A DNA stretch of 64,000 bases from Eledone cirrhosa (taxonomy: Eukaryota). The stretch is from contig CAXHJY010000130.1 of NCBI GenBank assembly GCA_964016885.1, forward strand, positions 1-64,000, read 5' to 3'. Below the pieces are notes generated by a model that was not told the DNA's origin, did no database searches, and was given only the letters and a program-made list of their open reading frames with translations. How positions within the stretch are numbered: the first letter of the stretch is position 1; the number at the start of each line of letters is the position of its first letter. The translations under genes and the position numbers were made by a program. Positions 1 through 64,000 of the stretch are shown piece by piece.

Positions 1-144
1 TATATAGTTATGTAATAAACAACATAAGGCAATTATTCCATTTACCAGTGGTTTCTTAAAAGCAACAAATTTTGCTTTCAATCATCAGAATGAAAAAATC
101 CTGGTGTATTTATTGACATTGGACTTTTCCGACGGAATTACTTC

Positions 145-251
<107 letters not shown>

Positions 252-825
252 TTTAGAAAAAGATTAGGAAAACTACACACACACATCTACAGAGAGAGAG
301 ACAGAAAAACAGAGGGAGGGGAAAGGAGAGAGATAGGCCGTTAGACAGAGAGAGATACAATTAAAGTGTTAGTTATTCAGAGAGAGAGAGAGAGAGATGG
401 AAGGACAATGTGACACGGGAGGGTGTGTGGTATCTTACAGTGGAGTGGTGTGGGCAGGTGTACCTAGCCGGACGCCAGCCCGGACGGGCCATCTAGTATC
501 TCATAATATTGAATTCAGCATTTCTATAGTAGTGTTCCTCTGTACACAAATTCGTAGCGTAGTTGTTCTCTGATAGTGAGACACAACTGTCTGAAATGCC
601 GGCTGAATAATAATCTTTTCTTTTTCTGTGTACGGAGTAATAGCTGAAAGCATTTACACTTCACCGTTCATTCCTTTCATAACTAAAGCTACTAATTCAA
701 TAACTGTAATTATATTTAAATTACATTTACCCTATCCTTCAAAAATATGATGTTCTTACATAAATATTAACTATTTATTCAATGACGTCACCAAATGAAT
801 GCACGTCATGCAAATTATATATATA

Positions 826-1086
826 TAAAGATACAAAAACAAGATGGCGTAGGACAGAACAAAGGATAGGCACAAAACAAAGAAAATAATCTCCAGTCAA
901 TGAAGAGGTCACAGAATGTGTGACGAAAGAACTTTGACAATATATGAACAACCGTCCGGTTGTGGAACCAACCAACCAACTGGAAATTTATAAATCCTTA
1001 AATTTATAAATTTTATTTATAATAAATTAGAGTGAAAGCAACTGGTACGTGTGTTTCTTATTGGCAACATGACCCTCCCAAAGTAT

Positions 1087-1092
<6 letters not shown>
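826..1092 (+). mobile_element. Solo pseudo-LTR / 3' end fragment of the PLE family at 44114-45783
   Basis: Near-identical to 45520-45783 (aaaacaagatggcgtaggacagaac...gaccctcccaaagtataacaata). Flanked by (TA)n. Hammerhead core mutated to ATGAAGA. Confidence 0.85.
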
Positions 1093-1127
<35 letters not shown>

Positions 1128-1560
1128 CTAGCACAGGTACCCGGCGTTGCTCGGGTATTAAATAGCAGTTATGAATACCATTTATGTCAATACTTCAGTG
1201 CTACTTCGAAAACTATACTTTTACAAAATCATCGCTTTTTTCCCAAAAGGGGTTCCTGCCCCCAGGGGTCCCCTACTCAATATGTGCCAATTCTGAGAAT
1301 TCACATTCATCTGTAGAACAAACGTAGCCCATGTGTCAAGTTTTGTGAAAATCGGTTGCGAACTCCAGAAGTTATGGCGTGTTGTTGCATTGCACTGCAG
1401 TGCTTCAGTCGACTCCAAGGAAGTGGTTAAAGGGGGTTATCTGCTGGGAGGCCCTATAATCAATATATGGAAAAATGAAAGTGCTCATAATGAAAGTGTA
1501 CATAAGTAACCTATGTCTTAAGTTTGGTGAAAATACTGTAGAAATGCATAAGGTTTACAC
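1128..1560 (-). mobile_element. Non-autonomous Helitron-like element, 3' end at 1128
   Basis: The minus strand reads hairpin cccgagcaacgccggg, then tacctgtg, then CTAG|T. The 5' boundary is lost in microsatellite. Confidence 0.6.
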
Positions 1561-2556
1561 ACGCACACACGCGTGCATGCGTGCGTGTGTGTGTGTGTGT
1601 GTTTGTGTGTGTATGTATGTATTTGTGTGTGCATATGTATATGTATGTGTATGTCCGTCGGCGCATACGTATGTACTGGCCTAAATCTTCACTATTTACT
1701 TTTACTATTTTAATAACCTCTGTCATTTTCGTTTTCAATTTTATTTTCATCCTTCTTAAACTCCGGGGCTGGAAATCATTCGGTTATCTACTTATATATA
1801 TAACCAGCAATTTCTCTGTCTGTCTGTCCGACAGTGGAAACACGTGCGTAGAGAGAGAGAGTGAGAGTGAAAGAAAGAGACAGACTACGAGAGGGGGATA
1901 GCGGGAGGGAGAGAGGGAGAGAGAGAGAGTGAATAGACGCTAAAACACGTGCTACAGAAATATTACCTTCCCCTCTCCACTGACTTTGGTCACTGAGGCC
2001 GAGGGAATCGCTGGTTGCTATAGAGACACCTTGCACAAGCCAGAAGTAACCAGTTCGAGGCGGTTCTGACTTGACACTATGCGAAGAAGGTTGCCATTGA
2101 ATTTGTGGTTTGAAGAAGGTTGCCATTGAATTTGTGGTTGTTGCTGCTGATAATAAGGACCATTTGAAGAAGGTTGCTGCTGATGAGGTAATTTATTAAT
2201 CAGATTGCGCAGTTCCATAACCTACGTTTGATTTGTTCAATTTTTTTCTTCAATTTTTTTTTTTTTTTTTTAAATTTCTTATTGAAAAAATATAAATAAT
2301 AAAATAAGGTTAGAAATTTAAATACAATTAAATACGATTTAATTTCCATCTCCAGCAGCCAATGTCCAGTGTTCAATTTTATGAAAAAATTGGAAATAAT
2401 TAAAAAAATTGAAGTTTAACTTTTGAACATTTGTTTTGACAATAAAAAAATATTTCCTTATTCACACCTAATGGTATGATTAAAATTTCATAGGAATATT
2501 TTTTTCTAACCGCCAGTTATTTAAATATTATTAAAAATAAATTTTTTTTAAAAAGA

Positions 2557-3305
2557 ATGGAAGATTTTGTGGATTTTTTTACCACCTTCCAAGCCTTAAG
2601 CACTAATTCTCGCGAATTTGTGTTTTGTAATGACCCTCAGGACGCTGCTATTGTTGATTCCAATAGTGCCTGGTATTCGAATATGTTAGTATACAATTTT
2701 TTGAATAAAATTAAGGCGCAATTAGAGCTGCCAAACAAATTTTTTTCGGCTTCGGCCCATATTATTTTTGGGAAAATTCTATTGGCTCTAATGAGTCTGC
2801 TTCTGTTGGCGTTATTTGCGACAGTCACCATTTCTTGACTTTCAAGTTTGGTTATGCAGCCTCATTACCTGTGCTTGAGCTGGCAGATTCGGGTCTTCAC
2901 TTCAAAAATTTTGACTTTTTTGATCGGATTAAATATTACCTTGATGATGGACACAGGGCTACAGTGAAAAAAATTGGAATTCTGAATGGATTCAAAACTT
3001 TTTCCTTGACCCAAAATTTCGTTTTTAGGTTCAGGGTTCTAAATGTGCAGCAGCAGACTAATGGAACTGATTGTGGTCTTTTTGCAATTTTATTATCTTT
3101 GATATGGGTTCTAAATTCTAATCCCACAAATTTTGAGTTTTCCACTCAGAATCAAATTAATCTGCTCAGAAAATCTTTCAGGGATTGCTATAATATCAAT
3201 AAAATTTTGGAGTGTAATTTTTTAAATCGCAGGGAAGTTGTGAATCCCATTTTATATGAGAATGTTTTTGTTTTCGACCCTATTAGAAAAGCTCTTTCTA
3301 ATTGA
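2557..3305 (+). pseudogene. Ulp1/SENP-like (C48-type) cysteine protease remnant inside the Helitron, split across ORFs 2557-2838 and 2835-3305
   Basis: VQQQTNGTDCGLFAI matches the Q-x-N-x-x-D-C-G catalytic motif. A degenerate ESAPVGVICD-SH-like copy lies upstream. His/Asp region is degraded. Confidence 0.6.
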
Positions 3306-3610
3306 AATCAACTAGGTCTGGCTGCACACCTATCTGACCCCTTGATGATAAATTTCCAAGAAAATCATTATGGAAAAACCTCAACCTTTCTGTCCAACCC
3401 GGTTTTAGCTCAAATCCCAACTATAAAAGGCAATAAAAAGCCAATTATAATTGAGGAAGATCAAAAAAGTCCAAAAATAACCAAAACTGGAAACGAATTG
3501 CCTGGAATCACTGCAGACGTATTGCCAGCTGCGGTAGTTTCGCCTCCAGCTGATAAAACTTTGCCGCCTGCAAAACCGACAGAAGATTCCAAACGCAAGC
3601 CCAAATATTT

Positions 3611-5194
3611 TTGGATCCAGTTTTGGTTGCTGAGTATATGGCTCAGCATAATTGCACCGAAGCCTCTGCGAAAACAGCTTTACGCAGAAAAGCTCAAAAG
3701 GCCTCTGAAACCGAGTCGCAAAGAAATAAGCGACTTGAAAAGCAGCGAAAAGATAGGCAGCGTTCTAGGGGTCAGGAGTCTAAGGACTCAAAAGGCATAA
3801 GGAAGGAAAAAGACCGTGAGCATAAAGATGCTACTCGGCAATCTGAGACTACCGAAGAACGGGAAATCAGATTGAACAAGGACAAAGTTGGGCACCCTGA
3901 GGCCTATTACAATAGGACCTTCAAAAAGGACCCAAAATACTTCCGTATTGCTTTTAAGCCCATAGATGAGGTGGATTTCGACTCGGAGATAATCCACCTC
4001 AAATATAAGGACAATCCATGTGAGCATTGCGGGGCGTACAAATTGCCCTTAGAGCCACCTGGATTGTGTTGCATGAATGGCAAGGTTAAGCTCCCTGAAT
4101 TTGAACGCCCAGGGGAGGAAATCGCCAGTTTATATGAGGGTAGTGACGAATATGCAAAAATGTTCGCTAAATTCTTAAGGTGCCTTAACACAGGATTTGC
4201 CTTCAGTAATATGCACTGTACTGAGCTTCCAATCGGTGAAGTGAAGCCGAGTATGAAAATTCATGGGTTTTCGTATCAAACGATGGTCCAACTTGAGCCG
4301 CAAGCAGGCCAAAGACCTAGATATGCGCAGGTGCACATCTTTGATAAGGAGACCCAAAAACTCGAGAGGGAAAAATTTGAGTTTGAGCCTCGATACCGTG
4401 CAATTCTGAACTATATCCAGGCTAAGTTCAATGATTTCATCCCGGATGAGAATATTCTATCAAGAACTTTCAAAACGGGATACGAAATGCTCGAACAGAT
4501 GCCCGAATATAGGCTGGTGTTAGGGGATTGTCTGCCTGCCAATAAAACTCATCTCCTCCCTACAGTGTCTGAAATAGCGGGGCTCTACCAAGAGAAGGAT
4601 ATTAAGGAACTTGGGAGGGTCATTTTAGTGAGAAAACGGGCAGGCAAAGAAGGATACGTCCGTGTTGACTTCCTAAGCCCGTTTTATGAACCTCTGGGCT
4701 ATCCTCTTATTTTCAATAATGGCCAGAATGGGTGGAGCCGTTGGAACCCGAAAACAGAAACTGGCCATAAAGAAACTTTGTTGCAGTATATCAAGTACTA
4801 TTTAATGGTCCGGGACAATTTTTTCAACCCTCTTATATTGAGCGGTAATCTGTTGCACCAGTATGCGAAAGATATGAAAATGCGTCTGGATTACATTAAT
4901 TTCCAGTTTCAGGTTAAGCATCAGCAAAGGATTAAGGGGTCATATAGGTTTGAATCGGTCGACACTCTAAAGTATTGTGAAAATCCTGCAGAAGTTGGAG
5001 TCGGCGTCGTCCTGTCCGAATCGACTCCTGGGACTCCAAAGTGGTACAAAAAATTGTACCGAGATTCAATGGCACTGGTCAGAGAATTTGGATGTCCAGA
5101 CCTTTTTGTGACCATGACCTCCAATCCTAAACTGCCTGAAATAGAAGAATTATCTCGCAACAACCTTTCTAATTCTGATTTTGTTGAAAATTGA
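3611..5194 (+). CDS. Helitron RepHel N-terminal part (charged region, Zn finger, Helitron_like_N, Rep motif 1), truncated before the HUH motif and helicase
   Basis: CEHCGAYKLPLEPPGLCCMNGKV, YEPLGYPLIFNNGQNGW and GTPKWYKKLYRDSMALVREFGCPDLFVTMTSNP are typical Helitron motifs. Confidence 0.9.
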   Translation: MDPVLVAEYMAQHNCTEASAKTALRRKAQKASETESQRNKRLEKQRKDRQRSRGQESKDSKGIRKEKDREHKDATRQSETTEEREIRLNKDKVGHPEAYYNRTFKKDPKYFRIAFKPIDEVDFDSEIIHLKYKDNPCEHCGAYKLPLEPPGLCCMNGKVKLPEFERPGEEIASLYEGSDEYAKMFAKFLRCLNTGFAFSNMHCTELPIGEVKPSMKIHGFSYQTMVQLEPQAGQRPRYAQVHIFDKETQKLEREKFEFEPRYRAILNYIQAKFNDFIPDENILSRTFKTGYEMLEQMPEYRLVLGDCLPANKTHLLPTVSEIAGLYQEKDIKELGRVILVRKRAGKEGYVRVDFLSPFYEPLGYPLIFNNGQNGWSRWNPKTETGHKETLLQYIKYYLMVRDNFFNPLILSGNLLHQYAKDMKMRLDYINFQFQVKHQQRIKGSYRFESVDTLKYCENPAEVGVGVVLSESTPGTPKWYKKLYRDSMALVREFGCPDLFVTMTSNPKLPEIEELSRNNLSNSDFVEN

Positions 5195-6167
5195 GGTATC
5201 TTTGGCTAACAAAATTAAATTCTAATTAAAATATTAATAGGAAAAAAATTCAAACAAAGTGCTGATTGACTCGCTTGGTAATTGACTCTGTTGATAATTG
5301 GCTCTCTTGATAACTCTCTTGATACTTCTCATCTCGGTAATTTTAAAATATTAATTAAAAATAATAATTATTCAACAAATTATTATATAAGCTTTATAAA
5401 AAAATAGATATACAAAACTGATATACAAAAATAGATATACATATCTGTCTGTCTGTCTGTCTGTGTCTGTAATGCAGCAACTTTTGATCCGCAAAGCCGA
5501 TTTTCAATTTTTCTTTTGTAATCAACCATAAATTTATCAGGGCAGGTCGGCACAATATTGCGAATAATTGACAACCGCTTTTTTTAGGTAAAAAATCGAT
5601 AAAACTGACAATGGGTCAACTTTGCACAGGTTTCTTCCAATCTCGCACTACAGGCTGTGTGTGTCGACATCTGTTTTTAATGATGGTTCATATATCCTAT
5701 TTCTTTGAAATGATGGTTCATATATCCTATTTCTTTGAAATTTTTTTACAGAGCTTCTTCTAGCATAAGACCTGTAATTGAGCGGCACAGGTTTTCAAAA
5801 ATCGATATTGCGGCCTTTGGAGATATATCAAAATTTGGATTATTTTTACCAATGTTCGTGATTAAGTATGACAAGAGTTATCTTTCTCCGCGACCAGCGT
5901 CTCCGATTTCGAACGCTGGTTTACACACACATAATTAAAAGTTATTTAAGTTTAAGCCATCACACGCTTTTAATGTTGTAAAAAAAATGTTTACCGGATA
6001 ACGGATAACACTGAGCTCATATATTAATTATTTCGCTGGAATAGTGCCTAATATTTTCATGTTTACATAAAGTACGTATTTCTTCTATGTATTCAAATTT
6101 ACTTTGTTTACTTTAATGAGCTACATCGAAAGCTACTTCACCCGTCCAAAGGACGGGTACTAGATAG

Positions 6168-6678
6168 TCTACTTATAATATATAATGGGCATTTCTCTGT
6201 TTGTTTGTCTGTCTGTCTGTCCGTCTGAAATTTACACACCTATAGACGCGGTTTCAAATCTCTATACTTTTCAAATTCATTACATTAATCTTTATTCATA
6301 CGTTTCGCTTTACGAGTGTTTCGACTTACGAGTGTTTCGGCTTACGAGTGTTTCAGCTTATCATTATATATAAACGTTTCTATTTCCATCGTTTTATCGT
6401 AAACGTTTATATATTTCCATCGTTATATCATAACGTTTATGTATCATAACGTTTATATTTCCGTCACTAATCTCTTTTTCTCCTTTTTCGTTTTAACATA
6501 TATTTATTTCAAAGATTTCACCGTATAGATAACATATATATTTATACATGCATAAAAGACACACCGAGAGACGGTGAACATGTGGTGTCGAAAACATTTC
6601 TCATTCAAATCTCAACAATATCAGTATATACACTATATTTGCTAGCAGAAAACCGCCCACCGGGTGGTTTTCTGCTAG
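6168..6678 (+). mobile_element. Non-autonomous Helitron (second unit of the tandem array)
   Basis: Starts TCTACTTATAATATAA...(gtct)n immediately after the previous 3' end. Ends with a hairpin and CTAG at 6675-6678. Confidence 0.7.
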
Positions 6679-7468
6679 TCTATATATATAAAACAGAGGA
6701 TGTCTGTGTGTCTGTTTCCCTAAAACTCGAGAAGTACCCAACCGGTTTTTTTCAAACTTTATACATGTAACTCGTATGACCCCGGAAGTGTTTTGAGCAA
6801 AAACAATTCAAATTTTCAATGCCCTAGGGACCGCATTAGGCGATTTAGCGATCTCTTTCTCTTTCTCTTAGTCTTTCTCTTTTTAGATAGATACATAGAT
6901 ATGATGTCGCGCCTTCATAATATCTGTCTGTATGCCTGACTGTCTGCATCACGTCATTATGACGCGATCAGTGTGTGTGTGTGTATATATTCTTATGCCA
7001 GGGAACGTCTTCACGAACCAAAGTATCGTCTTCCTGATTTCCAGATTGATTTTTTTAGTTTAAGAAGATCCCGTTAAGGTTGAAAGCAGCGATTCTTTGC
7101 TTAAACATTAATATGTTATTTTAATATAGATATTCGTGTACAGATATTTTTGCACACACAAAAACAAAATATAAACAAACAAGCCAGAGATTACATCAAT
7201 TAGTCTTAGTGTATGTACTTCATACTGCTTTTAGGTAGAATATCCCGTTAAGGGTGAAAGCAGTGATTCTTTGCTTAAACTTTAGTCTGTTATTTTAATA
7301 TATATATATATATATATAATTATATATTTATGGACAGATATTTTTGCATACACAATAACAAAATATAAACAAACGTATTTATTTCACGAGGTTCGATAAG
7401 GATAAATATATATCAAATATATAAGAACCCTATAGCAAATCCCGAGCAACGCCGGGCCATTCTGCTAG
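6679..7468 (+). mobile_element. Non-autonomous Helitron (third unit) containing PLE-derived repeat fragments
   Basis: Starts TCTATATATATAAAA...gtctgtgtgtctg. Ends cccgagcaacgccggg-ccattctg-CTAG|T. Confidence 0.7.
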
Positions 7469-7577
7469 TTTTAAATAGAATATTAGTCAAACGACTCCAT
7501 TTATACCATAAACTTGGTCTTGTCTTTGCATGAAATTGTTCTTCTCGGTCCACATAACGACATAGTATCCTCGCTTT

Positions 7578-7760
7578 TGTCCGTTCATTGCTAGGGAACG
7601 TCTTCACGAACCAAAATATCGTCTTCCTGTTTTCCTTCGGTTGCAACGTTTCTCGAAATATTTACTTCTGCGTTCACAGATTAAATTTTTTAGTTTCAGA
7701 AGATCCCGTTAATGTTGAAAGCAGCGATTCTTTGCTTAAACTTTAATCTGTTCTTATAAC
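7578..7760 (+). mobile_element. Non-coding dispersed repeat ('CAGAAGA' hammerhead-like family); other copies at ~6997-7110, 7230-7290, 25270-25481, 47818-48003/49729-49832, 50403-50645 and 63682-63845
   Basis: Recurrent gggaacgtcttcacgaaccaaagtatcg...tttcagaagatcccgttaagggtgaaagcagcgattctttgcttaaac, usually abutting (TA)n. Confidence 0.85.
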
Positions 7761-8099
7761 AAATATATATATATATATATATATGAGAGACGTAAGATAA
7801 GAAAATTATAAAATTATAAAAAAATTATAAAATTGACTTACTTACTAAAATATCACTTCCAACTAATTAGTTTCTGGAATGGAGTAAATATATTTTCCGA
7901 AGAATATATAGAAAAGCATTCCGTCGTCAGGAAAGTCTATTTTCATGTAAGTTTCCAGGCATAGCGAGGACTCTGGAAACTTATTAAAAAAATAATTCAG
8001 TGGAAAGGAAATAGCGAAGCGTGGACTGAAATCCTAGCCATTGAGTAAATCACTGCCTCTACGTCTGTGGCAAATTCAAAAAGTTACTAGATATAAATT

Positions 8100-8149
<50 letters not shown>

Positions 8150-8273
8150 AGGAGGTGAGTTTTATTGTAGTACAATAAAGCAATGCAGATATCGGATAAG
8201 AAGCACTCTACAGTTTGTAGGACTGGAGTATACATAATATATAAGATCAAAAGATGGTTAAAAGAGTTCCATG

Positions 8274-8344
8274 TATTTTATTATGCGCATTTCAAAAACA
8301 AATATCATCATGCAATAACATTTGTGTTTTCATCAGATAAAATA
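8274..8344 (-). ncRNA. Type I minimal hammerhead ribozyme with long stem II
   Basis: Minus strand: tattttat-CTGATGA-aaacacaaatgttatt(gcat)gatgatatttgttttt-GAAA-T-GCGC-A-TA-ataaaata. 8-bp stem I, ~15-bp stem II, palindromic loop III, AUA cleavage triplet. Confidence 0.75.
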
Positions 8345-8424
8345 GGAAATGCGCATAATAAAATACATGGAACTCTTTTAACCATCTTTTGATCTTATAT
8401 ATTATATATATATATATATATATA

Positions 8425-9446
8425 TGAGAATAAACGTGCTGCGTGGTTGCTAATGGGTTACATATGAATAAAGTTAGTCCTTCATCAGTGATCTTCCAAC
8501 CATCATTGGTATTTCATCGCTTTAAAGACCATATACCTCCAGTTGGTGCGAGCAACGGCTAAAAAAAGTCGTTGGGACACGTAAATAAAGGGGACACGAG
8601 AGTAAACAAACAAAGATGGTGAAGCAACGAAAAGTGAGGAAGAAAGAGTCAAGTACCAAATTTCCATGAATTGTTTACACTCTCGTGTCCCCTTTATTTA
8701 CGTGTCCCAACGACTTTTTTTAGCCGTTGCTCGCACCAACCGGAGGTATATGGTCTTTAAAGCGGTGAAATACCAATGATGGTTGGAAGATCACTGATGA
8801 AGGTCTAACTTTATTCATATGTAACCCATTAGCAACCACGCAGCACGTTTATTCTCATATTTACACATATTTTTCCCCCGCTGTGACCCGTCTATTTCGT
8901 TCTTACTGCTTCCTCTTTCTCTGTATCTTTCCCCTCTCTAACAGTCACTCTCTCTGTTAGCCTCTTCCTCACCCTTCACTCACTCACTCTCTGTTACTAC
9001 CTCTCCTCCTCCTCCTTCCCGTTTGACCTGTGCGTAATTCTTTTCTTTCGCACCCTTGGTCAGGCAGGTTCGCTTTTTTTCTCTCTCTCGTCTACGATTT
9101 CACAGAACTTATGTTCACCGAATTCACAGACTAGATTCCTTCTTCCTCCCGTTAGACCTGTACGGAATTCCTTCCTTGCTCACATTCCAACCAGGTTTGA
9201 TGGTCTTTATTCTCTCTCGTTCACGATTTCACCGAACTTATATTCATGGAAATTTGGGACTTGACTCTTTCTTCCTCACTTTTCGTTGCTTCACCATCTT
9301 TGTTTGTTTACACTCTCGTGTCCCCTTTATTTACGTGTCCCAACGACTTTTTTTAGCCGTTGCTCGCACCAACCGGAGGTATATGGTCTTTAAAGCGATG
9401 AAATACCAATGATGGTTGGAAGATCACTGATGAAGGACTAACTTTA

Positions 9447-9450
<4 letters not shown>
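8425..9450 (+). mobile_element. Non-coding tandem-unit retroelement (~633-bp unit plus partial repeat, preceded by an inverted copy); non-autonomous PLE / retrozyme-like
   Basis: 8672-8820 repeats directly at 9305-9450. 8425-8671 is an inverted copy. Flanked by (TA)n on both sides. CTGATGA lies in the repeated part. Confidence 0.8.
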
Positions 9451-9485
<35 letters not shown>

Positions 9486-9754
9486 CGGATTCATAGAAAC
9501 ACTTTAAACGTATAACGTTTGATTTGTCCAGGTGTATTTTTTCTCAACCTGTTAGTTCTTTCGTTACTTTGGTATTGTGTGTTAGATTTTGCCTACCACA
9601 ATCTTCAATTTGTCAAGCTATTTAAACGTATGTTATTACTCTAAGGACCTACCTTGTCGAATACTTTGTTAACTCATTCATATAGTAGGTCGAATTTGCT
9701 TGCACACCGCCAAAGATTCGCTTTTACTAAGCATCCAATTATATATATATATAT

Positions 9755-9785
<31 letters not shown>

Positions 9786-9797
9786 TGGGGAGAGTGA

Positions 9798-9829
<32 letters not shown>

Positions 9830-11257
9830 TGCTTTGTACGGCTTTTGGAAGAAGGAGTGACCAGCAGTACGTTGTTCGGTATTATTACGAAAAGGTGTAG
9901 CAGAGAATCCCGCGTGAACTAACAGCTCGTGAGGAAACTGCTTACCTCAAAGATTCATTCGCCATCGTTCTTGTCAACGCTCCGTTTACTTGGTATTTGT
10001 TGGTCTACAGTTAGATGAATGGCGCACAAAGGGTTAATGTTTATTGGCAAGAGGTTTTTGGAATAATAAAAGACGGGTTAAAGCAACCTACAATGTATCT
10101 GTATATACACCACCCACCCCACACGCAACTAACATCACTAACACCCCCCAACCCCACGCACACGTACCCACACACCCTCGTACACCACCAACTCTACACA
10201 CCCTACCACCACTAACCCCCACTCACACCTGCATTCCACCCCTCCCCACCTCCCGTATACTAACACCCACTAACACCTCTTCACCAAACTACACACACAC
10301 CAGTACACCACACTCCCTCCATAGAACCACACACACCCTTCTCTCCCCGCTCCACACTCACTCATCCCACTAACACCCCTACTAATACACACACACACAC
10401 ACACACACACACCCTCCTCACTCCAACTCTCACACCTACCCATCCTCGCCTCCCTACCATTCCGCCGACTGCTGCTATGCCCTTCCGACCACCTCTCAGC
10501 ACCAACTGACCACAGCACTCCCACTGCTGACCACTTCCTGTTGCGCGCGCACCCCACATCTCTCATCTTCCGACCACCGCTTCTTGGATTACCCACACGC
10601 GAAATTGACTTCTAACCAAATCTCCAAACATCCGTGGAACTTACCAACTTTTCAACCATCCTCTTACACCATCACCTATATAACTCACCCACACCCCCCA
10701 CACCCCAAATTTTTTTTTATCCACACGCCACCCACACCCAAAACACGCTTAAACCACACACACGTGCTTCCCACCACATATTTACACCCTCAGCCTCCTG
10801 ATTCCTCTCCCCCACCCCCCTATCCACACACGCACAGACACTCCGACCCACAAAAACACCCCCACACACACATTCCTGAACATGCAACCCCGTTCTTCCT
10901 CCAACCCTCACTTTCACATACACACACACACACACACGCACACCTAACCACACACACCACCTTCAGCCCTCCCCGCTCGGACACCCCGTCTCCCTCTCCC
11001 CACTCCACCCGCCACCACCCCTACTCACCTCACTCCCTTCCACCACCTGTTTACCCCCCTTTTAATTTCAGTTTATTTTGATCATGCCTTTATTTTTAAA
11101 TGTTCTCATTCCTTGTAATTTGATCATGCTTTATTTTTATTTATTATATTTTTTGTCTTTATTTGTTAATTTTTCATTCGCACCGTTTCCTTTCGCTATA
11201 TGTCTCTCCACCACTCCCCTACACTCCTTTTGAACTCTGTTCCCACACACTTCTCAC

Positions 11258-11288
11258 CTGAAGAAGGGCTTATGCCCGAAACGTCGTC
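11258..11288 (+). ncRNA. Hammerhead core in PLE pseudo-LTR (second copy 15773-15803)
   Basis: CTGAAGA-A-GGGC-ttat-GCCC-GAAAC-gtc-GTC. Stem I pairing is not evident. Confidence 0.6.
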
Positions 11289-11634
11289 CCCCACCTACCC
11301 CCCACTCTCCTGAGCGTGAATTTAATAAACATTTATTGTACTGCCTCTCTGTTCTGTCCCTGTTCAATTTTTCATTAAATATAACACACGCTCACACGGC
11401 TTCCATCCTTGGAACTTAACTTAACAACCGGCTCAACCCCGATCTAATCCGCCGTGACCTTTCTCCGAACTTTACACACCTTCCCACTTTTGTCTTTCCT
11501 TCCACGCATTACCTCTGTTTGATTTTGTTACCGTACCCTTTTTTTTCCGTATAAGATTCTTTGCCTGTGTTCTTACAATTGTATTTCTATGATTTTTTGT
11601 TCACGATCGCCTGTGTTATTACCTTTATGATTTT

Positions 11635-14602
11635 TTGTCTTTAATCTTCCGGTGTTTACTCCCCCCTCCTTACGTTTTTCTGTTTCTTTTTCCCTTCCCC
11701 GTCTCTGCCTATCCTTCGCACTCACCCCTTCGTTCACTCCACCCCGCTTCACCCCCCCCCCTCCCCGCCCTCTCATCCCTCCCCCTGCTTTCACCCAACG
11801 CCCATCATGCCCAACCTGAGATCCTTTCTCCACCAACTCCACAATCGCCTCAAACTTTTCCTCACCCCCCCCTCCTTCCACCCTGCTATCTCCCCTCCGC
11901 CCTTCAACTCTCCTACCTTCTCTTCGCCAAAACCCGGCACTCCAGCCACATCCATTTCCTCAGCCACTGCCTCCGCCTCCACCTTATCCCCCTCGGCTTC
12001 CGTCTACACTTCCACCCCTCCCCCGCTGCTTCCCCCTCCACGCAACGTATCCTCACCCGATCCTCACGCCTTCTGATGCGCAACTCCATCCGCGCCTCCC
12101 GTTCCACCCTCCGCCTACTTGACCACCAACTGACCCCCACCCTCCTCCGCCTTTACTCCACCTGCCACCCCCTCCTCGCCCAAGCCATCCTCTCCTTCAT
12201 CCACAACCTCAACCACAACCTCTTCTCGTTCCTCAGCTCCACCAAAGCCCGCAAGCTACACTCCCCCCCATCCACCACCACCCGCCCATCCCCATACGCC
12301 CACCACTCTCCACCTCTCCCCCGACCCACACCCCGACCCACACCCCTACCCAATCTCCACCCTCCACCTCACCCCTCACCACACCCTCCCTTCCCTCCCC
12401 AAACACCCAAACCCCACCCCTTGTTGTCACCATACCCCCTGACCTCCCCCTCTCCGCACCTGAGCGCTCACTCCTTAGTAGAGGCCTTCGCTTCATACCC
12501 CACACTCCGCTCAGCGACGAGTTCCGCACCCGAACGGAAGTCGAGCGATTCGTGCGACGCACTAAACTATAGGCACATTTCAGCCGAACGCCAACGGCTC
12601 CGGACGCCCCAGACCCGTTTCTCGCCCTGGGCCGACGACCATCTTCTTGGACGCCGGCCCCAGGGCAATAAAGCACCCTGGACGCCTTCGTCGATGCCAG
12701 CCGTAGTGCAGTAAATCGTTTCGACTTCCGCCACCGTTCCAAACGGCACAACATCTCACGGGGCGAACTCCTCGCTCTCCCCTCGCTCCGTAGCCGAGAT
12801 GACATCGTCATCAAACCGGCGGACAAGGGAGGCGCTGTGGTGGTATGGCGCGCGGACCTCTACACGGCCGAAGCCCTCAGGCAGCTCTGTAACCCCCTCT
12901 TTTACCGCCCTCTACCCTCCGATCCCACCCCCTCTACCAACAACAAGTCTCCTCCACCATCAAAGACCTTATCGCCTCCTCCCTCCTCCCCCCCCACCGC
13001 TTCCCACCTCATCGTCAGCACCCCCCGCACCCCCACCATCTACTTCCTCCCCAAACTCCACAAACCCGACAACCCCGGCTGCCCCATCGTCTCCGCTTGC
13101 AACTGCCCCACCGAACTCATCTCCGCCTTTCTCGACTCCCTCCTCGCCCCCCCTTGTCACCACCCTCCCCTCCCACATCTCCGACACCAACCACGCCCTG
13201 CGCCTTTTCGACTCCTTCACCTACCTACCTGGCCCTCAGCCATTCCTCTTCACCCTAGACATCAAGTCCCTCTATACCGTCATCCCCCACGCCGACGGCC
13301 TTCGCGCCCTCAAACACTACCTCGACCTTCGCCCCTCCCCCATTCCCTCCACCCCCACCCTCCTTCGCCTCGCCGAGCTGGTCCTCACCCTAAATTGTTT
13401 CTCCTTCTCGGGTGAGTTTTACCAACAGGTCACGGAGGTAGCCATGGGCACAAGAATGGGCCCGAACTATGCCAACCTTTTTGTTGGCCATGTTGAGGCC
13501 CAAATCTTTGCCCAGTACACCGGCCCCACGCCCGAACTGTACGGTCGTTATATTGACGACTGTATCGGAGCCACGACCCTCACCCGAGTACAGCTCGACT
13601 CCTTTCTCTCCTTCTTCTGCTCCTTCCACCCCTCCCTCCACTTCACCACCTCTATCTCCACCACCCATGTCCACTTCTTAGACATCTCCGTCGCCTTCGA
13701 CCCCTCCCACCACTCCCTCGTCACCTCCGCCTTCTTCAAACCCACCGACTTCCACTCTTACCTCGACTTCACCTCTTCCCACCCCCCACACTAAACTCTC
13801 CATTCCCTACTCCCAACTTCTCAGGATCCGCCGCCTCTGTAGCCGAGATGCTGACTTCGAGTCCCAGGCCCTTTCCCTAGTCAGCCATTTCATCCGCAGG
13901 GGTTACCCCCCCTCTCTCGTCTACACCGCTCTCACCCGCGCCCGTGCTATCCCCCGCTCCACCACCCTCACCCCACGCCACCGCACACCCACCCACCGTC
14001 TCCCCTTTCCCATCACCTACCACCCCTCCACCTTACCCCTCCACCGCACCATCCGCCGCCTCTTCCGACGCCTCCAGTCCGACCCCTCCACCTCCCACAT
14101 CTTCCCAACCCCACCACTCCCCTCCTTCAAACGCGCACGCAATCTCCGCACCCTCCTCGTCCACAGCTCCCCCCCCAACCCCCCCGGTTCCTTCCCCTGT
14201 TCTAGGCCCCGCTGCAACACCTGTCCCCACATCACCAACACCACCACCTTCCAGGGTCCCAACGGCCACTCTCTCTCGGTCCGGCATGCCTTCCGCTGCA
14301 CCTCCTCCAACCTAGTCTACGGACTTCGTTGCACGGAGTGCAGCGCGACTTATGTCGGTCAGACGGGACGTCGCCTGGCGGACCGAGTCACGGAGCACCT
14401 CCGGGATATTCGTCTCGGGGGCAGTTCCCCCATCGCCCGCCACTTTGGTGGCCCTGGACACTCCGCACGCCATCTCACAGTCTGTGGCCTACTCCAATGC
14501 CACGGAACACCCGCCCATCGCCTTACGGTCGAACAACGCACTATCTTCATCTTACAGACCCACACTCCCCCCGGCCTGAACTCCCCACCCTTATTCCTTT
14601 AG
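11635..14602 (+). pseudogene. PLE reverse transcriptase-GIY-YIG endonuclease ORF, several frameshifts and stops
   Basis: HIHFLSHCLRLHLIPLGF, IKPADKGGAVVVW, LDIKSLYTVIP, MGTRMGPNYANLFVG, YIDD, SIPYSQLLRIRRLCS, NLVYGLRCTECSATYVGQTGRRLADRVTEH. Confidence 0.9.
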
Positions 14603-15888
14603 CGTTCGTCCGCCCCCCTCCCCCCACACTTATCCCCCACTAACACCAGTAACACACCCCTCCTTTTCACCGCCCACCCCACACTAACAATACTAACAAC
14701 TCCACTCCACCCCTCATCTGACCACCCTTCCCCAACTAACATACTAACATGCCCTCCCTCCCCTCTTCTCCTCCTCCCCCCTCCTTATCACACGCACACA
14801 CGCACCCACTTACACCACCCACCCCACACGCAACTAACATCACTAACACCCCCAACCCCACGCACACGTACCCACACACCCTCGTACACCACCAACTCTA
14901 CACACCCTACCACCACTAACCCCCACTCACACCTGCATTCCACCCCTCCCCACCTCCCGTATACTAACACCCACTAACACCTCTTCACCAAACTACACAC
15001 ACACCAGTACACCACACTCCCTCCATAGAACCACACACACCCTTCTCTCCCCGCTCCACACTCACTCATCCCACTAACACCCCTACTAATACACACACAC
15101 ACACACACACACACCCTCCTCACTCCAACTCTCACACCTACCCATCCTCGCCTCCCTGCCATTCCGCCGACTGCTGCTATGCCCTTCCGACCACCTCTCA
15201 GCACCAACTGACCACAGCACTCCCACTGCTGACCACTTCACACGCCACCTACACCCACAACACGCTTAAACCACACACACGTGCTTCCCACCACATATTT
15301 ACACCCTCAGCCTCCTGATTCCTCTCCCCCCATCCCCCTACCCACACACGCGCAGACACTCCGACTCACAAAAACACCCCCCACACACACCTTCCTGAAC
15401 ATGCAACCCCGTTCTTCCCCCAACCCTCACTTTCACATACACACACACACACACACACCTAACCACACACACCACCTTCAGCCCTCCCCGCTCGGACACC
15501 CCGTCTCCCTCTCCCCACTCCACCCGCCTCCACCTCTACTCACCCCACACCCTCCCACCACCTGTTTACCCCCCTTTTAATTTCAGTTTATTTTGATCAT
15601 GCCTTTATTTTTAAATGTTCTCATTCCTTGTAATTTGATCATGCTTTATTTTTATTTATTATATTTTTTGTCTTTATTTGTTAATTTTTCATTCGCACCG
15701 TTTCCTTTCGCTATATGTCTCTCCACCACTCCCCTACACACCTTTTGAACTCTGTTCCCACACACTTCTCACCTGAAGAAGGGCTTATGCCCGAAACGTC
15801 GTCCCCCACCTACCCCCCACTCTCCTGAGCGTGAATTTAATAAACATTTATTGTACTGCCTCTCTGTTCTGTCCCTGTTCAATTTTTC

Positions 15889-15952
<64 letters not shown>

Positions 15953-15977
15953 TATATATACATATATATATATGTAC

Positions 15978-16053
<76 letters not shown>

Positions 16054-16081
16054 ATGCATATATATATGTGTGTGTATGTAT

Positions 16082-16720
16082 AGACAACCATAGCCTGCGA
16101 ATCGGCGTTTCCCTGAGGCTCGGCCTCCGGATCTGCCAGGCACACTAATGTCGCTGCGGTTCCACCGTGGACTCTTTCGGCCTCCACCCGCTTTCCTGTC
16201 GCCACAGTGCCGGCCGCATTCCACGCCTTACTGCCCTCAACGAGGTCATTAAGCATGGCTTGGACGCTGCAGGCTCCCCTTCCCAGCTCGAGCCGGTGGG
16301 GCTGGATCGAGGGGATGGCAAAAGGCCAGATGGCATGACCATCTTCCCGTTCCGCGGTGGCAAACCCCTCGTCTGGGATGCCACTTGTACCGACACTTTC
16401 TGCAGCTGCAACCTGGTGCAGTCTGCGACTGACCCAGGTTCTGCTGCACGTCGGGCTGAGGGGGCCAAACTCCTCAATTACCGATCGCTCTCCGATAGGT
16501 TTGCGATCGTTCCCCTGGCAGTGGAAACATCTGGTGTCCTCGGCCCCAGGGCTACCTCCTTACTCACCACCATAGGCGCTGAGCTGGCTAGCCGTAGGTG
16601 TGAGCCCCGCGAGTTTGAGTGGCTTTTACAGCGCGCCTCCCTTGCCGTCCTCCGGGGAAATCCTTTCTCCATTCTGTCCGCCGGGACTGTGGGTGGGCCC
16701 CATCGCGTACCATTAGTTAA
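16082..16720 (+). mobile_element. 5'-truncated CRE-like non-LTR retrotransposon (zinc knuckle + restriction-like endonuclease)
   Basis: CRCG...HPLSC...RPDG...WDATCTDT...[11 protein letters not shown]...VLRGN. Begins in a TA/TG microsatellite. Confidence 0.8.
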
Positions 16721-16868
16721 ATACCATTCTTTCGTTTGAAAAACAATTATATATATACTATTTAGATTTACATATATATATATATGTGTGTTTGTGTGTA
16801 TATACATATATTTTTATATGTATATTTATATGTATATATGTGTATATCTATATATGTGTGTATGTGTT

Positions 16869-16933
<65 letters not shown>

Positions 16934-17029
16934 ATATATGTATGTGTATATGTATATATGTGTATATTTATATGTGTATATATCTATCTATATATAAGTA
17001 TATATGTTTATATATATGTGTGTGCGTGT

Positions 17030-17297
17030 GAATGTAGCGAAGATAATACGTCAGCAATGACGTGTTCGTCAGAATGTCGTTATGCAGACAGCAGACATAC
17101 AGACAGATATTATAACGGCTTGACGGAGATGGATAACCGGCGCCTAAGACCCCTTTAACAACAGAAAATTGTATCTTTAGACCGCAAGGAATATATAAAT
17201 GCAAGTTTGAAGTCAATCGGAGTAGAAATGTGGATTTGTATAGACTTAGCAAAAATGAGGACACACACACAGACAACAACAGCTTTATATATATAGT
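17030..17297 (-). mobile_element. Non-autonomous Helitron-like fragment (5' end)
   Basis: Minus strand starts ctatatatataaagctgttgttgtctgtgtgtg, the same layout as the Helitron starts at 1787 and 6679. Confidence 0.45.
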
Positions 17298-17617
17298 TGT
17301 AGGGTGCAAGCTAAATGCGTCCGTAGGCGGGATGCCGGTTGAGCACTCGATGCTAGCGCAGAGCAGAGTATAATATTATAAAGAACGAAGATTCAGTGTT
17401 GCATCATATCACATTTATTAACATATTACATAGAGTTTTCAAGGATGGTTAAAGAAGATTAGTCCAGCCCCTTTTTGTGGAACACTTCAAAAGGCATGCT
17501 TTCTGGGAACAACAAGAAACCTCCGATACGTCCTGAATATCCGAGGCTGCAGGTAGCGGCTTGATATTCATTTGAACAAACTTTCCAGTTAAATAACATC
17601 AATGACTGAGACTCAAA

Positions 17618-17651
<34 letters not shown>

Positions 17652-17657
17652 TATAAT

Positions 17658-17848
17658 AATTGTTTCTACGTTAGGCACAAGGCCAGCAATTACCCAGTGT
17701 ATTACTGGTACTTTATTTTATCGACCCCGTAAGGATGAAAGGCAAAGTTAACCTCGGCGGGATTTGAACTCAGAATGGCAAGGGCTGTAACTCTATGCGT
17801 CAAAGCATGGCATCCGACCCTCTACCAATACTGCCAATCCACCGCCCT
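17658..17848 (-). mobile_element. tRNA-derived SINE (octopus-type)
   Basis: Minus strand A box TGGCAGTATTGG, B box GAGTTCAAATCC, body ctttgcctttcatccttacggggtcgataaaataaagtaccag, (ATT)n tail. Confidence 0.85.
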
Positions 17849-18146
17849 TAATAATAATAATAATAATAATGATTTCATTTATTAGCCACAAGGGCCGACA
17901 TGTAGGGGACAATACAAAGACAGGGACAGTAGGGGTTTACAATAAGGTCGAGTAAAAGTGCACAATGGCAAGACTAATTTAACAATGAAAATATAAAATA
18001 TAAAATAAACTATGCAAAATATAACAAAATAAATTCCCCGATAGGGGGTGGACGACCCTGGGGTGATTCGGGTACCCCACCAATCCTGAACCACCCTGCG
18101 CTTCTAGGGCACCCAGGAGAGCACCCCTCTCCTCAAGTTAGCTAGC

Positions 18147-21100
18147 CTATAGGCGCATGGTCAGAGTAGGCCCATTCACACGAGCCATTCTTGCCACATT
18201 CACCAACCTTTTAGCAAATGTACTGGGGGGCAGCACTTCTCTCTCCACCCTCACCCTCCTTTCCAGGTGAAACTTGAAGAAGTTGATGAGGGATTGGCCG
18301 AAGAGAAAAGTGTCTGTCTTTAGTCCTTTCAACCTGGTCCACCATATAATCTCTTTCGCAACTGCCACCAGACAGAGGAAAATGTCCTGCTCTTCCTGAC
18401 CTAAGGAAGGTGGCGGCTCGATCTTCACTATGGACTCGGCCGATAACTGGATTCGTTCCACACGCGACAGTAGCTGTTCGACATAACTCCACAAGTCAGT
18501 AATGCACGCACATTGGACAAGTGCGTGCAGAACGGTTTCGTCGTTCTGTGCGCATCTTGGGCAGGTCCGTCTGACAGCACTTCCGTGCCTGTAGAGTTTA
18601 TCCCGAACCGGCAGTGCCCCCCGGTAGCACTGCCAAGCGAGGGATTTCTGCAAATTGTCCATCGTCCCCGGCTCAAAAGTCCTCCGGTACAGACTGGTCA
18701 GTTCGACTTCGTCGAGGCCCAAAGCTTCTCCGAGTGCGTCATCGCACTTGCCCACCACTAATCCTCTATAAAACTCGAGAGTGGAAGTTCCACTGATCGC
18801 ATTGCCCGCTTGGTAGAGGGCAGCGAGTGCCTGGCAACATTCCAGGTGCCAGTCACCCAGTCTCGGTCTCTTCTTGACCCAGGACTGCAGCTCAGTCAAA
18901 GAAATGAGCTGCGGAAAGGCCCGTCTGATAAACGGCGACCACACCTGTTCACCATTGAGGCAGAATATCTGGAGATGTCGCAGCCTCAACGCATGTCTGC
19001 GCATCATTAGCCACGGCATGCCCAGCCCTCCGTGTAGAGGGTGCTGGCAGCAGATGGACCGCCTCACCAACGGAACTTGTCCCCTCCACAAGAATTTGAA
19101 GAGGAGCCGTTCCAACTTGACGAGGCGCGGACGGGGGCAAGGCACGACGGTTAGGCGGTAATAGATGACGGACGCGATGTACGCATTCGCCACCTCCGCG
19201 CGACCTTTCAGTGATAGCTTCCTCCCAGCCCATTTTTGGGTGAGACTGGCTACTCTGCTCGTTACCTCGTCCCAATTCTTTTCCACCTGGAGGTCTGGTC
19301 CGAACCAAACCCCGAGCAACTTTACTGGTCCGTCCGTCCAGCGCCCCACGACGCTGTTGGACGGCATGGGCTTGCCTCTCCAGGTTCCGAGCTGCAAGCC
19401 CACCGACTTTTCCGGGTTAAGTTTGGCTCCTGTCAACCTTTCATATTCTTTCAATAAGGTGCCGACCACCTCGATTTCTGAGGTGTTCGACACCATCACG
19501 GTGATGTCGTCCGCATAAGCCGACACCGCCTTTCCACGTCCCGGTTCGAGCGGGATGCCCTGCAACAGCTCCAGCTTCCGCAGTAAAGGCTCGAGAGTCA
19601 ATACGTACAGAAGGGAAGAGAGAGGGCACCCTTGACGGACCGATCGGGAGAGCCGAAATGGTTCCGAGAGGTGGCCATTAACTTTGACCACCGAGCGTGT
19701 GCCGCTGTGCATTGCAACGATCCAGCTTCTAAAGACAGGGCCGAAGCCAGCTGCTTTGAGGACAAACTCCAGATACCGATGGTCGACCCTATCGAATGCT
19801 TTCGATTGATCTAAATTGATCAGTGCCCCACCGAAGCCAGGTTTACACCCTACCCTCTCTATGATGTATCGCATGAGGTGGAGATTGTCGTGTATGGACC
19901 TGGCTGGGATTGCGCAAGTTTGCGCCTCCCCAACCAAATCCTCGACGACAAGCGCCAATCTCTTTGCTAACACCTTGGCCAAAATCTTAAACTCTGTGTT
20001 GAGCAGAGTTATGGGCCTGAAGTTGTCTAATGTATCCCTCTTGTTCTCGTCTTTCCTTATCAGCGTCACCACTCCCCTGCTCACAGAACTGGGAATACTC
20101 CCATTCTGCTGCCAGTTACAGTAGAGTGCTTCAAGGAGTTCGGAGAACAAGTCTGGCATATTTACGTAAAGCTCGTAGGGCAGGCCATCCAAGCCTGGTG
20201 ACTTGCGCCTCATGCAGCCGACAAGGGCGTCCTGAATTTCGGCTGAAGTAATCGGCCTTTCGCAGCGCTCAGCGTCGACCGTCGAGATGCGCGGCAAGCC
20301 GTCAAGGTAGGGACTGAAATCCGCTACTCTCTCTGACCCGCCACTCTCCCTGAACAACCGAGCAAAGTGCTGGCGAAAGGCCTCACACATCCGCTTGGAA
20401 TCGCTTATCTCGTGTCCGTCTCGGTCCGCCAAAGACCGAATTGTGGTTTTATTAACACGCTGCGCCTCCGCCACGCGGGCCCATCGAACAGCTTTAGTTC
20501 CCTCGTTTCTCAGCGCACGCGCCTTAGCTCTGACAATGCAACCTTCGTGTTTGGCATTGAAGAAATGGTCTAATGCCATTCTCACCGCTAGCACGTCAGT
20601 TGCGATGCCACTACAAATAGCCTCGTCTAACTTATCTACCAGCTCCCCCTCCTTTCTATTTTTCTCTAACGCTAGTTCTTTGCTGAACTCTATCGAAGTT
20701 ACTCTAATCTCTCTTTTGAGAGCCCCCCACCATCTGTTGTTGATGATCCCCCCCTGTCAACTTTTGCTTAACTAACTTATTGACTCGGTCCCTGTAAGCC
20801 TTACGTGCCGGAAATGACATGTTCAGCTTCCAGTAACCCGGTCCTAACCTACGCGTTTTATTTAGGTCGACCGTACAGATCACAAATTTGTGATCTGAAT
20901 AGGCGACCGTTTTAAAAAGTGGACAGCCCACACTATTTCTATCTATTTTCCTAATGAAGATTCTGTCTATATACGATCTAGATGACCCCATTCGGTTGGT
21001 CCATGTCCATACTGGCACATTGGGGAAATCTAGTCGATACCTGTCAGACAGTTGGAACTGGCTGAGTAGGTGCTTGAGGCTTTTGCACCCCCCGCTCCTA

Positions 21101-21570
21101 TCGGCTACTCCCACACAATCCCAGCGTGCGTCTAAGATGCCATTCCAGTCCCCCGCTAACAGTAAAGGGCGAGACGTACCCAGAAAGGTCTCCAGGCGCC
21201 TAAAGAAGTCAGGTCGTCTGGCCCCTGTAGGGGCGTAGGCGGCCAGAGGTCTAAAGGCACCACCTTCGCTACTGCTCACATCCAAGACCACCAACTTACC
21301 GTCCGGGTCCCGGAAGATCGACCTTACCTCGAGATCCAGTCCTTTCCTAAACAGCACTGCCACCCCACCCCCCATTCCCGGCCTGCTAACAGATGCGAAG
21401 ATCTGATAGTCGTCGAAAATGGGGGCTAGTGCACGCGTGTCGGAAATTCTGGTCTCGCTTACGGCAATCACATCCATTTCCAGCGACCGGAGGTCGTTGA
21501 GCAGGCGACCCTGCTTCCAGGGTGACCCCAGGCCGCGAACATTTAAACTTCCTACTCTTAATATGGCCAT
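18147..21570 (-). pseudogene. LINE ORF2 (APE endonuclease 20704-21570; RT and zf-RVT 18147-20700), one frameshift near 20750
   Basis: SLNVRGL, ET, GDWN, YIDRIF, SDH, GYWKLN; KSPGLDG, RPITLLN, DQSKAFDRVDH, RQGCPLS, YADD, CPRC...ETVLHALVQC. Confidence 0.92.
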
Positions 21571-21579
21571 ATTGGTAAG

Positions 21580-22496
21580 CTAAGAGAGAGAGAGGGAAGG
21601 TTTACTTACCTCCCGGGTCTTGTGAAGGTCGGGTGGTTCGACCTCCATGGTTGGTGGGGTTTCTTTTGGGAACCCCTTTAAAAGTCTTGATGTGGGTTTC
21701 ACATTCGGGTTTCCCACGTCTTGAGGAAAGCTCTCTCGAATTTCTTTGAAAGAATTGAGTGACATTCGGACCAGAAGCAAATCTTCTGGCACACAAAATG
21801 TGCTCATTTCAAAAATCTCCCCCTCTGTTTGAATGTCCTCGCTTCGCGCTAAGAGGGCCATCAGTTTATGGTTGGCCCTTCTGACAAGCACGAAGTTTTT
21901 AACATTTTGTTGGTGTGGTTTTATTTGTTTTCGTTTTGGTGAAGGTGGTGGCGATGGTTTTGGTGGTGTTGTTTCGGGTATGTCTATGTTTGTTGTAGGT
22001 GTGGTGTCTGCAATTTCAGGTATTTGTGTGTTTATTTGTACTTGTGTTTGTTTAGGTTGTTTGCGTTTCGGGGATTGTGGAGGTGGTGTCGATGTTGCTG
22101 ATGGTGCTGATGTTATTGGGGAAGTGTCTGCGTTAGTGGTGTCTGTATTTTTTGTTGTGTGTGTTTTTGTGTTTTGTAGGGGCTTTTTTTTGTGTGAGTT
22201 TTCTCTGTTTTTTTGCACTTTTGGGTTTTCCTTCATCTTCGCTGCTGGAAGACAAAGGGTCTGTGTCTGTGAGTGTCTCTGTGTCTGTGTGTGCGTTTAT
22301 TTTTTTTTTTGTCTATGTATATAGTTGGGGGGGGGGGGGTAGGGGGAGTGGGAGAGCTTTCCTCGTTTTCTCCTTGGATTGGTTTTGGTGTTGGTGGTGA
22401 TCCGGCTGCTTTTGATGTTGGTGTCCGTGTTTTTGTTGATGTTGTTTTTGGTGGTGGTGGTGGTGCAGCTTTCCGTGCTGACACTGGCGTTGGCAA
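21580..22496 (-). pseudogene. Low-complexity Pro/Thr/Lys-rich ORF1 C-terminal remnant of the LINE
   Basis: Lies directly upstream of ORF2 on the same strand with a 9-nt spacer. No recognisable domain. Confidence 0.55.
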
Positions 22497-22553
22497 TATA
22501 TATATATATATATATATGTATAGAAGTGGTTACACAACAGTTAGTTCACCATA

Positions 22554-22593
22554 CCGAGAACAATTGTTTCACCTTCGCGGATCTTCAGCTCGG
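22554..22593 (-). ncRNA. Type I minimal hammerhead ribozyme
   Basis: Exact reverse complement of 24356-24395. Confidence 0.8.
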
Positions 22594-24355
22594 GATGTGT
22601 ATGGTTATAAGAACAGGAAGGACAACCGTGCGAACGCGCATGCGCAGAAACACGGTTACTTCACACAGGCAATACTAGACTGCGTGCGGGAGATGTAAGG
22701 GAGATAACTGCGAAAGTCCGGAAAGTTTTTAGGTTGAAAATAAAATAAAAAAATTAAAAATAAAATTACAAAGAATCAGTCCGGAGCCTTGTAGTTATGC
22801 AATAGATGTTTGGTGACGTGTGAACAACGTGTGAAAAATTCACTTCTCGTGTTTAGGCAATCACTATCGCGTAATCTCTTTAGAATAGTTATTCGTTCGT
22901 CAATACATAAGCCACACGTCGGATTTCCCCTTGCGTATGGCTTGGACTTAGTGATGGCTTTCCATTGAATGAAGTAGCCTATACTTGAGTCCTTGAGGGA
23001 TCATACGTGACTCGCGAGTTTCGTGGATGAACGTCTGTCCAGGTAGCTGAAGGTAGACTGGTGGTTCAGGAAACGGTCCTTGAATCGCCCCCCCCCCCCC
23101 CCTGCCATGCCCACATAGGATTTGACCTCCTGTGGTTCGTTTGGTCGGTTGGAGGTGACCACAGCTTCATAGATTACAGCGTTGCATTGCTGTTGAAGGG
23201 GGCAAGCTTCAGGCTTACGGCAAGAGTACCCTGGTGGGGTGTTGCTCCTAGGGCTGCTGGTGATGTGGGCCTTCATGTTCTTAGCGCAGGAGTATCCTAG
23301 TTTAACTTTGTGTCGGTTAAAGATGGAGCGGTATTTATGACCTATGGGAAAGTGTCTATCTAAGAGGGCTAGAAATGTTTTTCCTACATTGGTTTTAACG
23401 TTGAGTGAGAAGGGAGGAGAGAACCAGATAGTTTGTCTATTGATGCGCTTACTTTTCTTAATGGTGTTGTTGCTAGTGGGCGAGTAGGTGATAGGTTGTG
23501 AGAAGCCGCTGTTAGCCAACGCCGTGTTATAGTAGGGTGCCGCCCTGTCAAAGATAGCCTTATTAGAGGAGAGGTTTGAGATTCTAGTACTGATATTCTT
23601 AACGAAGTTTCTAAAAACAGTGGGAGGGTGGCATGAGTCCTTGTGAATGTAATTAAGTTTCTCGTTTAGCTTATGGAAGGGTCTGTGGGTGTGTGTGCGA
23701 AGGTCTAAATTAATGTCTAAGAAATCTACGCTAGAGAGGTTGGTGGCTACTGTTATCGTAAGGCCTAACTCATTGAAGGTAGAGGTCGAGGTCGTGACCA
23801 CTTTTATGGCTCGATAAAGTCAGTCCATCGTCACGGTATATTCCCGTGTGGAAGTCCGGGAATCTAACACGTAATATGTCTAAGATAAAAAGGCCAACCA
23901 AGTCGCATACGTCAGCACTGTCAAACGATCCCACGGAGACGTCGAACAGGTCTGAAGATGTAGACTTCTTTGCCCAGGCTACTCCGACGTTGAAAAGGGG
24001 GGTTTTCCGGCAGTGAGCGATTATTTCCCTGTCTAAACCATCGACGGTGTTATAAGTGGTAGCGAAGTCCAACGCTTTGTTTAACAGGGTCTCTGAGATC
24101 GACGGGTAATAATCGACAATGTCAAACTGTGTGAACTTCGCATCTATTGCATAACTACAAGGCTCCGGACTGATTCTTTGTAATTTTATTTTTTATATTT
24201 TTATTTTATTTGCAACCTAAAAACTTTCCGGACTTTCGCAGTTATCTCCCTTACACCTCCCGCACGCAGTCTAGTATTGCCTGTATGAAGTGGCCGAGTT
24301 TCTGCGCATGCGCGTTCGTACGGTTGTCCTTCCTGTTCCTATAACCATACACATC

Positions 24356-24395
24356 CCGAGCTGAAGATCCGCGAAGGTGAAACAATTGTTCTCGG
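24356..24395 (+). ncRNA. Type I minimal hammerhead ribozyme
   Basis: ccgag-CTGAAGA-tcc-gcgaa-ggt-GAAAC-AATT-GTT-ctcgg. 5-bp stem I, palindromic loop III, GUU triplet. Confidence 0.8.
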
Positions 24396-24475
24396 TATGG
24401 TGAACTAACTGTTGTGTAACCACTTCTACCAAACTCGTGCTCTACCACTACGGATATTACCTTCCAGTGTTCCAC

Positions 24476-24573
<98 letters not shown>

Positions 24574-24883
24574 GGTAAACAGAAATAACAACACAATCGG
24601 TACAGTATATGGTTGGGATATATTAGGTTAACGCTTGATATAGCAGGAAGAGGGTTTTAACGATTCGGACGCTAGTCCTTCATCAGAAGAAAGAATGAGA
24701 AATAAGATAGATAGAGGGGACGGGCGGGTTTGAATTGGAAAAATGTTTTTAGATAAAAATAACAGGTCCCTTCGTGTTGACATCTCTTGCAAAACTGTTG
24801 GTGCTGGCGTTTTTTGTATGATTTATTCTTTTAGAAAAGCGGATGATTTTGTAAAAAAAGCTATAATTGTGCACGTGCGTAAG

Positions 24884-24956
<73 letters not shown>

Positions 24957-25192
24957 GAAAAAACGAGGTGGTTTCGTTTACATATGAAAAATACTTATTT
25001 CGTATCGACCTGTTACGCGCGTTTCGCAGAGGATTGGCTCAAGATGACACATAGGAATTATTGACCCGACTCCAGTATCAATCTGCCCCTCAGACTGGTG
25101 ATGCGATATATGTATATATATATATACGTATATGAAAAGAGTCAGGACCCCGACGGCTGAGCTCCGGCCTTTTCGACAGCTAGATGCGAACT

Positions 25193-25253
<61 letters not shown>

Positions 25254-25340
25254 ATAATAATAAAATTGAAGACTAAAATCCAAAGAGGGCTCGATAAGGA
25301 AAATATATATCAAATATATAAGAACCGTAGAGCAAATATT

Positions 25341-25481
25341 TATTAAAATAACAGATTAAAGTTTAAGCAAAGAATCGCTGCTTTCACCCTTAACGGGATC
25401 TTCTGAAACCCCGTTTCAGAAGATCCCGTTAAGGGTGAAAGCAGCGATTCTTTGCTTAAACTTTAATCTGTTATTTTAATA
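25341..25481. repeat. Perfect foldback (69-bp arms, 3-nt loop) of the CAGAAGA family
   Basis: ...gggatcttctgaaac-ccc-gtttcagaagatccc... Confidence 0.92.
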
Positions 25482-25482
25482 A

Positions 25483-25538
<56 letters not shown>

Positions 25539-25902
25539 CATGTGTGTGTGTGTGTGTGTGTGTAAATATGTATATGTATGTATGTTATCACAATACCTTC
25601 CTAGGAGATGGAAACTCTGAATAAAAAGCATGCGACTTCGAAATCATCCGATGATGTTCACCAGTTTTTCCTTTTCGGGCAGTGTTTTCGATGCTCAGAA
25701 TGGGATTGGTCGAGTGCAAGGCCTTTCCCCACTTAAAAAAGCCTTCAAAACACAGGCATTGCTTGTTCAGGATATGTTACAGGTTTGTGTGGCTGGCCGT
25801 AGCCTAAAAGTGCACCAAACTCTATTATCTGACAAGTGATTTACTCTTAATAGAGTTTGCATCCATCATGTATGTATGTATGTATGTATGTATGTATGTA
25901 TG

Positions 25903-26378
25903 TTCTTCTGGTTTTATAATTTCACAATTTTTTTCCCAATAAGGAGAGAGTCGGTTTCTAACATAGACACAAGACTCTCTTATTGGAATTTACACAACAT
26001 CAACTAGGGAGATTATGTATGCATGTGTAGATATGGATGTTATTGTATGTGTGGATGTGTATGTTTTAATTGTATGTGTGCATGTGTATATGCTTTGCAT
26101 CTGTACATGTGTATATGCAGTTATTAGATGCACAATCTTTGGAATGTTTTACAAATTTTTACTGTTCCATTAATGGATTGTACTTGTAATTCCTAACTAG
26201 TTGTGTTCTTTCTGTTCCTGTGAAGCCTAGCTTCTCAAGATTTGTATTGAGGCAGTTACTAACATACCCCAGTGCCCCAATAATCACAGGCATAAATCTG
26301 AAGGTGTAATCAGGGTGGAGTATCTGCAGATTTCTCATCAGTTCTGCATAAATATTCTCCTTTTCGCTAATCTTTGAT
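25903..26378 (-). mobile_element. 3' fragment of R4/Dong-like LINE family A
   Basis: Near-identical to 29851-30330. Bounded by (ATGT)n on both sides. Confidence 0.85.
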
Positions 26379-26446
26379 TATGTATGTATGTATGTATGTA
26401 TGTATGTATGTATGTATGTATGTATGTATGTATGTATGTATGTATG

Positions 26447-27052
26447 TCAGGTCACCAGTTGGTGCTACTGGTAACATGTATCCCAGTACAACCTGTCTCA
26501 TGGTCGGGTCGTTGGCGACTAAACTGGCAACCCCACCAAGGTTTCTTGGTGAGGAGGGTGACTTTGGACATCCTGCAGGACGAAAAACAAAACCTGTCAA
26601 AGAGCAAAGGAGCTCTTAAGAGTCAATGGCCATCCAAAATCACCGGGAGAGATGACCCCTTAGCCTTTGTCAAGGAAGAATTCTAGGAGAAGGAAAACTC
26701 TTATATAACACCTGCAACTCTGATGGTATCCACTGATGTTGACTTGTTCTTCTTTTTGGTAAATATCATCTTGGTTAAGAGAGTGGGACTGGCTTTGTGC
26801 AGTGCCTTTGCTCACTATAAAAGCTTCACGGAACAGGCATTGCTTTATATCTGGAGATCTCTCTGCACTTGTCGTCACATGGTACCATGGGCCCAGCACT
26901 ATGTGTCAATAATTGTCACAAGTGTAGTGTTTGTACCAGAGTTTTCAAGTCGCTGGCCGAACTAAAAAGTCACACTCGTTCAACGCATCGGTAGGGGTTC
27001 TCCTACATGGATATAAAGTAGTGGCCGTACTCGAAAACGAGTTGGCAGCCAC
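26447..27052 (-). mobile_element. Non-coding non-autonomous element inserted in (ATGT)n (strand inferred)
   Basis: Same termini as 34012-34418. A terminal fragment occurs at 53450-53545. Always abuts (ATGT)n. Confidence 0.8.
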
Positions 27053-27116
27053 TATGTATGTATGTATGTATGTATGTATGTATGTATGTATGTATGTATG
27101 TATGTATGTATGTATG

Positions 27117-29793
27117 TTTCTCTTTCTCTTAATTTCGAGTATATTTTTTTGACCGGCCACCTTCCTGGTGGCAAGGTTGTAAAAGAAAAGAAATTGTCAT
27201 CCCTTGAATCGCAAGAATGTTTTGCAAATTTTGAAGGTGCCAGCTATCGCAGCCATTTGTAAACTATGAATTAGGGAGCTGCGCTTTTTGTCCGCAAATC
27301 CAAGTTCAGTCATACTTTGGTCCAAGCGGGTTGGTATATAACCCGTAGCTCCAATAATGATGGGTATGAAGCTAAAGGTGTATCTTGGATACTGGATTTG
27401 TAAACTCCTCATCAATGGTCCGTAGATGTCCTCCTTCTCCTGTATTTTTCTGACAACGTTTACACAAGTGGGCAGCTGATCTCCACAACAGAACACGTTT
27501 TCAATGTGTGGTCCCAAACAACAATATCAGGCCGGTTGTGCTTTAATTTGATGGCAGTTTTTATTTTCAGGTTCCACCAGTATTCCTTAGTGCCATCTGT
27601 CTCAATATATTCTTCCTCGTTTGTTGTTAATTTTGTTTTCCGAAGTGCGTTCTAGATGGTTCTAGCTATCCCATCGTGTCTCATGGGGAGGTAGTAGCGA
27701 GACGACATTCTTTCGCAGCTGGCAACAATGTGGCTTACATCCTCGATCTTTGTTTTACATAGCCTACATTTATTGTCAGCTGCTGGCCCTCCTCTTTTGT
27801 GCAGCAGATATTTGGTAGGGTGTTCTTGTTCCTGTATTGCATAGAGATATCCCTCAAGGTGTGATGTCATAAACTTGTCGGAACTCCATGCCAGGCTTTT
27901 TGAGTGGTTTATCCCCTCTATGGTCTGTGTTTTACGCCTCAAGTATCCATGCACAACTTTTTCTGTAAATTGGTCAATTTTTTTATCTTGTTTGAATATT
28001 GAATAGGATCTTCCGATTTCTCTGGGTGAGAGATTTATATCAGGCTTTATTCCATATCTCTCCTCCAGATCAGTCGCTATTCTAATGATATTTTTTTTTC
28101 ATGCTCATAAACCTGGGCAAGATGGTTGCCAACCTTTTCCCTCTGTTGAAGGTGTTGCTTCAGTGTTACTATCCGGGTCTCATATGTTGTTAATATTGAT
28201 TTTCGACCCCGGCCACCTTCCTTGCGTGAGAAGTATAGCCTATCCACATCACCATTGATGTTAAAGTTCCCAGTAACACTGAGAAGTTTTCGAGTTCTAA
28301 CATCCATCTCACTTAGTTCTTGCAATGACCAGTTCAGCAGGCCAAATGTTGGCGTTAGAATTGGCACAGCATAAATATTGTGGGCAATGTATTTGTTGCA
28401 TGCTGACAGTTCTGATGACCATATTTTCTTCACTCTTCTGAGGTATTCAGTTCTGGTTCTCTCCTTATTTATGGGTCCATCATATCTGACATTCTCATCC
28501 TGTCCAAGATATCTGTAGTTGTCACCTGACTGCAGAGGTTGTATTGTCAGGCCGTTCATCTCTAGATTTCTAGAGGAGGGCACAGCTCTTCCACGTTTTA
28601 CTGCCAAATATGCACACTTGGACTCACCAAATTTCATTTTGATGTCGGTTGAAAATTGTGTAATGAGGTCCAATTGTTTCTTGATGACATTGATATTTGG
28701 CCCATACAACTTCAGGTCATCAACAAAGAAAAGATGGGAGATACTTCTGGGCCCACTTCTTTGTCCACCTTGTTTCCTGAGTAGGTAAGATAGTGGATTC
28801 AGTGAGAGAACGAAGTGTAGCACTGACAAGCTATCACCCTGAAAGATGCCCTTCTGGTAATGTATCTTATCAGTCTTAACTTGCTCCTTCTCACTTCTAA
28901 GGATCAAATTGGTGTACCAGTTCTTGGTCAGGCGTTCAACAGCAGCTACCAATGGTTGTGGGACTTTAGCTAACTGTAAAGCCTTAATAATCCACCCATG
29001 AGGTACACTAGCAAATGCTTTTTGATAGTCCAGCCACACCACAGTCATGTTTCTGCGATTCTTTGTTGTTTTTTCCTGAATCATTTTGTTAGTTAGTAGG
29101 TGATCTATGCAACCTCACACCTCCCTATTTCCACCAGCTTGCTCAGGTGTTATGATGTTGTTGGTAGCACAGTGATCCTGTAAGAACAGGTTAAGGCACC
29201 CAGTATATAATTTATACATGATGTTTTGGCAGGCTATTGGGCGGTAATTTTTAGCAAGGGTGGTTTGGCTATTTGGGGAATGAGGAGAGTAGTGGCAGTT
29301 GATAACCATCTGGGCAGTTCTTGTGTGCCCTTAATGGTTTCTGTAAACAGCCGTATGAGATCTTGCCGATAGAAAGTGAAATTCTTCAACCAGTATCCTG
29401 TAATGAGGTCTGGGCCTGGCGATTTCCTATTCGACATTTTCTGTAGAGCTGTTTCCAGTATTGACCCATTTATGTCGTATTGTTTTATCTGGACATGTTG
29501 GCAGTAGTCCTGTTCCAGTTCTTTTAGGCAATTAGCTTGTCTGTTGAATCCGTCATCCATTTCCCATACAGATCTCAACCTGTTCTTTTGAAGGGTGTCG
29601 TTTACAGGGATTGAGCTTTTGCCACCGAAGCTGCGATAAACTGATTTAGGATCTCTGGCAAACAATCTATTTAGCACTTGTCGTTTATGTGCTGTTGACT
29701 TATATTTTAGTCTTTCTGTTGTAGCTGTGAGTTGTTGTTTATACTGGTGTAATTTGGAGTTCAAAGTTTTAAATTTGTATCTCCAAATCGTCT
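27117..29793 (-). mobile_element. 5'-truncated R4/Dong-like LINE family B (RT, CCHC, restriction-like endonuclease), frameshifted
   Basis: NYRPIAC, WLDYQKAF.SVPH, GIFQGDSLS, HLFFVDDLKLY, CRLC...HIVASC, RHD, PDIVV, PIIIGATG. (ATGT)n on both sides. Confidence 0.88.
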
Positions 29794-29820
29794 CTGTATG
29801 TATGTATGTATGTATGTATG

Positions 29821-29850
<30 letters not shown>

Positions 29851-29851
<1 letters not shown>

Positions 29852-32800
29852 GTTCTTCTGGTTTTATAATTTCACAATTTTTTACCAATAGAGAAAGAGT
29901 CGGTTTCTAACATAGACACAAGACTCTCTCATTGGAATTTACACAACATCAACTAGGGAGATTATGTCTGCATGTCTGCATGTGTATATATGGATGTTAT
30001 TGTATGTGTGGATGTGGATGTTTTGAGTTGTATGTGTGCATGTGTATATGCCTTGTATCTGTACATGTGTATATGCAGTTATTAGATGTAACATTTTTGG
30101 AATATTTTACATATTTTTACTGTTCCATTAATGGATTGTACTTGTAATTTCCTAACTAGTTGTGTTCTTTCTGTTCCTGTGAAGCCTAGCTTCTCAAGAT
30201 TTGTATTGATTCAGTTACTAACATATCCCAGTGCCCGAATAATCACAGGCTTAAATCTGAAGGTGTAATCAGGGTGGAGTATCTGCAGATCTCTCATCAG
30301 TTCTGCATGAATATTCTACTTTTCGCTAATATTTGATATTATATTGCCATCTGCTGGGAAGCTAATTTCCACTACTGTGCATGTTTTCTTCTCCCTGCCC
30401 CATATCATAATATATGGTCTGTTATTCCTGCATTTTATTGGAGTTTTTACTGGAACATTCCACCAGTACTCTTTCATATTATGTACATGGATGTCTTCCA
30501 CATTACTGTAGCTTTTAATGTGTTTATTATCGGGCTATTTTTTTACGAACTGCATTGTACAGTGTTTTGGCCTCTACAACATGCCTAATGGTAGATAGTA
30601 CCGCGATGACATCTTTGGACAGCTGCTGATGACATGGGTGATATCCTCGATGTTAGTTCTGCAGAGTCTGCTCTTGTTATTGCATCTAGGTGTTTTGCCT
30701 GCATCCCTATCTCTTTTGTGAATCAGGTATTTCGTGTTAATCTCCTGTTCTTGGATTGCAAAAGCGTATCCTTCAAAGTAGGAGCCAATATAGCGGTTGT
30801 TGGTCCAAGATAGACTACTTTCCTTATCTATATTACTCTCACTCTGGAGCTCCCTGGCAACATATCCATTCCATGCATGATTTTTTGCTGACAAGCATGC
30901 AGCTTTTTATCCATGGATTCACTGCGATACTGCTGTGCGACTTCCCTGCGTATGAGTTTTTGATTATCACACAGGGAATATCTCTCGAGGAGTTCCTTCC
31001 CAACTCTCATGATCTTATCTGTTTCATGCAGATAGACTTGCTCGAGAAACGGGCTCCTACGCTTCGAGGTTCGTCGATGTTGTCGGAGAGATATGATGCG
31101 ACATTCAAATGTGTCTGGACTGATGTTAGGCTTCTGCCTCCCTGCTTACGTTTCAAGTAAAGGCGGTCTATGTCACTGCTGATGGGGAAGTTTCCGGTGT
31201 TGTTTAGTATTTTAGTTCCAACATCAACTGCTCGGATTTCGTCTATCGTCCAATTGAGTATTCCAAACGTTGGTGTTAGGACAGGTACAGCAAACACATT
31301 GTGAGACACTGTTTTGCACGGAGAGTTCCGATGATCAGATCTTTCTTAATCGGGTGTAGTATTCCCTGGTTACGCGTTCTTTATTACAGATACCATTATA
31401 GGATATGTTCTCATCTATCCCCAGGTATCTGTAGCAGTCCTCATCAGATATCGGTGAAACAGTTAGGTCATTGATGACAATGTTGCTAGATTGAGTTGTT
31501 GTTTTACCCCGCTTTACAGTCACGTATGCACATTTATCTTGGCCAAACTCCATTCCTATATCCTTTGAGAATGTTGTAACCAGGTCAAAATTTTTCTTCA
31601 CTCCATCCATGTTCTTGGCATAGAGTTTCAGATCGTCCACAAAGAAATTATGGGGTAGGTTCGTATTTCTGTCCTCCTGTGAGCCAATTATGTATCCCTC
31701 ACATTTCTTGAGCAGAAAGGACAAGGGGTTTAATGACAAGATGAATAATATCACAGAGAGACTTTCCCCCTGAAATATACCTCTACAATATTTTATTTTA
31801 TCAGTGAAAATAGAGTCCTCCCTCTCTGTCTTTAACCTTAGGATAGTATCCCAAGAAGAAGACAGCCTCTCTATGGCTCTGACAATAATGTCTGGGACTT
31901 TAGCAAGTTGGAGGGCCTCTATCATCGAAGAGTGGGGAACAGAATCGAAAGCTTTCCTGTAGTCCAGCCAGACTGTAGTCATATTCCTCCTAAGTTGTCG
32001 CACCTCCGACATCGCAGTTTTGTTGATTAGGAGTTGTTCAGCACATCCCCAAACCCCTTTCTTTCCAGCTGCTTGTTCATCTGTGATGATGTTATTATTT
32101 TCACAGTGATGTTGGAGGAATAGGTTCAGGCAGGCTGTATACATCTTATACATCAGGTCCTGGCATGCAATGGGTCGGTAGTTTTTTGTCAAGTGGGTGT
32201 ATTTGTTCTTGGGGACCAGTAATGTTTGTGCTAATGTCAACCATTCTGGTATAAGTGTATCTCCATTAAGAACTTGTTGGTAGAGGTCAGTAAGATACCT
32301 CCGATAGAATATCAATTTTTTGTACCAGTAGCCGACAATCATGTCTCTTCCTGGTATTTTTTTATCTTGGAGTTTTTCTATCACAGTCTCAAGGGTACCC
32401 TCACTTATTTCGTATGTTTTTGTTGTAGTGTAGGAGTAATAATTCTTTCGGATTTCTCTTAGCCACACTGCATCTTGGTTGAAATTCTTTTTTTTTACCC
32501 CATATTTTTCTCCAAAAGGAATCTATGTCTTTCTGGGATGGGGCCTCAGTGACACTTATTATTTTGTCCTTTATATCTCTATAGACTGATGTTTGGTTTC
32601 GTCTGAATCTTTTATTAAGCACTTTTCTCTCATCTACCTTCTTCAGGTATCGACGTTTTTCGCTAACAGCTCTCAATTATTGTTTGAGGGTGATCAGCTT
32701 ATATTGAAGACTTCTGGTTCTACTGTTACCAAACATCGTCTCTATTTTATTTTTAACTCTTTGTTGGTGAGGACTGAGGTTTGTTTGTGTTTGTTTGCAT

Positions 32801-33942
32801 GTAAGGAGCATTGTCACATATCCTATGGTTTTTCGTAGGTCAGCAATCTTTTTTTCTATTTTAGTTATATATGATGGTATTTTTGGTGGTGTTCTGTTCT
32901 TGTTAATATCTCTGCTATTACCAAGATAATGCTTCATTGTCGTTGCTAGGGCATATAAATAGGCGTTGATTTGCCAAAATGTTGGGGTTTTTATCCGTCG
33001 TAAATATTCATCACCTATTTCGTCAATAACACGTAATATTTCATTATTTGGTTTTTATTAAACATTGTCGTTTTAATACGTTCAGCAAGAGAGATATTTA
33101 TACATGAATTAATTTCTCTCTGGAAGATTTCGTTGAGGGAAATTTTCAATTGTTTATACTTTCGATTATCATCATTATCGATAGTATTTCCCACAACAGT
33201 CGAGGTAGACTCGGATGGTACACGTGGTGTCAAATTTCTTCGATTATTATCGATAGTGTTTTCCCCAGCATTCGAGGTAGACTTAGATGGTACAGGTGGT
33301 GTCAAGTTTCTTACAGACATAGTTATTTCAAGGCGCTGTTCGACCTGGCTGCTAGGAAGTCTAGTAGCATGGCGACTTGTAGCACGTTTTGTTGATAACA
33401 TGTTTGTTGTGGGGAACTTACAATTAATAATATTTATCTTATTTTTACGTTCAACAAACGTCGCTTGTTCGCGTAATCGTTTCGCTGTGAAATAATTTAG
33501 CTCTGGGTGCATTTCGTCCCAGTGTAGCTTCATTCTATTCATATAGCCAATGGAGGGAATGTTTTTTGCCATTTTATAACAATTAAATAAATCATTATTA
33601 AGTTCGCAACTCCAAGAGAAATGCGATTTATAATTTCGGTTTCTTCTGTAGCTACAACTGAATAAAGTTTATTTACCTTTCTTTTTGGTTGTCTTCGGTA
33701 CTTCCTTAATTTTGTTGTTGATGTTGTGTCCAGCCATGCTGTTTGTAGCAAATCCTTGTAAAATGAATTATGTAATTAGTCGGATATCTCTACGAATTCG
33801 AATATACTTCAGAAGATATAGTTAGAAGAATAACCAGTTATTCAACATGACTGTAGTTGTGGCATTACTGTCGGAGATAGTATTCATCTTAAATTTAATA
33901 AATAGTCTCCCACGCCAAAATATGCGACTGATCGCGTTGACT
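29851..33942 (-). mobile_element. Apparently full-length R4/Dong-like LINE family A, degraded by frameshifts
   Basis: N-terminal GYMNRMKLHW...LREQ; RT WLDYRKAFDSVPH, GIFQG.SLS, FFVDDLKLY; RLC..HVISSC; RLE tail. (ATGT)n on both sides. Confidence 0.9.
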
Positions 33943-34011
33943 GTATGTATGTATGTATGTATGTATGTATGTATGTATGTATGTATGTATGTATGTATGT
34001 ATGTATGTATG

Positions 34012-34418
34012 TCAGGTTACCAGTTGGTGCTACTGGTAACATGTATCCCAGTACAACCTGACTCATTGTCGGGTCGTTGGCGACTAAACTGGCAACCCCA
34101 CCAAGGTTTCTTGGTGAGGAGGGTGACTTTGGACATCCTGCAGGACTAAAAACAAAACCTGTCAAAGGAGCTCTTAAGAGTCAATGGCTATCCAAAATAA
34201 CCGGGAGAGATGACCCCTTAGCCTTTGTCAAGGCAGAATTCTAGGAGAAGGAACACTCTGATATAACACCTGCAACTCTGATGGTATCCAATGATGTTGA
34301 CTTGTTCTTCTTTTTGGTAAATATCATCTTGGTTAAGAGAGTGGGACTGGCTTTGTGCAGTGCCTTTGCTCACTATAAAAGCTTCACGGCACTCGAAAAC
34401 GAGTTGGCAGCCACCACC
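34012..34418 (-). mobile_element. Second copy of the (ATGT)n-inserted non-coding element, with a ~200-bp internal deletion
   Basis: Aligns with 26447-26829 and then jumps to 27028-27052. Confidence 0.8.
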
Positions 34419-34734
34419 ATGTATGTATGTATGTATGTATGTATGTATGTATGTATGTATGTATGTATGTATGTATGTATGTATGTATGTATGTATGTAT
34501 GTATGTATGTGGGTAGTAAGAATCGACCTTTTACTACCGTTATGAAAGTTCATTCACTTACTTTCAGATCTTCTTATATCATTGCACCAATATAAGTGTA
34601 CATACACGCATGGTATTTGGATACATTCCGTCTTGATAATTTCTTACTCTTGAATTATTGTATTGAGTCTCCTAATAAAAATACTTCAATTTTAAGTTAG
34701 TAGAGCTGACTTTAGCTTATAACAGTGACTATTT

Positions 34735-35000
34735 TTAGCACTCTGGTTGACCTGTGCATTTGTCAGACAATATGATTAATAATTTTACATATTAATCTAC
34801 ATGTTAATATACGTGCTTCTTCTCCTAAATGTTATTAGAATTTCTTCATGTTAGACCAAAGGCGCTGATAGTTCTAGCAATCCCGTTGGCCTGCCTGTAT
34901 CCTTATATTATAACGTATTCACCATATCCGTTCATATTCTAGCGCTCTGGTTGACCTATACATTTGTCAGACAATATGATTAATAATTTTACGTAGTAAT
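34735..35000 (+). repeat. Imperfect ~55-bp direct repeat, about 205 bp apart
   Basis: agc(a/g)ctctggttgacct...catttgtcagacaatatgattaataattttac at ~34737 and ~34941. Confidence 0.7.
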
Positions 35001-35534
35001 CAAAATTTTAATATATATATTTATATATCTATATAATTCAAACTTTAACAAAACGAAGGATAGTGTTATTATCATTTATTTATACATTGCTGCGGATGTT
35101 TCAATGCGGCTAGAATATTACGTCCATTTGTGGAGAGAACTGGATACTACCAGTTAATTATTTACTCCATTATAGGTGCTTTATTCAAACTGTATCTCTT
35201 CAGGAAATATATATAATAAAAAATAACAATAAACTAATTACAATCATAAGACAAATTTTTAAGAATATTAGAGGATTCAAAGCAAGGTGCATTCAAGCAT
35301 GGAATATAAAATTTCAAGTGTAAAGCAAAAGTTTGCGTACGTTTTCTGACGCAAAATTATAAATTTATCAGTGTTTTTTTTTTCAGAAGCATGTTAAAAT
35401 ATGTGAAAGCTTTGAATTTGTTACAGCAGGGGTTGTTAAACAAATAGGGAAATAAATAATTTTCTATATAGATAATAAACATAATCACAAGGAACCTTCT
35501 GTGGGGTAATTAAAACAAAATATATACAATATAC

Positions 35535-36250
35535 AAGTGGTACGCGATGGGGCCCACCCACAGCCCCGGCGGACAGGATGGAGAAGGCGTTTCCCCGGAG
35601 GACGGCGAGGGAGACGCGCTGGAAGAGCCACTCTAACTCGCGGGGCTCACACCTGCGGCTGGCCGGCTCAGTGCCTATGGTGGTGAGTAAGGAGGTAGCC
35701 CTGGGGCCGAGGACACCAGAAGTCTCCACTGCCAGGGGTACGATCGCAAACCTGTCGGAGAGCGACCGGTAATTGAGGAGTTTGGCCCCCTCAGCCCGAC
35801 GTGCAGCAGAATCTGGGTCGGTCGCAGACTGCACCAGGTTGCGGCTGCAGAAAGTGTCGGTACAAGTGGCATCCCAGACGAGGGGTTTGCCACCGCGGAA
35901 CGGGAAGATGGTCATGTCATCTGGCCTTTTGCCATCTCCTCGATCCAGTCCCACTGGCTCGAGCTGGGAAGGGAAGCCTGCAGAGTCCAAGCCCCGTTGA
36001 GGGCAGTATGGCGTGGAATGCGGCCGGCACTGTGGAGACAGGAAAGCGGGTGGAGGCCGAAAGAGTCCACGGTGGAACCGCAGCGACATTGGTGTGGCTG
36101 GCAGATCCGGAGGCCGAGCCTCAGGGAAACCCTGATGCGCAGGCTATGGTTGTCTAGTTGCGTGCCAGTGGAGAAGGAGGGCAGGGCATGGAGCCAGGCA
36201 CCACTGTGGGGTTTGGAGGCCGTACGAAAACAAGCAAGGTGGTAGGACAG
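35535..36250 (-). mobile_element. 5'-truncated CRE-like retrotransposon copy
   Basis: Highly similar to 16082-16720 and 48900-49620 ([22 protein letters not shown]). Confidence 0.82.
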
Positions 36251-36474
36251 TACGTTCAGTTGTTTATCATAGAATGATTTTAAAATATTTAGATTTTGGT
36301 TAGTCCAATATCTCATGTAAGTACAAATGATTATATATATATGCAGTTAAAAATGTTTTCCCATATATTTTTCAAAGCATATATATGGAGTTACCTATTA
36401 TTTTTCTAATCGATTCTAGAATAAAAATAATTTTATACGCCTAACACGCTCATACACATACGCGCGCGCACGCA

Positions 36475-36566
<92 letters not shown>

Positions 36567-36924
36567 CACGTGTTGTTTAGTATAAATTACTGGTTTTAGT
36601 TTTGCTTTAATATTTATTATTTCGTGTTGTTTAGTTTTACTTTAATCTTGTGTTATCTGTTTTAAACTCTGTCTCACCGAGATGTTACATATACTGCAAT
36701 ACATTTTGATATCCATCAACATGAAAACTGACTTAACGTTTTGCTGCCATTGGAGAAGCGTCCTGTTAGCCGACTCCAAACCATTGGTTCCTGACATCCC
36801 ACAAAAACCACTTTAATTCCACCCGGCTCAAGTGTGTGCGTGCGTTAAGCACATCGAAACTTCACGTCAACCATTGAAATACCTACATCAGACACGCAAC
36901 ATATATCAAATGTCACTAAATACA

Positions 36925-37330
36925 CCAATTGAGCATTTAATTGACCAGCAACATCAGATACAGAAAAGAAGAGCTGCTAGATTAATAGTGTCACATACTT
37001 GGATGCAAACTACCTCTGTCGTTAACTTATTGAACCATTTCATGACCTCAACTAACTGATGGTGTCTTCTCTATTATTTGTACTAAATAGCTAACTGGAC
37101 ACAGATAAACAATGTTTTCCGGTTGATATAGCATCCTGTTTATATTCTCTCACCAACTCAAAATGTATTTCCCTTTTCCTTATTTCTCCAAACATACCAA
37201 ACCACGTTTAATTATTTAATTATATTACTTTTTACATTCAGAGAATTAAATACATCCTTTCCTGGCAACATGTTTTCCGTCTGCAAACCTACAGTAAAGT
37301 AAATGGTCCATTGTTTCAAGCCCCATGTTA
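36925..37330 (+). mobile_element. Old LINE RT C-terminal remnant (CR1/L2/Jockey-type)
   Basis: QIQKRRAARLIV...TSVVNLLNH resembles the E.VQRRAAR...SVT.ML..L motif. Very degraded. Confidence 0.4.
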
Positions 37331-37908
37331 TCTCTACACTATATATAATATACCCCCATGACAGCTTTTACATGTCAATTTCATACATCTGCTTCGCATC
37401 GGTTCGTTTTACATGCTAAAGTCATCAGTATACTCTATGTCTTACTTAGATTGATGTTGTGATTATTTTAACTATTTACGGTCTAGCTAATTTATTTGAG
37501 TATTGTTATTATTGTTCTGATTTAATGCCACTACTATATATAGAAGCCATGCCTGTGTATTTCCTTCATTCTCGCATGCTCTGATGAATTGATTGGTTAT
37601 AACAAAGTATTGGTGATCGATTGACGCAAAAACAGGCGGGTAGCGATCTCTAGACCTACCAGTTCAGAGAAACAATTGTCAGCAATGTGAATAAAGCCCT
37701 TATTGTATAGCAAACCATGTCACTCTTCTTTCTTGATTTATTATTACTCCAAGTGTAAACTACATAGAAATCACCGCGTACTAGCATCACTATGGAAACG
37801 TCTTGTTGAGTTAAACTTAGCGAAGCGTTAATACTATCCAATACTCGGACTACCCTAACTGGACTACCTATAACAATAATTTTTTATCCCGTATATATAT
37901 ATATATAT

Positions 37909-38502
37909 CTGACGAGGGACTAATTTTATCATATGTAACCCATGTGCAACCACGCAGTATTCTTCTTTCTTCTCATGTTTTTTATACATATTTACCTCGG
38001 CTGCGTTTGTCTGTTTCTCTCTTACTGCTTCCCCATTCTCTCTGTTTCTCTCACCTTCTTTCGCCCCCTCTGTCAGTTACACTTTCTCTCGACTGACCTC
38101 TTCCTCGCACTTCCACTCACTCACTCTCTGTTTCTCCCCTTCTCACTTCCTCCCGTTTGGCTAGTAGTGGGGTCTTTTCTTGCTCACATCTCACTCACGT
38201 CGGACGGTCTGTATCTTGATCGCTCATGAAATCCACCTAGCTTTTGCTGACCGGATAACCATGTTGCTTGTTTATTTTCCTATCTTCGGTTTGCTTTTAT
38301 CCTTCTATGTTGTTTACTTGTCTCACTCGCTTTACGCGACTCACTTGTCCCAATAGCTTTTTTTAGTTATTGCTCGCACCAACCTGAGGTATATGATTTT
38401 TAATGCGATGAAATATCAATGATGGTTGGCAAATCACTGACGAGGGACTAATTTTATCATATGTAACCCATGTGCAACCACGCAGTATTCTTCTTTCTTC
38501 TC

Positions 38503-38512
<10 letters not shown>
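37909..38512 (+). mobile_element. Non-coding ~529-bp unit with ~75-bp terminal direct repeat; diverged relative of 8425-9450
   Basis: ctgacgagggactaattttatcatatgtaacccatgtgcaaccacgcagtattc at 37909 and 38438. Shares gctcgcaccaacc..gaggtatatg..gcgatgaaata with the 8.5-kb element. (TA)n flanks. Confidence 0.8.
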
Positions 38513-38592
<80 letters not shown>

Positions 38593-38788
38593 TATATAAA
38601 AAATGAACTTCTCTAGCAGATATTTTATACACAGAATGTATAAGAGCTGCAGTACCTTGCCAGTAAACATCACTGACGATGGATAAAAAAAATCCTAACA
38701 GACTCATATCTGTCCTTCACACACAGCTACTCAGGCACCTACGGCCATAGTATAGCAAGCCATGTCACTCTTCTTTCTTGATTTATAT

Positions 38789-38867
<79 letters not shown>

Positions 38868-39539
38868 GGAGAATAGAAATGGCTGTGTATTTGGTATTTA
38901 AGGTTGGGAATACGTAGAAAGCAAAAACAGGGTGGGTGGGGTGGGATGGGGGGTGGGGTTCCTCATCAGTTGTCTACTGGGGGTCTAGGATATTTCTACG
39001 CTTTAAAGAGAAGATACCACTTCACGCCAGGGCGTCAATAACTGGATAAGTTATTGGGAAAACGAAGGAAGGAGGGAAGAAAAGCAAAGGGGAAGAAAAG
39101 AAAAACAGTAACAAAACAGCGAAAAACCCCCACAAACCCAGTAATGTGCGACAACTATAGGTAGGTAATCCAAGACCACTTGATAATAGAACTTAAGTTC
39201 GAGACCGAGTAATCGAGAGAAACAAGACACACGCCCGATCGCCGCAATATATAAATATATATATGTATATATATATATATATAAACATATATATTGGTAA
39301 ACGGAAAAGAAAATGCTGACAAATTGTTCCCAAGTATTCCAATACGGCAAGGCCTAATGGATTCCCCTTGCAGTACGTACAATCTGGACACTCACACACA
39401 CCTTGGTGTTATGACAATACTATATATCATTTTACACCTTTTATTATTAAGGTTTTTGATGTTCTATTGAGAGAATCGTTTTTACTGAAAATATCGAATA
39501 ATGTACACCATTTTTACCAGTATCACAAAAATACTGGTT

Positions 39540-39659
<120 letters not shown>

Positions 39660-40924
39660 TATATATATACACACACACATACACACGCGTACATTAACAT
39701 ACAAAGAGACATATACACACACACACTTCTCCGTATAAGACAAGAGCTGAAAAATATCTTTTAACATGTTAAAATATCCCCACACACGTACAGACACATT
39801 CCTACTGACCATCCCTCTACCACGAATTACTCTGCTACACACACACACACATGTCTTAATAGGCATTTGAACTGTCAACAGGCTGCGGTTCGCACACACA
39901 TCCCTGCTGACCATTATCACAACAACGAACCTCTTTACTAATACTACTATACACACACATATTTGTTTTGAAAGACTTATTTTTCAGTGACTTCTCAATC
40001 AGCCGACACAAACCTACATTTGGCGCAAAATCAATTTTTAACATTCACATGACCTCTACCGACCAATCAAAATTGTTTTGACCACAAGAATTTTTGCAAC
40101 ACGAATTGGCGCGAAACTTATTTTAATACATCTGGAGCCACTTTTTTCACATAAAACAGGTAGAATTTCCAAAACTAATCAGATTAGAGCAAACATCACG
40201 GGCGCTCTATCTCAAAATTAGTTTTGAAAAGCATTAGAAATGCGCAACCGGTAAAACTTAAAACTAAAACTGAATACTACGCAACCGGTAAAACTTAAAA
40301 CTAAAACTGAATTACTAATTTTTACTTATTCCTAATCTGTTAGAACACGAAAAGTGTGAAACAACAGAATGTTCACTTTTCGTGTTCTAACATATATGCC
40401 TAGCTTCTTTAAAAAATTTTCGGGGATAGCCGTGGTGGTGGTGATCGTATGTCATTGGCTAATTTTCAACCAATCAGAGTACCTCTCTCTATATCTCTTC
40501 CACTGTTACTTACGCCTGTTTCTCTCTATCTGTTCCGTCTCTATATATATCTCTTACTCTTTCGCTTTGCACTCCTCCCCTTCAATACCATCTCTCCCCC
40601 TCTCTATATATTTGTTACTCTATCGCTGCACGCTCCTCTCCTTCAATATATCAATTACACACGCTTTACACTCCTTTATCCCCAGCGCCCCTATATATAC
40701 ACCCCCCCTCTCCCGCATCTATATTTTAATGTACCGTTGCACCGTGAATATATGTGTCTATATATATATACATATATATTGTATATACACATTCATGTAT
40801 GTGTATACACACTCATGTATGTATATACACTGGTTTTATGTGTGTATTGTAAATTTGTACTGTTAAAACACGAAACTAACATTCGATTGACACTTTGATT
40901 ACCTGTACAGGCAATAGTTATTAG

Positions 40925-40968
40925 AATGCTGTTGAAGTGTGTATATATTTTGGGGGGACATCCTGTAT
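40925..40968 (-). mobile_element. Possible orphan Tc1/mariner-type terminal inverted repeat
   Basis: Minus strand TA-CAGGATGTCCCCCCAAAA resembles CAGGGTGTCCC TIRs. No partner found. Confidence 0.3.
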
Positions 40969-41749
40969 ATACACACATTATATATAATACAATAAACAGA
41001 TAAATACACACATATATATATGAGCTTATTTAATTATAAATATTGTGAATTTTTAACTCAGTTCAATTATATATATAAATGGCTTCTACAGGACTAGAAC
41101 TGTTTCATTCGAAAGAAATCATCATAATATTGAGAGCGGGGACTAGATAAAATATTTCAAATCAAATGTGTATAAGTTATAAGTTAAAAAGTATAAATAG
41201 AGACGATAGTGGAGGTATATCTGTTTAGTGGAACAGTAGACGATAGAATTAAATACAGACGATAATCTCCCTTTAATGAAACAGCAGACGATAGAATTAA
41301 GGCAATTTAAATTTTAAGCATTTGCATTTTTGCCTTTCATCGTTACGGGGTCGATAAAATAAAGTACCAGTAATACACTGTCACTAGACGACTTTCAAAT
41401 TGAATTGTTGGTTCCATTCCTTTAGTATTTTCAATTGTAGTTATCTACTTAAAAAGCGTTACACGGTTAGAGACATAATTCGTAAGTTATATCTTCCCTA
41501 TTAAACCATTGCATTATTTCGCCTACAATAGAACAAAAATGAAATGTTCTTTAAAGAAACAGGAATATAACTTTATAAAAAAAAAAGTTGCATCCGCTTC
41601 TTTTATCATTGATAATTTTTTCGTTTTAATATTAATTGTTTTTTGTAGTTGTTTATATTAAAAATCTTACTGTAATATTTACTTAAACGAAGGCAAACAT
41701 CTAAACTTATAGATTAATCTTGAGCGAAGGACTAGATAAATCTCTCTCT

Positions 41750-41869
<120 letters not shown>

Positions 41870-42261
41870 GAAGAATGATAAAATTTCAAGCAAAGAGTTT
41901 AATTAGGTATATTTTGTAATATTATTAACTAATTATTATAATTAACGCGCATATTTTGCTATCCTCAAACACGTTTACACATGGCATGACATATAACTAA
42001 TCCGAGATGGCTAGGTTTCATCTTCTAACTGGATATACGAAATCCATTATGTCTTGACAACAACATGAGGTAACATTATGTTATTCACAGACACACTTTG
42101 TACACTGTTCCATATCAGAATGTATTTCCTTCGTCACATTCACAAACAGTATTGAAAATATGTTCTTCGGCAAATAAAAATGTTTTGTTCATAATATTTC
42201 AACTAGCGATTGCTCTACTCCACGCACGACCACCATAAATTAATGACCAGCTCAACACAAG

Positions 42262-42440
42262 CACAAGTATTGGTAGAGCGTCAGACACCATGCTTTGCAG
42301 TATTGTTATGGTCCTTTGCATTCTAAGTTCGAATCCTGCCGAGGTTAACTTCGACTTTCATACTTACTAATTCGATAAAATAAAGTACCAGTAATGGACT
42401 GCCGTAATGGATTTGTGCCGAAAAATAGAAACACTATTAA
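42262..42440 (+). mobile_element. Diverged tRNA-derived SINE (fragment also at 41322-41381)
   Basis: gtattggtagagcgtcagac...GTTCGAATCCtgccgaggttaac...gataaaataaagtaccag. Confidence 0.75.
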
Positions 42441-42988
42441 TGTGCAATAAGAGCAAAATATAACGACATTGCTCAATTATTTTATCTAATGTTGTAATAA
42501 CACAAGGAAATGTTGTTTGTGTATTTTTTTTTATATTTGCTCATAGGCTTTTACAATTTCGCTCAGCCAACAACTATTAAAAAGTGAGTTGCTTAAGATA
42601 ACAATTTAATCACAAATTGTTGCTATCTTTTAATACACTCCAACAAGTCATCAAATTATGTACAATAAAAACAAATCTTATTAATTTGCTCAGGGAATAT
42701 AAAGAAAATGTATATACACTGATAATTGCAATTGTATGTAAATATTTTGTTTTTGTATTGTATATTTTATGTTTTCTATTATGTATAATATATTGATTTA
42801 ATATTGATTGTTTTTTGTAGTTGTTTATATTAAAAGTCTGAAAATATTTTTATACATCTTACACTAATATTTATAAGATAATTTATAATAACAATTACAT
42901 AATCTAATTACATTACAACGATAATTTATTATTAATATATATCCTGTTTAACTAGAGTTATTACAAGCGTTGCCTTAAAAAAATATTA

Positions 42989-43947
42989 AACTAGACATGA
43001 AAAATGCGCAAGCTCAAAAGTGCCACAGAATGTTATAATAAACCTTCAAAAGTGTGGGACTAGAGTTGTTGCTAAAAAATATTGTAATCATTATATATCG
43101 TACATTCTGTGGCATCCTTTATAAAAATAGCTTAAACCAACGAAGCCTTTATTTTTACGCTATTTCACTTAGTTAATTCTTAGAGTGTAACATATAAAAA
43201 TAAATACATCTATGTTTAATGTAATAACAGCTATAAATAATTACGTAATATTATTATCATATACTCATAGTAACAAAATAATTGTGTTGAAACTTAATAT
43301 GATGCTTATATGAACGATCAAATCTATAATGATAATTTCTTAAATATACTAATAGTAAAATAATTTAGTTATCTATTGTTACATTTTCATAGAACTATAA
43401 TATTAACAATCGTATTGCATTATCAAATTTTTATCACTACAAACTTTCATATTGGAATTACCTTAAGCCACTTATTATTACTTCGCTTTCGTACTTTTAC
43501 AGCTGTAGATATTGCGCTGTATCTTATATCTAATATCAATATCTCGTGGTAATTTGCATGAAGTGTAAAATAGGTTTATTAATAACTTTAATATGAAATG
43601 TATTATACAGGGCTGCGGAGTCGGCCAAAAATTGACTGGCTCCAACTCAGGATCCGATACTCCATTATTTCCTAAATTTCAGCTCCGCAGCTCTGTTATT
43701 ATATTAATTAATTTATTTTATAGTTGTAAATCATATTTTTATATGTTACACTCTAAGAATTAACTAAGTGAAATAGCGTAAAAATAAAGGCTTCGTTGGT
43801 TTAAGCTATTTTTATAAAGGATGCCACAGAATGTACGATATATAATGATTACAATATTTTTTAGCAACAACTCTAGTCCCACACTTTTGAAGGTTTATTA
43901 TAACATTCTGTGGCACTTTTGAGCTTGCGCATTTTTCATGTCTAGTT
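42989..43947. mobile_element. Foldback / MITE-like element with ~215-bp near-perfect inverted arms
   Basis: 42989-43202 is the reverse complement of 43734-43947. AT-rich non-coding spacer. Confidence 0.85.
43608..43695. mobile_element. 88-bp hAT-type MITE nested in the foldback spacer
   Basis: TIRs CAGGGCTGCGGAG / CTCCGCAGCTCTG. 8-bp TSD gtattata / ttattata (7 of 8 match). Confidence 0.75.
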
Positions 43948-44050
43948 AAACTATTTTTCACTGGGAACAATTTGTCAGCATTTTCTTTACCGTTTACCAA
44001 TATATCATAACTCATGTGTTACACCTCTATTCTTTTAAACACACACACAC

Positions 44051-44113
<63 letters not shown>

Positions 44114-44116
<3 letters not shown>

Positions 44117-45783
44117 TGTTATACTTTTGGAGGGTCATGTTGCCAATAAGAAACACACGCACCAGTTGCTTTCACTCCAATTTATTATAAATTAAATTTA
44201 TAAATTTAAGAATTTATAAATTTCCGGTTGGTTGGTTGGTTCCACAACCGGACGGTTGTTCATATATTGTCAAAGTTCTTTCGACACACATTCTGTGACC
44301 TCTTCAGTGACTGGGGATTCTTTTCTTTGTTTTGTGCCTCTCCTTTGTTCGTTCTGTCCTACGCCATCTTGTTTTTGTGTGTGTTGTGTGCTTAGTTTGC
44401 GCATGTGTTATATCCGGGTGTCTGTGTGTGTTTTTATTTGTTTATTTATATGTTACTGGTTGGTTGTTAACAAAAAACAAATCCGCCATTCCCATTATGC
44501 CAAACCCATGACTTCCAAATATCTGATCCACCGAAACTCAGCTGTTTCGGATCACACCAAAATCAACATACTGATTGCGGATTTGATACGGGTGATGAGA
44601 AACGTGTCCCGCATGTGCAACCACAAAGAACTAGAGAGACACATACAGCACTTCATCCATCGTATGCAGTTCTCTGGTTATACTCAGAGAGATAAAATCA
44701 GAGTATATAGAGGAGCCAGAACCAAATGGGAAAAAATGGTAAATAATGATACAAATGGGACCTGCCCCTTGTATAGGAGCAAAGTTTGGAATAGAATAGA
44801 AAGAACTAGGAATAATGTTAATAGAATAAACTCATGGTATGATAGCAATAAATACCAGAGTGTAATGTTCATCAATACAACCCCTAGAAGTGAATTAGCT
44901 TACAAATTAAGAAGGGCCCTAGATAAACTTAAACTTAATATTAAGATAGTAGAAAGACCAGGTACCTCCATAAAAACACTTATTAGCAATACATTCCCTT
45001 TCAAAGACCTCCCTGTATAGATAAGAAATGCATAATCTGTAAACTAAACCCCATATTAACTGTAAAACTAGAAATGTAGTATATAGCATAAGATGTACTG
45101 AAGGACAATGTAAAGATAAGAATATAGTGTACATAGGTGAGACAGTTCGTAGTATAGGAGAACGGATAAATGAACACTGGCGAGAGCTTCAAGATAAAAA
45201 AGAATCATCAATACTCCACCAACATGCTAAAATAGAACATAAGGACAAATTAGAGAACATAGAAATAAAAATAGAATCTACACACAGAAAAGACGCAATG
45301 TTTAGACAAATCACAGAGGCAATAAACATAAATGAACTCCAACCAAAATTAAATAGAAAACATGAATGGAATAGCAACATCACAACTTACAATTAAGGAC
45401 AAAATGAAAACACACACACACATAGAACAAACAACCAACCAGTAAAATGTAAATAAACAAATAAAAACACACAGACACCCGGATGTAACACATGCGCAAA
45501 CTAAGCACACAGCACACACAAAAACAAGATGGCGTAGGACAGAACGAACAAAGGAGAGGCACAGAAACAAAGAAAATAATCCCCAGTCACTGAAGAGGTC
45601 ACCGAATGTGTGACGAAAGAACTTTGACAATATATGAACAACCGTCCGATTGTGGAACCAACCAACCAACCGGAAATTTAAAAATTCTTAAATTTATAAA
45701 TTTAATTTCTAATAAATTGAAGTGAAAGCAACTGGTGCGTGTGTTTCTTATTGGCAACATGACCCTCCCAAAGTATAACAATA
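44114..45783 (+). mobile_element. 5'-truncated PLE (RT thumb + GIY-YIG) with inverted pseudo-LTR at its 5' junction
   Basis: KPMTSKYLIHRNSAV...RMQFSGY; CKTRNVVYSIRC...YIGETVRSIGERINEH...RQITEAI. 44114-44468 is inverted relative to 45433-45783. Confidence 0.9.
45586..45628 (+). ncRNA. Type I minimal hammerhead (inverted copy 44269-44311; mutated copy 896-938)
   Basis: gtca-CTGAAGA-g-GTCAC-cgaatgt-GTGAC-GAAAG-aa-CTT-tgac. 4-bp stem I, 5-bp stem II. Confidence 0.72.
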
Positions 45784-45838
45784 TCGGTTTCAACACACGT
45801 TTTCAGATAAAGAATCTTGCTAAACAAATTCAGAAACG

Positions 45839-45909
<71 letters not shown>

Positions 45910-46404
45910 AGTGTGTGTTTGTGCTAGTGTGTGGGAGTGTGTGGGAGTGGGGGCCTTATATGTGTGCGTGTGTGAATGTGTTTGTAAAGATCTGACCATA
46001 GGCATTGTTAGCTTAAATGAACCTTAAAGATCAGGAGTGGCACCCCCAGTGTGAACCTATCTATAGAATTTGTTCTGCCTTTGTTACTCTAAATATAGTT
46101 TTTAAAGAATTCCCTTTTCTTTAAATCCATCAACCAATGACCTCCACCCATCCCAATGACCACCCTCTCCTACCACCAGAAAATATATAAATACCTCCAT
46201 ATTACTCCCGAATGAGACAGTTCTAGTCCTGTAGAAGCCTTTTCTATATTAAATATATATATATATAAATAACGAAGGAAGTGAGGTAAGGAACCAGGTG
46301 GACCATAACGCACCAGAGTACTCGATACTTTGGGTAGTAGAGTGGGTAAGAGGAAAGGTTCAGGACCTATTTTTGGTCCTGAACCTTTTCCCATATATAT
46401 ATTA

Positions 46405-46440
<36 letters not shown>

Positions 46441-46443
<3 letters not shown>

Positions 46444-46818
46444 GTTTCTATTTTTGGCACAAGGCCAGCAATTACTCAGTACATTACTGGTACTTTATTT
46501 TATCGACCCCGTAAGGATGAAAGGCAAAGTTAACCTCGGCGGGATTTGAACTCAGATCATAAAGGGACGAAACTCTATGCTTCAAAGCATGGTGTCCGAC
46601 TCTCTACCGATACTGCCAATCCATATATATATAATTGTTTCTACTTTTGGCACAAGGCCAGCAATTACTCAGTACATTACTGGTACTTTATTTTATCGAC
46701 CCCGTAAGGATGAAAGGCAAAGTAAACCTCGGCGGGATTTGAACTCAGAATGGCAAGGACCGTTCTGAGTTCAAATCCCGCGGAGGTTTACTTTGCCTTT
46801 CATCCTTACGGGGTCGAT
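46441..46818 (-). mobile_element. SINE cluster: two tandem minus copies (46441-46622, 46633-46757) and an inverted plus fragment (46762-46818)
   Basis: Same family as 17658-17848. Confidence 0.85.
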
Positions 46819-46904
46819 ATATATATATATATATATAATCCATGTATATATAATATAATTTTATATGTATAGAAGTAGTTCCTCAACCGGTTATTCGCCA
46901 TTTT

Positions 46905-46944
46905 CGAGAACAATTTGTTTCACCTAAGACGGATCATCAGCTCC
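46905..46944 (-). ncRNA. Hammerhead in an orphan pseudo-LTR fragment related to the 22.5-kb PLE
   Basis: Minus strand ggag-CTGATGA-tcc-gtctta-ggt-GAAAC-aaatt-GTT-ctcg. Confidence 0.65.
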
Positions 46945-46971
46945 GTTAAAATAAGATTATACGAATACGAA

Positions 46972-47006
<35 letters not shown>

Positions 47007-47026
47007 ACATATATATATATATACAC

Positions 47027-47093
<67 letters not shown>

Positions 47094-47099
47094 ATATAG

Positions 47100-47194
47100 A
47101 TGAGATTCTACAGGACTAGAACTGTTTCATTCTTTAGAAATCATCAGGAATCCTGATGATTTCTAAAGAATGAAACAGTTCTAGTCCTGTAAAA

Positions 47195-47200
<6 letters not shown>
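47100..47200. repeat. Palindrome (50-bp arms, 1-nt centre) of a hammerhead-core fragment; family also at 41081-41125 and 46206-46240
   Basis: tcatcagga-a-tcctgatga; CTGATGA-tttc-taaa-gaat-GAAAC-agttcta-GTC. (TA)n on both sides. Confidence 0.88.
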
Positions 47201-47269
<69 letters not shown>

Positions 47270-47561
47270 AAATTAAAATTAAGGGTTGTCATGTCTGAGA
47301 GACATGGTTATTTTTCTTCTCCTTTGGTGAACATCCAAGAATTTAACTGCTGTGATTTACGGATTAATAGGTGAAATATATTTCTTACTTAAAGAAATAT
47401 AAACAAAGGAGATTAATCATTTTAAAAGGTATCTATATTTGAAGTTCTAGTCAAACTTTAATTAGTTACCTACCTAGCTATGTGTGCTTACATTCTTTAC
47501 AAATTATTCCCTGTAATTGTTTCATGTATTTATTTTATATATATGTCAATCTATTTCTAGT

Positions 47562-47605
<44 letters not shown>

Positions 47606-47607
47606 AT

Positions 47608-47789
47608 AATTGTTTCTAATTTTGGCAGAAGGCCAGCAATTATCCCAGTGTATTACTGGTACTTTATTTTATCGACCCCGTAAGGATGAAAGGCAAAGTT
47701 AACCTCGGCGGGATTTGCACTCAGACCATAAAGGGCCGTAACTCTTTGCTATAAAGCATGGCGTCACCCTCTACCGATACTGCCAATCA
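47608..47789 (-). mobile_element. tRNA-derived SINE
   Basis: Same family as 17658-17848, with (AAT)n flanks. Confidence 0.85.
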
Positions 47790-48003
47790 TAGTAATAATA
47801 ATAATAAATATGAAAACAAAATCGAAAGAGGGCTCGATAAGGATAAACATATATCAAATATACAAGAACCCTAGAGAAAATATTTATTAAAATAACAGAT
47901 TAAAGTTTAATCAAAGAATCGCTGCTTTCACTCTTAACGGGATCTTCTGAAACTAAAAAAATCAATCTGTGAACACAGAAGTAAATATTTCGAAAAACGT
48001 TGT

Positions 48004-49635
48004 TGCTGATACGGTCATACCTTCGGCCACAGGGGTGCAACAGGGCGACCATTCGGGACCCCTCCTGTTTGCCCTTGGTATACACCACATCGCCCGGAGT
48101 ATCACGGCCCTTGTCAATGTTTGGTATCTGGATGATTCTAAATTGGGCGGGCTTGTACAGACTGTCTGCCATGACCTACAATCGGTGGTTCCTGCCTTAG
48201 CAGGAATCGGCCTCCAGGTCAAATCGGCCAAGTCGGAGGTGGTGAATGTCAGCCACAATGCTGAGAGCTTTGCAGCATCCATCTCGGACGTGCGGTCCAT
48301 TCTCCACCAGGTACATGTGACCCCCAAAGAGGATGTCCTCATCCTCGGGTCACCTATCCACCCGCCGGCCATCCGCTCCACCATCAGGTCCAGACTTCAA
48401 CAACTCCAGACTCTCACAAGCCGACTGGGCTTGATTGACGGCCACCCAGCCCTCTTTCTGTTAAGGAACTGCTTCGTCATACCGAAGCTCCTCTATACCC
48501 TTCACAGCGCTCCGTGCTACACTCACACATCTCTCCTCGCTGACCTCGATACTTGTATCCGAGCAGCCAAGGAGATATGCGACGTCAGGTTTGACGACAT
48601 TGGATGGCAACAGGCGACTTAACCTGTCAGGTATGGCAGCCTTGGCCTCCGGTCTCCGATCTCACTGGCTTTGCCGGCCTATCTTTCGTCGGTACCCTCG
48701 TGCCGTGTCCTCGCCAGCAGGGTTCTTCTAAACACAATAGAACCCTCTGTGTTCAGAGAACGTGAGGACGCCTGTGAGACGTGGGACCGGCTGGGACTCA
48801 GCCCAGTAGACGTCCCTCCTTCTAACCCTGTTGACGTCAAGTCCCTCCAGAGCACTTGGGATGCCATCCAGTGAGGCTGGCCTCAGACAAGCTCACGCGC
48901 CTGCTCGACCAGTACCGCCTTGCCTGGTTTCGTGCGGCCTCCAAACCCCACAGTGGTGCCTGGCTCCATGCCTTGCCCTCCTTCTTCACTGGCACGCAGC
49001 TAGATAACAATAGCCTGCGCATCAGCGTTTCTTTAAGGCTCGGCCTCCGGATCTGCGAGCCACACCAACGTCGCTGTGGATAGACGGTGATCCCTTTCGG
49101 CCTCCACCCGCTTTCCTGTCGCCACAGTGCCGGCCGCCTTCCACGCCATGCTGCCCTCAACGAGGTCATAAAGCATGGCTTGGGCGCTGCAAGCTTCCCT
49201 TCCCAGCTCGAGCCAGTGGCGCTGGACCGAGGGGACGGCAAAAGGCCAGATGGCATGACCATCTTCCCGTTCAGCGGTAGAAAACTCCTCGTCTGGGATG
49301 CCACTTGCACCGACACTTTCTGCAGCCGCAACCTGGTTCAGTCTGCGATTAACCCGGGTTCTGCTGCACGTCGGACTGAGGAAGCTAAATTCCTCAAATA
49401 TCGATCGCTCTCCGACAGGTTTGCGGTTGTACCCCTGGCAGTGGAAACTTCTGGTGTCCTCGGCCCCAGGGCTACCTCCCTACTCACCACCATAGGCGCT
49501 GAGCTGGCCAGCTGCAGGTGTGAGCCTCGCGAGTTGGAGTGGCTTTTCCAGCGCGTCTCTCTTGCCGTCCTCCGGGAAAACGCCTTCTCCACCCTGACCG
49601 CCGGGGCTGGGGGAGGGGGGAGGGGGGTATCGCGT
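48004..49635 (+). mobile_element. CRE-like retrotransposon (RT 3' half + RLE), 5'-truncated, nested in a CAGAAGA-family repeat
   Basis: SATGVQQGD..GPLLFAL, VWYLDD, LLRNC..PKLLY.L, RH..LNEVIK, RPDG, WDATC, K..KY. Confidence 0.85.
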
Positions 49636-50859
49636 ATCATTCCATATTTAATTATGGTCGGTATGTGTATGTTTATATATATATTACTTTTATTTTCATT
49701 CAGCATCATTTCATTCTTCATTGTTAGACGATACTTTGGTTCGTGAAGAATTTCCCTGGCAATGAACGGAAAAAAGCGAAGATAATACGTCGTTATGTGG
49801 ACGTTGAGAACAAATACACGCAAAGACGAAACTACGTTTATAGTATAAATGGAGTCATAGACTAATATTCTATATAGAAAACCGAATGATTCCCGGCTTC
49901 GGAGTTAAGAATAGTGTAAATAATTTTTTTTTATTGCTGTTGCTGTCACAATAATTAGTTGAACGGAAATGACAGAGGTTATTAAAATCATAAAAGTAAT
50001 AGTAATTAAATATATACATACACACGTCTATATACGTACATACACGTGCATACGCGAAAAAACACGCCATGCATACATATACATGCACGGACACATAAAT
50101 ACTCGCACACGTACGTAAACCAGCGTGACACATGTACCCTCACACATACGAACGTATGCACCAAATACACATATAAATATATGCGTGTGTGTGTGTATAC
50201 ATATAATTATATATACGTATATAAATATACACACATAAATACTTATATAACGCACACACACACATACCTACAGGTAAAAGCACATATGTTCACCAAACGT
50301 ACATATACCAAAATCTAAAGAACACATATACACACCTTACATACGTGCAAACACGCATACACGCAAATACACTCGCACAAATATGAAATACACATATACA
50401 CAGTTTTGTCTTTGCGTGTATTTGTTCTCAGCGCTCCACATAATGACGTATTATCTTCGCTTTTTCCGTTCATTGCCAGGGAACGTCTTCACGAACCAAA
50501 GTATCGTCTTCCTGTTTTCCTTCGGTTGCAACGTTTTTCGAAATATTTATATCTGCGTTCACAGATTGATTTTTTTAGTTTCAGAAGATCCCGTTAAGGG
50601 TGAAAGCAGCGATTCTTTGCTTAAACTTTAATCTGTTATTTTAATATATATATTTATATATATAGAGAGAGAGAGCATTGCAAGATGTGTAATTAAGAAT
50701 GTATTGGGAATAGTGAATAGAAAATATTATGAAATCTGAGAAGAGTCAAGTAAAGAAAAAAAAAAAAAAAAAGCAACCACAGAAAAATAGATTGTATTCT
50801 ATATTTCATAAGGTTAGAAATTCTTTATCAAATTACGAAAATTCGAGACTTCCTAGTCT

Positions 50860-51530
50860 TATGAGCTATTGTTAGTTGTGTAACTGACCGTTGGTGGAAA
50901 GGTGATATGTACTGACTGGTCACAATAGTCAGTCAGCTCCATGTAGCTCAGATCTGTTGTTAATACTAAGTTTATACCTCTTGATAAGAACAGCCTCATT
51001 GACCTACAAATTACCAGTGTTCCTCTCAGTGGCTTCTCCGGTGACTTCAGTATCCCGGTTGTGGTATTTACGCAAGTGGTTTTCAACAGAGGAAGCACTT
51101 GTGATCATATTATTCCTTGATTCATATGTGTAGCCTCCAGACATTACTTCCAATATTTTACATTTGACATGTATACCACATATGAATTCATGCACATGCT
51201 CCCGTTGTTAATGGGACAATTAAGAGTCTGTATATATCATTAATATATGAGGTTGAATTATGGAGTGTAGTCTCTTCAGTGAAGATCCTAATTGTACCAG
51301 TTATATATTCAGACTTTCCCCCGGTGTTCCACTCGTCGAAGTGTAACAGTTTTAGATAGCATAAGATATCCCTAGGGGTGCTGGCCCCCCTTGATGGTGT
51401 GATGGAATCCTGATATTTGGTGAGAGATACAAGGTAGCAATTTTCAATGAAGACTATTGGAAACACTTTAGTGCAGGGTATTTTTCTCCGTTGTGAAAAA
51501 CGTGAATGGTGAAGTGTAAACACTTTCAAC
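50860..51530 (-). mobile_element. Probable highly degraded LINE-derived fragment(s)
   Basis: Higher GC and coding-like composition in an AT-rich background. No diagnostic motif intact. Confidence 0.25.
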
Positions 51531-52194
51531 TATTCCTCCCAACACAGAAAAACAAACGGGATTATACTTATACCTGAAGTTTTGCGAATTGTGTCGCCTC
51601 ATCTGAAAAAAAACAACCCTAATATTTTTCGATCACGAATACATTGTATATAAAGTCAACATATTGGCTGGAATATTAGATAGAAATAGTGTAGGTAATA
51701 GAGAAGCTACACAAGATTTGAGGCTCAGGAAATTATCAATTTAGTAAAACAATAAAGGCAGACGAAATAATATTTTCAACCTCAAAAATATCTGATTTAA
51801 ACATAGAAAAAAACGTGCTTAAAAATTACCTTTTCCTCTTAACGTTAAGCGTGAAAATTCAATGCCCGGAATCATTTACAATTTATTCTCATGAATTATA
51901 TAAAGACCTGTTTGTAGTAATTTGTATATGTAGTATCAATAAAGATGGTTTGAAGAAATATTTTACTAATAAATTGAATGTTTGTTTACACATTATCAAA
52001 CATGTGATTAAAGTTGTGATTATTGAACCAATTTGTGAAACGTTTCTGATATCATTGTGATAACTCCATTTCTCACTAGTTTAATATTGGGAAAGTTGCT
52101 ATTTTAGAATATGGAATTAGGGAAAACTATTAGGCTAAATAAATTTATTTCTTCAATTAATTAATTTATGCAGGTGATCATGTTTATTATAGGT

Positions 52195-52203
52195 TATATA
52201 AAG
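52195..52203 (+). promoter_or_regulatory. Candidate TATA box of the cysteine-rich repeat gene
   Basis: TATATAAAG about 100 nt upstream of the ATG at 52300 (context accaccATG). Background is AT-rich. Confidence 0.45.
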
Positions 52204-52299
52204 AGTTCTTCTAAGACATTTGTCGAACCTGTCTTTGTTTCGAAGATAACAACCATCACCAGTCTACAACAGGAAAATAAGATAAACCAATTGACCACC

Positions 52300-52360
52300 A
52301 TGTTGTACCAATTGCTACTAGTATTAGCAGCATTTTCATTCGTAAACAGCTACAACAACT
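52300..52360 (+). CDS. Exon 1: signal peptide MLYQLLLVLAAFSFVNS-YNN
   Basis: Good Kozak context, hydrophobic core, V-N-S cleavage site. Donor GTAAGT at 52361 in phase 1, matching the exon 2 acceptor. Confidence 0.85.
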
Positions 52361-53449
52361 GTAAGTAATTCATATTGCTATATATTGTATATTTGTTGAT
52401 GTTTTAAATTAGTTTAGTTGAATTTATCAATTGTACACAAGACGTGTCATAGCTCCAGTGTGACTCTATGAGAGTTGAAGATTATTAGGACTTACCTGTC
52501 CACTAAAATATCACATGACACATTACACTACCTAGATACATAGGTAATATCAAATATCCCGTATTGTGACACCAAGGAGACGAGAAGCCAATGATCAACA
52601 TGCCAAACTTCTCTCTAGTGTTTCATGTTTAAATCTTATGTTATTTATATGGTCAGATGTATAAGGTACCAGTACGGCTTACATCTTCACATTGTTCACA
52701 GTTGTTGAAAAACAAAGTGTAAGGTCTTGTAAGCTCTATCGCGATTGATAGAGAAGTTATCGATCTATATATGTGATCAGTTACATCTAATTCTTTAGGA
52801 TGGTGAATTGACAGAGTCGATAGAACATCGGACACAATACTTTGGGGTATTTGTCGTGACTCTTTCCACTCAAGTTTCACACCTCATTGTGGTAAAGTTT
52901 GTCTTCCATAATCTAGTGAGGTGTATAGTTAGATTTGTTACAACATCTGATGAGATGTGATATTTCTTACGGTTATTTGCCTTCTATAGTGTCTTCAGTG
53001 ATGGACTTAATACGTAATCCAGCTTAACACTACCGCTTTGGTTGTTTTTTTTACCTTTAACGTAGTTCACTCTCCTGCAAACATTCAAGAGAAATCTCTA
53101 GTTTGGAGGTAATTTTCTCTTTTTTTCACACCATTCTCGAAGACACAGAAAATTAAAGTATCGTGAACGTTAGGTTTCCTTATGTGCTTAAAAAATTGTG
53201 TTGTTCTTGTTTAGAAAAAAGTATGATTTGTATTGTAAAATTTTGTATATATTTTTTCCTTTATCTGTTTTGTTTTCTATGATTTGATATTTCTATCATT
53301 ATTGTGGGAGACGTAGTATTTCTGTTTTAAGGCCGTATTATGGTCAATGAAATCAAAATATCTCAGAGCGAACTTATGTATGTATGTATGTATGTATGTA
53401 TGTATGTATGTATGTATGTATGTATGTATGTATGTATGTATGTATTTAT

Positions 53450-53545
53450 GTCAGGTCGTTCTCGAGTGCTATTGGTGACATGTAACCCAGTACAATCTGT
53501 CTCATGGTCGGGTCGTCGGCAACTAAACCGGCAACTCCACCAAGT
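53450..53545 (-). mobile_element. Terminal fragment of the (ATGT)n-inserted non-coding element, in intron 1
   Basis: tcaggtc...catgtaacccagtacaa..tctcatggtcgggtcgtcggcaactaaaccggcaac directly after (ATGT)n. Confidence 0.75.
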
Positions 53546-53684
53546 ATTATTAAATGCAAGTATCTCCCTACATACAGGAAATTAAAATCAATAGCTTAAT
53601 ATCTTATGTATAATAGAATATATACCATATTGATATTACAGTGTTAGATATAAATATAATTATTGATCATATGATTTTTTACAG

Positions 53685-56600
53685 ACGAATGTACCCATAA
53701 TGGTAAACAATATAACGGAGCATTTAAAATCGACTGCAATACATGTGTGTGTACTGAAACGGGCCAAGCACTGTGTACAAGCAAAAGTTGTGGCTATGGA
53801 CAGCGACATACATGTTGGTATCAAGGTAAACGTTACGCTGTAGGACAGACATCTCAACAATCATGTAATAAATGTGTATGTAAAGCCAGTGGTCAAATGG
53901 AATGTACAAATAATGTGTGCCAGTGTCAATATAAAGGTAATGTCCACAACCATGGACAGACCTTCAAAGATGGATGTAAGTCTTGTACTTGTCAAATTAG
54001 CGGAACAGTGCAGTGTAGCAATCAAGGATGTGAATGTTATCACAAGAACATTCGCTATCAAACCGGACACACATTCTCAGATGATTGCAATACATGTGAA
54101 TGTTTAAGTGATGGAACAGTTAAATGTACTCAGAAAATGTGTAAATGTTACTACAGAGGAAAGATATTTAATGTAGGAGAGAAAATTGAAGAAGATTGCA
54201 ACACTTGCAACTGTCGAGGTAATGGTCAAGTAGATTGTATAAAGAATACGTGTCAGTGTACATATAAAGGAGAGGTTTATCAAATTCGTCAAAGATTTAA
54301 TGAAGAATGTAACCAATGTGTTTGTCAGTCAAATGGAGATGTTCAATGTACCAGTAACGTCTGTAAATGTACATACAATAACCAGGTCTATAATATTGGT
54401 GCTACATTTAATCAGGACTGCAACACCTGTATCTGTCAACAAACTGGACAGTTCCATTGTACATATAAGCAGTGTCAATGTACATATAAAGGACAGGTTT
54501 ATCAGATTAGTCAAAGATTTAAAGAAGAATGTAACCAATGTGTTTGTCAGTCAAATGGAGATGTTCAATGTACCAGTAACGTCTGTAAATGTACATACAA
54601 CAACCAGGTCTATAATACCGGGGCTTTATTTTATCAGGACTGTAACACCTGTACCTGTCAACAAAATGGACAGGTCCAATGTACAAATAACCCCTGTCAA
54701 TGTACATATAATGGACAGGTTTATCAAACTAGTCAAAGATTTAATGAAGAATGTAACCAATGTGTTTGTCAGTCAAATGGAGATGTTCAATGTACCAGTA
54801 ACGTCTGTAAATGTACATACAACAACCAGATCTATAATATCGGGGCTACATTTAATCATGACTGTAACACCTGTATCTGTCAACAAAAAGGACAGATTCA
54901 ATGTACAAATAAGCAGTGTCAATGTACATATAATGGACAGGTTTATCAAATTCGTCAAAGATTTAACGATGATTGTAACCAATGTGAATGTTTATCTAGT
55001 GGTACAGTGCAGTGTTCTAACAAGCCATGTATATGTTTTGAAAATGGAAGATCTTACCCCATTGGTACTACATTTAGCAAGGACTGCAACACCTGTACCT
55101 GTCAACAAAATGGAGACGTACAATGTACAAATAACCGTTGTCAATGTACATATAAAGGACAGGTTTATCAAACTAGTCAAAGATTTAATGAAGAATGTAA
55201 CCAATGTGTTTGTCAGTCAAATGGAGATGTTCAATGTACCAGTAACGTCTGTAAATGTACATACAACAACCAGGTCTATAATATCGGGGCTTCATTTAAT
55301 CAGGACTGCAACACCTGCACCTGTCAAGAAAAAGGACAGGTCCAATGTACATATAAGCAGTGTCAATGTACACATGAAGGTCATGTTTACCAAACTCATC
55401 AAAGATTTTACGATGATTGTAACCAATGTGAATGTTTATCTAGTGGTACAGTGCAGTGCTCTAACAAGCCATGTAAATGTTTTGAAAATGGAAGATCTTA
55501 CCCCATTGGTGCTAGATTTATCAAGGACTGTAACATATGCACCTGTCAACAAAATGGACAGGTCCAATGTACAAATAAGCAGTGTCAGTGTACATATGAA
55601 GGACAGGTTTATCAAAGTAGTCAAAGATTTAAAGAAAAATGTAACCAATGTGTTTGTCAGTCAAATGGAGTTGTTCAATGTACCAGTAACGTCTGTAAAT
55701 GTACCTACAACAACCAGATCTATAATATCGGGGCTTCATTTAATCATGATTGCAACACCTGTACCTGTCAACAAAATGGACAGGTCCAATGTTCAAATAA
55801 GCAGTGTCAGTGTACATATAAAGGACTGGTTTATCAAACTAGTCAAAGATTTAATGAAGAATGTAACCAATGTGTTTGTCAGTCAAATGGAGATGTTCAA
55901 TGTACCAGTAACGTCTGTAAATGTACCTACAACAACCAGATCTATAATAACGGGGATTCATTTAACCATGACTGTAACACCTGTATCTGTCAAGAAAAAG
56001 GACAGATCCAATGTACAAATAACCCCTGTCAATGTACACATAAAGGACAGGTTTATCAAATTAATCAGAGATTTAATGAAGAATGTAACCAATGTGTTTG
56101 TCAGTCAAATGGAGTTGTTCAATGTACCAGTAACGTCTGTAAATGTACCTACAACAACCAGATCTATAATATTGGGGCTTCATTTAATCAGGACTGCAAC
56201 ACCTGCACTTGTCAACAAAATAGACAGGTCCAATGTTCAAATAACCCCTGTCAATGTACATATAAAGGACAGGTTTATCAAACTAGTCAAAGATTTAATG
56301 AAGAATGTAACCAATGTGTTTGTCAGTCAAATGGAGATGTTCAATGTACCAGTAACGTCTGTAAATGTACCTACAATAACCAGATCTATCATATCGGTAC
56401 TACATTTCATCAGGACTGCAATACCTGCACTTGTCAACAAAATAGACAGGTCCAATGTTCAAATAACCCCTGTCAATGTACATATAAAGAACAGGTTTAT
56501 CAAACTAGTCAAAGATTTAATGAAGAATGTAACCAATGTGTTTGTCAGTCAAATGGAGATGTTCAATGTACCGAAAAAATTTGTAAATGTACCTACAATA

Positions 56601-59600
56601 ACCAGATCTATAATATCGGGGCTTCATTTAATCAGGACTGCAACATCTGCACTTGTCAAGAAAATAGACAGGTCCAATGTTCAAATAACCCCTGTCAATG
56701 TACATATAAAGGACTGGTTTATCAAACTAGTCAAAGATTTAATGAAGAATGTAACCAATGTGTTTGTCAGTCAAATGGAGATGTTCAATGTACCGAAAAA
56801 ATTTGTAAATGTACCTACAATAACCAGATCTATAATATCGGGGCTTCATTTAATCAGGACTGCAACATCTGCACTTGTCAAGAAAATAGACAGGTCCAAT
56901 GTTCAAATAACCCCTGTCAATGTACATATAAAGGACTGGTTTATCAAACTAGTCAAAGATTTAATGAAGAATGTAACCAATGTGTTTGTCAGTCAAATGG
57001 AGATGTTCAATGTACCGAAAAAATTTGTAAATGTACCTACAATAACCAGATCTATCATATCGGTACTACATTTAATCAGGACTGCAACACCTGCACTTGT
57101 CAACAAAATGAACAAGTCCAATGTTCCAATAACCCATGTCAATGTACATATAAAGGACAGGTTTATCAAACTAGTCAAATATTTAATGAAGAATGTAACC
57201 AATGTGTTTGTCAGTCAAATGGAGATGTTCAATGTACCAGTAACGTCTGTAAATGTACATACAACAACCAGATCTATAATATCGGGGCTTCATTTAATCA
57301 GGACTGCAACACCTGCACTTGTCAACAAAATAGACAGGTCCAATGTTCAAATAACCCCTGTCAATGTACATATAAAGGACAGGTTTATCAAACTAGTCAA
57401 AGATTTAATGAAGAATGTAACCAATGTGTTTGTCAGTCAAATGGAGATGTTCAATGTACCAGTAACGTCTGTAAATGTACATACAACAACCAGATCTATA
57501 ATATCGGGGCTTCATTTAATCAGGACTGCAACACCTGCACTTGTCAACAAAATAGACAGGTCCAATGTTCAAATAACCCCTGTCAATGTACATATAAAGG
57601 ACAGGTTTATCAAACTAGTCAAAGATTTAATGAAGAATGTAACCAATGTGTTTGTCAGTCAAATGGAGATGTTCAATGTACCAGTAACGTCTGTAAATGT
57701 ACATACAACAACCAGATCTATAATATCGGGGCTTCATTTAATCAGGACTGCAACACCTGCACTTGTCAACAAAATAGACAGGTCCAATGTTCAAATAACC
57801 CCTGTCAATGTACATATAAAGGACAGGTTTATCAAACTAGTCAAAGATTTAATGAAGAATGTAACCAATGTGTTTGTCAGTCAAATGGAGATGTTCAATG
57901 TACCAGTAACGTCTGTAAATGTACATACAACAACCAGATCTATAATATCGGGGCTTCATTTAATCAGGACTGCAACACCTGCACTTGTCAACAAAATAGA
58001 CAGGTCCAATGTTCAAATAACCCCTGTCAATGTACATATAAAGGACAGGTTTATCAAACTAGTCAAAGATTTAATGAAGAATGTAACCAATGTGTTTGTC
58101 AGTCAAATGGAGATGTTCAATGTACCAGTAACGTCTGTAAATGTACATACAACAACCAGGTCTATAATATCGGTGCTTTATTTAACCAGGGCTGTAACAC
58201 CTGTATCTGTCAAGAAAAAGGAGAGATCCAATGTTCAAATAACCCCTGTCAATGTACATATAAAGGACAGGTTTATCAAATTAGTCAAAGATTTAATGAA
58301 GAATGTAACCAATGTGTTTGTCAGTCAAATGGAGATGTTCAATGTACCAGTAACGTCTGTAAATGTACATACAACAACCAGGTCTATAATATTGGTACTA
58401 CATTTAATCAGGACTGTAACGCATGCACCTGTCAACAAAATGGACAGGTCCAATGTTCCAATAACCCCTGTCAATGTACATATAAAGGACAGGTTTATCA
58501 AACTAGTCATAGATTTAATGAAGAATGTAACCAATGTGTTTGTCAGTTAAATGGAGATGTTCAATGTACCGACAAAATTTGTAAATGTACCTACAATAAC
58601 CAGATCTATAATATCGGTATTACATTTAATCAGGACTGCAACACCTGCACCTGTCAACAAAATGGACAGGTCCAATGTACAAATAAGCAGTGTCAATGTA
58701 CATATAAAGCAGAGGTTTATCAAATTAGTCAAAGATTTAATGAAGAATGTAACCAATGTGTTTGTCAGTCAAATGGAGATGTTCAATGCACAAGTAACGT
58801 CTGTAAATGTACATACAACAACCAGATCTATAATATTGGTGCTACATTTAATCAGGACTGTAACGCATGCACCTGTCAACAAAATGGACAGGTCCAATGT
58901 TCAAATAACCGTTGTCATTGTACATATAAAGGACAGGTTTATGAAATTCGTCAAATATTTAATGAAGAATGTAACCAATGTGTTTGTCAGTCAAATGGAG
59001 ATGTTCAATGTACCAGTAACGTCTGTAAATGTACATACAACAACCAGATCTATAATATCGGGGCTTCATTTAATCAGGACTGTAACACCTGTACCTGTCA
59101 ACAAAATAGACAAGTCCAATGTACAATTAAGCAGTGTCAATGTACATATAAAGGACAGGTTTATCAAATTCGTCAAAGATTTAACGATGATTGTAACCAA
59201 TGTGAATGTTTATCTAGTAGTACTGTGCAGTGCTCTAACAAGGTTTGTAAATGTTTTGAAAATGGAAGATCTTACCCCATTGGTGCTACATTTAGCAAGG
59301 ACTGCAATACATGCACATGTCAAATAGATGGTCGTATACAGTGTACAAGCAACCCATGTACCTGTACCTACAACAATAGACTTTATAATTTTGGACAACA
59401 ATTCAGTGATGACTGTAACACCTGCACTTGTCAACAAAATAGACAAGTCCAATGTTCAAATAACCCCTGTCAATGTACATATAAAGGACAGGTTTATCAA
59501 ACTAGTCAAACATTTAATGAAGAATGTAACCAATGTGTTTGTCAGTCAAATGGAGATGTTCAATGTACCAGTGACGTCTGTAAATGTACATACAACAACC

Positions 59601-60274
59601 AGGTCTATAATATCGGAGCTTTATTTATCCAGGATTGCAACACCTGTACCTGTCAACAAAATGGACAAGTCCAATGTTCAAATAAGCAGTGTCAATGTAC
59701 ATATAAAAGACAGGTTTATCAAATTAGTCAAAGATTTAATGAAGAATGTAACCAATGTGTTTGTCAGTCAAATGGAGATGTTCAATGTACCAGTAACGTC
59801 TGTAAATGTACATACAGCAACCAGGTCTATAATATTGGTACTACATTCAATCAGGACTGTAACACTTGTACCTGTCAACAAAATGGTGTTGTAAGCTGTA
59901 CTAAAATGCAATGTTCTTGTACATACAATGGTAAACGTTATGATGTTGGTTCTATATTCCACAATGATTGCAACAAATGTCAGTGCCATGATGATGGAAG
60001 AGTCCAATGTGAACAGAACAAATGCTCCAAACCATGCCTATTCAATGGAAAAACCTTTTCTGTCGGAGGCTCGTTTAAAAAAGACTGCAATACATGTACA
60101 TGTGGACAGTTTGGTCAAGTAGCATGTACTAAAATGTACTGTCCTAAATCGAAATGTGAACTTAAAGGAAAAGTTTTCGAAGCCAACCAAATATTTATGT
60201 TTGAAGATAAATGCAATATATGCCGGTGTAAACACGGGAAAATAAAGTGTACCAACTATGACTGTTATGATAAG
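53685..60274 (+). CDS. Exon 2 (6590 nt): ~59 tandem 37-aa six-Cys pacifastin-like / half-VWC modules
   Basis: Acceptor ttttttacAG, in frame with the 2182-aa ORF. Repeat C-x16-C-N-x-C-x-C-x3-G-x3-C-[TS]-x3-C. Donor AAG|GTTAGT. Confidence 0.93.
54252..59915 (+). repeat. Coding tandem array of 111-bp monomers alternating as a 222-bp dimer
   Basis: Units around 57185-58150 are identical or nearly so. Terminal units are diverged. Confidence 0.95.
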
Positions 60275-60619
60275 GTTAGTAATTTGTTTTATTAGTTTAG
60301 TCATTATTTCAAATATAATAAATTTAATCTATTTTGCTTTCCACTGATTTTATTATGCAGAATAATAAGAATTAATCATTATGTTCAGACCTTGTGTATA
60401 TGTATATATTTACTACACCACATTAATATTCTCTTCATCACAAAACGTTTTCTATTATATATTTGTACACAATCAATGATTAATAAGAAAATATATAGAA
60501 ACCATTAAATATTTATCGGATATCATTGACACTTTTCCCAAATCACTGATATATAGATATATATATATATTGCACTATATCATCCTTACATTTCAAAGTA
60601 TATATTTTCAACATATATG

Positions 60620-61600
60620 TCGGTGAATGTTGTTGACAAGATTCGGTAGGTTGTGGCTGATACGCTGAGGAATGTTGTCCATATTCTTGGCTCTGCAATT
60701 CTCTCGAAAGTCATTCTAGTATACTTGGAGATCAAACTCACGTTCAACATCATGAAGGACTGTTTTGCACTCCCAAAACTTCTCTTTTCAATGTGCAGTG
60801 AACTATATCCTCCCAAATCGTAACATCTCAGCGACCTTTCCGCCACAATCTGTTGCTGCACCGAACTCACCTGCAAAGTCAGTTTTGATGAAATAGGTTG
60901 ACAATAGGTGAAACTCTCTATGAGTTTGAGTGGCTTCCGCCTCCGTTCAGCATCTGATATGGCACTGCCGGCTTACCTTTCATTCATTATCTCTAATCGC
61001 ATCCTCATCCACGAGGTTCATTGAAATACATAAGAATCTGATATTGAATGGGAACTCGAATCAGCTCTGGCTATCTGATGATAACCTCACTCTTCCTCAG
61101 TATACTGGTTACCAATAACATCAAATGTAGTTCAACCTGTACGAGGATTGAATCTTCCCTCGAGTAACAGTCTCACCCACCTCTGCGTCGCAGTCAACCA
61201 GTGATGTGTAGTTCAATTGTGTTCTTTCTTCATCAACAGAGTGAACACACAGAGTAATCCTACACCTTAGCCTCCGTGTGTGTGTTAGCCCCACAAATAC
61301 CGTTGTCGATCACTGTCAGCTAGTTTAGACTACATCAACTCTCTTGTCTCCACATTACATGTCTATTCTCTTGGTACGTCTCTTTCAATGTCATCATTCG
61401 AAGGAGCCTTGATGTGACTGGTTTCCAATCATAATGGGAACCTTTCGGCATCAACTGCGGTGTCAGTAGGTGCTCAGGCCTGATAATCCTTTTTCCACTC
61501 GAGACGCCATATGTTGCAACACGTTCTCTGATACCGATCTCATCAATATGACAACAAACCTGACCATCACCGCTCGTAATGCGGAAGATAATTAAATTTC
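60620..61600 (-). mobile_element. Probable degraded retroelement remnant in intron 2
   Basis: Elevated GC, adjacent to a SINE. No intact motif recognised. Confidence 0.25.
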
Positions 61601-61639
61601 GAGTTTTGACTGATCGTATTTGCGTTGACTTACTATCGA

Positions 61640-61905
61640 GACACGTGGCTAAGCATTCCACAGACACGCGTACCCTTAACGTAATTCTCAGGGAGATTCA
61701 GCATAACACAGTATGTAACAAGGCTGGCCGTTCAAATTACAGGTACAATACATTTTTGCCAGCTGAGTGAACTGGAACAACGTGTAATAAAGTGTCAAAA
61801 CGAGCTCAACGAGCTCAAGAACACAAAACGTCGCCGGGAATCGAACTCCCGATTTTACGATTGTGAGCCGAATACCCTAACCACTAACCACAAAGCCATG
61901 CACCT
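61640..61905 (-). mobile_element. Second tRNA-derived SINE family (octopus-type) in intron 2
   Basis: Minus strand ggtgcatggc...ttagtggttagggtattcggctcacaatc...GAGTTCGATTCCcggcgacg...cactcagctggcaaaaatg. Confidence 0.75.
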
Positions 61906-61995
61906 TTACAACGTCATATGTATTCATTATTTCAAACACACCTTAAACATAACAAGTCTGTTAAATATATTATCTTATCAATTAATTTATTGCAG

Positions 61996-62010
61996 GTACG
62001 ACGATACTAA
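61996..62010 (+). CDS. Predicted terminal exon 3 (VRRY-stop)
   Basis: Acceptor aatttattgcAG in phase 0, AATAAA at 62082-62087. Alternatives are the acceptor at 60360 or read-through to the stop at 60295. Confidence 0.6.
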   Translation, partial: VRRY

Positions 62011-62081
62011 AAGAAGAGAAGTTGGTGTATTCGATCACCTTACTAAATGTAAATATTGCAAATGAAACATTATATTTATTT

Positions 62082-62087
62082 AATAAA
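62082..62087 (+). terminator. Candidate polyadenylation signal
   Basis: AATAAA 72 nt after the predicted stop codon. Confidence 0.45.
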
Positions 62088-62128
62088 AATCATATTTATA
62101 TATCATCATATCACAGTTTTATTGTTTA

Positions 62129-62236
62129 CTAGCTGAGGTACCCAGCTTCGCCAAGGTTAATAAATGATAAGAGAAGACGGCAGAAGAGAAAACGTCTGTA
62201 TTGAATGCATTGTCTGGTTTACAGTGTGTGTGTTCT

Positions 62237-62286
<50 letters not shown>

Positions 62287-62330
62287 CCTGTGTGGGTGTT
62301 CGTGTGTGTGCGTGGGCGAGTGTGTGTAAA
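62129..62330 (-). mobile_element. Non-autonomous Helitron-like 3' end
   Basis: actagctgaggtacccagcttcgccaaggt parallels actagcacaggtacccggcgttgctcgggt at 1127. Confidence 0.5.
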
Positions 62331-63540
62331 CCACCGTGGGAATCGGGGACATAGGCCGCGAAACACGATCATCACAGACAACGAACTCGCAGAGAGAATC
62401 CCTTATGCTTGATTCCCAACCTGCTAGAAATAGCAGTCGGGTTGGTTAGCATACGTGGTATGTCTTTCTTCTTCTTTGGTGTTATAAAATTAGTAGCAAT
62501 AAACTTTCCTGGATATACTCTCTATCCCAATCCTGTACATACTTTCCGATTGTCACTTTTTGTTTTTTTCGTGTGATACGCGAAGGAACCAACCAACAAA
62601 CATCTCTCTTTTATATCTCTTTTATTTGTTCATTCAAAATATTTTCCAGCTAATTCTGTCGTACAATATACATCAGCAATCGTTATCTAATGTTTAAAAC
62701 ATATGAATAGCTGTGATATATGCACCATATCAATCAAAAACGATATGAGAATGGAATACCATACTAAAGCGCCAGTAAGCTTGCTAAGAACCTGCAGATA
62801 GAAATGTTAATAAATACATTTGGCTTGGGTAAACTTTAAGATGTTCTTTCATTGTAGGTTTCTTTTCTTCTTCTCTCCTTTCCTCTCCTCTTCCTTCTTC
62901 ATCTCTCTCTCTTTATATATATATATATATATATACGGCTAGGTTTACCGGCATTTTATCTTTTCAGGAATCCCCCCTCCACTCCAGTGCAAAGATACCG
63001 CACGCCCTCTCAAGCCATCGAGGGGGGGGGGGGGGTTAATGTGCTCTGATATCGGGTTTGAATAGTTTTTAGGATTCCCCAGTTCAGCAGCCAGTACGTT
63101 AAGAAAATTAACAAACTTTACAATAATTTGTACAACCATAATGGAAATTCCAAGTAAAAGAAAATACATAAATTACATTGTTAGAGCCTCAGAGTATACA
63201 ATATTTTTTGTTCGGCCCTTGGGAGCAAAGATGAAGAGATTGTTTGGCGAGCTCAACCTAGATCATCCTACATACAATTGACCATGGTTTTCCCATATGA
63301 AGGCCAGCCACTTTTAGGGTTTGATCCTGAGCTGTGTTGATGGTAATCGCGAAGCTTAGTCTCTCTGTTGCTCTAGTAACATTTTTCCTTCTGGAAAATC
63401 TGATCTTGCGGCCAGGCTAGAACTTTTTGGGTGGCATATCGGCAGTAACAATGACGATAAGCCGTCTGTGCTTTCGTGAAATAAATACGTTTGTTTGTAT
63501 TTTGTTTTTGTGTATGTAAAAATATCTGTACACGAATATA

Positions 63541-63669
<129 letters not shown>

Positions 63670-64000
63670 TCTCTCTCTATAAAAAATAACAGATTAAAGT
63701 TTAAGCAAAGAATCGCTGCTTTCACTCTTAACGGGGTCTTCTGAAACTAAAAAAAATAATCTGGTGAACGCAGAAGTAAATATTTCGAAAAACGTTGCAA
63801 CCGAAAGAAAACAGGAAGATGATACTTTGGTTCGTGAAGACGTTAGGAATGTCGTATAACCGGAAATTGAAAATTTTAAAGAAGTGGATATTAAATAATG
63901 TCTTTAATCTTTAAAAAAAACACAGTAGACGAAAATATCCTCACATTTTACTTGGAAATAGTTACAACTACGGTGCTGTTTGGTCCAGCCGTTTGGCGGA

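What the first reader, a model, noticed from the sequence alone, without database searches (positions are those of the whole stretch)
25868..34510. (TACA)n-targeted retrotransposon community: two R4/Dong-like LINE families stacked in one tetranucleotide microsatellite
Seen: five consecutive insertions are separated by six (ATGT)n tracts. The three LINE copies share one orientation and their 3' ends join in essentially the same register (...GAAC|ATAC, ...AAAC|ATAC). Established: R4/Dong elements encode a restriction-like endonuclease and known members target 28S rDNA or (TAA)n. Inference: a lineage specific for (TACA)n that regenerates its own target on each insertion and so builds 8-kb arrays. 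I do not recall this specificity being described.
Basis: partly seen in the sequence, partly recalled or inferred. Interest (0 to 1): 0.75.

Follow-up and report, generated by a model that had tools for sequence, protein, structure and literature searches.

The report
Dong-type retrotransposons targeting TACA repeats
In what is likely an octopus genome, two families of jumping genes sit inside TACA repeats facing one way and an unrelated family sits in the same repeats facing the other way; they likely aim at these repeats when they insert, whereas the described repeat-targeting relatives of the first two aim at TAA repeats.

Summary
In detail: six (ATGT)n tracts, five inserts, three LINE copies on the minus strand. 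The LINEs are two R4/Dong-type families, A and B (RT 52% identical). Counting one copy per locus, 41 of 60 5'-truncated copies have (ACAT)n at their variable 5' junction. Background is 0.14% of positions and a control LINE scores 0 of 29, so this is a target and not only a tail. The two short inserts are a bipartite derivative (S) of a 4.06-kb RTE LINE and lie in the opposite orientation. A diverged S relative is a sixth insert. The genome also holds ordinary (TAA)n Dong families. A and B form a separate clade (SH-aLRT 100) with two metagenome elements ending in (TACT)n. Family B has ten intact ORFs, 99.4-100% identical. 'Regenerates its own target' is only partly supported. No empty site was seen and nicking is untested. 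ACAY targeting is already described for the unrelated Waldo elements; ten searches found no (TACA)n target for R4/Dong, and Repbase could not be checked. This scan earlier noted the same opposite-strand stacking on (TAA)n in this genome. New variant of a known kind.

The parts
25568..25585 (.). short degenerate (TATG) tract at the left edge of the array
   Evidence: sequence
   Evidence: 68% identity over 167 nt to S (E 3e-17) plus a matching 3' end (30 of 38 nt, 12 of them in the tract)
25868..25903 (.). (ATGT)n tract 1, 36 bp
25904..26378 (-). family A R4/Dong LINE, 475-bp 5'-truncated copy (end of endonuclease and 3' UTR)
   Evidence: 92.4% to insert 4; tblastn to homolog P0001 residues 1066-1146
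26379..26447 (.). (ATGT)n tract 2, 69 bp
26448..27052 (+). element S, 605 bp, non-autonomous bipartite RTE derivative: nt 1-429 match the 5' end and nt 427-605 the 3' end (C2H2-like finger and 3' UTR) of a 4.06-kb RTE LINE
   Evidence: the parent ORF has Exo_endo_phos (E 4.5e-11) and RVT_1
27053..27117 (.). (ATGT)n tract 3, 65 bp
27118..29794 (-). family B R4/Dong LINE, 5'-truncated (lacks about 1.5 kb of 4.2 kb), broken into four frames; RT, CCHC and PD-(D/E)xK endonuclease
   Evidence: intact genomic copies have a 1,174-codon stop-to-stop ORF
29795..29850 (.). (ATGT)n tract 4, 56 bp
29851..33941 (-). family A R4/Dong LINE, full length (4.09 kb) but broken by frameshifts and stops; N-terminal Myb/SANT-like three-helix domain at about 33414-33647, RT at 31335-32522
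   Evidence: the same 5' end recurs at 29 other loci
33942..34012 (.). (ATGT)n tract 5, 71 bp
34013..34418 (+). element S copy with a further internal deletion of about 195 nt
   Evidence: 95.3% to insert 2 over S nt 1-387, then S nt 582-605
34419..34510 (.). (ATGT)n tract 6, 92 bp; to its right begins an older repeat whose other copies mostly start at (TA)/(TG)-type tracts

Best explanation
The array is a pile of independent insertions into one microsatellite, in which two R4/Dong-type LINE families (A, B) sit with (ACAT)n on their sense strand and an RTE LINE's short derivative (S) sits the other way round; both groups likely select the repeat at insertion. Inferred mechanism: the A/B protein binds the repeat, probably through its N-terminal Myb-like domain. 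Its restriction-like endonuclease nicks the (ATGT)n strand, most simply at a T^A step, and target-primed reverse transcription starts there. The cDNA is joined upstream to (ACAT)n with 1-3 nt of microhomology wherever it stops. The RTE protein, with an APE endonuclease, would nick the complementary strand, also at T^A, and accepts (TA)n as well as (TATG)n. Each insertion splits a tract in two, slippage re-lengthens both halves, and these take further insertions. A and B belong to a sub-lineage that is separate from the (TAA)n Dong families of the same genome and appears to use TACN tetranucleotide repeats.
For: 5' junctions of truncated copies, one per query locus, locus-edge cases excluded: A 12 of 20 and B 14 of 21 ACAT; an independent B set 15 of 19; full-length A 25 of 29. 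Controls: 0.14% ACAT and 0.43% ATGT at 7,920 random positions; a CRE-like RLE LINE 0 of 29 at either end; collinear internal breakpoints of A 0 of 21; (TAA) Dong families of the same genome 12 of 17 TAA at 5', 26 of 29 TAA at 3', none ACAT. Strand rule: truncated A+B copies have 52 ACAT against 1 ATGT among 76 junctions, and S has 32 ATGT against 1 ACAT among 49 (includes neighbours, so not independent). The RTE parent has 12 of 20 ATGT and 2 TA. The tract likely predates insertion: 7 of 106 A/B and 8 of 126 R/S copies have the tract 5' but hardly any 3'; R/S 5' and 3' flank types agree (40 tetramer/tetramer, 6 TA/TA, 3 tetramer/TA, 0 TA/tetramer; Fisher p 6e-6; 49 of 126 copies fall in these four cells). 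5' microhomology averages 1.72 (A, n 18), 1.55 (B, n 22) and 2.03 nt (R/S, n 29) against 0.83, 0.83 and 0.73 expected (p 0.002, 0.006, under 0.0001). 3' register: 51 of 65 A ends are followed by ACATAC; 107 of 126 R/S ends by CATGTA, CATATA or CATATG. Tree: A, B and two (TACT)n-flanked metagenome elements lie on one side of a branch with SH-aLRT 100, and 11 TAA-flanked elements lie on the other; 0 of 500 label shuffles were as clustered.
Against: No empty pre-insertion site was observed. About a third of truncated A/B copies (19 of 60) are not classed ACAT at the 5' junction, and 15 of 106 have a 3' tract with none 5'. B is not strict: 1 of 19 5' and 3 of 26 3' flanks are TA-type in the replicate set, and two copies have (CA)n upstream. 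All 10 tracts examined without selection (7 in the window, 3 in 200 random kb) abut these elements, so the elements may make much of the repeat themselves. Loci are the best 30 hits of each search, biased to young copies. A few microhomology rows fall in A's own TACA-like 3' UTR. The nick position and the role of the Myb domain are inferred; fold matches are weak (best Z 5.9). A and B are not sisters in the quick tree, and the target of 12 of the 16 rows of their clade is unknown.
Confidence: 0.8

Rival explanations
1. RNA-tail guidance: neither endonuclease reads the repeat closely. Both nick TpA steps in alternating purine-pyrimidine DNA, and pairing of the RNA's 3' terminal unit (ACAU for A/B, AUGU for R/S) with the nicked strand picks the tract and the orientation.
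For: All three 3' registers fit a nick at TpA (inference). Two unrelated endonuclease types obey mirror-image strand rules. A role of 3' repeats in cleavage or priming has been proposed for RTE (PMC6007223, passages). R/S also uses (TA)n.
Against: The 3' repeat that every copy carries is only about one unit long. A/B had pure (TA)n on neither side in 106 copies although (TA)n tracts outnumber (ACAT)n 223 to 3 in 200 kb. The target type tracks the RT tree.
Confidence: 0.3
2. The tracts are products, not targets: a short 3' tail or target duplication is expanded by slippage after insertion, and arrays come from template jumping or co-mobilisation.
For: All 10 unselected tracts abut these elements. 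RTE tails are known to create microsatellites (PMC2887409, passages). 15 of 106 A/B copies have the tract only 3'. No empty site was seen.
Against: Tracts sit at dozens of different 5' truncation points, with microhomology. Some copies have the tract only 5'. Opposite-strand neighbours share one tract (21 of 65 A ends and 11 of 100 B ends face an R/S 3' end), which template jumping cannot make. Neighbouring copies differ by 5-8%.
Confidence: 0.12
3. Passive accumulation: insertion is unspecific and copies survive or recombine in microsatellite-rich neutral regions.
For: Proposed for Drosophila Waldo-A/B near CA repeats (PMC3812793, passage). The genome is rich in microsatellites.
Against: The junctions are base-exact and strand-specific. 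The control LINE scores 0 of 29. Copies with intact ORFs 99.4-100% identical to each other already show the pattern.
Confidence: 0.04
4. Assembly artefact on a small unplaced contig.
For: The window lies on a small contig, C157.
Against: The same junction types recur on many chromosome-scale contigs, and the inserts differ from each other.
Confidence: 0.02

Closest known systems
Dong (R4 clade): Bombyx Dong, DongAg, DongBg, ostracod Dong1/2
   Same: [quoted passage not shown]
   Different: [quoted passage not shown] A and B are 37-42% identical in RT to TAA-type and insect relatives (B values) and form a separate clade. No HDV-like ribozyme was found by a simple descriptor, whereas Dong has one (PMC3774820 passages).
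Waldo (WaldoAg1, WaldoAg2, WaldoFs1; R1 clade)
   Same: Targets ACAY microsatellites, which includes (ACAT)n = (TACA)n (PMC3812793, passage).
   Different: APE-type endonuclease and a different clade; two ORFs (recalled). The shared target would be convergent.
Octopus Dong-R4 and RTE repeat families
   Same: Both clades are abundant and recently active in octopus: 5 Dong-R4 and 13 RTE families (PMC13282606, first third of the text and passages); full-ORF RTE and Dong consensus in O. bimaculoides (PMC9115989 passages).
   Different: No target site was found described: 'target' occurs 0 times in the main text of PMC13282606, and 'flanked' and 'TSD' 0 times in PMC9115989. A, B or R may be the same as library families there; sequences could not be compared and supplements were not read.
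RTE clade LINEs and their non-autonomous derivatives
   Same: Single ORF with APE and RT, C-terminal C2H2-like fingers, short 3' UTR ending at a microsatellite; S shares both ends with the parent.
   Different: RTE sites are described as not sequence-specific (PMC2887409 passage), only Tx1 and R1 are named as site-specific APE clades (PMC6007223), and Bov-B copies are rarely flanked by sequence like their tail (PMC13295347). Here 12 of 20 truncated parent copies have (ATGT)n 5'.
Other microsatellite-targeting non-LTR families: Mino (AC), Kibi (TC), Koshi (TTC), Togen (TG), some HERO
   Same: Repeat targeting with stacking of copies (PMC3812793; PMC4640811 passages).
   Different: Other clades and other repeats.

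Membership tests
R4/Dong clade | single long ORF with non-LTR RT | tested here: met
   B: ten copies with a 1,174-codon ORF, RVT_1 E 1e-24. A: RVT_1 E 2.5e-22, but no intact ORF among the best 150 of 4,866 candidates (longest 723 aa).
R4/Dong clade | C-terminal CCHC plus restriction-like PD-(D/E)xK endonuclease | tested here: met
   CRLC..H...C, RHD, RPD..E..K are read in the translation (motif names recalled). Best solved relatives are R2 proteins, matched from RT to the C-terminus, E 1e-71.
R4/Dong clade | N-terminal SANT/Myb-like domain without zinc fingers | tested here: met
   Three-helix model, pLDDT 86. The best VIA matches are mostly Myb/SANT/trihelix domains but weak, Z up to 5.9; Foldseek gave nothing at E 0.001. 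The motif aligns with Bombyx and Pediculus proteins, and no N-terminal Cys/His finger is present.
R4/Dong clade | RT groups with named R4, Dong or Rex6 references | tested here: inconclusive
   No sequence labelled R4, Dong or Rex6 was obtained. Proxies were Bombyx and Pediculus proteins and TAA-flanked elements; A and B form their sister group in a midpoint-rooted quick tree without R2, NeSL or HERO outgroups.
Dong in the narrow sense | inserts in (TAA)n | tested here: not met
   0 of 76 truncated 5' junctions and 0 of 129 3' ends of A/B were classed TAA/TTA; other families in the genome are.
Dong in the narrow sense | 5' HDV-like ribozyme | tested here: inconclusive
   No Rfam ribozyme match; an own relaxed descriptor gave 0 hits in A, B and R but was not validated on a known ribozyme.
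R4/Dong clade | endonuclease nicks the target and primes reverse transcription | not testable with these tools
   needs biochemistry
RTE clade (parent R of element S) | single ORF with N-terminal APE endonuclease and RT | tested here: met
   Exo_endo_phos E 4.5e-11 and RVT_1 E 6e-28 in one 863-aa frame; two C-terminal C2H2-like fingers.
RTE clade (parent R of element S) | RT groups with named RTE references | not tested
   assignment rests on architecture and recalled C-terminal motifs
RTE clade (parent R of element S) | insertion not sequence-specific, clear target duplications | tested here: not met
   12 of 20 truncated R and 11 of 23 truncated S copies have (ATGT)n 5', 2 and 4 more have (TA)n; duplications cannot be read inside repeats.
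tRNA-derived SINE (for S) | Pol III RNA-derived head | tested here: not met
   S nt 1-429 are the 5' end of the RTE itself; no tRNA, 5S or 7SL match in Rfam.

The most novel reading that the evidence does not exclude
An old, cross-animal sub-lineage of R4/Dong retrotransposons has moved from TAA to TACN tetranucleotide repeats (TACA here, TACT elsewhere). Its target and strand are set largely by the last few bases of the element RNA pairing with a TpA-nicked strand, a rule shared with an unrelated RTE enzyme on the opposite strand. Target choice would then be re-programmable by changing the RNA tail, and the two machineries would feed each other landing sites.
Probability: 0.2. Interest if true: 0.78.

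Novelty: new variant of a known kind. Interest (0 to 1): 0.5.

Why it matters
How microsatellite-targeting retrotransposons pick their repeat is described as not well understood (PMC3812793, passage). This genome holds intact, nearly identical family-B ORFs on (TACA)n and intact relatives on (TAA)n. Domain and RNA-tail swaps between natural proteins can therefore test whether the Myb domain, the endonuclease or the RNA tail sets the target. It also gives an RTE family with a strong repeat preference, in a clade described as unspecific. In practice, (ATGT)n markers in such genomes are likely flanked by mobile elements.

Tried and rejected
Empty sites: a hunt among 113 clusters in held loci gave only self or overlapping matches; other copies of the right-flank repeat did not continue into the left flank; laying four runs on the array showed no empty allele because repeats were skipped. 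Laying four runs on the B copy gave no usable list of 5' junctions. No RNA holder was listed, which says nothing on expression. The first search with the B 3' end found nothing, even its own place; a longer query worked. Rfam gave only chance miRNA matches to the repeats. A home-made HDV descriptor found nothing. Pfam does not detect the N-terminal domain and Foldseek gave no match at E 0.001. No named R4/Dong/Rex6 protein was retrieved. The careful tree did not finish, so both trees are quick ones; one metagenome row was dropped as too short. The first microhomology count was inflated by BLAST extension and was replaced. Reading S in the LINE orientation was rejected because its fixed end is the right-hand one. 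Tandem duplication was rejected on divergence. PMC4400214 was not held. PMC3124438, PMC5035012 and PMC8967140 (passages) said nothing on this target.
Full report
OBSERVATION. The window holds seven perfect (ATGT)n tracts of 16 bp or more, and six lie at 25868-34510. Between them are inserts of 475, 605, 2677, 4091 and 406 bp. Inserts 1 and 4 are 92.4% identical over the 3' end (family A), insert 3 is a second LINE (family B), and inserts 2 and 5 are 95.3% identical short elements (S). The stretch left of tract 1 (25586-25867) is a diverged S relative (68% over 167 nt, E 3e-17), so the array has six inserts. The genome is 3.0 Gb. The closest named homolog is from Argonauta hians (62%), so the host is likely an octopod (inference).

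WHAT A AND B ARE. Their RT regions are 52% identical. All three window copies are broken or truncated. Elsewhere B has full-length copies of about 4.2 kb. Ten fetched copies carry a 1,174-codon stop-to-stop ORF and are 99.4-100% identical to each other. For A no intact ORF was among the best 150 of 4,866 candidates. The B protein has RT, a CCHC motif and a PD-(D/E)xK endonuclease motif (motif names recalled), and the best solved relatives of the family profile are R2 proteins. The N-terminal 78 residues of A fold as three helices (pLDDT 86), with weak matches mainly to Myb/SANT domains (Z up to 5.9) and no zinc finger. That is the architecture described for R4/Dong (PMC7998251, passages). No named R4 or Dong sequence was available for the tree, so clade membership rests on architecture and proxies.

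TARGET OR TAIL. I classed a junction as repeat-flanked if 14 of 16 nt within 6 nt of it match the repeat on the element's sense strand. The loci are the best 30 hits of each search. Counting only the query copy of each locus, and leaving out the window's own copy and junctions at locus edges, truncated A copies have (ACAT)n 5' in 12 of 20 (9 edge cases) and B in 14 of 21 (8 edge cases). A second B set gives 15 of 19 (8 edge cases; 3 duplicate loci removed). Full-length A copies give 25 of 29. Background is 0.14% ACAT and 0.43% ATGT at 7,920 random positions. A CRE-like LINE from the same window gives 0 of 29 at both ends, and collinear internal breakpoints of A give 0 of 21. Three further results suggest that the tract was there first. 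First, 7 of 106 A/B copies have it 5' but barely 3'. Second, 5' junctions show about twice the expected microhomology to the repeat (A 1.72, B 1.55 against 0.83 nt; p 0.002 and 0.006; a few rows lie in A's own repeat-like 3' UTR). Third, opposite-strand elements share tracts. Against this, 19 of 60 truncated copies are not classed ACAT at the 5' junction, 15 of 106 have only a 3' tract, B sometimes sits in TA- or CA-type repeats, and no empty site was found.

THE SHORT INSERTS. S has a fixed right end and a variable left end, so it reads on the + strand, opposite to A and B. Its 3' part encodes a C2H2-like finger. One locus continued upstream into an RT gene and led to the parent R (244 candidates). 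S nt 1-429 match the first 430 nt and nt 427-605 the last 179 nt of this 4.06-kb element, whose ORF has an APE endonuclease and RT. It is RTE-type by architecture. Truncated R copies have (ATGT)n 5' in 12 of 20, TA in 2, ACAT in 1 and none in 5 (10 edge cases). Truncated S copies have ATGT in 11 of 23 and TA in 4. The 5' and 3' flank types agree (40, 3, 0, 6; p 6e-6; the other 77 of 126 copies are mixed or unflanked on a side), so the 3' tract is mostly target rather than templated tail. Among all junctions held, truncated A+B show 52 ACAT to 1 ATGT and S shows 32 ATGT to 1 ACAT (neighbours included).

LINEAGE. A note from this scan (e1-9522035) pointed to (TAA)n Dong families in this genome. 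A search with a distant protein found three other families. Two were tabulated, with TAA at 12 of 17 5' junctions and 26 of 29 3' ends and none ACAT; the third is a single locus ending in TAA. One has intact 1,216-codon ORFs. A metagenome scan gave 80 loci, of which 5 score clearly closer to B than to the TAA families. Two of these 5 show an element end: L379 has (TACT)n on both sides and L382 has it 3'. Most of the other loci with a visible tail end in TAA. In a quick maximum-likelihood tree of 37 RT rows, A, B, L379 and L382 lie on one side of a branch with SH-aLRT 100, and the 11 TAA-labelled rows lie on the other (0 of 500 shuffles as clustered). Four labelled rows are few, the root is a midpoint, and A and B are not sisters.

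MECHANISM. Shown: junction patterns, strand rule, domain content, youth of B. Inferred: target-primed reverse transcription from a nick in the (ATGT)n strand for A/B and in the (ACAT)n strand for R/S. All three 3' registers fit a nick at T^A (51 of 65 A ends ACATAC; B ends mostly AAACAT or TAACAT, 67 of 100; R/S ends CATGTA, CATATA or CATATG in 107 of 126), but overlap with the repeat hides the exact cut. Whether protein or RNA tail selects the repeat is open. I favour protein reading for A/B, because the target follows the tree and pure (TA)n is mostly avoided although (TA)n tracts outnumber (ACAT)n 223 to 3 in 200 random kb. Arrays grow because each insertion leaves repeat on both sides and slippage restores length. 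This array likely began at the tail of the old S relative, next to an older (TA)-anchored repeat (inference). All ten unselected tracts abut these families, so they may also be the main source of the repeat.

KNOWN AND NEW. Dong is described on (TAA)n, and ACAY repeats are described as the target of the APE-type Waldo elements (PMC3812793, passages; PMC7998251, passages). RTE is described as unspecific (PMC2887409, PMC6007223, PMC13295347; passages). Octopus papers list Dong-R4 and RTE as abundant without a target in the text seen (PMC13282606, first third and passages; PMC9115989 and PMC8967140, passages). Ten searches found no TACA, ACAT or TACT target for R4/Dong. Repbase Reports and the Kojima and Fujiwara 2003 and 2004 papers were not seen, and no supplements were read; these could already list it. 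The Dong-plus-RTE opposite-strand stacking was noted earlier in this scan on (TAA)n in the same genome (unchecked notes).

VERDICT. A real and well-supported target preference, a new variant of a known kind. The added value is the apparent TACN sub-lineage, the RTE partner on the other strand, and intact TACA- and TAA-type proteins in one genome. Interest 0.5.

Noticed in passing
window 53375-53545: Seventh (ATGT)n tract followed by about 95 nt of the 5' end of a diverged S/RTE relative (90% over 79 nt); such 5'-only fragments recur in other loci.
   Followed up: partly
window 25355-25467: Near-perfect inverted repeat of about 110 bp between (TA)n tracts, giving chance miRNA matches in Rfam.
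   Followed up: no
window 35538-36250 (-): Truncated CRE-like RLE LINE (label from recalled motifs); 4,973 candidates genome-wide, no microsatellite preference; used as control.
   Followed up: partly
window 53640-54600: Cysteine-rich repeated coding-like sequence resembling VWC/pacifastin repeats (by eye; resemblance recalled).
   Followed up: no
window 34511-34900: Older repeat (about 80% to other copies, 224 candidates) that mostly begins at (TA)/(TG)-type tracts and is abutted by S-like elements at two other loci, L284 and L285.
   Followed up: partly
L379 (1-100 and 4822-4871), L382 (4651-4694): Metagenome R4/Dong relatives flanked by (TACT)n; L379 has an intact 1,153-codon ORF.
   Followed up: partly
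L429 3' end; L387 3' end; L391 3' end: Other R4/Dong-like metagenome elements ending in (CAA)n, (TTA)n and (TA)n, hinting at further target changes.
   Followed up: no
L048, L051, L056, L058, L123, L156: Copies of S or A with an inverted 5' part, as in twin priming.
   Followed up: no
L147; L306-L308: Tandem duplications of whole [S-tract-B] or B units about 3.1-3.3 kb apart, a second route to arrays.
   Followed up: no
window 33174-33312: 72-bp tandem duplication inside the family A ORF, with a variable AAT-rich insert in other copies.
   Followed up: no
L025, L071, L284, L297: A further element end (…GGGGCAGCCAT) abuts the same tracts in the S orientation: probably another RTE-derived family.
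   Followed up: no
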